Shown: in pieces, positions 1 through 64,000 of the stretch | Numbering within the stretch: position 1 is the stretch's first letter | Layout: every line of letters begins with the position of its first letter | Source of the DNA: Gammaproteobacteria bacterium | GTDB taxonomy: Bacteria > Pseudomonadota > Gammaproteobacteria > UBA4575 | Direction: 5' to 3' | Assembly: GCA_965221955.1 (NCBI GenBank) | Contig: CBDCTA010000029.1 | Span: 604,601-668,600, forward strand | DNA length: 64,000 nucleotides | Program-made: the position numbers and the translations under genes | Notes under the pieces: generated by a model | What the model saw: only the letters and a program-made list of their open reading frames with translations | Databases searched by the model: none | Told to the model about the DNA's origin: nothing

Positions 1-504
1 GTTGTTAGGCAAACCAAGTTGTTGACCAATGATGCTGCTAGTTGCAGCACCAAGATGAATGGCGGGGCCTTCACGACCTAAAGATTGTCCGGAGATGATT
101 GCAATGGCAGCGCCTACATATTGCAAGATTAAACTGCGAAACCTTAAATAACCTTGATGATATGAGAGGCGTTCCATGACATGAGAAACACCTACACCGA
201 TTCCTGACTCTTTATTAGCAAATAATTTAAAGATTGCGGCAATTAAAATTGCACCTGCGATGGGTAATAAAATACGAAAGTTCTTAGGCAATCCTTCATA
301 ATTTTCAGGATCCCCATAAGGTAAAAATGCAGTTTGTGCAGTTTCAATTACAAGTATAAAGGAAATGATGACGAGACCTGTCATCAAGCCTGCTAAAGTA
401 CCAAGCACTGCAAGCTGGATGAGCGCATCCGGCCTTGAGGTTCGCAGGCGTAAATTTTCCAATGCGCGTGTGATAAAAATCCGAATTGATGATTCCTTTC
501 CCAT
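1..504 (-). CDS. ClC-family chloride channel/H+ antiporter, N-terminal part (runs off window)
   Basis: Manual minus-strand translation from ATG at 504 (MGKESSIRIF...) is open to the window edge, hydrophobic, and contains the ClC signature GQSLGREGPAIHLG; missing from the ORF track. Confidence 0.9.
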   Translation of the reverse strand, partial: MGKESSIRIFITRALENLRLRTSRPDALIQLAVLGTLAGLMTGLVIISFILVIETAQTAFLPYGDPENYEGLPKNFRILLPIAGAILIAAIFKLFANKESGIGVGVSHVMERLSYHQGYLRFRSLILQYVGAAIAIISGQSLGREGPAIHLGAATSSIIGQQLGLPNN

Positions 505-695
505 AAGCCAGATTATGCCAGAGATTGGCTAGAAAAATTATGTTGTAAGGTGCTATCGGAGCCAATAAAAACTTTAGTGATTTGCTTTTGAAGAAACTTA
601 TTAGCTTGTATGATGCACCAAGATTACAGCTAGCCAATAGCGTTTCAATAGAATGGCTAGATATTTAATTTAAGCATAATTAGGAAATTGCATTC

Positions 696-1724
696 ATGAT
701 TTCAGTGGGAGTAGTAGGAGGAACGGGTTATACCGGCATTGAGTTGCTGCGTATTTTGGTTTCACACCCTAAGGTTGAGATTAAAGTAGTTACCTCGCGC
801 AGTGAAGTCGGTAATAAAGTTTCCAACCTATACCCAAGTCTATTGCCAAATCTTGATTTGGTCTTTTCTGCACCAGAAGTTGCGGTTTTAAAAGATTGTG
901 ATTGTGTGTTTTTTGCTGCTCCAAATGGTACCGCAATGCAAATAGTGCCGGAGTTATTAGAGGCAGGTGTAAAGGTGATTGATCTTGCTGCGGACTTTCG
1001 TATTAAAGATTCTGCAACTTGGGAGCAATGGTATAAACAACCTCATGCGTGCCCAGAATTATTAGATTCAGCCGTATATGGATTACCTGAAATTCATCGA
1101 GAAGAAATTAAGCATGCACAGTTAATAGCGAACCCAGGTTGTTATCCTACAGCTGTTATTTTAGGTTTCTTGCCACTGCTTGAATCTGGAATTGCGGAAA
1201 GCTCGCAACTCATTGCCGATGCAAAGTCTGGTGTTAGCGGTGCAGGTCGAGCGGCTAACGTACCAACACTTTTTAGTGAAGCAGGTGAAAATTTTAAAGC
1301 ATACAATGTAAACGCACACCGACATTGGCCTGAAATTAAACAAGAACTAGAAGGTGTTAATAAAAACGAAATTAACTTTGTGTTTACTCCGCATTTAACG
1401 CCCATGGTGCGTGGAATTTTCGCCACATTATATTTAACCAATATCAATATTGATGATATGCATGCGCTTTACCAAAAACGTTATGCAGATGAAGCTTTTG
1501 TGCAAGTGCTAGATGAGGGTGTGTTACCTGAAACTAAGCATGTTCGTGCCTCTAATCAGTGCATGTTGTCCGTATCTAAACCCTATTCTGGTAATACCGT
1601 AGTAGTGTTATCTGTGATTGACAATCTTGTGAAAGGGGCTGCTGGTCAAGCCGTGCAAAATATGAATCTAATGTTCGGGATAGAAGAGACTACAAGCTTA
1701 ATGCAGCCAGGGCTGTTTCCCTAA
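696..1724 (+). CDS. argC: N-acetyl-gamma-glutamyl-phosphate reductase
   Basis: GGTGYTG nucleotide-binding motif, IANPGCYPT, DNLVKGAAGQAVQN. Confidence 0.98.
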   Translation: MISVGVVGGTGYTGIELLRILVSHPKVEIKVVTSRSEVGNKVSNLYPSLLPNLDLVFSAPEVAVLKDCDCVFFAAPNGTAMQIVPELLEAGVKVIDLAADFRIKDSATWEQWYKQPHACPELLDSAVYGLPEIHREEIKHAQLIANPGCYPTAVILGFLPLLESGIAESSQLIADAKSGVSGAGRAANVPTLFSEAGENFKAYNVNAHRHWPEIKQELEGVNKNEINFVFTPHLTPMVRGIFATLYLTNINIDDMHALYQKRYADEAFVQVLDEGVLPETKHVRASNQCMLSVSKPYSGNTVVVLSVIDNLVKGAAGQAVQNMNLMFGIEETTSLMQPGLFP

Positions 1725-2443
1725 TGACAACAAATAAATTACAAAATGGTTCCTATTTGATTTCCTTCGGTGTAACTGCAGGATTTTTCTTGTTGTCTTT
1801 ATATCTTGCGTATTGGGTTGGTGTGAATGGTTTCAGGATTCCATTTATTTCATCTCATAGTACACCCGAGTTTAAAGATAGTGATGAAAAAATAAAATTT
1901 TTAGAAAAAAGCGTGCGTGAATTAGAGCGTGAATTAGCCTATGTGAAACGCTCAACTAAAGTTGAACTTGCAGCAGTGGAAAAAATGAAAGAAACGTTGC
2001 AAGAAAAAGATCTTGAATTATTAGAGCTTAATCAAGAACTGCATTTTTATAATACGCTTTACACCGCAAATACGGATAACACCTTGGTGCATATCAAGGC
2101 GTTTAATTTGCACAAAGATTTAGTTACTGGGAAATATAATTATGAATTAGTATTAACCGGTGTGGCTAAAAAAAGCGAAGGGAAAATTTCTGGAGTCATA
2201 GGATTAAGTGTTGATGGCGAAGAGCAAGAAATTTTAAAACGTTTAGTATTTGAAGATGCAAGTGAAATTACCGATACTTCTTTGAAATTTTCTTTTAAAT
2301 ATTTTCAAAAAATTTCAGGTAGCTTCTCATTACCGGAAGAGTTTGTGCCATCTTCTGTTCACGTGGAAGTGCGGCGTGATAAAAATAATAAGGAGCCGAT
2401 AGCCGTTAGTTATAATTGGGATGAAATTTTTGTAAAAAGTTAA
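1724..2443 (+). CDS. Membrane-anchored coiled-coil protein (DUF6776-like) typically found between argC and bactofilin
   Basis: N-terminal TM helix, coiled coil, FSFKYFQ motif, conserved synteny. Confidence 0.7.
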   Translation: MTTNKLQNGSYLISFGVTAGFFLLSLYLAYWVGVNGFRIPFISSHSTPEFKDSDEKIKFLEKSVRELERELAYVKRSTKVELAAVEKMKETLQEKDLELLELNQELHFYNTLYTANTDNTLVHIKAFNLHKDLVTGKYNYELVLTGVAKKSEGKISGVIGLSVDGEEQEILKRLVFEDASEITDTSLKFSFKYFQKISGSFSLPEEFVPSSVHVEVRRDKNNKEPIAVSYNWDEIFVKS

Positions 2444-2458
2444 TAACAGGTCTGAATT

Positions 2459-2839
2459 GTGTTAAAGAGAAAAATTAAAACCATGCAAGTGGATACCCTG
2501 GTGGGTAAACATTCTAAAATTGTTGGCGATATTCTATATACAGGTGGTGTGCATGTTGAAGGTGAAATTGAGGGCAACCTCATGGCAGAAGAAGTCGATA
2601 AAGGCTTTGTGGTGGTCAGCGAATCTGGACTTGTAAAAGGAGAAATTCGTGGGCCAACAATTATTGTTTATGGAACAGTAAATGGCGATGTTTATGCAAC
2701 GGGTACAATCGAACTTGCTGCAGGTGCAAAAATAAACGGCAGTGTTTATTATAATTTACTCGAAATGGCGAACGGTGCAGAAGTAAATGGTAGCCTTGTG
2801 CATCAGCAAAGCTCAAGAGGACAGGTTGAAACCAGCTAA
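2459..2839 (+). CDS. Bactofilin (polymer-forming cytoskeletal protein)
   Basis: TLVG...IVGDI...VEGEIEG...G.VKGEI beta-helix repeats. Confidence 0.92.
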   Translation: MLKRKIKTMQVDTLVGKHSKIVGDILYTGGVHVEGEIEGNLMAEEVDKGFVVVSESGLVKGEIRGPTIIVYGTVNGDVYATGTIELAAGAKINGSVYYNLLEMANGAEVNGSLVHQQSSRGQVETS

Positions 2840-2865
2840 TTAGAGGGTTTAACTATTACTTCGGA

Positions 2866-2890
2866 ATAGTTGACTAATTTACTAAGGTAA
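2866..2890 (+). promoter_or_regulatory. IscR type-1 binding site overlapping the erpA promoter
   Basis: ATAGTTGACTAATTTACTAAGGTAA resembles consensus ATASYYGACTRWWWYAGTCRRSTAT; includes -35 TTGACT, with TAGTAT at 2894; erpA is a known IscR target. Confidence 0.75.
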
Positions 2891-2934
2891 TGTTAGTATA
2901 TTAGCAAGTTCTAACGTATTATTTGGAGAATCCT

Positions 2935-3324
2935 ATGTCTACATCTGATAGTGGACAAGCAACTGCAGAAGCAACAACACCTTCAGCTCCGCCGGTAACA
3001 TTGATTTTTACCGATGCGGCCGCGAACAAAGTAAAGCAGCTCATCGAAGAGGAAAAAAATGACAATCTCAAGTTACGAGTGTTCGTAAGTGGTGGAGGTT
3101 GTTCAGGATTTCAATACGGCTTTACTTTTGATGAAAATCTCCAAGATGGCGATACCTCTGTTGAAAATGGTGGAGTAACATTGTTGGTGGATCCTATGAG
3201 TTATCAGTATCTAATGGGAGCCGAGATTGATTACACAGAAGGTCTTGAGGGAGCGCAATTTGTGATTCGCAACCCAAATGCACAAACCACTTGTGGTTGT
3301 GGCTCATCGTTTTCCCCAGGCTAA
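2935..3324 (+). CDS. erpA: Fe-S cluster insertion protein ErpA
   Basis: [11 protein letters not shown] and TCGCGSSF motifs; ATG at 2935 after GGAG. Confidence 0.96.
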
Positions 3325-3347
3325 GCAATAACGAATACATTTATTTT

Positions 3348-3374
3348 AAAGCGCTCTCATGAGCGCTTTTTTTT
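3348..3374 (+). terminator. Rho-independent terminator after erpA
   Basis: AAAGCGCTC-TCAT-GAGCGCTTT followed by T-run. Confidence 0.85.
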
Positions 3375-3469
3375 GCTCTAATTATTACCTTAATTATTGC
3401 TATGTCAAAAAGTAAATTGTTTTAAAATGAGCAACTCATAATCTCCATACATCAAATTGGTATCTAAAA

Positions 3470-4519
3470 ATGCATAAAAACATCTCAGAAATAGTCAATG
3501 AGTTTTCAGAGTGGAATTTATTTATCGATCAGCATGGTCCTGACAATTTGATTACAGGGATGCCAGACATTAAGCAATGTGGTGAAGGAGATTTAGTTTT
3601 TGTTGAAAGTGAAGACTATGTAGCAGATGTTTTAAAGCGTAAACCCGCTGCAGTGATCACTACCGAAAAGCTTGTCGATCAGTTTACAGCTCTAACAAAT
3701 TCATCCATTTTAATCAGTAAAAATGCGAAATTAGCGCAAGCATTGTTAAGACAAAAATATATGGATCGTAATTTGCGTGAAAATGGGTGGCCACAAATTC
3801 ATGATTCAGCAGTGATACATGATACAGCGACACTCAAGGTCAATGTTACAGTCGGACCCAATGCAGTCATCTCAAAAAATGCTGTCTTAGGTGAAAATAG
3901 TATAGTAATGGCAAATGCTGTTATCGAAGAAAGCGTGTCCATCGGTTCTGATTCTGTAATTTATCCAAATGCAGTGATTTCGTATGAATGTGTCATTGGA
4001 GATCGCTGTATTGTGATGTCTGGTGCGGTAATAGGTGCTGAGGGATTTGGCTTTGCGCAAGACCAAGATCAGAAAAGTTATCGCGTTCCACAGCTTGGCA
4101 ACGTAGTGATCGGAGATGATGTTGTAATTGGTGCAAACTGCACAATTGATCGCGCAACTTTCAATAGCACAAAAATAGGTAACGGTTGTAAGTTTGATAA
4201 CTTAATTCACATCGCACACAACGTTGAAGTGGGTGAGGATGCGCTCATGGCAGCTCAATGTGGTGTGGCGGGTTCTACTAAAATTGGTAAGCGTGTACGT
4301 TTTGGCGGTCAAACTGGAACCTATGATCATGTTGAAATTGGTGACGATACAATATTTGTTCATCGTTCAGCGGTGATACATGATGTTAATGAATCAGGCA
4401 TCTATGCGGGTTTGCCACCAATTCCTTTGCGTCAATGGTCTAAATCAACTGCTGTTTTCAAGCAACTTGAGAACTTGAAGAAAACGGTAGATGTGCTTGC
4501 AAAAGATAAATCCAAATAA
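3470..4519 (+). CDS. lpxD: UDP-3-O-(3-hydroxyacyl)glucosamine N-acyltransferase (LpxD-like, outside the usual lpx operon)
   Basis: Hexapeptide repeats, GAEGFGF, IGANCTIDR, DNLIHIAHNV. Confidence 0.85.
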   Translation: MHKNISEIVNEFSEWNLFIDQHGPDNLITGMPDIKQCGEGDLVFVESEDYVADVLKRKPAAVITTEKLVDQFTALTNSSILISKNAKLAQALLRQKYMDRNLRENGWPQIHDSAVIHDTATLKVNVTVGPNAVISKNAVLGENSIVMANAVIEESVSIGSDSVIYPNAVISYECVIGDRCIVMSGAVIGAEGFGFAQDQDQKSYRVPQLGNVVIGDDVVIGANCTIDRATFNSTKIGNGCKFDNLIHIAHNVEVGEDALMAAQCGVAGSTKIGKRVRFGGQTGTYDHVEIGDDTIFVHRSAVIHDVNESGIYAGLPPIPLRQWSKSTAVFKQLENLKKTVDVLAKDKSK

Positions 4520-4539
4520 GCTTATTGATATTAATATTG

Positions 4540-4950
4540 ATGGGTACTTTATTTGAAAAGTTTGATAGTCAATATCAAGTGCAACAGCTAGCAGAAGAGT
4601 TTTACGATGTAATGGATCGTGATACTAATGCAAAAGAATTGCGTAACTTGCACCCTGACAATCTTTTTTTTACTAAAAAAATTCTTTATCGGTTTCTCGT
4701 GCATTGGTCTGGAGGGCCAGAAATTTTTAATGCAGACCTTGTCAATTCAACTTGGCTTGAATTGCGGCACAGGAATGTAGAGCTAAACGAATTGCATCAA
4801 AAGCAATGGTTGTATTGTATGGAAACTGCTATGCAGAACCTAGAGTTTAAGGAAGAATTAAGAAAAGAATGTCTTGCTAGATTTTCGTGTTTGATCAATT
4901 CGATGCTAGCAATTAGAAAGGGCAAGGACGATGTGCAGGCATGGACGTAG
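4540..4950 (+). CDS. Group II truncated hemoglobin (trHbO-like)
   Basis: FYDVMD, FL..W.GGP, L.LRH, WLYCM..AM motifs. Confidence 0.8.
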   Translation: MGTLFEKFDSQYQVQQLAEEFYDVMDRDTNAKELRNLHPDNLFFTKKILYRFLVHWSGGPEIFNADLVNSTWLELRHRNVELNELHQKQWLYCMETAMQNLEFKEELRKECLARFSCLINSMLAIRKGKDDVQAWT

Positions 4951-5038
4951 GAAGTGCAGAAAATGTAGGAGCAATTTTCTGCCGACCCAAAGTGTGAGCC
5001 CAGGGATGGGCGAATATGAGGTGCAACATGGAGGTTGC
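4935..5038 (+). repeat. Cluster of REP-like short hairpins (CA[T/G]GGA[T/G]G core)
   Basis: GCAGAAAAT..ATTTTCTGC, GCCCAGGGATGGGC (4998), GCAACATGGAGGTTGC (5023); related units at 17541-17583 and 38852-38946. Confidence 0.65.
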
Positions 5039-5064
5039 TTCAGATTCAATATTTCTTTTAATAG

Positions 5065-5094
5065 AATGACTGCTTACTACCCAAAGCGGACATT
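5065..5094. repeat. 30-bp palindromic site 1 (11-8-11)
   Basis: AATGACTGCTT-ACTACCCA-AAGCGGACATT. Confidence 0.85.
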
Positions 5095-5109
5095 AATAAT
5101 ATTTTAATA

Positions 5110-5559
5110 ATGACTGTTGAACCACTAGTTAACCATAAGGATGTGATACCAACACTTGTTAAGTGGTACGAGTCGGAATGGGAATCTTATTATGGGGTTG
5201 ATGGGCCAGGAGATGCGCAAACAGATCTTATCTCACGATGCAATGACACAATGCCTATTGGTTTAATAGCAATAGAAAATGGAGGTGTTCTTGGAACTGT
5301 TGCAATAGATAAAGATGTAACTACAAACCTTACGCCATCTATAGTTGGGTTAATGGTAGCACCAGAGTATCGACGTCGAGGCATTGCTACTTCATTGATA
5401 AATACAGCTGAAAAATGGGCAAGCCAGTTTGGTTTTCGCAAGCTCTATATTAGTACATCAACATTAAGCAATTTATTCCAAAAATTAGGTTGGTCTCAAA
5501 TCGATGAGGTAGAGTTTCTTAATGCGGAACAAGGTTCTGTCTATATGAGAGAATTGTAA
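5110..5559 (+). CDS. GNAT-family N-acetyltransferase (cassette-like)
   Basis: LMVAPEYRRRGIATSLI acetyl-CoA motif A; F..LGW C-terminal motif. Confidence 0.9.
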   Translation: MTVEPLVNHKDVIPTLVKWYESEWESYYGVDGPGDAQTDLISRCNDTMPIGLIAIENGGVLGTVAIDKDVTTNLTPSIVGLMVAPEYRRRGIATSLINTAEKWASQFGFRKLYISTSTLSNLFQKLGWSQIDEVEFLNAEQGSVYMREL

Positions 5560-5574
5560 AATAGGCTTAAGTCG

Positions 5575-5604
5575 AATGGGCGCTTTTGGCCGAAAGCAGA
5601 CATA
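5575..5604. repeat. 30-bp palindromic site 2 (11-8-11)
   Basis: AATGGGCGCTT-TTGGCCGA-AAGCAGACATA. Confidence 0.85.
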
Positions 5605-5636
5605 ATTTACTTACAGTAATCTTGTAAATTCATGAT

Positions 5637-6152
5637 ATGAAAAAAAGGTATCTCTACTCATTATTATTTGGAGTGCCTGGCTTTTTTGTTTCACTATTAA
5701 TTGCTTTTGTGATCTTTGGTATTGCAGCTGGGTTTCTTTGGCTTTATGTTTTTGGTGACGACCCTTGGCCTTCATCGACCGAAAAAATTTTACCTATTCT
5801 GTTTATTCTATCCTTCTTGGGGCTGTGGAGTGCTTCAATTATTGTAGGGTTTGTGATCGGGAAAAACTTAGAAGAAGAATCGGAGTTAAACAAGCAACAT
5901 ATTATGGTGTCAGTCGGTGTCACCATTATACCCATTGTATTAATGATCCTTTATCAGTGGCGTGTAGGAAATATCGGGCCAAAATCAGATAGCGTCTTAT
6001 GTAGTGAATATTGCAGAGATAAAGGATATTCTGGAAGTGGAATGCCTGCGCTAAATTCAGGTGAGAAAAGTTGTAGTTGTTTCGATAGTCATGGTAAAGA
6101 AGTCATTAAAACTCCTATGGAAGAGGTCGTTATTGAACGATCTGTAAATTAA
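5637..6152 (+). CDS. Hypothetical membrane protein, 3 TM helices plus a Cys-rich C-terminal domain (cassette-like)
   Basis: Three hydrophobic segments; CSEYC...CSC. Confidence 0.75.
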   Translation: MKKRYLYSLLFGVPGFFVSLLIAFVIFGIAAGFLWLYVFGDDPWPSSTEKILPILFILSFLGLWSASIIVGFVIGKNLEEESELNKQHIMVSVGVTIIPIVLMILYQWRVGNIGPKSDSVLCSEYCRDKGYSGSGMPALNSGEKSCSCFDSHGKEVIKTPMEEVVIERSVN

Positions 6153-6155
6153 CTG

Positions 6156-6185
6156 AACGTCCGTATTTGGTCGAAAGCGGGCATT
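6156..6185. repeat. 30-bp palindromic site 3 (11-8-11)
   Basis: AACGTCCGTAT-TTGGTCGA-AAGCGGGCATT; abuts the anmK stop codon. Confidence 0.85.
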
Positions 6186-7297
6186 TATTTAGGCTCATAT
6201 AGTATTCCTAATCTAACCGCCTTATCCGCCCCTGTAACACTTGGAATATTTCCTGGTTTGTTCTCGATATGTCGTTTGGCTAACCACGAAAAGGCCATTG
6301 CCTCCATCCATTTAGAAGGAACATCATAATTACTGGTTGGTTGTAGAGTAAATTTTTCTAATATATTTTCTAAACGTTCAACAAGAAATTTATTTTCACT
6401 TCCGCCGCCACAAAGCAAAATCTTTTTAGTTTGTGAGCACCATGCTGCAATGCTGTCTGCAATGGTATAAACCGTTAAGTCTAATAAGGTTGCTTGTACA
6501 TCTTCAGGTGTAAGTGAAGAATTATGAGTATCAATATAGCGTTGAAGCCATTCTAGGTTGAAATGTTCGCGTCCTGTTGATTTAGGAGGCAATGCTGAAA
6601 AGTAATTATCCTGCAACATTTGTTCAAGTAACTTTGTGTTTATCTTGCCACTTTTTGCCCAAACTCCATCTTTATCAAATGCTTGGTTTAAATGTTTCTG
6701 TGTCCAAGCATCCATGAGCGTGTTTGCAGGGCCTGTATCAAAACCAATAATGGGGTCAGTTTTGTTTTGAGGCAATTTAGTAATGTTTGCAATGCCGCCT
6801 AAGTTAATGACTACTCGTTCTTCGTCTGTACTTTGTAAAACTTCTGCATGGTAAGCACAGGCAAGTGGTGCACCTTCTCCACCAGCATCAATATCGGCTT
6901 GACGGAAATTACCTATGGTTGGGATTCCTGAAACGTTAGCAATTAGTTGAGGGTTGCCTATTTGAATAGAAACTGGAGGAATGCCTTTCGGATCATGAAA
7001 TACAGTTTGACCATGACTGCCTACTGCAACCACTTGTTCTGTATTAATGCTTGCTTGGTTTAGTAATTGCTGAATGGCTTCACATGATGATTGGGCAAAT
7101 TCTTTATCAAGTAGGTCAATTTCTTTTGGGTGTTGGCGAGCAGAAATTAAAGCATTAATGTCATTTCGAAGTTGTGCATCTATTGAATGACTATACTTTG
7201 AAACAACATGAGTGTTGGATTGTTCAAAATCCATCAATACCGCGTCGATGGCATCAACGCTGGTGCCAGACATGAGTCCGATAAAATACTCAGACAT
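6185..7297 (-). CDS. anmK: Anhydro-N-acetylmuramic acid kinase
   Basis: IGLMSGTSVDAID, GSHGQT, GGEGAPL, FDTGPAN, PPKSTGRE. Confidence 0.97.
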   Translation of the reverse strand: MSEYFIGLMSGTSVDAIDAVLMDFEQSNTHVVSKYSHSIDAQLRNDINALISARQHPKEIDLLDKEFAQSSCEAIQQLLNQASINTEQVVAVGSHGQTVFHDPKGIPPVSIQIGNPQLIANVSGIPTIGNFRQADIDAGGEGAPLACAYHAEVLQSTDEERVVINLGGIANITKLPQNKTDPIIGFDTGPANTLMDAWTQKHLNQAFDKDGVWAKSGKINTKLLEQMLQDNYFSALPPKSTGREHFNLEWLQRYIDTHNSSLTPEDVQATLLDLTVYTIADSIAAWCSQTKKILLCGGGSENKFLVERLENILEKFTLQPTSNYDVPSKWMEAMAFSWLAKRHIENKPGNIPSVTGADKAVRLGILYEPK

Positions 7298-7299
7298 AT

Positions 7300-7445
7300 A
7301 ATAATCAACCTCAAAATGTATCTAATTCGCTGATACTTCGTTATAGATTTTTTTCAAATGCTCATTTACTGGATGTAAACTCCGCTATGAAAAAAAATCT
7401 ACGCCTCGTCTGGGCGCATTATCTACTATTTTGAAGCTGATTATT
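7300..7445. mobile_element. MITE-like palindromic element (~146 bp)
   Basis: Terminal IR AATAATCAACCTCAAAAT / ATTTTGAAGCTGATTATT (2 mismatches); internal ATACTTCGTTA...GCCTCGTCT shared with 20634-20759. Confidence 0.65.
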
Positions 7446-7451
7446 GAGTTA

Positions 7452-21843: not shown

Positions 21844-22515
21844 TTATTTGCTTGAGAAATAGATGTCGCCATAACTTGCTTTAGCTATGCTTTTTGAGTT
21901 ATCGGTGTCAGTCATGATAGCAATACCATCGATATATTTTGGTACTTTATCAAAATGTTTAAACAGATCTTCCTTTATATTTACTTTTTCGTAGTTCCAT
22001 ATGCCAGTTTCATCAAGATTACGACGAATTGGAATCATGATTGCTTTTCCCGTATATGGGTTGGGCCAAGATGTGTCAATTTCATCATTGCTAGACCAAA
22101 CATAATTCAATGCTTTTGCGCTTAAAGGTGTAATGCCTGTTTTAAATACAACATAAATTCGTGCTGCATAATCATCATTGTTTTTACTTTTTTCGTCTAA
22201 TGCATGTAGAGCTTGATCAATGCGCCAGCTCCAATTTAAAAATGGCGTTTCATTTATATTAATCTTAGTTTTTTTGTACAGAGCTGATGCAGTGTGTTTA
22301 CTTTCAGCTTTTAAAAAATATTCTTCATTTTCTTGCACAATGGTATAGCTGGTTTTGCCTACAAAAGATTTATTTTTCCATCCCTCTAAATTCATTGTGC
22401 TAAATTCACCTATTGTTAATTTAGTAAAATTGGATGTGCTCGCATAACTGCCAGCTGTATAATAGAAAATTAAGCCCAAAAATAAGGCTAAAATAACTTT
22501 ATTAGCATTTAGCAT
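21844..22515 (-). CDS. DUF3047-family exported protein
   Basis: Signal peptide; L.WSW, DDYAARIYVVF, LNYVWS, IAIMTDTDN. Confidence 0.85.
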   Translation of the reverse strand: MLNANKVILALFLGLIFYYTAGSYASTSNFTKLTIGEFSTMNLEGWKNKSFVGKTSYTIVQENEEYFLKAESKHTASALYKKTKININETPFLNWSWRIDQALHALDEKSKNNDDYAARIYVVFKTGITPLSAKALNYVWSSNDEIDTSWPNPYTGKAIMIPIRRNLDETGIWNYEKVNIKEDLFKHFDKVPKYIDGIAIMTDTDNSKSIAKASYGDIYFSSK

Positions 22516-22563
22516 AATCATCCTTTTTTCAATGCAAGCTACTTTTATAGTGGAACCCAACTG

Positions 22564-23616
22564 ATGTTAGATAACAAATACTATACACAAGACCAACATG
22601 GGCCTTTTGAGTTCTATGCGCTTGGTGATTTTCAGCTCGAATCGGGTGAGGTCTTGCAAAATGCTCAACTTGCTTATGCCATACATGGCAACCTTAATGA
22701 AGCCAAAGACAATGCAGTTTTGTTTACGATTATGTTCTCAGGTACCTCCAAGAATATGGAGCATTACATTGGAGAGGGGAAAGCATTAGATCCTGACAAA
22801 TATTGCATCATTTTGCCTAATCAACTGGGAGCAGGTTTATCAACTTCACCACATAACGCTGATGAGCCACAAAGCATGTCTAAATTTCCTGCAATTTCGA
22901 TTGCAGACGATGTGATTGCACAACACAAGTTACTGACAGAACATTTTGGAATACAAGAATTACAGTTGGTCACGGGGTGGTCGATGGGAGCTCAGCAAAC
23001 CTATGAGTGGGCAATACGTTATCCTAACATGGTCAAACGTGCGGCGCCGGTTGCGGGAACCGCGAAGTGCACGGTTCACGATGCGTTATATGTGGACGTA
23101 TTTAATGAAGCTTTAAAATCTGACCCAGAATGGCGCGATGGAAATTATTCTGACCCAAATGCATGTAAGCTTGGGTTAAAACGCTTGGCACATGTCTTTG
23201 CATTAATGGGTTTGTGTACCGAGTTTTATCGGCAAGAGCAATGGAAAAGAATTGGTTTTGATTCTATGCAAGAAATGTTAAGCGGTTTTTGGGAGGCTTG
23301 GTTTCAGCCGATGGATCCAAATGCACTATTGTTACAAGCAAAAAAATGGCAGCAAGGTGATTCTAGCAAACATGCAAATGGAGACTTGGTCCAAGCTTTG
23401 AAAAGAATTAAAGCTAAGACTTATGTAATCGCATTTGAGCAGGATATGTTTGTGCCTGTTTTAGATTGTAAACGTGAACAGCAGCAAATTTCCGATAGTG
23501 AATTAAAGGTTATTCCATCTTTAATGGGGCATTTTGCAATGCTGGGTTTATTTGAAGAAGATTTTGAGCAGATTGATAGTATTTTTCGCTCATTATTGTC
23601 TTGTGATGTTTCCTAA
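22564..23616 (+). CDS. Homoserine O-acetyltransferase-like alpha/beta hydrolase
   Basis: F.LESG..L....LAY...G.LN..KDNA, GWSMG nucleophile elbow, C-terminal GH. Confidence 0.8.
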   Translation: MLDNKYYTQDQHGPFEFYALGDFQLESGEVLQNAQLAYAIHGNLNEAKDNAVLFTIMFSGTSKNMEHYIGEGKALDPDKYCIILPNQLGAGLSTSPHNADEPQSMSKFPAISIADDVIAQHKLLTEHFGIQELQLVTGWSMGAQQTYEWAIRYPNMVKRAAPVAGTAKCTVHDALYVDVFNEALKSDPEWRDGNYSDPNACKLGLKRLAHVFALMGLCTEFYRQEQWKRIGFDSMQEMLSGFWEAWFQPMDPNALLLQAKKWQQGDSSKHANGDLVQALKRIKAKTYVIAFEQDMFVPVLDCKREQQQISDSELKVIPSLMGHFAMLGLFEEDFEQIDSIFRSLLSCDVS

Positions 23617-23694
23617 GGCATATACTCTTTAGTCTTATCAAAGCGGTATACTTAAATACTCATATAATATATCTCTAGGAAATAGTATCCCAGT

Positions 23695-24180
23695 ATGTCG
23701 GCACATTTTAAATGGTTTGGAAAGCGTGAATCCGTTGAAGAGGTGGAGGAAGGTAAGTTGCTTGCACCTAAATTTGACGAGCACGGATTAGTGCCTGCGG
23801 TGACTACGGCTGCTCAAACGGGTGAGTTGTTGATGTTGGGCTATATGAATGCGGAAGCTCTGGAGAAAACTATTGAAACGGGTGAAGCACATTACTGGAG
23901 TCGCAGTCGGGAGTGTTTATGGCACAAAGGTGCAACCAGTGGTTTGGTGCAAAAAGTGGTTGAGTTGCGTATTGATGATGACCAAGATGCGGTGTGGTTG
24001 CGTGTAGAAGTTGCTGGTGATGCAAGTTGTCATGTAGGTTATCGTTCATGTTTTTATCGTGCAATCCCTACAGGCGATAAACCAAAAGACGCTCCAATTG
24101 AAATGGAATTTAAGGAGTATGAAAAAGTATTTGATCCTGTTGAAGTGTATGGAGACGCGCCCAACCCTACTAAGCTGTAG
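23695..24180 (+). CDS. hisI: Phosphoribosyl-AMP cyclohydrolase
   Basis: [38 protein letters not shown]. Confidence 0.95.
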
Positions 24181-24192
24181 CTAACTACTTAA

Positions 24193-25272
24193 ATGGAAAA
24201 TCTTCAAGCCCTATATGATTCTTGGCTCGCAATCTTTGGGCCCAACCCCTATCTCAAAGCATTTGGAATTGTTTTAGCTTTTGTAGCTTTTGCCTTAGTT
24301 TTTAATTTAATCATTATACGTTTTTTAAAACGTCTTACTGCTAAGACGGCTATTAAAGGCGATGATCATATTATTGATCTTGTGCAAAAACCGATTTTTG
24401 TAAGCTTAATGATATTTGGTTTTGTGCAGGCAATTAAAGTTTTGGACATGCCTGAAAACGTTATGGTTACAACTGTTGCAGTTTTAAAAACCATTGTCAT
24501 TATTGTTTGGGCAACCTTTGCGATTAGGTTCTCAAGATTTTTGCTGACAGCAATCAGTACAAGAAAAGAGGACAATAAAAATAAGCTTATACAGCACAGT
24601 ACATTGCCGTTATTTAGTAACCTTGCGTTATTGATTATTGTTGCTGCAACAATATACATGCTGTTTTTAGCATGGGGGATTGATGTCACTGCCTGGTTAG
24701 CGTCTGCAGGAATTATTGGTTTAGCACTTAGTTTTGCAGCTAAAGACACTTTGGCAAATTTATTTGCAGGCGTTTTTATTTTAGCGGATACACCTTATAA
24801 GTTAGGTGATTATATTGTTTTAGATTCAGGTGAGCGTGGCAAGGTTACCCATATTGGAATTCGAAGCACACGGATGCTGACGCGCGATGATATCGAAATC
24901 ACGGTTCCAAACTCGGTTATGGGTAATGCAAAAATTACCAATGAAGCAGGTGGGCCATACAGTAAGCGGCGAATACGTGTAAAAGTTGGGGTAGCGTATG
25001 GTAGTGACATTGATAAAGTGCGAGAAGTGTTGGAGCAAGTTGCTAAAGATAATGAAAAAGTTTGTGGGCTCCCAGAGCCTCGTGTGCGGCTACGAAATTT
25101 TGGGCCTTCAAGTGTGGATTTCGAATTGCTATGCTGGATTGATCAACCAGTGCTACGTGGGCAAGTATTAGACCAGCTGTATTCAGATGTGTATAAGAAG
25201 TTCATCGAACACAATATTGAAATCCCATATAGTAAACAAGATGTCTACATTAAAAGTATGCCTTCGGCTTGA
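24193..25272 (+). CDS. MscS-family mechanosensitive channel
   Basis: FAAKDTLANLFAG, IGIRST, VGVAYGSD. Confidence 0.93.
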   Translation: MENLQALYDSWLAIFGPNPYLKAFGIVLAFVAFALVFNLIIIRFLKRLTAKTAIKGDDHIIDLVQKPIFVSLMIFGFVQAIKVLDMPENVMVTTVAVLKTIVIIVWATFAIRFSRFLLTAISTRKEDNKNKLIQHSTLPLFSNLALLIIVAATIYMLFLAWGIDVTAWLASAGIIGLALSFAAKDTLANLFAGVFILADTPYKLGDYIVLDSGERGKVTHIGIRSTRMLTRDDIEITVPNSVMGNAKITNEAGGPYSKRRIRVKVGVAYGSDIDKVREVLEQVAKDNEKVCGLPEPRVRLRNFGPSSVDFELLCWIDQPVLRGQVLDQLYSDVYKKFIEHNIEIPYSKQDVYIKSMPSA

Positions 25273-25308
25273 GCTAGGGTAGTAATTAAAAAATTAAATT
25301 GGAATTAG

Positions 25309-25482
25309 ATGAAAAATCGAACCTCTACTTCTACTGCTAAAGGACAAAGCCTCGATGAAGCCGTTTGTGATGGCGGAGCCGGTGTTTTAGGGCATCCAAA
25401 AGTTTATTTGCCCTTTGGTAAAAAATCAGAGGTGACTTGTTACTACTGCGGTAAAAGATTTGAGAAAAAGACAACTAATTAA
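25309..25482 (+). CDS. Small zf-CHCC zinc-finger protein (57 aa)
   Basis: Manual translation MKNRTSTSTAKGQSLDEAVCDGGAGVLGHPKVYLPFGKKSEVTCYYCGKRFEKKTTN; C-x8-H-x14-C-x2-C pattern; below ORF-track cutoff. Confidence 0.88.
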   Translation: MKNRTSTSTAKGQSLDEAVCDGGAGVLGHPKVYLPFGKKSEVTCYYCGKRFEKKTTN

Positions 25483-25666
25483 TAGAACATTTCTACTGTC
25501 TTAGTAGGAAAATGTAATAGCTGTTTAAGAAAACGCATTGCAAAGGAGCTGCATAGTAATACTTCTTTTAGTTCGTGACTCGTTCCTGTAAATTTAGGCC
25601 AAATTTTTCATTCTAATTTTTAGTCAATCTTTTGTATTAAAAGCTTATTTTAAGTGAGGTTTATAT

Positions 25667-26059
25667 ATGTCTACGGATCGGATAAGTGTCATGGTGACTT
25701 CTGGAAACCGTGAGCAATTGCAGATGGCTGCAATGGTGGCATCGGTTGGTGCAGTTAGTGGATCAGATGTAACGGTATTTTTATCTATGAATGCACTGAA
25801 ATTTTTTCTTAAAGACTCTAGTGAAAAAGCACCTGCTGAAGGAGAGATGGGGAGATTAATGGAAGAAAAAAATGCACCTGACTTTATGGAATTGTTTTCA
25901 CAAGCTGTAGAGTACGGAGATGCAAAAATTTTCCCTTGTTCCATGGCGGTAGATATACTGAATATAAAACAAGAAGATCTAGAAGACTTTGTTTCAGACC
26001 CGTTAGGACTAACTGCGTTTCTAGGTGATGCATCTGAAGGCCAAGTTTGGCACTTTTAA
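25667..26059 (+). CDS. DsrE/DsrF-like sulfur carrier (DsrE2-type)
   Basis: V.VF.SM.AL, KIFPCSMA motif; next to tusA. Confidence 0.85.
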   Translation: MSTDRISVMVTSGNREQLQMAAMVASVGAVSGSDVTVFLSMNALKFFLKDSSEKAPAEGEMGRLMEEKNAPDFMELFSQAVEYGDAKIFPCSMAVDILNIKQEDLEDFVSDPLGLTAFLGDASEGQVWHF

Positions 26060-26111
26060 GATTTATTGAGTCTAAGAATTTTATTAATAAAATATTCTCA
26101 GGGAGAGTAAT

Positions 26112-26342
26112 GTGGCAGAAAGAAAAGTAGTTGATGCTAAAAATACGTTTTGTCCAGGACCATTAATGGAGCTGATTGGGCAAATGAAAATGGCCGAAGT
26201 AGGAGACGAATTAGAAATTTTGTCTACTGATCAAGGGTCGGCAAATGATATTCCTGAGTGGATCAACAAAGTTGGTCACGAAATGATAGATAGTTTTGAA
26301 GAAGCAGGTGTTTGGCATATTGTAGTTAAAAAAGCCAAATAG
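26112..26342 (+). CDS. tusA: Sulfurtransferase TusA family
   Basis: VDA....CPGP, LSTDQGS..DIPEW. Confidence 0.9.
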   Translation: MAERKVVDAKNTFCPGPLMELIGQMKMAEVGDELEILSTDQGSANDIPEWINKVGHEMIDSFEEAGVWHIVVKKAK

Positions 26343-26394
26343 GCTCTTTAGTTAAGTAGCAAGTTAATAAAGAAATATAAGAGGAGAGGTAGTC

Positions 26395-27522
26395 ATGAAA
26401 ATACTCGTTGTAGGTGGTGGAATGGGCGGAACTATTCTGGCCAACAATTTAGCAAGAAGATTAAGTGGTGAATTAAAGTCAGGTAAGGCCAGCATCACCA
26501 TGCTATCTGCATCAGATAAACACATGTATCAGCCAGGTTTGTTGTATGTTGCTGTAGGCAAGATGACGCCGGATGAGTTGTATCGAGATCAAGTAAGTTT
26601 GCTTGAATCAAGTATTACATTTCGTGTAGACCCAGTTACTAAGTTTAATCTAAAAGAAAATAATGTAGTCACCGAAAGTGGTAAACAATATGACTACGAC
26701 ATTATCGTAATTTCTACTGGCTCGCGTGCTTTTGCAGAAGGTACGCCTGGGTTAGCAGAAAACGCTTTGCAATTTTATACAGAAGCCGATGCCGTAAATA
26801 TGTATAAAACGTTGCAAAGCTTTGAAGGTGGAAAAGTAGTTGTTGCAGTAGGTGTCCCGCACAAATGTCCAATGGCGCCATTGGAAATTACTTTCATGCT
26901 TGCAGATTATTTTAGAGAGCGAGGTATTTGGGACAAAGTGCAGATGCATTACACCTATCCAATTGGGCGAGTTCATAGCTTAGAGCCCGTTGCCAAATGG
27001 GCACAGCCAGAGTTTGATCGTTTGGGTATTACTTATGAAACTTTGTTTAATATGAAAGAAGTTACCCCAGGTAAAGTGATTAGCGAAGAAGGCACTGAAG
27101 CTGAGTACGATTTATTAGTGACTGTACCGTCACATAAAGGTATGCAAGTTATCGAAGATAGTGATTTAGGCGCAGGTGGGTTTATACCAACCAATCGCAC
27201 GCGCTTGAATATAGAAGGCTATGAAAATGCATTTGTAATTGGTGATACTACTAACTTGCCAATCAGTAAAGCAGGTTCTACTGCTCACTTTGAAGCTGAA
27301 GCGCTAGCAGAAAATATTGCCTCGACAATTAAAATCGGTACACCGGTTCGTGACTATGATGGCAAAGTATTTTGTTTCATTGAAGCGGGTGAAGGTAAGG
27401 CAACGTATGCCATGTTTAATTACCAAAATCCGCCTGATCCCAAAGCGCCTACCAAAGGTATTCATTGGTTTAAAACAGCCTATAACAAAATGTATTGGGC
27501 CAGTGCCCGCGGTCTTTTATAA
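26395..27522 (+). CDS. Sulfide:quinone oxidoreductase-like flavoprotein
   Basis: GGGMGG FAD motif, YQPG, KCPMAPLE, IGD, YDGKVFCFIE. Confidence 0.85.
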   Translation: MKILVVGGGMGGTILANNLARRLSGELKSGKASITMLSASDKHMYQPGLLYVAVGKMTPDELYRDQVSLLESSITFRVDPVTKFNLKENNVVTESGKQYDYDIIVISTGSRAFAEGTPGLAENALQFYTEADAVNMYKTLQSFEGGKVVVAVGVPHKCPMAPLEITFMLADYFRERGIWDKVQMHYTYPIGRVHSLEPVAKWAQPEFDRLGITYETLFNMKEVTPGKVISEEGTEAEYDLLVTVPSHKGMQVIEDSDLGAGGFIPTNRTRLNIEGYENAFVIGDTTNLPISKAGSTAHFEAEALAENIASTIKIGTPVRDYDGKVFCFIEAGEGKATYAMFNYQNPPDPKAPTKGIHWFKTAYNKMYWASARGLL

Positions 27523-27534
27523 GGGGATAGTGTT

Positions 27535-28068
27535 ATGAGCGAACTTCAATCAATGCAAACTGAGGCTGAACGCATATTCGAAAGTGCAGCAGATGCACTT
27601 TCAGATGATATCGTCGGCCGACTTGGGGCTACGATGGGTGATGGCTTAATGCTGTTAGACCAAGTAAGTCGTAGTAATTTAGATAAAGCGATCCCACTCA
27701 TTGATCATCTTGTGGAAACAGGTGATTTAGAACGCGCTGCAAATCTTGTTCGTGTACTGGGAGCTGCCGGCGATGCAATGAGTGATGATATTGTTAGTCG
27801 ATTAGGTGAAATGGTTAACGCTCTTATGATTATCGCTGATCGCATTTCTCGAAATGAGAATCTTCATAAACTTTTAGATTTATTGGAACGTGATTATATG
27901 GTTGATATGTTGACCAGTATGTGTGAAGCGGCGGCTTCTGCAAAAGCAAGTCATGAGGTTCAATCTACTGGTGGTATTATGGGATTGTTGAAAACCATGA
28001 AAGATCCAGAAGTGCAACAGGCGCTGAAGTTTATGTCCAAATTTAGTGCTGAGTTTAAAAATACTTAG
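27535..28068 (+). CDS. DUF1641-family helical protein (usual SQR neighbour)
   Basis: GGIMGLLKTMKDPEVQQAL motif; internal repeat A.DA.SDDIV.RLG. Confidence 0.8.
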   Translation: MSELQSMQTEAERIFESAADALSDDIVGRLGATMGDGLMLLDQVSRSNLDKAIPLIDHLVETGDLERAANLVRVLGAAGDAMSDDIVSRLGEMVNALMIIADRISRNENLHKLLDLLERDYMVDMLTSMCEAAASAKASHEVQSTGGIMGLLKTMKDPEVQQALKFMSKFSAEFKNT

Positions 28069-28089
28069 ACTGATCTAGCATAACTTTTT

Positions 28090-28124
28090 AAAGCCTCTAC
28101 AAATAATTTTGAAGAGGCTTTTTT
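28090..28124. terminator. Terminator between convergent genes
   Basis: AAAGCCTCT...AGAGGCTTT plus T-run. Confidence 0.7.
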
Positions 28125-28783
28125 TAGCAAGCGCTAACCGAATGGATGCGGGAAATTTTTTGTTGTTGACCGAGGCGATAGAATCTTCTTAATTCATTTT
28201 GTACAGATTGTGTAGCTGAGTTATACATTTCCATCAGCTTTAAACAATATTGGGAAGCATAGGTGCTGGCTTTTTGATAACGCTGTACGTTTTCATGTTC
28301 AAGATTACTTACAAATTGTGGATTTGAAAATAATAATGACCAAATTTCTTGCATACTTGTAATGTCTTTTTTGTTCGCGATTGCATTTGTGGCGCTTACA
28401 AATTTATCAACTTCTGCTTGTAGTTCTAATTCAAGCTGAGATACGGAGCGATCATAGTAGGCATTCCAGGCCAAGTATAAAAAATGGCTCACGCCTTCTA
28501 GGGCAATCCAGAAATCATGTAGATCCTTTTTCTGTGTATGAGCAGTTGGGTATTGATCGCCTAGACGTTCAACAAGATCGTTGTTTAAGTAAAGAGAAAC
28601 GTCTAAATATTCTTCGTTTTCAGATATTAAAAGTTGCTCTAGAACATTGTTATTAATTTCTTTGTTGGAAATAATTTCGGCAAAATTTTTATCAGTTATG
28701 ACAAAATCAATTACATTCTCGTGCACGGATACTTCATAAATTGCTTCGAGCTTGCTTTGAATGTCTGAGAGTAGAGATGTCAT
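28124..28783 (-). CDS. Conserved hypothetical protein
   Basis: 219 aa; EGVSHF...ELELQAEVDKF motif. Confidence 0.8.
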   Translation of the reverse strand: MTSLLSDIQSKLEAIYEVSVHENVIDFVITDKNFAEIISNKEINNNVLEQLLISENEEYLDVSLYLNNDLVERLGDQYPTAHTQKKDLHDFWIALEGVSHFLYLAWNAYYDRSVSQLELELQAEVDKFVSATNAIANKKDITSMQEIWSLLFSNPQFVSNLEHENVQRYQKASTYASQYCLKLMEMYNSATQSVQNELRRFYRLGQQQKISRIHSVSAC

Positions 28784-28798
28784 GAGTTGGCGTTGAAG

Positions 28799-29392
28799 CT
28801 ATTGAATGCTTGTGTTTTGTTCTATAGGAAGAATGTTATTTTCTATAAGTATTTTTTTGGCTTTTTTGCTTTGTGTGCGTATCCATAGCTCATAAGTGCG
28901 CAATAAGTTTTTATCGGATTGGTTTTTATTTAGATCAGATAAAACATCTACAAAATCAACAAACTTACTGGATAATTCGTAAAAAACGTCGAGACTTGAA
29001 GTGGAGCTAGAAGACAAAGAGTTTGATTCAGATAAGCACCCATACGCAGTTCCGCCCATTGCAACATAGTAGTCAACATCAACTGCTTTTTTACTTAGGT
29101 TTCCAGAAAATAGACCGCAAATAAACAAGGCAATGTCGCCCATTCTTCGTAATGCAATATCACGTTCATGAGAAGATGGCGAGTTCAATGCATCAGAATA
29201 ATATAAAGCTAATGCTTTATGTGTAGCGCGACCATGCCCGCAATCGATGAAACGTTCAGTGCGTGAAAATGTTGTGAGTAAATTGGTAAGGTAAGAGACT
29301 GTATGGTCTTGTGCTTGAATATTTTGTTTGCTTAAAGAGCTAAGCAAAAAATCGTGAAAGTAATTACGCAGGCTTTCCTGTTTAAGTAGCAT
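28799..29392 (-). CDS. Conserved hypothetical protein
   Basis: 197 aa; YLTNLL..F, LRRMGDIALF..GLF, YY..MG..AY motifs. Confidence 0.8.
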   Translation of the reverse strand: MLLKQESLRNYFHDFLLSSLSKQNIQAQDHTVSYLTNLLTTFSRTERFIDCGHGRATHKALALYYSDALNSPSSHERDIALRRMGDIALFICGLFSGNLSKKAVDVDYYVAMGGTAYGCLSESNSLSSSSTSSLDVFYELSSKFVDFVDVLSDLNKNQSDKNLLRTYELWIRTQSKKAKKILIENNILPIEQNTSIQ

Positions 29393-29644
29393 ACAAAGAG
29401 TCCTTTTTCATTACCCATGTTTATTTTTTCTAGTTAGAAAAAATAATTCAATTTGAAAAAGACTAGTGGTATGACCATTTATCAGTTGGTTAATACCGAA
29501 AAAAATTAAATTGTGAGGGATTATGACTCTTATGTCTAATCGATCGAATAAGAGTGCTAATTAGTCTGTGGAGCGGTACTAAAGTGAGTTTTTATTTTAT
29601 TTCCTGTTTTTAGCTTCTGTCTTTGTCGTGTCGGGTTACGAAAA

Positions 29645-31318
29645 TTATTTATTCGTTTTGGCTTCAGCTTTTGCCCAACTATCACGTAACGTTGCGACTC
29701 GATTAAAAACAAACTTGTCACTTGACGAATGTTTGCTATCTAGACAGAAATAACCTTGGCGTTCAAATTGCACATGATCTTGTAATGCAATTGTTTTTGC
29801 ATGTGGTTCAATTTTAGATTCTTGATGAATAATAAGTGAATCCTTATTTAGTGTTGAGGTAAAGTCATCTGCAGCCGCAGGGTTGGGGACATTAAATAGT
29901 CGGTCATATAAACGTGTTTCAACAGTTAGTGCATGCTCAGCGGAAACCCAATGAATGATTCCTTTGAGTTTCTTTTTATTTTTACCCGCACTATCAGGAT
30001 CGTATTCGCAGCGAAGTTCGATTATTTCTCCAGCGTCATTTTTGATGACTTCATTGCATTTAATATCATAAGCATTACGCAGTCGTACTTCTTTGTTGGG
30101 GGCTAGGCGGAAAAATTTGCTCGGTGGATCTTCCATAAAATCATCACGCTCAATATAAATGACTTTGGAGAATGGAATGGTACGTTTGCCGCGTGTAGGA
30201 TCTTTAGGATGATTGTTAGCAGAAAATTCTTCTTCTTTATCATCGAGGTAATTTTCGATTACCACTTTTAGAGGATCAATTACACACATGAGTCTATTCG
30301 CGCGTGGATCTAAATCTTCACGGATACAGTTTTCTAATACACTCATTTCAATAAATGCATCTTTCTTGGTAATCCCAATACGATCGCAAAACTCTCGTAT
30401 GGATTCTGGAGTGATACCACGGCGACGCATTCCAGAGATCGTTGGCATACGCGGATCATCCCAGCCATCCACGTAATTTTCTGACACTAAAAGATTGAGT
30501 TTTCGCTTACTGCTAATGGTGTATTCAACAGAAAGTCTGGCAAATTCAATTTGCTGCGGATGACTAGCTGTTTTTAACTCGTTGAGTACCCAATCATATA
30601 AAGGACGATGATCCTCAAACTCAAGCGTGCATAAAGAATGTGTAATATTTTCTAACGAGTCAGATATACAATGTGTATAGTCATACATAGGATAAACACA
30701 CCATTTATCTTGGGTTCTTGGGTGTGTCGCATACTTAATGCGGTATAAAACAGGATCACGCATGTTGATATTGCCTGAAGCCATATCAATTTTGGCGCGT
30801 AATACATGCTCACCTTCTTGGAATTCTCCATTGCGCATACGCATAAATAGATCTAGGTTTTCTTCAATGCTGCGATTGCGAAATGGGCTTTCAATTCCAG
30901 GTTCAGTTAACGTGCCGCGTTGTCTGCGAATCTCTTCTGCATCTAAACTGCATACATAAGCTTTGTTAAGTTTTATCAGCTTGACGGCATACTCATATAG
31001 CTTTTCGAAATAATCCGACGCATGCTTTAGCTCTGACCAATTAAAACCTAACCACTGCACATCTTTTTTTATTGCATCAATATACTCTTGGCTTTCTTTT
31101 TCGGGGTTGGTGTCGTCAAAACGCAAATTACACTGGCCGTTATAGTCTTGGGCAATTCCAAAATTTAAACAGATAGACTTGGCATGGCCGATATGTAAAT
31201 AGCCATTGGGTTCTGGGGGGAATCGAGTGATTACTTTGCCGTCATTTTTTCCGTCCGCAATATCTTGGTCAATGATATTACGAATAAAATTAGAAGGTGG
31301 TGCAGGTGTATTGCTCAT
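29645..31318 (-). CDS. glnS: Glutamine--tRNA ligase
   Basis: [35 protein letters not shown]. Confidence 0.98.
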
Positions 31319-31420
31319 TTAGCTTATCGTTAGTGTTATTTTTAATATTATATATTTATTGACAACATTAAATCAGAAATTCGTCCATTATTTTCGTTCA
31401 TTACTTTTAGGGAGTATGCA

Positions 31421-31969
31421 TTGAATCCATTGCTTAAGAAAATATTAATACTTGGTGCGCCAATACTATTGCGAAAACTGTTTCGAGGTAAAAACAATTT
31501 TAGGATAGCTGGTTTAATTCTTTTGGCTTTGATTTTTGGCGTATGGTTTTTTGTTCAATATCCTTTTGGCTTAAACCAGCAAAGCTCTGAGCAAGCTGCT
31601 GGTGGTGTTCACACAAATGAAGCGCAATTACCTTCTATTGAGCAATCCAACATTCGTTCACTGTTTAATGAGCAACGCTCTGGAGTGATGGTTTCTACAG
31701 TAGGTAATGTTACACGAATTCTAAAGGATGATAATGAAGGGAGTCGACATCAACGATTTTTGATTGATATTCCAGATGGGTTGTCTTTGCTCGTTGCGCA
31801 TAATATTGATCTAGCCGCTAGAGTGCCGCTTCGTGTTGGTGATCAAGTTTCTATTTATGGTCAATATGAGTGGAACCATAAAGGCGGAGTATTGCATTGG
31901 ACCCATCACGACCCTAATAAAAGCCATGCCGAAGGCTGGATTTTGCACAAAGGTATTAAGTATGAATAG
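31421..31969 (+). CDS. DUF3465-family protein
   Basis: DD.EGSRHQRF, AHNIDLA, HWTHHDP. Confidence 0.85.
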   Translation: MNPLLKKILILGAPILLRKLFRGKNNFRIAGLILLALIFGVWFFVQYPFGLNQQSSEQAAGGVHTNEAQLPSIEQSNIRSLFNEQRSGVMVSTVGNVTRILKDDNEGSRHQRFLIDIPDGLSLLVAHNIDLAARVPLRVGDQVSIYGQYEWNHKGGVLHWTHHDPNKSHAEGWILHKGIKYE

Positions 31970-31976
31970 GGAGTTG

Positions 31977-32618
31977 TTAAGACGATGATGCAGTTTTGGC
32001 TGTGTACTTTTGATAGCGTTTTAAGACTTTTTTAACGTAGCCTTTCGTTTCTGCATAGGGAGGGATGCCACCGTATTTTTCTACCGCATGGGGGCCTGCA
32101 TTGTATGCTGCTAGGGCTAATTCAGTGTTGTCGTTAAATCTTTCTAGCATTTGACTGAAATATTTAATACCACCTCGAATATTTGAGTTAGCATTGAAAG
32201 AATCTTTCACGCCTAGTTCTTTGGCTGTAGCAGGCATTAACTGCATTAAGCCTCGTGCGCCTACGGATGAAACTGCTTTGCGATCAAAACAAGATTCAAT
32301 TGCAATAATGGCTTTTACTAGATTGGGGTCTACTTCAAATGCAATTGAATAGGCTTCTATCGCATCTATGTAAGTGCTGGCGCGTTTGTCGAGTTTGGCA
32401 GCAGTCATGTTTCTGCATGAGACCACTGCAGTAGGTCGGCCGATAGTTGCCATCAGAGTGTATCTTTCCTGAGGCATTTTTCGATCCGTTATCCAGCTTG
32501 TACCATCACTTTCTTTGTATACATAAAACTCAGCTTGCAACTTCATTGGTAATATTGCGCCTAGTATGCTCGTACAAGTCATAGCGATGGCGAGCAAGCT
32601 GTATTGTGATTTGAGCAT
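31977..32618 (-). CDS. Lytic transglycosylase (SLT domain)
   Basis: IES, GLMQLMPATA, ALAAYNAG, PPYAET..YV. Confidence 0.93.
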   Translation of the reverse strand: MLKSQYSLLAIAMTCTSILGAILPMKLQAEFYVYKESDGTSWITDRKMPQERYTLMATIGRPTAVVSCRNMTAAKLDKRASTYIDAIEAYSIAFEVDPNLVKAIIAIESCFDRKAVSSVGARGLMQLMPATAKELGVKDSFNANSNIRGGIKYFSQMLERFNDNTELALAAYNAGPHAVEKYGGIPPYAETKGYVKKVLKRYQKYTAKTASSS

Positions 32619-32778
32619 GTCAGCGATTCAGAAAAGTTAAGGTATGATTGTATCCAATAAGAATTCTTTTGATTTCCATTCTATGCAATGAATATTACCA
32701 TTTATCTCGTTAGTTACGAATATAGTAGTGAGTAAAATCGCGAAATAAGTGGATTTTTAATTATTATTTCCTTAGTTG

Positions 32779-33627
32779 ATGACTACCACTTTAGATCAAG
32801 CCATTGTTAGTGAAACTATACTTGCACCTTTGCAAGTGAAAACGATTCATAAATACTTATGTGAGCAGAGTATAAATAGTATAGGAAAGATTCATGTTTT
32901 TCCTAGTATTGAGTCTACAAATAAGTACCTACTTGGGTATGAAGCGAGTGCCAAGCAAGTGGTTATATGTTTAGCCGAGCATCAAACTCAAGGGCGTGGT
33001 CGCTACGGACACCAATGGGAATCACCTTCTGGAGTAAATGTATATTTATCCATGTCATGGCCATTACACGATACACAAAAAAAATATGATGTACTTAGTC
33101 TCTGGTTGCTATTGGCCATTGCTGAATTATTGGAAAAACATCAATTGCAAAATATTCAGCTCAAGTGGCCTAATGATATCTGTGTGCAAGGTAAAAAATT
33201 AGCCGGGGTGCTAATAGAGCGAAAGATAGGGCAAAGCAAACACAATTTGGTGATTGGGTTGGGTTTGAATGTAGCAATGTCGCTTAAAGATGATGTGAGG
33301 ATTAATACACCTTGGATTGATTTACTTTCGATTAAACCGAATTGGCAGGTTTCACGCAATGAACTATCCGCGCAGTTGATAGAGATCCTCATGAATACAC
33401 TCACTCATTTTGAGCAAGAGAAATTAAATGACTTGGCGGTTAGGTGGAATGATTATGACATGCTGAAAAACGAACAAGTACAGTTTCTATATGATGGAGA
33501 AATTGGAGTTGGGGAAGTTAAAGGCATTGATGAGTCGGGCCAAATTATTTTGAATATGAATGGAGAGGTTATGCATTTGCATAGCTCACAACTTAGTGAA
33601 ATTAAATTAATTGGAAAACCTGAATGA
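32779..33627 (+). CDS. birA: Biotin--[acetyl-CoA carboxylase] ligase (no evident N-terminal HTH)
   Basis: STN, QTQGRGR, KWPND, KLAGVL. Confidence 0.93.
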   Translation: MTTTLDQAIVSETILAPLQVKTIHKYLCEQSINSIGKIHVFPSIESTNKYLLGYEASAKQVVICLAEHQTQGRGRYGHQWESPSGVNVYLSMSWPLHDTQKKYDVLSLWLLLAIAELLEKHQLQNIQLKWPNDICVQGKKLAGVLIERKIGQSKHNLVIGLGLNVAMSLKDDVRINTPWIDLLSIKPNWQVSRNELSAQLIEILMNTLTHFEQEKLNDLAVRWNDYDMLKNEQVQFLYDGEIGVGEVKGIDESGQIILNMNGEVMHLHSSQLSEIKLIGKPE

Positions 33628-34361
33628 AATTATTATTCGATTTAGGCAATAGCCGTTGTAAATATGCTGTGCTTGGCGAAAACGGAATCATGGAGTATGG
33701 CTACAAGAATTATGAGCCGTTTGGAAAACTTTATACTGTTAAATCATTATGCGACGCGTATGAGGCTACTAAGGTAATTATTTGTTCTGTATTAAGTGAA
33801 AAAATGAATGCAGATATATTAGAGACACTACAAAACAAGGATGGGTGTGATGTTTATTTTCTCGTGGCTGAAAAGAACAGTTTTGGGGTAGAACTTGCTT
33901 ATGAGAACCCGAGCGCAATGGGGGTAGATCGTGTCGCTGCCTTGATTGCAGCAAAGGAGAAGTATTCAGGTAGCACTTGTGTTGTGGACTGTGGTACTGC
34001 AATAACAATTGATGTGCTGAATGCAAGTGGAGCTCATCAGGGTGGGGTTATATTTCCAGGTGAAAAAGCGATGCGAAAAGGTCTTTTAGAATGCACAAGA
34101 ATCACCTGTGATGATGCTGAAGTAGAGTTTAATGCGCATGCAAGTTCAACTGAGCAAGCCATTTATACTGGTTGTGTTAGTGCGGTTGCAGGTGGAATTG
34201 AATATGCTATAAAGAAGATGTCATCAAATAACGATGGTTTTGATCAAATCGTATTTACGGGTGGGAATGCTGAAGGCGTTAAGGGTCATGTGGATCTGCA
34301 AGCGCAAATCGAGCCCACGTTTGTTTTAGATGGTCTAAAGATTGTAGCTGAGAATATATAA
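33624..34361 (+). CDS. coaX: Type III pantothenate kinase
   Basis: DLGNSRCK, GVDR, VDCGTAITID, TGG. Confidence 0.93.
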   Translation: MKLLFDLGNSRCKYAVLGENGIMEYGYKNYEPFGKLYTVKSLCDAYEATKVIICSVLSEKMNADILETLQNKDGCDVYFLVAEKNSFGVELAYENPSAMGVDRVAALIAAKEKYSGSTCVVDCGTAITIDVLNASGAHQGGVIFPGEKAMRKGLLECTRITCDDAEVEFNAHASSTEQAIYTGCVSAVAGGIEYAIKKMSSNNDGFDQIVFTGGNAEGVKGHVDLQAQIEPTFVLDGLKIVAENI

Positions 34362-34379
34362 AGAGATTATTAAACGAAT

Positions 34380-35105
34380 ATGCGCTCGTTATTTATATTA
34401 TTACTTGTTGTAAATATTAGTTACTTGGTGTGGGGGGTGGCTTTTTCAGAAAAAGCTGAAACTGTGCCCGTATTTGTTCAGCCGGAAGGTGTACAAACTC
34501 TAACTTTACTGAGCGAAACTCAAATCGTAGCTTCAGTAACAAACGAAGTAAAAAAAGTATCTGATACAAATAAACCAATATTAAATGAAACTGAGAGTGC
34601 TGATAAGGCGCCTCTAGTGTCAAGAAGTTGTTACACCTTGGGCCCGATATTGGATGATAAGGATGTAAAAAAGCTAGAACAAAAATTACAACAGAATGGT
34701 ATTACAGCTAAACGTAAATCAATTACTGGTAAAGAGCCAAAATCTTACTGGGTATATTTTCCTCCAGAAAAATCTATGCAAGATGCAAAAGCTATAGTGA
34801 ATCAATTACAAATTGCTGAGGTGGATGACTACTTTATTGTTCGTAAAGGCGAATACACTCATGCCATTTCGTTAGGGCTCTATAATGGATATCGTCGAGC
34901 AAAAATTAGACTAAGAAAGCTGAAGAAGCTCGGGTTTAATGCCAAAGTTCAAACTCGCTATCATGATGTAACGCGTCACTGGTTAGATTTTCAAGAAAGC
35001 AGCGCAAAACCACTTAAGGATAGTATTTGGAATAAAATTGATGAGGATAATCCGCTACAAAAAATAGCCCGGCCATGTGTCGATCCGCTACCTAGCAATT
35101 CATAA
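34380..35105 (+). CDS. SPOR-domain protein
   Basis: N-terminal TM, CYTLGP, YWVY.P, AISLG; conserved position after coaX. Confidence 0.8.
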   Translation: MRSLFILLLVVNISYLVWGVAFSEKAETVPVFVQPEGVQTLTLLSETQIVASVTNEVKKVSDTNKPILNETESADKAPLVSRSCYTLGPILDDKDVKKLEQKLQQNGITAKRKSITGKEPKSYWVYFPPEKSMQDAKAIVNQLQIAEVDDYFIVRKGEYTHAISLGLYNGYRRAKIRLRKLKKLGFNAKVQTRYHDVTRHWLDFQESSAKPLKDSIWNKIDEDNPLQKIARPCVDPLPSNS

Positions 35106-35125
35106 AAAAACAATGCGAAGGAACA

Positions 35126-35201
35126 TGGAGCCACCTGTCAGATTCGAACTGACGACCTACTGATTACAAATCAGTTGCTCTACCAACTGAGCTAAGGTGG
35201 C
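35126..35201 (-). tRNA. tRNA-Thr(UGU)
   Basis: Reverse complement GCCACCTTAGCTCAGTTGGTAGAGC...TTTGTAA...GGCTCCA. Confidence 0.95.
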
Positions 35202-35357
35202 TTGACAAGAAAAGGGGTGAATATTGCCTTTGCGGCGTTTACAAATCAAGGCTTTGTAAAAAGATATGCTACCAACAATATTTCTGCTATTAGTTTACTC
35301 AATACTTTGGATTGAATGCTACCATTTACCTAACAAAATCGTGCATTCAGGAAGCTT

Positions 35358-36110
35358 ATGTATAGGATCGTGTTAAAAAGAATAGCTGCTATTATTCTAT
35401 CGGGGCTGTTTGGTTTATTTGTCGCTTGTGCAAGCACAAAAGTTGATGATGAAAATGCTTTAACTACGATTGACGCAGGTCCGCTTGATGGTATCTGGAC
35501 AGGCGAATTCGATATTCGAGGTAGAGGGCCATACGATTTCACCGCAATACACTTAAATGAAAAAGCCTATGCATATAGTTTAAAAGCGAAAGCGATGTGT
35601 GTTGGGACCTTAGCATTTGATGGAGAGCATGCAATACATAAATATATATTATTTGAATTAGATGGCGGCCCATTTGATTGGGCGACCATTACAGGAACCC
35701 TAAAAAAGAATGAGCAAAATCAAAATTTGTTGGCTTCACATTTCAAAACCTTAAATGGTGGTGATACGGGTGCGTTAGATATTGCATACAATGAAATTTA
35801 TAACCAACCTTCGTCACTAGAATTAACGCAGGGAGAGTGGACGTATACGGATCGAGATAATTTGACCACAAATTTCTCCGTCGATAAGCAAGGAACGATT
35901 GTCGGCAGTGATTCAGACGGATGTGAGTTTCTTGGATATATGGATATTATAAATCCAAAGCAAAATGCTTATCGTATAAAAGTTGAGATCAAAGAATGCA
36001 GCTCGGCTAATGGTGAGTACGAAGGTGTATCTTTTATTGCAGATAGTACATTAACTGTGCAAATTGCAAATTCTCAGTACGCATTGTTCTATGCGTTCGA
36101 TCGAAAATAA
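35358..36110 (+). CDS. Hypothetical beta-rich lipoprotein
   Basis: Signal peptide ending FVAC; two lipocalin-like G.W.G/G.WT starts. Confidence 0.7.
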   Translation: MYRIVLKRIAAIILSGLFGLFVACASTKVDDENALTTIDAGPLDGIWTGEFDIRGRGPYDFTAIHLNEKAYAYSLKAKAMCVGTLAFDGEHAIHKYILFELDGGPFDWATITGTLKKNEQNQNLLASHFKTLNGGDTGALDIAYNEIYNQPSSLELTQGEWTYTDRDNLTTNFSVDKQGTIVGSDSDGCEFLGYMDIINPKQNAYRIKVEIKECSSANGEYEGVSFIADSTLTVQIANSQYALFYAFDRK

Positions 36111-36139
36111 ACATAACTTTGCTACATAAATAATCTGCG

Positions 36140-37036
36140 ATGTCAGTCGCGAAATTTTATCCTTTTAATGGTGAGCGAGGCCGATTGCGTCTTGGTTTAA
36201 GTTCTATAGCATTTTCTGAATGGTTGCAGTACGAAAATGATTTTGCAGATAGAGTAAAAGAAAAAAAATATCTTACTCAAACTGAGGGAAAACGAGTTTT
36301 AGATGCTTTGCCAGAAAGTGTTGAGGCGCAGAAAGAGTGTTTGGGTGTATTGACAGAACATCTTCAGAAGTATCATTTAGATAAATTCGAAGTTTCAAAG
36401 GATCGCATTCTCAGTAAAGTGGAAAACTTTACTTATTTATTTTCTGAATTTGAGAAATGTCCACTTGAATTAGCAAGTTATTTGATTGCAGATGATATTT
36501 GTTTGCTCAGGGCAAGTGGAGATGATTATAAGTTAGTGGCAGCATCGGTTTGTGCGCCTACTTGGTGGGATCTGTCTGAAAAAATAGGCAAACCACTCAC
36601 GAGTATTCATGCGCCGATTCCCAATCTGGAAAATAAGATTGGACGGATGATTCGACATTTCCTACAAAATTTAAAGGCTGAAGATTGTTATCAACGCTCT
36701 AATTGGTTCTTATTTACAAGCCCTAATCTTTGTGTATTTCCAAATAGCTTTGATTTTTATACTGAGATGACTGGAGTCGATTTAGAAAATATCGAAACAA
36801 AATTATTCTTACGCAGTGAAAGACAAACTTTTCGCAGACTGAAAAATACAAAGCATATTGCATTTGGTATCAAGGTTTACGTTGAGCCAATAAGTATTGT
36901 TAAAGAGCATCCTGCGATAGCTGAAGACTTAATGACTGCACTTAATACAATGAATAGTGAGCAAAAGAATGGTTTGGGGATTAACTTTGTAGAGAAGCCG
37001 CTAGCTGCTTATTTACATCAGGCGTTAGAAGCTTAG
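36140..37036 (+). CDS. DUF3445 / heme-dependent oxidative N-demethylase alpha-subunit family
   Basis: DDICLL, VCAP..W....KIG.....IHAPIP, RSNW, LRSERQT. Confidence 0.85.
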   Translation: MSVAKFYPFNGERGRLRLGLSSIAFSEWLQYENDFADRVKEKKYLTQTEGKRVLDALPESVEAQKECLGVLTEHLQKYHLDKFEVSKDRILSKVENFTYLFSEFEKCPLELASYLIADDICLLRASGDDYKLVAASVCAPTWWDLSEKIGKPLTSIHAPIPNLENKIGRMIRHFLQNLKAEDCYQRSNWFLFTSPNLCVFPNSFDFYTEMTGVDLENIETKLFLRSERQTFRRLKNTKHIAFGIKVYVEPISIVKEHPAIAEDLMTALNTMNSEQKNGLGINFVEKPLAAYLHQALEA

Positions 37037-37040
37037 GTAA

Positions 37041-38381
37041 TTAACCGGAAAGTGTTTCGCCTCGTCCGATAGCATAGTATTTAAAACCAAGTTGTTGCAT
37101 TAATCCGGGTTCATATAGGTTGCGTCCATCAAAAACGACCGGATGTGAAAGTGATTTTTTTATCGCCTCAAAATTAGGGCTTTTAAATTCACTCCATTCA
37201 GTAACTAACGCGAGGGCATCTGCATTTTCGAGGGTTTCATCTTTCTCATCACATAGCGTAAGTGCAGGATGATCAGCATAGATGCGTCTACACTCATCCA
37301 TCGCAACAGGGTCATAAGCTTGTACAGTTGCACCTGCTTCCCATAAAGCTTCCATTAATACTCGACTAGAAGCTTCGCGCATGTCGTCGGTGTTTGGTTT
37401 GAAAGCAAGTCCCCAAAGCGCAATGACTTTATTTTTTAGATTGCCATTGAAATAGTTATTGATTTTATTAAACAGCACTTGTTTTTGATTTTGGTTAACT
37501 TGATCAACTGCAGCAACCAGTGTGGGTTCATAATCAGCATCTTTAGCGATATGCTGAAGTGCTTTTACGTCTTTAGGAAAACAAGAACCTCCATAACCAC
37601 AGCCCGGATAAATAAATTGATAACCGATACGTGGATCGGAACCAATACCTAAGCGAACTTCTTCAATGTCAGCACCTAAACGCTCAGCAATATTTGCTAG
37701 TTCGTTCATAAAACTAATTTTAGTTGCTAAAATAGCGTTGGCGGCATACTTGGTAAGTTCTGCAGAAGCTGGTTCCATGAAATGCATGCGATCACGACTA
37801 CGGTTGAAGGGTGCGTAAAGCGCACGCATTAGTTCTGCTGTGCGTGGATTTTTTTCAACTCCTACGATAATACGATCTGGCTTCATAAAGTCTTCGATCG
37901 CAGCGCCTTCTTTTAAAAATTCAGGGTTTGAGACGACGTCATATTCTAACGATACATCTCTTTTTTCTAATTCGCCTCTAACAGCATTGGAAACTTTTTC
38001 AGCAGTACCAACCGGAACTGTGGATTTATTGACAATAATTTTATATTCATCCATGCCTTGGCCGATGGTCTCAGCCACTTTTAATACGTGTTGTAAATCA
38101 GCGGAGCCATCTTCATCGGGCGGTGTGCCGACAGCAATAAATTGAAACAAGCCGTGTTGAATACCTTCTTCGGCATCTAGGGTAAAATCAATTCGTGTTG
38201 CTTCCACGTTAGTTTGAATGAGTTCTTGCAATCCTGGCTCATGGATTGGAACAATGCATTGCTTAAGCTTTTTAATTCTATCTGCATCGATATCCACGCA
38301 TAGAACATTATTGCCAACTTGAGCTAAACAAGCTGCAGTTACTAAGCCTACATAGCCAGAACCATAAATTGTTACATTCAT
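37041..38381 (-). CDS. ugd: UDP-glucose 6-dehydrogenase
   Basis: [35 protein letters not shown]. Confidence 0.96.
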
Positions 38382-38538
38382 TTTTGAGAGAGCTATTGAT
38401 TAAAAAATTTACCTGTAGCCAATGAGTAATTGTTGGCAGGATTCTGAATGCTAACGTAATCGTTTTACGGACGCTTAACAATGCATTTAGCTACCAGCGT
38501 GTAATTTTTTAGTTTGAATTACCTACTCGATCACAATA

Positions 38539-38570
38539 TTGACAGCTAACTGTAGAGTCGAGCAAAATGC
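38539..38570 (+). promoter_or_regulatory. Probable promoter for tRNA-Tyr
   Basis: TTGACA at 38539 followed by CAAAAT about 18 bp later. Confidence 0.5.
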
Positions 38571-38578
38571 TTTGCCCT

Positions 38579-38663
38579 GGAGGGGTGGCCGAGTGGTTAA
38601 AGGCGACGGACTGTAAATCCGTTCTCTCTGAGTACGCTGGTTCGAATCCAGCCCCCTCCACCA
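38579..38663 (+). tRNA. tRNA-Tyr(GUA)
   Basis: Loop CTGTAAA, long variable arm, CCA end. Confidence 0.97.
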
Positions 38664-38717
38664 TTTTTATCACATACCAAGACATAGGAAATCTATGTCT
38701 TGGTATGTGATAAAAAT
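38663..38717. repeat. Perfect 25-bp inverted repeat directly after tRNA-Tyr
   Basis: ATTTTTATCACATACCAAGACATAG-GAAAT-CTATGTCTTGGTATGTGATAAAAAT. Confidence 0.9.
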
Positions 38718-38729
38718 ATTTAGAGATGG

Positions 38730-38959
38730 TACGGTTTGAACCTGGTATCGCAGGGCGATCATTAGTTTGCGTGTAATACGCCACACGCAAGGGTGGTTCG
38801 ACAAATTGGCAGGAAAGCTAATTTGCACAGACGAAGTCTGCCTGCAAGCGAGCGACATGGATGTAGCGAGTAAAATTTGTTGGGAACAAATTTGAACGTT
38901 GCGGTAAAACTGCGACGGCCTGAAGGGTGAAGGGCAAGGATAGCCCGGAGTAATCCAGC
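38730..38959 (+). repeat. tRNA-linked structured repeat
   Basis: GGTTCGA...AATCCAGC enclosing two related units (AAATT..GGAA..AATTTG, tetraloop hairpin, CA.GGAT hairpin, GAGTAA). Confidence 0.65.
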
Positions 38960-38980
38960 TTTTGTTTTTTCTATTCTTAC

Positions 38981-39054
<74 letters not shown>

Positions 39055-39366
39055 ACGGTTTGCAGGAAAAATACGATATGCAAGCCTGCTAAGGTCTACA
39101 TGAAAAGCTCTCAAGGCCTGTGCTATGTCTAATTTTTTTGGGCCTACACCAAAATACCTGCACGATCTTTTTTTATACTAGAGATTTATTGGTTTGCAGG
39201 TGTGGAAGTAAATAATATCTCATCTCAATTTCGGCGCACGAATTTAGCGCATACAAAAGTTAAAAAGCTTGTCATTCAAATTACCAACCTAGCTACCCCA
39301 ATCGCACTACTAAAATAGTGCTGCAACAGATAATTTCAACGTTTACAATGCGCTCAATATTTATTT

Positions 39367-39442
39367 GCCCACATAGCTCAGTTGGTAGAGCACATCCATG
39401 GTAAGGATGAGGTCGTCAGTTCAATTCTGACTGTGGGCTCCA
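39367..39442 (+). tRNA. tRNA-Thr(GGU)
   Basis: Loop ATGGTAA, CCA end, directly upstream of tuf. Confidence 0.96.
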
Positions 39443-39497
39443 TTAAAAATTTGTTAGTGAATTGGCTACTGAATCGAGGTCATAGAGGTAAAAGAAA

Positions 39498-40688
39498 ATG
39501 TCGAAAGAGAAGTTTGAGCGTAATAAACCGCATGTGAATGTAGGCACGATTGGTCACGTGGATCATGGTAAGACCACGTTAACGGCGGCGTTAACCAAAG
39601 TCATGGGCGAGACCCACGGAGGCGAATTCAAAGCCTATGACCAAATCGACAACGCTCCTGAAGAACGTGAACGCGGCATCACCATTGCCACCGCCCACGT
39701 CGAATACGAAAGCCCCAATCGACACTACGCCCACGTCGACTGTCCCGGACACGCCGACTACGTAAAGAACATGATCACCGGTGCGGCCCAAATGGACGGC
39801 GCCATCCTTGTCGTGAGTGCTGCAGACGGTCCCATGCCTCAAACGCGTGAACACATTCTACTCGCCAGACAAGTAGGCGTACCCTACATCCTCGTCTACA
39901 TGAACAAAGCCGACCAAGTCGACGACGCCGAACTCCTCGAACTCGTTGAAATGGAAATTCGTGACCTTCTTTCTACCTACGAATTCCCAGGCGACGACAC
40001 TCCCATCGTAACCGGATCCGCACTAAAGGCACTTGAAGGCGATACATCAGATATCGGTATTCCCTCGATCGTCAAACTCGTAGAAGAAATGGACGCCTTT
40101 ATTCCCGAACCCGAACGCGCCATCGACGGCGACTTCATCATGCCCGTCGAAGACGTCTTCTCCATCTCAGGACGCGGTACCGTAGTAACCGGTCGTATCG
40201 AACGTGGCATCATCAACGTCGGTGACGAAATCGAAATCGTTGGCATCAAAGACACCACCAGCACCACCTGTACCGGAGTCGAAATGTTCAGAAAACTACT
40301 CGACCAAGGCCAAGCCGGAGACAACGTCGGCGTACTACTACGTGGCACCAAACGCGACGAAGTCGAACGTGGCCAAGTCCTATGTAAACCTGGCAGCATC
40401 ACCCCACACACCAAATTCGAAGCCGAAGTCTACATCCTCAGCAAAGAAGAAGGCGGACGCCATACCCCATTCTTCAATGGCTATCGTCCCCAGTTCTACT
40501 TCAGAACCACCGACGTAACCGGCGCATGTGAACTTCCCGAAGGCACCGAAATGGTCATGCCGGGTGACAACGTCAAGATGACCGTCTCCATGATCGCCCC
40601 GATTGCGATGGACGAAGGCTTACGCTTTGCGATTCGAGAAGGTGGACGTACGGTCGGTGCAGGAGTCGTAGCCAAGATTATAGAATAA
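39498..40688 (+). CDS. tuf: Elongation factor Tu
   Basis: [20 protein letters not shown]. Confidence 0.99.
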
Positions 40689-40744
40689 CTTTAAAAGTAA
40701 ATTCAGTTACATAGAGTATTTATCAAAAGAGAAGAGTTAAGAAT

Positions 40745-41059
40745 ATGCCAGCAGGACAAACTATACGTATACGCTTAAAAGCGTTTGATCATCGATTGAT
40801 TGACCGTTCCGCAAGCGAGATTGTTGAGACTGCCAAGCGTACCGGCGCAAGGGTAAAGGGTCCTATTCCATTGCCTACCAAGAAGGAGCGCTTCACAATT
40901 TTGATTTCTCCTCATGTGGATAAAAATGCTCGTGATCAATATGAGATTCGTACTCATAAACGCATTATGGATATCGTTGAGCCCACCGATAAAACCGTAG
41001 ATGCTTTGATGAAACTGGATTTAGCAGCGGGCGTGGATGTGCAAATTAAGCTGAATTAA
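40745..41059 (+). CDS. rpsJ: 30S ribosomal protein S10
   Basis: [14 protein letters not shown]. Confidence 0.99.
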
Positions 41060-41174
41060 TCGGCCTTATAAGTACATGTTGAATAGACGGTATTAACCGC
41101 GCAAATTTGGCTAAAAATATTGGAAAAATATAGCTTTTTGAATAGAGAAAATGGTTTTCTAACCCGCTGATTTT

Positions 41175-41228
41175 TGTGATAATGCACGGCTCACTATGGC
41201 CCGGCTATGAGGTAACTCATGCCGGGCC
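41175..41228 (+). promoter_or_regulatory. Probable internal promoter and leader hairpin upstream of rplC
   Basis: TGTGATAAT extended -10 with GC-rich discriminator; hairpin GGCCCGGC-T-ATGAG-GTAA-CTCAT-GCCGGGCC. Confidence 0.55.
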
Positions 41229-41293
41229 TTGGTTATCCAGGACTATAGAAATCACAATCTCAGCTCATTAGAGCAGATGAGTAGTAACGAATT

Positions 41294-42016
41294 ATGTCAT
41301 TAGGTTTAGTAGGTAAAAAAGTTGGTATGACGCGTGTCTTTACAGAGGCAGGTGTGTCAGTGCCCGTGACCGTTGTACATGCGCCTGCAAATCGGATTAC
41401 TCAAGTCCGCACGCCTGATGTTGATGGTTATCACGCAGTGCAAGTGACCTATGGTGAGAAAAAAGCATCGCGAATTAACAAAGCGACAGCAGGGCAGTTT
41501 GCAAAAAACGGTGTAGCTGCGGGAAGAGGATTACGCGAATTTAGATTAGAAAAAGATGTTCCTGATACATTAAAAATAGGAACAGAATTAAACGCTACGT
41601 TATTTTCGGTTGGACAAAAAGTTTCTGTTGCGGGGATTACTAAAGGTAAAGGTTTTGCGGGCCCTGTAAAACGTCATAACTTTCATATGCAAGATGCGAC
41701 ACACGGCAACTCAATCTCGCATCGTGCACACGGCTCAACGGGTCAATGTCAAGATCCAGGTCGTGTATTTAAAGGCAAAAAGATGGCGGGTCAGATGGGT
41801 AATGTTCGTGTGACTACAAAGAACCTTGAAGTTGTGCAAATTGATTCGGAAAAAGATTTATTACTTATCAAAGGTGCAGTGCCTGGTGCACCTGGTGGTG
41901 ACGTCATTGTTAAGCCCGTGAATGCGGAAGAAGTGAATTTGCCAACTGATGAAGTGCCTGTAGAAGAGCAACAAGAAACTGCAGATGCACCACAAGAAGA
42001 CAACACCGAATCATAA
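41294..42016 (+). CDS. rplC: 50S ribosomal protein L3
   Basis: [21 protein letters not shown]. Confidence 0.99.
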
Positions 42017-42027
42017 AGATAAATATC

Positions 42028-42633
42028 ATGGACCTATCACTCGCAAATTCAAAAGCAAAAGTAAAAGTATCGGATGATATTTTTGCTTGCGAATATAACG
42101 AAGATTTAGTGCATCAAGCGGTTACAGCTTATCTTGCAGGTGGGCGACAAGGTACAAAAGCTCAAAAGAGTCGTAGTGATGTGAAAGGCGGTGGTGCTAA
42201 ACCATGGCGACAAAAAGGCACCGGTCGTGCACGTGCGGGTACATCAAATAGTCCTATCTGGCGTTCAGGTGGTGTTACGTTTGCGGCAAGGCCAAGAAGC
42301 TATAAACAAAAGCTTAATAAGAAAATGTTGCGCGCAGCGTATGCATCGATGTTTTCTGAATTAATTCGTCAAGAGCGCGTGCATGTAGTAGAAGATTTTT
42401 CTGTTACAGGGCCTAAGACTAAACAAGCGCTAGAGCATTTAAACAAACTTTCTATTTCTTCCGCTTTAGTGATCACCGAAGAAGCTGATAAAAATCTTTA
42501 TTTATCTGTGCGTAATTTACCGCATGTGGATGTAACAGAAGTAGGTGGTTTAGATCCGGTGAGTTTGCTGAAGTATGAGCATGTTGTTGTAACTAAAGAT
42601 GCGTTAGGTGCAATTGAGGAGTGGTTGCAATGA
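42028..42633 (+). CDS. rplD: 50S ribosomal protein L4
   Basis: [14 protein letters not shown]. Confidence 0.99.
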
Positions 42634-42926
42634 ATCAAGAACGTTTAATGACTATCTTGCTGGGCCCGCATATCTCAGAGAAAACGGCAACGATTGCTGA
42701 CAGAAATAATCAGCATTCTTTTAAAGTTATTCGTGGTGCAAAAAAAGAAGAAATTAAAAAAGCAGTTGAGAAATTATTTGATGTAAAAGTAGCTGCAGTT
42801 AATACCATTAATATGAAGGGTAAGCGTAAACGTTTTGGCCGCCATGCAGGCAAACGTGCAGATTGGAAAAAAGCGGTTGTGACCTTAGAAGAAGGGCACG
42901 ATATTGATTTTGGTGGGTTCGAATAA
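42630..42926 (+). CDS. rplW: 50S ribosomal protein L23
   Basis: [14 protein letters not shown]. Confidence 0.98.
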
Positions 42927-42935
42927 ATTAACGTT

Positions 42936-43763
42936 ATGGCTATAGCAAAAGCAAAACCTACTTCCCCAGGACGCAGATTTGTAGTGCAAGTCACTACGCC
43001 TGGTTTGCATCAGGGTGGGCCTTATAAACCACTGCTAGATGAAAAGCGCAGAACGGGTGGTAGAAATAACGCTGGAAGAATCACTACACGCCATCGTGGT
43101 GGTGGCCATAAGAAACGTTATCGCGTTATTGATTTCAAGCGTAATAAAGATGAAATCACTGCAGAAGTAGAGCGTATTGAATACGATCCAAATAGAAGTG
43201 CAAACATCGCGTTATTGAAATATGCAGATGGTGAACGTCGTTACATTATTGCGCCGAAGAATTTACAGGTGAAAGATCAAATTGTTTCGGGTAATCAGGT
43301 GCCAATCAAAGTTGGCAATACTTCACCGATCAGAAATATACCTGTGGGAACAATTGTTCACTGTATTGAAATGAAAGCTGGTAAAGGTGCGCAAATGGCT
43401 AGAAGTGCTGGAGCTGCAGTGCAAATTGTCGCGCGTGAAGGAAATTATGCAACCTTGCGTTTGCGTTCAGGTGAGATGCGTAAAGTGCTATCAGATTGTC
43501 GAGCAACCATTGGTGAAGTCGGTAATGCTGAACACAACTTGCGTAAATTAGGTAAAGCAGGAGCAAAACGTTGGCGCGGTGTACGTCCAACCGTTCGTGG
43601 TGTTGCAATGAACCCAGTTGATCACCCGCATGGTGGTGGTGAAGGCAGAACTTCTGGTGGTAGACATCCAGTTTCACCTTGGGCAATGCCAACTAAAGGG
43701 TATAAGACACGTAAGAATCATCGTACAGATCGCTTGATCGTGCGTCGCAGAAATAAGAAATAA
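42936..43763 (+). CDS. rplB: 50S ribosomal protein L2
   Basis: [13 protein letters not shown]. Confidence 0.99.
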
Positions 43764-43817
43764 AGCATAAGAAATAATTAATTAGTTTTTTAGATAAAGT
43801 TTTTAGAGACAAAGAAA

Positions 43818-44087
43818 ATGCCAAGATCGTTACGCAAAGGACCCTATATTGATCATCACTTGATGCAAAAGGTCGAGCAAGCTGCGGCGAATAATGATCG
43901 CAAACCAATTAAAACTTGGTCGCGCCGATCACTTGTAATCCCCGATATGGTCGGATTAACGATTGCAGTGCATAACGGGCGTCAACATGTTCCTGTTTTA
44001 GTCAGTGAAAACATGGTGGGTCACAAGCTTGGTGAATTTGCGATTACTCGAACTTTCAAAGGTCATTCTGGAGATCGTAAGGCGTAA
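43818..44087 (+). CDS. rpsS: 30S ribosomal protein S19
   Basis: KTWSRRS, GHKLGEF. Confidence 0.99.
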
Positions 44088-44092
44088 TCATT

Positions 44093-44425
44093 ATGCAAAC
44101 TTCAGCAAAATTAACGTTTATTCGTATTGCACCGCAAAAGGCACGTTTGGTTGCCGATCAGATTCGCGGTAAGAATGTGGATCGTGCTTTAGAGATTTTA
44201 AAGTTTAGCCCTAAAAAAGGCGCAGCTTTAATTAAGAAAGTGCTTGAGTCAGCGATTGCGAATGCTGAGCACAATGAAGGTGCAGATATTGACGAGCTAA
44301 AAGTTTCAAAGATTTGCGTAGATGATGGTCCTACACATCGTCGCTTTAGAGCGCGTGCAAAAGGGCGTGCAGCTAAGATTTTGAAACGTACCAGTCATAT
44401 AACAGTTGAGGTTAGTGATAGTTAA
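44093..44425 (+). CDS. rplV: 50S ribosomal protein L22
   Basis: [20 protein letters not shown]. Confidence 0.99.
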
Positions 44426-44499
44426 TTTTTAAATTATCGAGTAGTGATATGTGCGAAACCAAAACAGTAAAATATTTAACCAAAGGTGAGTGCTAAACG

Positions 44500-45207
44500 A
44501 TGGGACAAAAAGTACATCCAACTGGAATGCGTTTAGGAATCTCCACCGACTGGACGTCGCGGTGGTATGCGGAAGGCAAAGGTTATGCAGAATTTCTACA
44601 AAGTGATTTAGAAATTAGAGAATATTTAAAGAAAAAATTATCGCAGGCATCGGTAAGTAGAATTCAAATTGATCGTCCTGCTCGAGCAGCATTTATCACC
44701 ATTCATACTGCACGACCTGGCATTGTGATTGGTAAGAAAGGTGAAGAAATTGAAGCGTTACGCCATGAGGTTGCGCGAAGAACAGGATTAAATGTTAACA
44801 ATGTGAAAATTAACATTGAAGAAATTCGCAAACCTGAAATTGACTCACAATTAGTTGCAGAAAGTATTGCGCAACAGTTGGAGCGCCGCATTATGTTTAG
44901 ACGCGCGATGAAGCGAGCAGTGAGTAATGCAATGCGTTTAGGTGCTTTAGGTGTAAAAGTTAATGTTGGTGGTCGATTGAATGGTGCTGAGATTGCACGC
45001 AGTGAGTGGTACCGTGAAGGACGTGTACCGTTACATACATTGCGCGCCAATATTGACTACGGATTTGCAGAAGCGTTAACCACCTATGGAATCATTGGTA
45101 TTAAGACTTGGATTTATAAAGGTGATGTTTTTGATCTGAATGCTAAAGAAAGCGAAGAAGATAAAAAACCCGCTACAGCAAAAACAGCTAAATCGAAAGC
45201 GAACTAA
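44500..45207 (+). CDS. rpsC: 30S ribosomal protein S3
   Basis: [17 protein letters not shown]. Confidence 0.99.
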
Positions 45208-45241
45208 TTTAAATTTAATTACAAACAATTAAGTATTCGTC

Positions 45242-45655
45242 ATGTTACAACCAAAAAGAACAAAATTTCGCAAACAGCAGAAAGGACGTAATCGTGGCTT
45301 GGCTTTAAATGGAAATAAGGTCAGTTTTGGTGAGTATGGTTTGAAAGCTGTGTCGCGTGGGCGCATCACTGCACGCCAAATTGAAGCTGCAAGACGTGCG
45401 ATGACACGTCATGTTAAGCGTGGTGGAAAAATTTGGATTCGTATTTTCCCTGATGTACCTGTCACTAAAAAACCTTTAGAGGTTAGACAGGGTAAAGGTA
45501 AAGGAAATGTTGAATATTGGGTTGCTAAGATTCAGCCTGGAAAAATGTTATATGAAATGGAAGGCGTTGATGAAGAAATTGCTCGTGAAGCCTTTCGTTT
45601 GGCAGATGCTAAATTACCTATTCGAACAGCATTTGTATCTAGAACAGTAATGTAA
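45242..45655 (+). CDS. rplP: 50S ribosomal protein L16
   Basis: [11 protein letters not shown]. Confidence 0.99.
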
Positions 45656-45678
45656 GAGCAAATGGCTAAGTTAGTACT

Positions 45679-45876
45679 ATGAAAGCAGAAGAGTTAAGAG
45701 GCAAATCAGTTAAAGAGCTGAATGATGAATTGCTTGAGCTGCGAAAAGAACAGTTCAATCTGCGCATGCAAAAAGGTGTTGGCCAAGCAACACGTGTGCA
45801 TCAGTTCAAATTGAATAGAAAGAATATTGCTCGCGTTAAAACAGTTATGAATGAGAAGGCTAAACAGGAAGCCTAA
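45679..45876 (+). CDS. rpmC: 50S ribosomal protein L29
   Basis: [14 protein letters not shown]. Confidence 0.98.
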
Positions 45877-45937
45877 ATCAATAATTTGGAATTTATGTAT
45901 ATGGTTAATTTACAAAACTTGTCATTGAGAGTTGCAA

Positions 45938-46201
45938 ATGTCTGAAGATAAGAAGATCCGCACCCTACAAGGTAAAGTGATCAGTGACAAGATGAATAAG
46001 ACGATAACCGTCTTATTAGAGCGTCAGGTTAAGCACCCTTTGTATAAGAAATACATTCGACGTTCTACAAAGTTACATGTGCATGATGAAAATAATGAGT
46101 GCTCAATTGGAGATATGGTTGCAATTCGCGAATGTCGTCCAATGTCAAAAACCAAGTCGTGGACTTTGGTTGAGATAACTGAGCGTGGTGCAGAAACCTA
46201 A
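45938..46201 (+). CDS. rpsQ: 30S ribosomal protein S17
   Basis: [16 protein letters not shown]. Confidence 0.98.
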
Positions 46202-46219
46202 GTGTGATAAGGGGTAGTT

Positions 46220-46588
46220 ATGATTCAGATGCAAACTACGCTGGAAGCAGCAGACAACAGTGGTGCACGCAAGCTGCAGTGCATCAAAGTACTTGGTGGA
46301 TCGCACCGGCGTTACGCCAGAATTGGTGACGTTATTAAAGTTAGCGTTAAAGATGCGATTCCACGTGGCAAAGTTAAAAAAGGTGAGGTGTATAACGCCG
46401 TTGTAGTGCGTACTGCTAAAGGTGTGCGCCGTACTGATGGTTCATTGATTCGTTTTGATACCAATGCGGCCGTATTGTTGAATACTCAGTTGCAACCAAT
46501 TGGAACACGTATTTTTGGACCTGTTACACGCGAATTAAGAACGGAGCGTTTTATGAAAATTATTTCTTTAGCGCCAGAAGTTTTATAA
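46220..46588 (+). CDS. rplN: 50S ribosomal protein L14
   Basis: ADNSGA, SLAPEVL. Confidence 0.99.
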
Positions 46589-46626
46589 AAAAAAGTATTG
46601 TAAAGAATTTATTTAAAGTAAAAGAC

Positions 46627-46944
46627 ATGCATAAGATACATAGAGGAGACGATGTCATCGTAATCGCCGGCAAAGATAAAGGCCGACGTGGCACTGTGCT
46701 TAAAGTGCTAGATGACCAGCGTGTCGTTGTGGAAAGCATCAATATTGCTAAGAGGCATCAAAAGCCAAACCCAAATGCAGGTATTGCAGGTGGGATTGTG
46801 GATCGTGAAATGCCAATTGATGTTTCCAATGTAATGATTTTTAACCCGTCTACGAACAAAGGCGATCGTGTTGGCTTTAAGATTCTTAAAGACAATAAAA
46901 AAGTTCGTTACTTTAAGTCTAACGGCGAAGTAGTTGACGTTTAA
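46627..46944 (+). CDS. rplX: 50S ribosomal protein L24
   Basis: [13 protein letters not shown]. Confidence 0.99.
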
Positions 46945-46968
46945 AGATTAAGATTTGAGATTAATATA

Positions 46969-47511
46969 ATGACACCGCGTCTACAAGAATACTATAACAA
47001 CACTGTTCGAGATCAGCTTAAAGAAAAGTTTGGTTTCAAGAATGTTATGCAAGTACCACGCATTGAAAAAATTACACTCAATACTGGTATGGGTGAAGCA
47101 GTGCGTGACAAAAAACTAATTGAAAAAGTAGTTGCTGATATGGAGCAAATTGCTGGTCAAAAAGTTGTAGTCACTAAGGCAAAAAAATCAATTGCGGGAT
47201 TTAGTATTCGCGATAACTATCCAATCGGTTGCAAAGTTACATTACGCAAAACGCGTATGTATGAGTTTTTAGATCGATTGATCAATATTGCGATCCCTCG
47301 CATACGTGATTTTCGAGGGCTTAATGGCAAAGCTTTTGATGGGCGTGGAAATTATAGTCTTGGTATTACCGAGCAGATTATTTTTCCTGAAATTGATTAC
47401 GACAAAATTGATGCGATTCGTGGAATGGACATTGCGATTACCACGAGTGCAAAAACAGATGAAGAAGCTAAGGCATTGTTAGAAGCCTTCAGTTTCCCCT
47501 TTAGAAAATAA
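46969..47511 (+). CDS. rplE: 50S ribosomal protein L5
   Basis: [15 protein letters not shown]. Confidence 0.99.
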
Positions 47512-47537
47512 ACGAATAGTAACGAGAGATCTAATTT

Positions 47538-47843
47538 ATGGCTAAGCTTTCAATGGTTGCTCGCGACGTGAAACGTGAAAAAGTCGTGCGTCGATATGCT
47601 ACAAAACGTGCTGAATTGAAGGCAATTATTAAAAGCCCTACAAGCAGCTACGAAGAGAAAGAAGCGGCAGTGTTAAAACTGCAAAAGCTACCTAAGAATG
47701 CTAGCCCTGTGCGTATGCGAAACCGATGTAATTTAACCGGACGACCTAAAGGCTATTACCGCAAATTTGGTCTTGGTCGTAATAAATTGCGTGAAGCGGC
47801 AATGCGAGGCGATGTTCCAGGTTTGGTTAAAGCCAGCTGGTAA
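47538..47843 (+). CDS. rpsN: 30S ribosomal protein S14 (long, non-zinc type)
   Basis: [18 protein letters not shown]. Confidence 0.99.
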
Positions 47844-47862
47844 TAAAAAGTAAGGAATTATT

Positions 47863-48258
47863 ATGAGTATGAGCGATCCCATTTCCGATATGTTAACGCG
47901 TATTCGTAATGGACAAAGTGCGAATAAGGTGACTGTCGAAATTCCTGCTTCGAAAGTTAAAAAAGCAATCGCTAGTGTGCTTAAAGATGAAGGTTTTATA
48001 GAAGACTTTGCTGTGAATGAAGAAGGTGCAAAGGCAACTATCATTGTAACGCTTAAGTATTATATGGGTGAGCCTGTGATTTCTAAACTGAAACGAGTGA
48101 GTCGCCCAGGTTTGCGTATCTATAAGAGTGTAGATGAATTGCCACGTGTCATCGGTGGGATGGGTGTTGCAATTATTTCAACCTCTAATGGTGTAATGAG
48201 TGATCGCGCTGCACGTGCTGCAGGGCGCGGTGGTGAAGTGTTATGTACCGTTGAATAG
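47863..48258 (+). CDS. rpsH: 30S ribosomal protein S8
   Basis: [18 protein letters not shown]. Confidence 0.99.
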
Positions 48259-48301
48259 ATTAGTCGAATAAATTAAGAGAACGAAAAGTATTTAAATAAT
48301 T

Positions 48302-48829
48302 ATGTCACGAGTCGCGAGTCAACCTGTTGTTGTGCCATCTGGAGTGAATGTAAAACTCAATGGCCAGCATTTAGCCGTTAAAGGTTCAAAAGGTGAAATG
48401 TCTATGGACATTCACGATGACGTAGTTGTTGAGCACAATGATAGTGAAATTAATGTGCTTGTAGAAAAGAGTAAGAACATAGCTATGGCAGGAACTATGC
48501 GAGCATTGATCAATAATTTAGTGGTTGGTGTAAGTAATGGTTTTGAGAAAAAGTTAGAGCTTGTTGGAGTGGGTTATCGTGCCCAGGCTAAAGGTAAAAC
48601 TTTGAATTTAAATTTGGGTTTCTCACACCCTGTAGATTATCCAGTGCCTGAAGGGGTAAAAATTGAAACTCCTAGCCAGACTGAAGTTGTGGTGAGTGGT
48701 TCTGATAAACAAAAAGTAGGCCAAGTGGCTGCTGAGATTAGAGCCTTTAGACCACCTGAGCCATACAAAGGCAAAGGTGTAAAGTATGCAGACGAGCGCA
48801 TTGTTCGTAAGGAAGCTAAGAAGAAGTAA
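48302..48829 (+). CDS. rplF: 50S ribosomal protein L6
   Basis: [10 protein letters not shown]. Confidence 0.99.
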
Positions 48830-48835
48830 GCCGGT

Positions 48836-49195
48836 ATGAGTAATAGTAAAACAACGTCAAGATTACGCAGAGCACGAAAAACTCGCAGTAAAATTGCTGA
48901 GCTAAATGCACATCGTTTATGTGTACACCGTACTTCTAAGCATATTTATGCTCAAGTAATTGCACCTACTGGCGATCAAACATTAGTTGCGGCCTCATCT
49001 GTGGAGCCCGAAGTGCGCGGTGCTGTTAAATACAGTGGCAATGTTGATGCAGCTAAAGCGGTAGGCGAAAAAATTGCACAACGCGCAAAAGATAAAGGTA
49101 TTGAAACAGTTGCTTTTGATCGATCGGGTTTTAGATATCACGGTCGTGTTAAGGCACTTGCTGTGGCTGCACGAGAAGCAGGCCTCAAGTTTTAA
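48836..49195 (+). CDS. rplR: 50S ribosomal protein L18
   Basis: [12 protein letters not shown]. Confidence 0.99.
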
Positions 49196-49241
49196 CTAGA
49201 TAGTTTAATTAAGTAATAAAGAATAACGAAGGCTAATAAAT

Positions 49242-49748
49242 ATGGCTGCAAATGAACCCGCAAGAATATCAGACGGTCTTGAAGAAAGATTAGTCTCAGT
49301 AAACCGTGTGGCCAAAGTTGTGAAAGGTGGTCGTCAATTTGGTTTTACTGCATTAACGGTTGTGGGTGATGGCAATGGTAAAGTGGGCGTAGGATACGGT
49401 AAAGCACGTGAAGTGCCTTTGGCAATTCAAAAAGCAATGGAAAAAGCGCGTAAAGATATGGTTCAAGTGCCCATTAAAGAAGGCACTTTATATTATCCAA
49501 TCGTTGGCATTCATGGCGCTGCGAAGGTGTTTATGCAGCCAGCTTCAGTCGGTACAGGAATTATTGCCGGTGGTGCGATGCGTGCCGTATTTGAAGTCGT
49601 GGGTGTTAAGAACGTTTTATCAAAATGTATTGGTTCAAGAAATCCAATTAACGTGGTGAAAGCGACAATCAATGCATTAAACAAAATGCAATCACCTGAT
49701 TATATCGCTGCAAAACGTGGCAAAACAGTTGAAGAAGTATTGTCATAG
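49242..49748 (+). CDS. rpsE: 30S ribosomal protein S5
   Basis: [18 protein letters not shown]. Confidence 0.99.
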
Positions 49749-49761
49749 ATAATATTTAAGT

Positions 49762-49944
49762 ATGAGTAAGCAGTTAAAAGTAACACTAGTAAAAAGTTTA
49801 AATGGCCGTCTAGCGGCACATAAAGCTTGTGCGCGTGGATTGGGAATTCGCCGCATTCATAATCCAGTGAATGTTATCGATACTCCAGAAAATCGCGGCA
49901 TGATCAATAAGATTAGTTACATGCTTAAAGTCGAAGAAGCCTAA
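49762..49944 (+). CDS. rpmD: 50S ribosomal protein L30
   Basis: [16 protein letters not shown]. Confidence 0.98.
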
Positions 49945-49983
49945 GGGATTACTTGAAAGATTAACAGTAAAGATTAAAGAACC

Positions 49984-50418
49984 ATGAATTTAAATTCATT
50001 AAAACCAGCCGAAGGAAGTCGCCCTAATCGCAAACGTGTGGGTCGTGGTATGGGTTCGGGTTCAGGTAAAACCTGTAGTCGTGGACACAAAGGCCAGCAT
50101 TCTCGTTCTGGTGGTTACCACAAGGTCGGTTTTGAAGGCGGTCAAATGCCTTTGCAGAGACGCTTACCTAAAGTAGGTTTTCGTTCTCGCAAAGCGCCAT
50201 TAACTGCAGAACTTAGACTACATGAGCTTGAATTAGTAGAAGAAGATGTTATTGATTTAGATGCGTTGAAAGACGCAAAGCTTGTGCCTGCAGTAACGAA
50301 AAAAGTAAAAGTGATTCAATCAGGAAAAATTGAAAAGGCAGTTAAAACCAAAGGTTTGAATTTTACTGCCGGTGCAAAAAAAGCCGTTGAAGCTGCCGGA
50401 GGCACGATAGAAGAATAA
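49984..50418 (+). CDS. rplO: 50S ribosomal protein L15
   Basis: [15 protein letters not shown]. Confidence 0.99.
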
Positions 50419-51755
50419 TGTCACGTGCAGCTGCTAATGTAGGTTCTCTTGCAGGCTTAGGTCAAGTTACCGAGCTACGTAAGCGTTTATTGTTTGTATT
50501 GTTTGCGTTAATTGTATACCGCATCGGTACTTTTATTCCTGTGCCTGGAATTGATCCAGGGGCAATGTCTAGATTTTTTGACCAGCAAAGCAGCACGATT
50601 CTGGGAATGTTTAATATGTTTTCCGGTGGAGCACTTGAGCGCCTGAGTATTTTTGCCTTAGGTATCATGCCTTACATTTCTGCTTCCATCATTATGCAGT
50701 TAATGAGTGCGGTGCTGCCTTCACTTAAAGAGTTAAAAAAAGAAGGTGAGGCAGGTAGAAGAAAGATTACCCAATACACACGATACGGTACTTTGTTTCT
50801 CGCAACCTTTCAGGCTATCGGTGTATCCATTGCATTGCAGAACCAGCAAATTGCATTGTCTCCTGGTATAGGTTTTATGTTTACCGCTACGATCTCGTTA
50901 GTCACTGGTGCAATCTTTTTAATGTGGTTAGGTGAACAGATTACAGAATATGGAATCGGAAATGGTATTTCGATCATTATTTTTGCTGGGATTGTGGCAG
51001 GCTTGCCTTCAGCAATTGGTGGAACGTTAGATTTGGTTTCACAAGGTGCTATGAGTGAAGGTTTTGCATTGTTTTTATTCCTAATGGCAATTTTGGTCAC
51101 TGCATTTGTGATTTTTGTAGAGCGTGCACAACGGCGCATTACAGTTAACTATGCACGTCGGCAACAAGGTAGAAAGATGTATGCGGCACAATCTACACAC
51201 CTACCTTTGAAATTAAATATGTCTGGGGTAATTCCGCCTATTTTTGCTTCAAGTATTATTTTATTTCCGGCCACGTTATTACAGTGGACCAGCAGTGCGG
51301 AAGGTGGTTTTTCGTGGTTGAATAAGATTGCTACGGCAATTTCCCCCGGCCAGCCTTTATATGTGATGCTTTATGCGTTAGCGATTGTGTTTTTCTGCTT
51401 CTTTTACACTGCAATTGTTTTTGATTCACGCGAGACGGCTGATAATTTAAAGCGTTCAGGCGCCTTCATTCCGGGTATTCGTCCAGGTGATCAAACTGCG
51501 CGTTATATTGATTCAGTACTCACTCGTTTAACTGCGGTGGGTGCAATTTATATTACTTTGGTGTGTTTATTGCCAGAGTTTCTTATTTTGAAATTTGGAG
51601 TGCCGTTTTATTTTGGTGGTACTTCATTGTTAATTATTGTTGTAGTGGTGATGGATTTTATGGCGCAGGTACAAGCCCATTTAATGTCTCATCAATACGA
51701 AGGTTTGATGAAAAAAGCGAATCTGAAAGGTTCGGGTCGTAGTTCAGCTCGTTAG
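50418..51755 (+). CDS. secY: Preprotein translocase SecY
   Basis: [32 protein letters not shown]. Confidence 0.99.
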
Positions 51756-51779
51756 CGAGAGACTGTTAAAGGTAGTGTT

Positions 51780-51893
51780 ATGAAAGTACGAGCATCGGTT
51801 AAAAAAATGTGTCGCAATTGTAAGGTGATACGCCGTAATGGTGTAGTGCGTGTGATCTGTAAAGATCCACGACACAAACAGCGACAAGGTTAA
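51780..51893 (+). CDS. rpmJ: 50S ribosomal protein L36
   Basis: Manual translation [37 protein letters not shown]; below ORF-track cutoff. Confidence 0.98.
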
Positions 51894-51918
51894 GAGTTAG
51901 GTAAAAAGGCAAGAATAA

Positions 51919-52275
51919 ATGGCACGTATAGCAGGAATTAATGTACCGGTACATAAGCATACCGTGATTGCGTTGACTTCAATTTATGGGATTGGTCGTA
52001 CCTTGTCTTCTAAAATTTGTGAAGGTGCAAATATTTCGCCTGATGTAAAGATTAAAGATCTTAGCGAAGATGAAGTAGGCAGGTTACGTACTGAAGTTGC
52101 AAAGTATCGTGTTGAAGGTGACTTGCGTAGAGAAATTACTGTAAATATTAAACGATTAATGGATCTTGGTACGTACCGAGGCATTCGTCATCGTCGTGGC
52201 TTACCACTACGAGGGCAACGTACACGTACTAATGCGCGTACACGTAAAGGCCCCAGAAGACCTATAAAAAGATAG
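51919..52275 (+). CDS. rpsM: 30S ribosomal protein S13
   Basis: [20 protein letters not shown]. Confidence 0.99.
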
Positions 52276-52319
52276 GACCAATTAAGAGGTAAAACTTAAA
52301 GAGTTAAAAAAATTTTATT

Positions 52320-52709
52320 ATGGCTAAAACCCCTACAAGAACACGAAAAAAAGTAAAACGCGTTGTTACTGACGGTGTTGCACACGTGCATGCATCTTTT
52401 AACAACACGATTGTTACGATCACTGATCGTCAAGGTAATGCATTATCTTGGGCAACTTCGGGTGGCTCAGGTTTTCGTGGTTCGCGTAAAAGTACACCCT
52501 TTGCAGCGCAGGTGGCAGCAGATCGTGCAGGACAAGCTGCACTTGAATATGGCTTGAAGAATTTAGAAGTACGTATTAAAGGACCAGGACCAGGTCGTGA
52601 ATCTGCAGTTCGTGCATTGCACGCTGTGGGTTATAAAATTACTAATATAAACGACATTACACCCATTCCACACAATGGTTGTCGTCCTCCGAAAAGACGC
52701 CGTGTGTAG
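52320..52709 (+). CDS. rpsK: 30S ribosomal protein S11
   Basis: [16 protein letters not shown]. Confidence 0.99.
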
Positions 52710-52720
52710 AGGTTAAAGTT

Positions 52721-53341
52721 ATGGCACGTTATTTAGGACCAAAATGTAAATTAAGTCGTCGCGAAGGCACTGACCTGATGTTAAAGGGTCGTGCAAGACC
52801 GCTTGATAGTAAATGTAAAATTGACAAACAGCCTGGACAACATGGTGATAAACGTGGTCGTCCATCGAACTATGGTATGCAATTGCGTGAAAAACAAAAG
52901 TTGCGTCGCATCTATGGTGTATTAGAGCGTCAGTTTAGAAATTATTATAAGAAAGCCTCTAAAATTAAGGGCTCAACCGGTGAGAACTTGCTTCAATTAT
53001 TAGAATGCAGATTAGATAATGTTCTTTATCGTATGGGGTTTGGTGTAACTCGAGCAGAGTGTCGTCAACTCATTAGTCACAAGGCCATTACAGTTAACGG
53101 AGGGGTTGTAAATATTCCTTCTTATCATGTATCGCCAAGTGATGTAGTTGAAGTTCGAGAAAAGTCTAAGAAACAGTTGCGTATTCAAGACGCATTAAAT
53201 ACGGCTGAACAACTTGGTTTACCGGAATGGGTTGAGGTAGATATTAAAAAAATGCAGGGCACTTTTAAGTCAGTGCCGGAGCGTGGTGATTTACCACCAG
53301 ATATCAATGAGTCACTCGTGGTCGAGTTGTATTCTAAGTAA
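52721..53341 (+). CDS. rpsD: 30S ribosomal protein S4
   Basis: [22 protein letters not shown]. Confidence 0.99.
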
Positions 53342-53380
53342 TCGCTAAATAGTAATTGTAGTTTTAAAGAGGTTTTATCA

Positions 53381-54373
53381 ATGGTAGCAGCAAATGAATT
53401 ACTAAAGCCTAGAGTTGTCGATGTTCAGGTAACAGATGAATGTCATGCAAAAGTTGTACTTGAGCCGCTTGAGCGTGGTTTTGGGCATACTCTTGGCAAT
53501 GCACTGCGCCGAATTTTGCTTTCGTCTATTCAAGGTTGTGCAGTAGTAGAAGCCCAAATAGATGGCGTATTACATGAATACACTGCAATTGAAGGTGTAC
53601 AGGAAGATGTCGTTGATATCTTGTTAAACCTCAAGGGGGTTGCGGCAGTGATGCATAATAAAAATGAAGCTTTGCTCACTTTGCATAAAACGGGTCCTGG
53701 TGTAGCAACGGCTGCAGATATTGAGGCGGATCATGATGTAGAAATTATCAATAAGGATCATGTAATTGCCCATTTGACTGAGCAAGGCACACTAAACATG
53801 ACGCTTAAGATCTCTAAAGGTCGTGGTTATCAGCCTGCCACGCAAAGAAGAAATGAAGATGACCGTGCAATAGGTTCTTTATTATTAGATGCTAGCTTTA
53901 GCCCTGTTCGCAAAGTAGCGTATTCTGTGGATAGTGCGCGTGTAGAACAGCGTACTGACTTGGATAAACTGATTGTTGATCTTGAAACTAATGGTACAGT
54001 AGATCCTGAAGAGACTATTCGTAAGGCTGCTGGAATTTTACAACAACAGCTTTCAGTATTTGTCGATCTGCAAGGGGATGAGCAAGTTGAACAAGAGAAG
54101 ACTGAAACAGAGATCGATCCGATCTTGGTGCGTCCTGTAGACGATCTAGAGTTAACGGTTCGTTCTGCAAACTGTTTGAAAGCAGAAAATATTTACTACA
54201 TTGGTGATCTTATTCAACGTACTGAAGTTGAATTATTAAAAACACCAAACTTAGGTAAGAAATCTTTAACAGAAATTAAAGATGTATTAGGTACTCATGG
54301 ATTATCATTAGGTATGCGCTTAGAAAACTGGCCACCTGCAAATTTACGTGAAGAGCGTAAAGTAATTATTTAA
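53381..54373 (+). CDS. rpoA: RNA polymerase alpha subunit
   Basis: [26 protein letters not shown]. Confidence 0.99.
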
Positions 54374-54405
54374 TTTGGCTGCAGAGTTTAGAATAGGAAA
54401 GTAAA

Positions 54406-54774
54406 GTGAGACATCGTAAATCAGGTCGACAACTTAATCGTAATAGTTCTCATCGTAAAGCGATGATGAGCAATATGGCGACCTCATTATTTTCACATGA
54501 AGTGATTCGTACTACTTTGCCTAAAGCAAAGGAGTTGCGTCGTTATGCAGAACCTTTAATTACGTTGGCCAAAGATGATAGCGTAGCAAAAAGACAACTG
54601 GCTTTTTCACGCTTACGTGATAAAGCAGCAGTGGGTAAATTATTTTCTGAATTAGGGCCACGATATAAAGAGCGCCCTGGTGGCTACACGCGCATTCTTA
54701 AATGCGGCTTTCGCCCAGGTGATAATGCCCCCATGGCACTTGTTGAACTCGTGGATCGTCCTATCGAAGAATAG
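54406..54774 (+). CDS. rplQ: 50S ribosomal protein L17
   Basis: [20 protein letters not shown]. Confidence 0.99.
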
Positions 54775-54792
54775 AAATTTATAAATATTTAT

Positions 54793-54821
54793 AAAAAAGC
54801 CAGGTTTATCCTGGCTTTTTT
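54793..54821 (+). terminator. Terminator of the alpha operon
   Basis: AAAAAAGCCAGG-TTTAT-CCTGGCTTTTTT. Confidence 0.9.
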
Positions 54822-55008
54822 GTGTCCATTTAGTTTTTAACTGATGCTGTACAAATTGTGATCTATTGCACAATATTTTCTGTTATTAGATTTACATATC
54901 AATAAATCAATTAGTTACTGAGCGAATTCAATATTAATAATTTATATAACGACTATTCAATGGTGGGTAATAAGGTAGAATTGGAAAATAAAAATTTATG
55001 GGTTGGTC

Positions 55009-58000
55009 ATGAATTTATTTTCAAAATTCAAATTAGTTGGAATTCTTCTCATGCTTTGTGGTGGCAATGTATTTGCTGCTGATTTACTTGTTCCTTCTCA
55101 ATATTCAACGATTCAAGCTGCAATTAATGCAGCAAACACTGGGGATCGAGTTCTAGTAGCGCCTGGAACGTATATCGAAAATATTAATTTTAATGGGAAG
55201 GGGATAGTTGTGACCAGCTCACAAGGACCTAACATAACAGTAATAGATGGAAATCAAGCAGGTCCTGTCGTTACATTTGATTCTGATGAAGATAATAGTT
55301 CTAGTATTTCAGGGTTTACTATAAGAAATGGGAGAGCATCACCTGAGAATACTGGTGGAGGAGTAGTAATTGAGCGAGCATCACCGATTGTTGAAAATAA
55401 CATTATTACTGAGAATATTTTTGGTGGCAGGGCGCTAGCGGTATATATAGATAGTGGCGCTGCTATTTTTCGCAATAATCGAGTAATCGACAATATCGGT
55501 TTCATATCTTCAGGAAACTTTGGCGGGGCAATTACAGTCTTTGGGAGCTCTGGTGCAGAAATAACAAATAATATTATAGTTGGAAATTCAATTTCTAATG
55601 CAGGAGTTTTAAGCGGAGCGATATCCCTTGTAACACTTTCGTCTTTAAAAGTAGAAGGTAACTATATTGCAGATAATACATCTAATATAGCAGGCGGTGG
55701 AATTGCTGCTTGGGGAAGTGACTACCAAATCATTAATAATATTATTGTTAGAAATAATGCAATATTTAAAGGTGGTGGTATTTACGTTAGAGGTTTTACT
55801 AATCCCTCAGGTAATCAACCACTAATTTCAAATAATACATTAATTGATAATACTGCAATGATGGGAAGTCAGATCCATATTGAACCTGGAAATAGTAATG
55901 ATATTGAACCAGCTATTTTAAATAATATTCTTTTTCACACTGACAACGTTGTATCGGTATATTGTGAAGACCCTAATAATTATTGGTCACTGCTGTTATT
56001 TAATAATAACGTTTTTAGTAATTCGGGAAGTTTATATGGTGGAAATTGTACTGATCAGACAGGTTTAAACGGAAATATTTCAACAGACCCGCTGTTTGCA
56101 AACACTTTGAATGATGATTTTCATCTAACAGCGTCTTCAGCCAGTATTGATTCTGGTGATAATACTAACCCTAATTTGCCCGTTACTGATTTTGATGGGA
56201 GCGCTAGAGTGTTAGATGGTAACAGTGACACTATAGTTACAATCGACCAAGGTGCATATGAATTTAATCCTAATGGTTTGCTTAAATTTGGATCAAGCGG
56301 TTTTAATGTTAATGAAAATTCATCAACTATAACAATCGACGTTTGTCGTATTGGTGGAACAACAGGTGATGTTTCTGCAACGTTTTCTACATCAGACGGA
56401 ACCGCAATTGAAGGTGTACATTATGTAATATCTACTGGATCCATCATGTTTTCTGATGGAGAATCTGGATGTAAAACATTCGCTGTAACCATTATTGATA
56501 ATCAACTATTAAGCCAAGATGTTACGTTCAATGTTGGGCTGGATAATCCTATCGGAGGGGCAACCATATCAACCCAAAGTAATGTAGAGGTCAAAATTAT
56601 TGATAATGAAGTAGATTTATCCCTATCAAAAGATACTAGCCAAACTGATGTGTCTGTAGGTGAAGACATTACTTATGACATGATTGTTTCGAACAATCAA
56701 ACATCGAATGCTCAAGATGTTGTAGTTACAGACATTCTTTCTTCTAGTCTTGATTTTGTATCTGCAACACCAAGTCAAGGTTCATGTAGTGGAACCACTA
56801 CTATTACATGTAATTTAGGTAATATCGTAGCTGGTGACTCTGCAACAATTACATTAGTAGTTACTGGTAATATAGCAGGGAGTATTGATAATACTGCAAA
56901 TGTTTCAGTCAATGGAAATGACATAGATGCGTCTAATAATAGTGATTCTGCTACTGTAACTGTTAATGCTCTCCCAGCAGCAGTCGAACTATTTCCTCTT
57001 ATTCCTGGCACTACATTTAATTATTTAGTTAATTCTTCGTTTCAAGAAACAGAAACTGTGTTACCACAAAGTGCTTTTAATGGTGTTCAAGCATTTGGTG
57101 TAAGAGATAATGAAGGTGATATTGAATATTACACCAATGATGTAAACGGGTTACTGGATTATGGGTCGTTTGATACTGTTGATGGGCAGATAAGCACCGT
57201 TTCCCCTCCTGTTAAATTTTTAGAAGCACAACCTTTAATTGGTGAAGTGATTAATCAAACTGGAACATTTACTTTATTTGATCCAATCAATGGTTCATTT
57301 CCATTAGATTATACATTCTCATCAACAGTTCAAGGCCTTGAAACAATTACAGTTCCACTTGGTACATATGAAGCTTTAAAAGTTGATCTCTTTATAGAGG
57401 TAAGTGGATTTATTAACGGTGTTTTCGTAACTTCAACTCAAACAAGCTCATCGTGGTTAGCGCTTGGAATTGGAGAAATTCGTGCGGTTACAACTTTAGA
57501 TGGTGTTACAGATACAAGAGAACTTATTTCTATAGTTAAACCACCCCAAATCACCTCACCGACAGCGGGAAGCACGTTAAGTGGATCGAGCATGCAAATT
57601 GATTGGAATGCGAATGGTACCAGTCCTCAACAATGGGCCGTGACAGCAGGCCCGAGTGCGAACACGTATACATTTGGCAACTCTGGTGCGGTGCCGGGGA
57701 ATGCGAGTAGTGCGACATTTAATAGTTTTCCCACCAATGGTCAACCGGTGTTTATTCAACTATGGAACCAAGTGAATGGAATATGGAGTGTGGTCGATGA
57801 AATACAAGTGACAGCATTTAATGCACCGAGCATGGATCCTCAAATTACCAGTCCGACAGCGGGAAGCACGTTAAGTGGATCGAGCATGCAAATTGATTGG
57901 AATGCGAATGGTACCAGTCCTCAACAATGGGCCGTGACAGCAGGCCCGAGTGCGAACACGTATACATTTGGCAACTCTGGTGCGGTGCCGGGGAATGCGA

Positions 58001-59397
58001 GTAGTGCGACATTTAATAGTTTTCCCACCAATGGTCAACCGGTGTTTATTCAACTATGGAACCAAGTGAATGGAATATGGAGTGTGGTCGATGAAATACA
58101 AGTGACAGCATTTAATGCACCGAGCATGGATCCTCAAATTACCAGTCCGACAGCGGGAAGCACGTTAAGTGGATCGAGCATGCAAATTGATTGGAATGCG
58201 AATGGTACCAGTCCTCAACAATGGGCCGTGACAGCAGGCCCGAGTGCGAACACGTATACATTTGGCAACTCTGGTGCGGTGCCGGGGAATGCGAGTAGTG
58301 CGACATTTAATAGTTTTCCCACCAATGGTCAACCGGTGTTTATTCAACTATGGAACCAAGTGAATGGAATATGGAGTGTGGTCGATGAAATACAAGTGAC
58401 AGCATTTAATGCACCGAGCATGGATCCTCAAATTACCAGTCCGACAGCGGGAAGCACGTTAAGTGGATCGAGCATGCAAATTGATTGGAATGCGAATGGT
58501 ACCAGTCCTCAACAATGGGCCGTGACAGCAGGCCCGAGTGCGAACACGTATACATTTGGCAACTCTGGTGCGGTGCCGGGGAATGCGAGTAGTGCGACAT
58601 TTAATAGTTTTCCTACCAATGGGCAACCGGTGTTTATTCAACTATGGAACCAAGTGAATGGAATATGGAGTGTGGTCGATGAAATACAAGTGACAGCATT
58701 TAATGCACCGAGCATGGATCCTCAAATTACCAGTCCGACAGCGGGAAGCACGTTAAGTGGATCGAGCATGCAAATTGATTGGAATGCGAATGGTACCAGT
58801 CCTCAACAATGGGCCGTGACAGCAGGGCCGAGTGCGAACACGTATACATTTGGCAACTCTGGTGCGGTGCCGGGGAATGCGAGTAGTGCGACATTTAATA
58901 GTTTTCCTACCAATGGGCAACCGGTGTTTATTCAACTATGGAACCAAGTGAATGGAATATGGAGTGTGGTCGATGAAATACAAGTGACTGCAGATACATT
59001 ATTTATCGGTCAATTTAATGTGAGTGGCTTACAAACAGATACAGGTTGTCAAGATCCTGCTGATAATGGCACTTCGAGTTACACCGGCATATTTAATGTG
59101 GCAAGTCAATCTGGTAATTCTTTTGTTGGAACACTAAATATTCTAACAATTGATGGAGTACCTTTATTTGGCACAGGTGTTACAGCTAGTGGTCCATTTA
59201 CTGCAACAGTGAATCAAAATGTAAATGCGGTTGGTGACTATACGCTTAATGGACAACTAAATGGTGTTTTGATTGCGCAAAATCAAGGAACATTTAGTGG
59301 GAGTTTGAGTATCGATACACTTTCAATAAATTATGTAGGGATGGATACAGTCGGTGATACATGCTCTTCGTCAGGCTCATTCTCTGGAAGTCGTTAG
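55009..59397 (+). CDS. Large secreted multidomain surface protein (beta-helix, Calx-beta, DUF11, 5 tandem 98-aa repeats)
   Basis: Signal peptide; VPSQYSTIQAAI..A..GD.V.V.PGTY.ENI beta-helix start; IDQGAYE; Calx-beta-like T.DGTA..G..Y; DUF11 DLSLSK...TCNLG. Confidence 0.85.
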   Translation: MNLFSKFKLVGILLMLCGGNVFAADLLVPSQYSTIQAAINAANTGDRVLVAPGTYIENINFNGKGIVVTSSQGPNITVIDGNQAGPVVTFDSDEDNSSSISGFTIRNGRASPENTGGGVVIERASPIVENNIITENIFGGRALAVYIDSGAAIFRNNRVIDNIGFISSGNFGGAITVFGSSGAEITNNIIVGNSISNAGVLSGAISLVTLSSLKVEGNYIADNTSNIAGGGIAAWGSDYQIINNIIVRNNAIFKGGGIYVRGFTNPSGNQPLISNNTLIDNTAMMGSQIHIEPGNSNDIEPAILNNILFHTDNVVSVYCEDPNNYWSLLLFNNNVFSNSGSLYGGNCTDQTGLNGNISTDPLFANTLNDDFHLTASSASIDSGDNTNPNLPVTDFDGSARVLDGNSDTIVTIDQGAYEFNPNGLLKFGSSGFNVNENSSTITIDVCRIGGTTGDVSATFSTSDGTAIEGVHYVISTGSIMFSDGESGCKTFAVTIIDNQLLSQDVTFNVGLDNPIGGATISTQSNVEVKIIDNEVDLSLSKDTSQTDVSVGEDITYDMIVSNNQTSNAQDVVVTDILSSSLDFVSATPSQGSCSGTTTITCNLGNIVAGDSATITLVVTGNIAGSIDNTANVSVNGNDIDASNNSDSATVTVNALPAAVELFPLIPGTTFNYLVNSSFQETETVLPQSAFNGVQAFGVRDNEGDIEYYTNDVNGLLDYGSFDTVDGQISTVSPPVKFLEAQPLIGEVINQTGTFTLFDPINGSFPLDYTFSSTVQGLETITVPLGTYEALKVDLFIEVSGFINGVFVTSTQTSSSWLALGIGEIRAVTTLDGVTDTRELISIVKPPQITSPTAGSTLSGSSMQIDWNANGTSPQQWAVTAGPSANTYTFGNSGAVPGNASSATFNSFPTNGQPVFIQLWNQVNGIWSVVDEIQVTAFNAPSMDPQITSPTAGSTLSGSSMQIDWNANGTSPQQWAVTAGPSANTYTFGNSGAVPGNASSATFNSFPTNGQPVFIQLWNQVNGIWSVVDEIQVTAFNAPSMDPQITSPTAGSTLSGSSMQIDWNANGTSPQQWAVTAGPSANTYTFGNSGAVPGNASSATFNSFPTNGQPVFIQLWNQVNGIWSVVDEIQVTAFNAPSMDPQITSPTAGSTLSGSSMQIDWNANGTSPQQWAVTAGPSANTYTFGNSGAVPGNASSATFNSFPTNGQPVFIQLWNQVNGIWSVVDEIQVTAFNAPSMDPQITSPTAGSTLSGSSMQIDWNANGTSPQQWAVTAGPSANTYTFGNSGAVPGNASSATFNSFPTNGQPVFIQLWNQVNGIWSVVDEIQVTADTLFIGQFNVSGLQTDTGCQDPADNGTSSYTGIFNVASQSGNSFVGTLNILTIDGVPLFGTGVTASGPFTATVNQNVNAVGDYTLNGQLNGVLIAQNQGTFSGSLSIDTLSINYVGMDTVGDTCSSSGSFSGSR
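57544..58992 (+). repeat. Tandem repeat of 294 bp, ~4.9 near-identical copies
   Basis: Units start at 57544, 57838, 58132, 58426, 58720. Confidence 0.97.
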
Positions 59398-59498
59398 AAT
59401 AATACTATTAAAAAAGTAATATTTTAGAGATTTCCAACCACAATCATATTAACGAGACGTTTTCTGCATTCGACTCTAAATCTAGATAAGTTTATAAC

Positions 59499-59535
59499 AT
59501 GTTGTATGTTGTATGTTGTATGTTGTATGTTGTAT
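59499..59535. repeat. Heptamer microsatellite (ATGTTGT)x5
   Basis: Direct read of five perfect copies. Confidence 0.95.
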
Positions 59536-59712
59536 AAATAAGCCATGTTCAGTGCTAATTAATATATTCAAAACCTTCTTAGTTTAAAGCTTGTTTTAGT
59601 AATACATATAAGTGCTGTATTGTTGATTAAATCATCATCCCATAGTTTTCATCTTTTAAAAAATTCCCAAACTAGCAATTATTATAAATTGGGCTAACAT
59701 ATTTTAAAATTT

Positions 59713-60822
59713 ATGAAGAAAAATATTCATCTAATCGCGGGTGCTAGGCCGAATTTTATGAAAATTGCGCCACTTTATCATGCGCTTATTAAAGAAAACT
59801 GGCTAAACGTTAAAATTGTTCACACCGGCCAACACTATGATCAAAAAATGTCTGACTCGTTTTTTAAAAACCTTAATCTCCCAGAACCAGATTTCAATCT
59901 AAACATTGGTAGTGGGAAGCATGCAGAACAAACTGGTAAGATTATGATTGCATATGAAAAATTATGTGAAGAAGATATACCAGATTGGATCATTGTAGTA
60001 GGTGACGTTAATTCTACACTTGCATGCTCATTAGTCGCGTCAAAGCTATTGATTCCAGTGGCGCATCTAGAAGCTGGTCTGCGAAGTTATGATCGAGAAA
60101 TGCCCGAAGAAGTAAATCGTATATTAACGGATCAAATATGTGAGCTGTTGTGGACACCTTCGAAAGATGGAGATGAAAATTTAATAAAAGAAGGAATAAG
60201 TGAGGAAAAGATCGAATTTGTGGGTAATATAATGCTTGACTCATTCGAGATGCTACGTGACAAAATTGCAAATGACAATACTAAAGCAAGCCTTGGTCTT
60301 GATGAAGAAAGTTATTGTGTACTAACTTTGCATCGTCCATCAAATGTGGATGATCAAACTCAATTAGAAAAAATTATTTCTGAAGTGATACTGGCTAGTG
60401 AAAAAATAAAGATTGTGTTTCCTATTCATCCGCGAACGTTAGGTGCTTTGGAAAAATATGGGTTATTAACAAAGTTAAAAGATATTGATTCAATTATTTT
60501 GTTAGAGCCTTTGGATTATATAAAATTTATGAATCTAGTGCTTTCTTCTGTAGCTGTGGTTACAGATTCAGGTGGAATTCAAGAAGAGACTACTTATATA
60601 GGTATTCCATGTTTTACATTGAGAGATAATACTGAGAGGCCTATTACAATAACGGATGGAACGAATAAACTGATTAAAGCAAATGAAATACATAAATGTA
60701 TAGATTATGTTTCAACGCCAGAGTATAAAACAGATAAGATTGCTCTTACTTATTGGGATGGGAAAACAGCTGAAAGAGTTGTTAATAGTTTAAAGAATAG
60801 AGTATTTAAAGCAATTAATTGA
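59713..60822 (+). CDS. wecB: UDP-N-acetylglucosamine 2-epimerase (non-hydrolysing)
   Basis: GARPNFMK, HTGQHYD, HLEAGLRS, TDSGGIQEE. Confidence 0.95.
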   Translation: MKKNIHLIAGARPNFMKIAPLYHALIKENWLNVKIVHTGQHYDQKMSDSFFKNLNLPEPDFNLNIGSGKHAEQTGKIMIAYEKLCEEDIPDWIIVVGDVNSTLACSLVASKLLIPVAHLEAGLRSYDREMPEEVNRILTDQICELLWTPSKDGDENLIKEGISEEKIEFVGNIMLDSFEMLRDKIANDNTKASLGLDEESYCVLTLHRPSNVDDQTQLEKIISEVILASEKIKIVFPIHPRTLGALEKYGLLTKLKDIDSIILLEPLDYIKFMNLVLSSVAVVTDSGGIQEETTYIGIPCFTLRDNTERPITITDGTNKLIKANEIHKCIDYVSTPEYKTDKIALTYWDGKTAERVVNSLKNRVFKAIN

Positions 60823-60833
60823 TTTTAGCTAGT

Positions 60834-63653
60834 TTACAGCAATGCTTTTAAATACTTTCCTGTGCAGGAATGTTTTGTTATTGCAATATTCTCGGGTGTG
60901 CCTTCGGCAACGACCATGCCGCCACGATGACCACCTTCAGGGCCAAGATCAATTACCCAATCTGCTGTTTTAATTACATCCAGGTTGTGTTCAATTACAA
61001 TGACAGTGTTACCTTGATCTCTAAGTCGATGTAAAACTTTCAAAAGCTGCTCTACATCATAAAAATGTAAACCAGTTGTAGGTTCATCTAATATATAGAG
61101 TGTGCTACCTGTGCTGCGTTTGGAGAGTTCGCGTGAGAGTTTAACGCGTTGTGCCTCACCACCCGATAAAGTCGTCGCACTTTGTCCCAGTGTGATGTAA
61201 GAGAGCCCTACATCCATTAATGTATCCAATTTGCGTTTTACAATTGGTATGGCATCGAAGAACTGCACAGCATCTTCAACGGTCATCTGTAATACTTCAT
61301 GGATGCTTTTGCCTTTAAATAGTATTTCAAGCGTTTCGCGGTTATAACGTTTGCCATGACAAATATCACAAGGTACGTATACATCTGGTAAAAAATGCAT
61401 CTCTACTTTGATCACACCGTCTCCCTGGCACGCTTCACAGCGTCCACCTTTAACATTGAAGCTGAATCTTCCTGGTGTATAGCCCCGTGAACGTGATTCT
61501 TGCGTGTTTGCAAACAACTCGCGAATTGGGGTGAATAAACCTGTATAAGTTGCAGGGTTCGAACGCGGTGTGCGCCCGATTGGACTTTGGCTGATATCAA
61601 TGACTTTATCTATCTGATCCAAGCCTTTGATATCCTTGCAATCAGCAGGAAGAATGCCTGAGCCATGTAAATGCCTCATACAATACTTATATAACGTTTC
61701 ATTTATAAGTGTTGATTTACCAGATCCTGATACCCCTGAAATTACCGTGAGCAAACCAAGAGGTATTTCTACATTAATATTTTTTAAGTTATTACCGGAG
61801 GCTTTGACAATTTTGATTGTTTTGGATTTCTGAAAAGGTAGCCGCATTTCCGGAAGTGGAATCGTTCTATTGCCAGACAAGTACTGACCTGTGAGCGATG
61901 CACAATTCGACTCAATTTCTTTAGGGGTTCCTTGAGCAATGACTTTGCCTCCGTGTACTCCTGCTCCAGGGCCTATATCTAATACATGATCTGCACTGCA
62001 TATGGCCTCTTCATCGTGTTCAACCACAATTACAGTATTACCGAGATCTCTCAGATAAGTCAGAGTGCCAATTAAGCGCTGATTATCACGTTGATGTAAG
62101 CCTATGGAAGGTTCATCAAGAATGTAAGTAACACCAACCAAGCCAGAACCTATCTGGCTTGCGAGTCTAATCCGTTGTGCTTCTCCTCCTGATAGTGTTT
62201 CTGCGCTGCGATCAAGTGTTAAGTAGTCAAGCCCAACATTGACTAAAAACTTTAAACGCTCGTTTATTTCATTAATTACTTTTTCACCAACTTTTTCTAG
62301 GTGACCAGGAAGCTTAAGTGATTTAAAAAATGCTAATGCATCTTCAGTGGACCATGAGGTGACAGTAGGTAGGTTGGTTTTTTGGATAAATACATTTCTT
62401 GCTTCGGTATTTAACCGCTCGCCATTACAAGTTTGGCAAGTTTGGGTTGTAAGGTATTTACTTAATTCTTCACGAACCGCGCTTGATTCAGTTTCGTGAA
62501 AACGCCGATCCATATTCGGGATGATGCCTTCAAACGTATGCCAACGCTTATACGATTTGCCATTCTCATTGGTATATTTAAATTGTATTTCTTCATCTTC
62601 ACTACCATAAAGAAGAATGTCTTGTATTTCTTCATCTAATTCGTTGTAGGGTGATTCGATATCGAACTCGTAATGCTCTGCGAGCGATTGGATCAAATTA
62701 AAATAATAAGCATTACGGCGATCCCAACCACGAATCGCGCCGCCGGCAAGGCTAATGTCTTCATTAACGATAACTAATTCAGGATCAAAAAATTCTTCTA
62801 CACCAAGTCCATCACAATCACTACAAGCTCCAACTGGGTTGTTAAAGGAAAATAAACGCGGTTCTAGCTCATTTAAGCTATAGCCACATTTAGGACAAGC
62901 AAACTTGGCTGAAAATACGAGTTCTGACTCATTTGGGTCATCCATCGAACGGATAATGGCCAAATCATCAGCAAGTTTTAATGCGGTTTCGAATGACTCT
63001 GCTAAACGTGATTTTAAGTCTTGTTTGATTTTGAAACGATCGACAACCACTTCGATATTATGTTTGCGGCGTAAATCTAGCTTAGGGGGTGCATCTAATT
63101 CAAAAATTTCGCCATCAATCCAAGCGCGTATAAAGCCATCTGCTTGCAATTTGGCTAGCAGCTGTACATGTTCACCCTTGCGGTTTTGTACCACTGGTGC
63201 AAGCAGCATGTATTTTTTGCCTTCTTCGAAAGAGATCACTTTATCTACCATCTGGCTGATGGTTTGAGCGTGCAAATCAATATGGTGAGTCGGGCATCTT
63301 GGAGTGCCGGCACGAGCATACAATAAGCGAAGATAATCGTAGATTTCAGTAATTGTGCCTACGGTAGAGCGTGGGTTATGGGAGGTGGCTTTTTGTTCGA
63401 TTGAGATGGAAGGTGACAAGCCATCAATAGAATCCACGTCTGGCTTGTCCATACGGGCTAGGAATTGACGCGCATAGGCAGAAAGGGACTCTACATAGCG
63501 TCGCTGGCCTTCAGCGAAGATGGTGTCAAAAGCTAAAGAGGATTTTCCAGAACCTGACAAACCGGTAATAACAATGAGTTTATCTCTTGGAAGGTCTACA
63601 TCAATATTTTGCAGGTTGTGTGTTCGTGCTCCACGAATATTGATTTGTTTCAT
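60834..63653 (-). CDS. uvrA: Excinuclease ABC subunit A
   Basis: GLSGSGKSS, two LSGGEAQR signatures, zinc fingers. Confidence 0.99.
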
Positions 63654-63820
63654 TTGTTTAGGTGTAAGTAAGCAAACACACTAATATACGTGTTTTTGCT
63701 TATTGAGTACAAAGGGCTTCTGCTAGAAATAAGAAGTGCTAATTTTCATCCTTTTTTGACCTATACAGAGCATTATAGCTCCTGTATATATCGAAAAAGT
63801 ATTTTAGTATTCAAAATCTC

Positions 63821-64000
63821 ATGCCTGACCAAAATCATTTTGTATTTTTTTCACGCACTTTGCCTTTTCATGGTATTGGTGGCATGGAAATAGTTGTATG
63901 GGACTTACTTACCGAAATATCAAGAAGTGGAAAGGGTAAAGTCACTGTAATCACAACTACTATTCCTGAAAAGCCTGAAATGTTTTTTGAAGATGGTGTA
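63821..64000 (+). CDS. GT4-family glycosyltransferase, N-terminus (runs off window)
   Basis: Manual translation MPDQNHFVFFSRTLPFHGIGGMEIVVWDLLTEISRSGKGKVTVITT; GG.E and V.V.T pattern. Confidence 0.7.
   Translation, partial: MPDQNHFVFFSRTLPFHGIGGMEIVVWDLLTEISRSGKGKVTVITTTIPEKPEMFFEDGV

What the first reader, a model, noticed from the sequence alone, without database searches (positions are those of the whole stretch)
5065..6185. Integron-like mini array: single-gene cassettes delimited by 30-bp 11-8-11 palindromic sites
Seen: three related sites, each preceded by G: AATGACTGCTT-ACTACCCA-AAGCGGACATT (5065), AATGGGCGCTT-TTGGCCGA-AAGCAGACATA (5575) and AACGTCCGTAT-TTGGTCGA-AAGCGGGCATT (6156). 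Consensus arms AATGTCCGCTT/AAGCGGACATT are exact reverse complements around an 8-bp spacer. They define units of 510 and 581 bp, each holding exactly one co-oriented ORF (a GNAT; a Cys-rich membrane protein) with 15-32 bp before the start and 3-15 bp after the stop, leaving little room for a promoter. Site 3 touches the anmK stop. Known: arm-spacer-arm geometry is typical of tyrosine-recombinase sites (loxP 13-8-13, dif 11-6-11), and GNATs are classic cassette cargo; these sites lack attC RYYYAAC/GTTRRRY ends and XerC/D arms. Inference: a non-integron gene-cassette capture system whose recombinase acts in trans, inserted in the erpA-anmK interval that is contiguous in Pseudomonas. No recombinase gene is in this window.
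Basis: partly seen in the sequence, partly recalled or inferred. Interest (0 to 1): 0.9.

Follow-up and report, generated by a model that had tools for sequence, protein, structure and literature searches.

The report
Palindrome-bounded gene cassettes without an integrase
The three palindromes are worn copies of a repeat family that brackets single accessory genes and strings them into strain-variable arrays resembling integron cassettes, although no integron integrase or other matching recombinase was found.

Summary
The three 30-bp sites are at the stated coordinates (4 pattern matches vs 0.09 expected) and bracket a GNAT gene and an orphan membrane gene. They belong to a family of about 150 palindromes in this 2.69-Mb genome. 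There are two polar types: B lies 5' of a gene and A lies 3'. In arrays they join as A-linker-B doublets of 89-113 bp. One contig has 11 doublets separating 10 co-oriented single ORFs. Co-assembled strains with 99.0-99.7% identical flanks carry different cassette sets, with breakpoints in the palindromes. The family occurs in 14/14 genomes of the genus, in other genera, in a second family, and in soil metagenome contigs. The sites are not attC: IntI passes its cut-off in none of 13 genus genomes and the AAC/GTT boxes are missing. They are not dif-like, and RAYT is not associated. No recombinase was identified. My best reading is REP/BIME-like junction elements that act as recombination breakpoints and expression punctuation. 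A dedicated, unknown cassette recombinase is not excluded.

The parts
3470..4519 (+). LpxD-like hexapeptide acyltransferase gene. It is a flank and not part of the repeat system. Together with the globin gene it lies between erpA and anmK only in this genus.
   Evidence: Pfam Hexapep and LpxD; synteny
4525..4950 (+). Bacterial-type globin gene directly upstream of the mini-array. A globin paralog is itself a cassette in the C23 array.
   Evidence: Pfam Bac_globin
4973..4992 (+). Degenerate half palindrome: a B-type left arm plus spacer ending in ...CCCAAAG. It is joined to the GGA module at the spacer/right-arm boundary, as at other copies.
   Evidence: Anchored comparison of 37 copies; sequence
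4993..5064 (+). 'GGA module' plus short linker. It has two hairpins (4998-5011 and 5023-5038) with GGA in the loops. This second repeat family is found at the start of many mini-arrays.
   Evidence: 37 selected copies, with compensatory pairs in both stems; no Rfam match
5065..5094 (+). Site 1, a B-type palindrome at the 5' end of the GNAT unit.
   Evidence: RNA fold -8.8 kcal/mol, z -4.5
5066..5107 (+). Mini-ORF of 13 codons that starts at the ATG inside site 1 and stops 2 nt before the GNAT start. It is the counterpart of the conserved small ORF of full doublets. Translation is inferred, not shown.
   Evidence: Read; the family-wide frame is open in 42 of 45 copies
5110..5559 (+). Cassette 1 cargo: GNAT acetyltransferase.
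   Evidence: Pfam PF00583; no match in 14 genus genomes
5575..5604 (+). Site 2, an A-type palindrome at the 3' end of the GNAT unit. It is decayed and has no linker or B partner.
   Evidence: fold z 0
5637..6152 (+). Cassette 2 cargo: a 171-aa Cys-rich membrane protein with no known family.
   Evidence: No Pfam family; no homologue in 40 relatives
6156..6185 (+). Site 3, an A-type palindrome and the end of the mini-array. It overlaps the anmK stop codon by 1 nt.
   Evidence: fold -9.5 kcal/mol, z -1.7
6185..7297 (-). anmK, the convergent core gene that forms the right flank.
   Evidence: Pfam AnmK 429 bits

Best explanation
The three sites are diverged copies of a REP/BIME-like family of 30-bp palindromes: 10-nt arms (11-nt consensus AATGTCCGCTT / AAGCGGACATT) around an asymmetric 10-nt centre. 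The family has two polar forms. B-type copies sit 15-40 nt upstream of a gene start. A-type copies sit 0-25 nt after a stop. Where units abut, A and B join through a linker into a doublet of about 100 bp, which folds as one long imperfect hairpin. SHOWN: the polarity; the single-gene units; arrays of 10 to about 20 units; array content that differs between co-assembled strains, with breakpoints at or inside the palindromes (one palindrome in one strain versus palindrome-gene-palindrome in the other); and the same unit present in different arrays with different neighbours. INFERRED: the near-identical repeats flanking each accessory gene act as portable recombination sites. Genes are inserted, deleted and swapped there, mainly between directly repeated copies of the same type. 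The most economical mechanism is host homologous or slippage recombination on incoming or resident DNA. In this genus the doublet also works as expression punctuation, with a 3' hairpin, a Shine-Dalgarno-like AGGGGA, and a conserved mini-ORF of about 20-30 codons that runs through the B hairpin into the next gene's start region. In the window, two such units (GNAT and a membrane protein) were added between the globin gene and anmK, and their repeats are decaying. How the palindromes spread to new genes, and which protein reads their conserved sequence, remain unknown.
For: Family size and types: 150 palindromes (A< 41, B< 40, B> 35, A> 34), 26 doublets. 115 of 139 exact arm 9-mers lie inside palindromes. 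Polarity: 33 of 63 intervals are B>ORF A>. Arrays: on C5, 11 doublets separate 10 single ORFs, all on one strand; C23 has 23 palindromes in 12.4 kb. Strain polymorphism: C14 vs C23 flanks are 99.0-99.5% identical, but the arrays are 4 kb vs 12.4 kb. C10 vs C29 flanks are 98.7-99.7% identical, with arrays of 1.4 vs 4 kb. 4 of 5 structural differences between haplotype contigs involve palindromes. Junctions: C14 pal-1029 bp-pal vs a single hybrid palindrome in C23; the same cassettes in other arrays (C5/C26 86%, C5/C11 97%, C5/C17 78%) end at palindrome edges. A unit bounded the same way in other species has different neighbours (G004, G002). The orthologous erpA/globin-anmK interval differs in every relative. 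Outer arms of doublets are best kept (9.48 of 10 pairs vs 7.5-7.8 for inner arms) and doublets fold as one hairpin (-25.5 kcal/mol, z -3.6). Mini-ORF: open in 42 of 45 copies, against 10 and 3 in the other frames. Other mobile DNA targets the palindromes, as is known for REPs: an IS30-like element split one in a relative, and the GGA module joins at a fixed position. No IntI, RAYT, IS110, RT or Cas1 was found in the genome.
Against: REP families normally travel with a RAYT transposase flanked by REPs. None is present here (96.6% complete genome) or in 13 of 14 genus genomes. The 6 RAYT-like genes of relatives have no palindrome within about 2 kb, and 157 palindrome-bearing contigs (1.0 Mb) hold none. 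Homologous recombination alone cannot explain how unrelated genes acquire the flanking repeats. Arm sequence is conserved with almost no compensatory change: only 33 of 493 non-consensus cells are compensatory. It is also conserved across hosts of 38-65% GC. This points to a sequence-specific protein partner, which favours the rival below. Promoter and IHF-like motifs in the linker are weak (1 of 12 by the tool, 9 of 25 and 3 of 25 by my patterns). The linker is almost absent in another family (6 nt in G038). No expression data were obtained.
Confidence: 0.5

Rival explanations
1. This is a true integrase-independent cassette system. The palindromes, or the folded A-linker-B doublet, are sites of a dedicated sequence-specific recombinase or transposase of an unrecognised family, encoded elsewhere in the genome. 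That enzyme excises and inserts gene units much as IntI does with attC.
For: Arm-spacer-arm geometry is present, and the folded doublet has an attC-like layout: a well-paired outer box, a partly unpaired centre, a degenerate inner box and a variable loop. Sequence rather than structure is conserved, which implies protein recognition (in contrast). Polarity is strict, and both spacer types are kept in a second family at 53% GC. Distribution is patchy: the repeat was not found in 4 genera of the same family (g3, g4, g5, g10) and is high in others, as expected for an accessory enzyme. The GGA module joins palindromes at one fixed position, the spacer/right-arm boundary, like a recombination joint. 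A P-X-P versus P polymorphism is seen.
Against: No candidate enzyme was found. IntI, Y1/RAYT, IS110, RT and Cas1 are absent from the genome. The only tyrosine recombinases are XerC, XerD and a P4-like integrase found in 2 of 14 genus genomes. One serine recombinase lies in an unrelated island. No circles were detected. The crossover could not be placed at a fixed nucleotide. A and B are inverted relative to each other, so A x B recombination would invert a unit rather than excise it.
Confidence: 0.27
2. The arrays are relics of a classical integron (CALIN), and the doublets are unusual attC sites left after loss of intI or served by an IntI in another community member.
For: The arrays consist of small co-oriented ORFs, each followed by an imperfect inverted repeat of 89-113 bp. 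CALINs are common, and half lie in genomes without IntI (passages of PMC4889954).
Against: No AAC...GTT boxes occur at the ends in either orientation (read from the 26-doublet alignment). IntI passes its cut-off in 0 of 13 genus genomes that carry 26-174 palindromes, including 3 complete ones, and not in G019 (150 copies). The two relatives with IntI have no palindrome within 20 kb and 18 kb of it, and one of them has a single palindrome in its whole genome. Isolated units carry half elements at both ends rather than a whole site at the 3' end.
Confidence: 0.04
3. The sites are purely regulatory or structural hairpins (terminators, mRNA stabilisers, or operator sites of a DNA- or RNA-binding protein). 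They play no part in gene gain or loss, and the arrays vary for other reasons.
For: Placement is tight at gene 3' and 5' ends. The mini-ORF and the GGA hairpins suggest post-transcriptional control, and a CsrA gene is present. The orthologous interval also varies in relatives that have no palindromes there.
Against: Only 1 of 22 palindromes in the scanned C5 stretch passes the terminator scan. 4 of 5 strain-level structural differences end in palindromes, and duplicated units end at palindrome edges. This explanation does not account for unrelated accessory genes all carrying the same flanks.
Confidence: 0.12

Closest known systems
REP / BIME / REPIN elements (repetitive extragenic palindromes; REP doublets forming hairpins)
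   Same: Short imperfect palindromes in about 150 copies, all extragenic in the arrays mapped. They occur singly or as inverted doublets with a spacer that fold into one hairpin. They are targets of other insertion elements. [quoted passage not shown]
   Different: No RAYT is present in this genome or in 13 of 14 genus genomes, and RAYT-like genes of relatives are not flanked by the repeat. Unlike typical REPs, the same arm sequence is shared across families and across GC contents. The elements bracket single accessory genes with strict polarity and form long regular arrays that vary between strains. That E. coli BIME-1/RIP elements have an IHF-binding linker is recalled, not taken from a call.
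Integron gene cassettes, attC sites and CALIN
   Same: Arrays of small, co-oriented, mostly unknown-function ORFs, each followed by a ~100-bp imperfect inverted repeat. Array content varies between strains. Clusters occur without a nearby integrase, as CALIN is defined in PMC4889954 (passages read).
   Different: There is no IntI, no conserved AAC/GTT core, and the geometry is 10-10-10 rather than about 7-5-7. Half elements sit at both ends of isolated units. An SD-like motif plus a mini-ORF precedes each gene.
Acinetobacter dif modules (pdif, XerC/XerD-dependent modules)
   Same: Discrete gene modules are bounded by short arm-spacer-arm sites in inverse orientation, and two alternating module kinds share the sites (C and D modules there; gene modules and linker modules here). 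Module shuffling is extensive and the mechanism is unsettled (abstracts in the listing: PMC6449649, PMC13141974).
   Different: The sites here bear no resemblance to the genome's own dif (C4:59807). The layout is 10-10-10 rather than 11-6-11. The elements are chromosomal and run to hundreds of copies. They occur in uncultured marine Gammaproteobacteria and soil bacteria, not on Acinetobacter plasmids.
Neisseria dRS3/NIME and Correia elements; enterobacterial ERIC (all recalled, none tested)
   Same: Intergenic mosaic repeats with short inverted repeats around 8-10 nt. They are transcribed with neighbouring genes and affect expression. They are insertion targets for other elements.
   Different: There is no sequence relationship, and those families are not reported to delimit arrays of single accessory genes. 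The comparison rests on memory only.

Membership tests
Integron (attC cassette array / CALIN) | An integron integrase (IntI, TIGR02249) is present in the genome or next to the array | tested here: not met
   Best own hit is 83 bits against a cut-off of 265, and it is XerD. None of 13 palindrome-rich genus genomes passes the cut-off. IntI in G015 and G013 has no palindrome within 20 and 18 kb.
Integron (attC cassette array / CALIN) | attC with RYYYAAC ...
   The alignment of 26 doublets shows no AAC at the 5' end with GTT at the 3' end in either orientation. The attC covariance model of IntegronFinder could not be run.
Integron (attC cassette array / CALIN) | An imperfect hairpin of 57-141 nt after each co-oriented ORF | tested here: met
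   Doublets are 89-113 bp and fold as one hairpin with z -3.6 and -2.3. On C5, 11 doublets separate 10 ORFs.
REP / REPIN-RAYT system | Short extragenic palindromes in high copy, also found as inverted doublets | tested here: met
   150 palindromes and 26 doublets, lying between ORFs in the arrays mapped.
REP / REPIN-RAYT system | A cognate RAYT (Y1 transposase, PF01797), usually flanked by the REPs | tested here: not met
   0 hits in the own genome, 1 of 14 genus genomes, none in G019 or G038. 6 RAYT-like loci have no palindrome within about 2 kb. 0 hits in 157 contigs.
Xer/dif modules | Sites resemble the host dif site (XerC arm - 6 nt - XerD arm) | tested here: not met
   The host dif candidate is ACTTCGCATAA-TATATA-TTATGTTAAAT at C4:59807(-). 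The palindrome arms share no similarity with it.
Xer/dif modules | Modules bounded by inversely oriented sites | tested here: met
   The A and B spacers are approximate reverse complements, and the order is B>gene A>.
CsrA/RsmA-titrating RNAs (for the GGA module only) | Several hairpins with GGA in the loop, plus binding of CsrA | tested here: inconclusive
   Two covarying hairpins have A(N)GGA loops, and a CsrA gene is present. No Rfam family matches. Binding and transcription were not tested, and the loop consensus is recalled.

The most novel reading that the evidence does not exclude
A second, integrase-independent way to build gene-cassette arrays. A widespread family of polar 30-bp palindromes (B at 5' ends, A at 3' ends, folding together as an attC-like hairpin) would be recognised by an as yet unknown sequence-specific enzyme. 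That enzyme would capture, excise and reshuffle single genes, each with its own translation adaptor, in marine Gammaproteobacteria and in soil bacteria.
Probability: 0.27. Interest if true: 0.92.

Novelty: new variant of a known kind. Interest (0 to 1): 0.68.

Why it matters
Integrons are the only well-understood system that assembles arrays of single-gene cassettes. How cassettes arise, and why so many attC clusters lack an integrase, are open questions. Here a whole bacterial family shows the same organisation: small accessory genes, one repeat per junction, and content that differs between strains. It is built on a different repeat and has no integron integrase. If host recombination on REP-like repeats is enough, this shows a simple, general route by which extragenic repeats turn accessory genes into exchangeable modules. 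If a dedicated enzyme exists, it is a new class of gene-capture machinery with a defined 30-bp site. Either outcome can be tested with reporter constructs. The junction element also carries a conserved mini-ORF, and array leaders carry GGA hairpins. Together these suggest a built-in expression adaptor for newly acquired genes.

Tried and rejected
Integron. IntI searches of the own genome and 40 relatives, and inspection of the two IntI loci in relatives, gave no link to the repeat.

REP-RAYT. PF01797 searches and six RAYT-like loci showed no association. A tblastn of RAYT-like proteins against 157 palindrome-bearing contigs gave 0 hits.

Xer. The recombinase next to the main array is housekeeping XerD in xerD-dsbC synteny. 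Palindromes lie near xerD in G000, G010 and G014 but not in G001, G019 or G011. The dif site is unlike the palindromes.

Other enzymes in the own genome. IS110, reverse transcriptase and Cas1 were not found. One large serine recombinase lies in a strain-variable island on C26. The P4-like integrase at C29:2613 occurs in only 2 of 14 genus genomes.

DNA-uptake-sequence idea. Rejected, because the arm 9-mers are almost confined to the palindromes.

Terminator idea. Only 1 palindrome passed the terminator scan of C5:600-6500. Promoter-like sites there were no more frequent than in shuffles (20 found vs 25.5 expected).

Rfam. No family matched window 4400-6400 at E up to 10, apart from two chance-level hits.

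Reads. No RNA holder was listed. All four runs laid were contigs. The joints at about 5094 to 5581, and a joint from 5607 to 5065 with 40 letters between, have sides of 24-30 letters. The inserted letters equal the linker of the doublet at C23:21021. They are therefore cross-mapping of other repeat copies and not evidence of excised circles. Contigs from two studies do carry the GNAT and membrane genes and the site 3-anmK junction.

Protein clustering around palindromes. The large clusters in viral and metagenome contigs were either redundant copies of two phage families or a single-linkage artefact. One member pair compared directly gave E 1.6, and Pfam found nothing in four members.

Literature. 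Eight searches were run. The 12-15-nt strings of the repeat and its peptide readings occurred in no paper, except one Brucella primer table where the match is created by a GC clamp. A relationship to Brucella Bru-RS repeats is only a recollection and was not tested.

No match. Megablast of two palindrome-bearing viral contigs against the phage and plasmid collections found nothing.

Full report
OBSERVATION. Shuffles give 0.09 on average and never reach 4. Start-to-start spacings are 510 and 581 bp. Each unit holds one co-oriented ORF, with 15 and 32 bp before the starts and 15 and 3 bp after the stops. Site 3 overlaps the anmK stop codon by one base. Pfam identifies the neighbourhood as follows: N-acetyl-gamma-glutamyl-phosphate-reductase-like semialdehyde dehydrogenase, DUF6776, bactofilin, an ErpA-type Fe-S protein, an LpxD-like acyltransferase, a bacterial globin, then a GNAT (5110-5559) and a 171-aa protein with no family (5637-6152), followed by convergent AnmK, an M23 peptidase and TyrS.

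THE SITES BELONG TO A LARGE FAMILY. The window is C29:604601-668600 of a 2.69-Mb, 29-contig, 38.6% GC assembly that is 96.6% complete with 4.3% contamination. A strict pattern finds 150 palindromes, and 115 of the 139 exact arm 9-mers lie inside them. The asymmetric 10-nt centre defines two types, each seen in both orientations: A (ATTGGCCGAA) and B (AACGACCCAA). Counts are A< 41, B< 40, B> 35 and A> 34. Twenty-six pairs form doublets of 89-113 bp with the layout A - linker (43 or 53 nt, conserved GGTTGGAATC ... TAAAATG) - B. In the window, site 1 is a B copy with a short linker, and sites 2 and 3 are lone A copies. Site 2 no longer folds better than shuffled sequence.

CASSETTE-LIKE ANATOMY. 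On contig C5, 11 doublets separate 10 single ORFs of 53-234 aa, all on the same strand. On C23, 23 palindromes span 12.4 kb with all ORFs on the other strand. Genome-wide, 33 of 63 palindrome-bounded intervals that contain an ORF of at least 40 aa have the order B>ORF A>, against about 4 expected by chance. The median distance from stop codon to palindrome is 21 nt. Isolated units elsewhere have linker+B upstream and A downstream, as in the window. The 103 ORFs in such intervals have a median length of 105 aa, and 46 have a membrane-like segment. Examples of cargo are an M23 peptidase, a Na+/H+ exchanger, a TPR protein, a HAD hydrolase, a macro-domain protein, a flavodoxin-like protein, a globin and a second GNAT.

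EVIDENCE FOR GENE FLUX AT THE PALINDROMES. The assembly holds two co-assembled strains at several loci. C14 and C23 share flanks at 99.0-99.5% identity but carry 4 kb versus 12.4 kb of array between them. C10 and C29 share flanks at 98.7-99.7% identity and carry 1.4 versus 4 kb, with no cassette in common. Four of the 5 structural differences between haplotype contigs involve palindromes. At one junction, C14 has palindrome - 1029 bp (flavodoxin-like gene) - palindrome where C23 has a single palindrome. That single copy takes its left arm from the first C14 copy and its spacer start and right flank from the second. The same unit occurs in different arrays: C5/C26 at 86% identity, C5/C11 at 97% and C5/C17 at 78%. 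In each case the similarity starts and stops at the palindromes' outer edges. A macro-domain gene with a 269-aa partner is bounded B>...A> in two other species, with different neighbours. At the window's own locus, ErpA and AnmK genes are adjacent in 12 more distant relatives. In the genus, the LpxD-like and globin genes lie between them, and the globin-anmK interval differs in every genome examined: an IS30-like transposase, MarR-like genes, a 141-aa ORF, a 78-aa membrane ORF, a 478-aa ORF. Neither window cargo gene is there. In several of these relatives that interval has no palindromes, so the spot is variable for more than one reason. The membrane ORF has no homologue in 40 relatives. The GNAT's closest relative in its own genome (32% identity) is a cassette in the C23 array, and a G022 homologue is followed by an A-type palindrome.

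WHAT IT IS NOT. IntI passes its curated cut-off in none of the 13 genus genomes that carry 26-174 palindromes, three of which are complete. It also fails in G019 (150 copies) and G038. The two relatives that do have IntI show no palindrome within 20 kb and 18 kb of it, and one of them has a single palindrome in the whole genome. The doublets lack AAC/GTT end boxes. The recombinase beside the main array is housekeeping XerD, and that adjacency is not conserved. The genome's dif candidate is unlike the palindromes. RAYT (PF01797) is missing from this genome and from 13 of 14 genus genomes. Six RAYT-like genes in relatives have no palindrome within about 2 kb, and 157 palindrome-bearing contigs hold none. 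IS110, reverse transcriptase and Cas1 were not found. A complete genus genome with 94 palindromes (G010) has only XerC, XerD and one other tyrosine recombinase. The P4-like integrase of this genome occurs in 2 of 14 genus genomes.

DISTRIBUTION. With up to 2 mismatches, the palindrome occurs in 14 of 14 genomes of the genus (1-174 copies, and at least 26 in 13 of them). It occurs in other genera of the family (93, 150 and 51 copies) and in a second family (26 copies). It was not found in four small-genome genera of the same family. The reversed control pattern gave 0. In a sample of 300 genomes of the class, only those two families and one further genome matched. In 400 genomes of the phylum, 19 others had 1-4 copies each, many with A- or B-like centres. 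G038, at 53% GC, keeps the B>ORF A> order with 227-441-aa genes, and has one doublet with only 6 nt between A and B. So the palindromes and their polarity are the conserved core, and the linker is lineage-specific. Exact palindromes also occur in 71 IMG/VR contigs; 27 of these have A- or B-like centres, against a random expectation of 1.3%. Of the 80 read, 70 have A- or B-like centres, GC is 0.50-0.65, and 53 carry two or more copies.

STRUCTURE VERSUS SEQUENCE. Doublets fold as one long imperfect hairpin (-25.5 kcal/mol, z -3.6; and -24.2, z -2.3). The outer arms pair best (9.48 of 10), and the inner arms are degenerate. Among 180 distinct palindromes, only 33 of 493 non-consensus arm cells are compensatory. 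The sequence itself is therefore conserved, not merely the pairing.

ADDED LAYERS IN THIS GENUS. (a) A small ORF runs from a TTG 27 nt upstream of the B palindrome's ATG, through the palindrome. It is open in 42 of 45 copies, against 10 and 3 for the other frames. An AGGGGA-like motif lies about 7 nt upstream. In the window, the corresponding 13-codon ORF ends 2 nt before the GNAT start codon. (b) Many mini-arrays, including the window's (4993-5064), begin with a 'GGA module' joined to a half palindrome at a fixed position. Its two hairpins show abundant compensatory change (for example AU 17, GC 9, CG 6 at one pair) and have GGA loops. A CsrA gene is present, and no Rfam family matches. Promoter-like and IHF-like motifs in the linker are weak.

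INTERPRETATION. The data show a modular, polar, strain-variable architecture with breakpoints at the palindromes. They do not show the enzyme. I rate as most likely (0.5) that these are REP/BIME-type repeats that serve as portable recombination sites and as expression punctuation for accessory genes. A dedicated, unrecognised recombinase (0.27) is favoured by the sequence-level conservation, the patchy distribution and the fixed junction of the GGA module. It is disfavoured by the lack of any candidate gene. A classical integron relic (0.04) and a purely regulatory role (0.12) are less likely.

COMPARISON AND NOVELTY. The closest known kinds are REP/BIME/REPIN elements, integron cassettes and CALINs, and Acinetobacter dif modules. 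Each shares part of the anatomy, and each fails at least one defining feature that was tested here. Eight literature searches found no description of this repeat. Supplementary files could not be read. I file it as a new variant of a known kind.

Noticed in passing
window 4993-5064; 37 selected copies across G000 contigs: A dispersed 'GGA module'. It has two hairpins with compensatory stem changes and A(N)GGA loops, followed by CAGATTAAAGTTAGGT. It is usually fused to a half palindrome at the spacer/right-arm boundary. It looks like a CsrA-binding element (loop consensus recalled). One CsrA gene lies at C2:164402. No Rfam match was found.
   Followed up: partly
linker plus B palindrome of doublets, e.g. 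L120:725-790; window 5066-5107: A conserved small ORF (about L-E-S-I-N-Y-K-F-K-M-T-A-N-D-P-K-R-T...). It is open in 42 of 45 copies and has an SD-like AGGGGA upstream. It ends close to the next gene's start.
   Followed up: partly
window 57559-58992: A tandem repeat of 294 bp, 4.9 copies, 99% matches. It was also seen as self-hits. It is probably a repeat-domain protein.
   Followed up: no
window about 38124-40687 (C29:642724-645287): A second contig, C25, matches this stretch at 98.5-99.2% identity. It is another sign that two strains were co-assembled.
   Followed up: no
L015:6560-7840: In a related MAG, an IS30-like transposase gene (386 aa; the family assignment rests on my reading of the sequence and was not checked with Pfam) sits between the two halves of a palindrome right after anmK. 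The palindromes are therefore also insertion targets.
   Followed up: partly
L092 (G015:C29:6942-8018) and G013:C20:40615-41559: Two relatives carry a true integron integrase (484 and 387 bits). In G015 it has small ORFs on the opposite strand beside it. None of the palindromes lies nearby.
   Followed up: partly
G000:C4:59807 (-): Canonical dif candidate ACTTCGCATAA-TATATA-TTATGTTAAAT. Two palindromes lie about 5 kb away.
   Followed up: no
G000:C26:76340-91280 versus C11:15913-20294: A strain-variable segment of 15 kb versus 4.4 kb holds a 544-aa serine recombinase frame (C26:86441-86899). It is likely an integrated element.
   Followed up: no
L121:907-1398 (C23:10906-11397) and window 4525-4950: A bacterial-type globin is a cassette gene in the main array, and another globin gene sits immediately upstream of the window's mini-array.
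   Followed up: partly
G000:C22:1-1926: A perfect tandem repeat with a 339-bp period at a contig end.
   Followed up: no
L284 and other soil metagenome contigs: In high-GC soil contigs the same palindrome is read by ORF callers as short peptides such as MSALGQKRT or MSAFDPKRT, next to paralogous periplasmic-binding-protein-like genes. It may therefore inflate counts of 'hypothetical protein' in such genomes.
   Followed up: no
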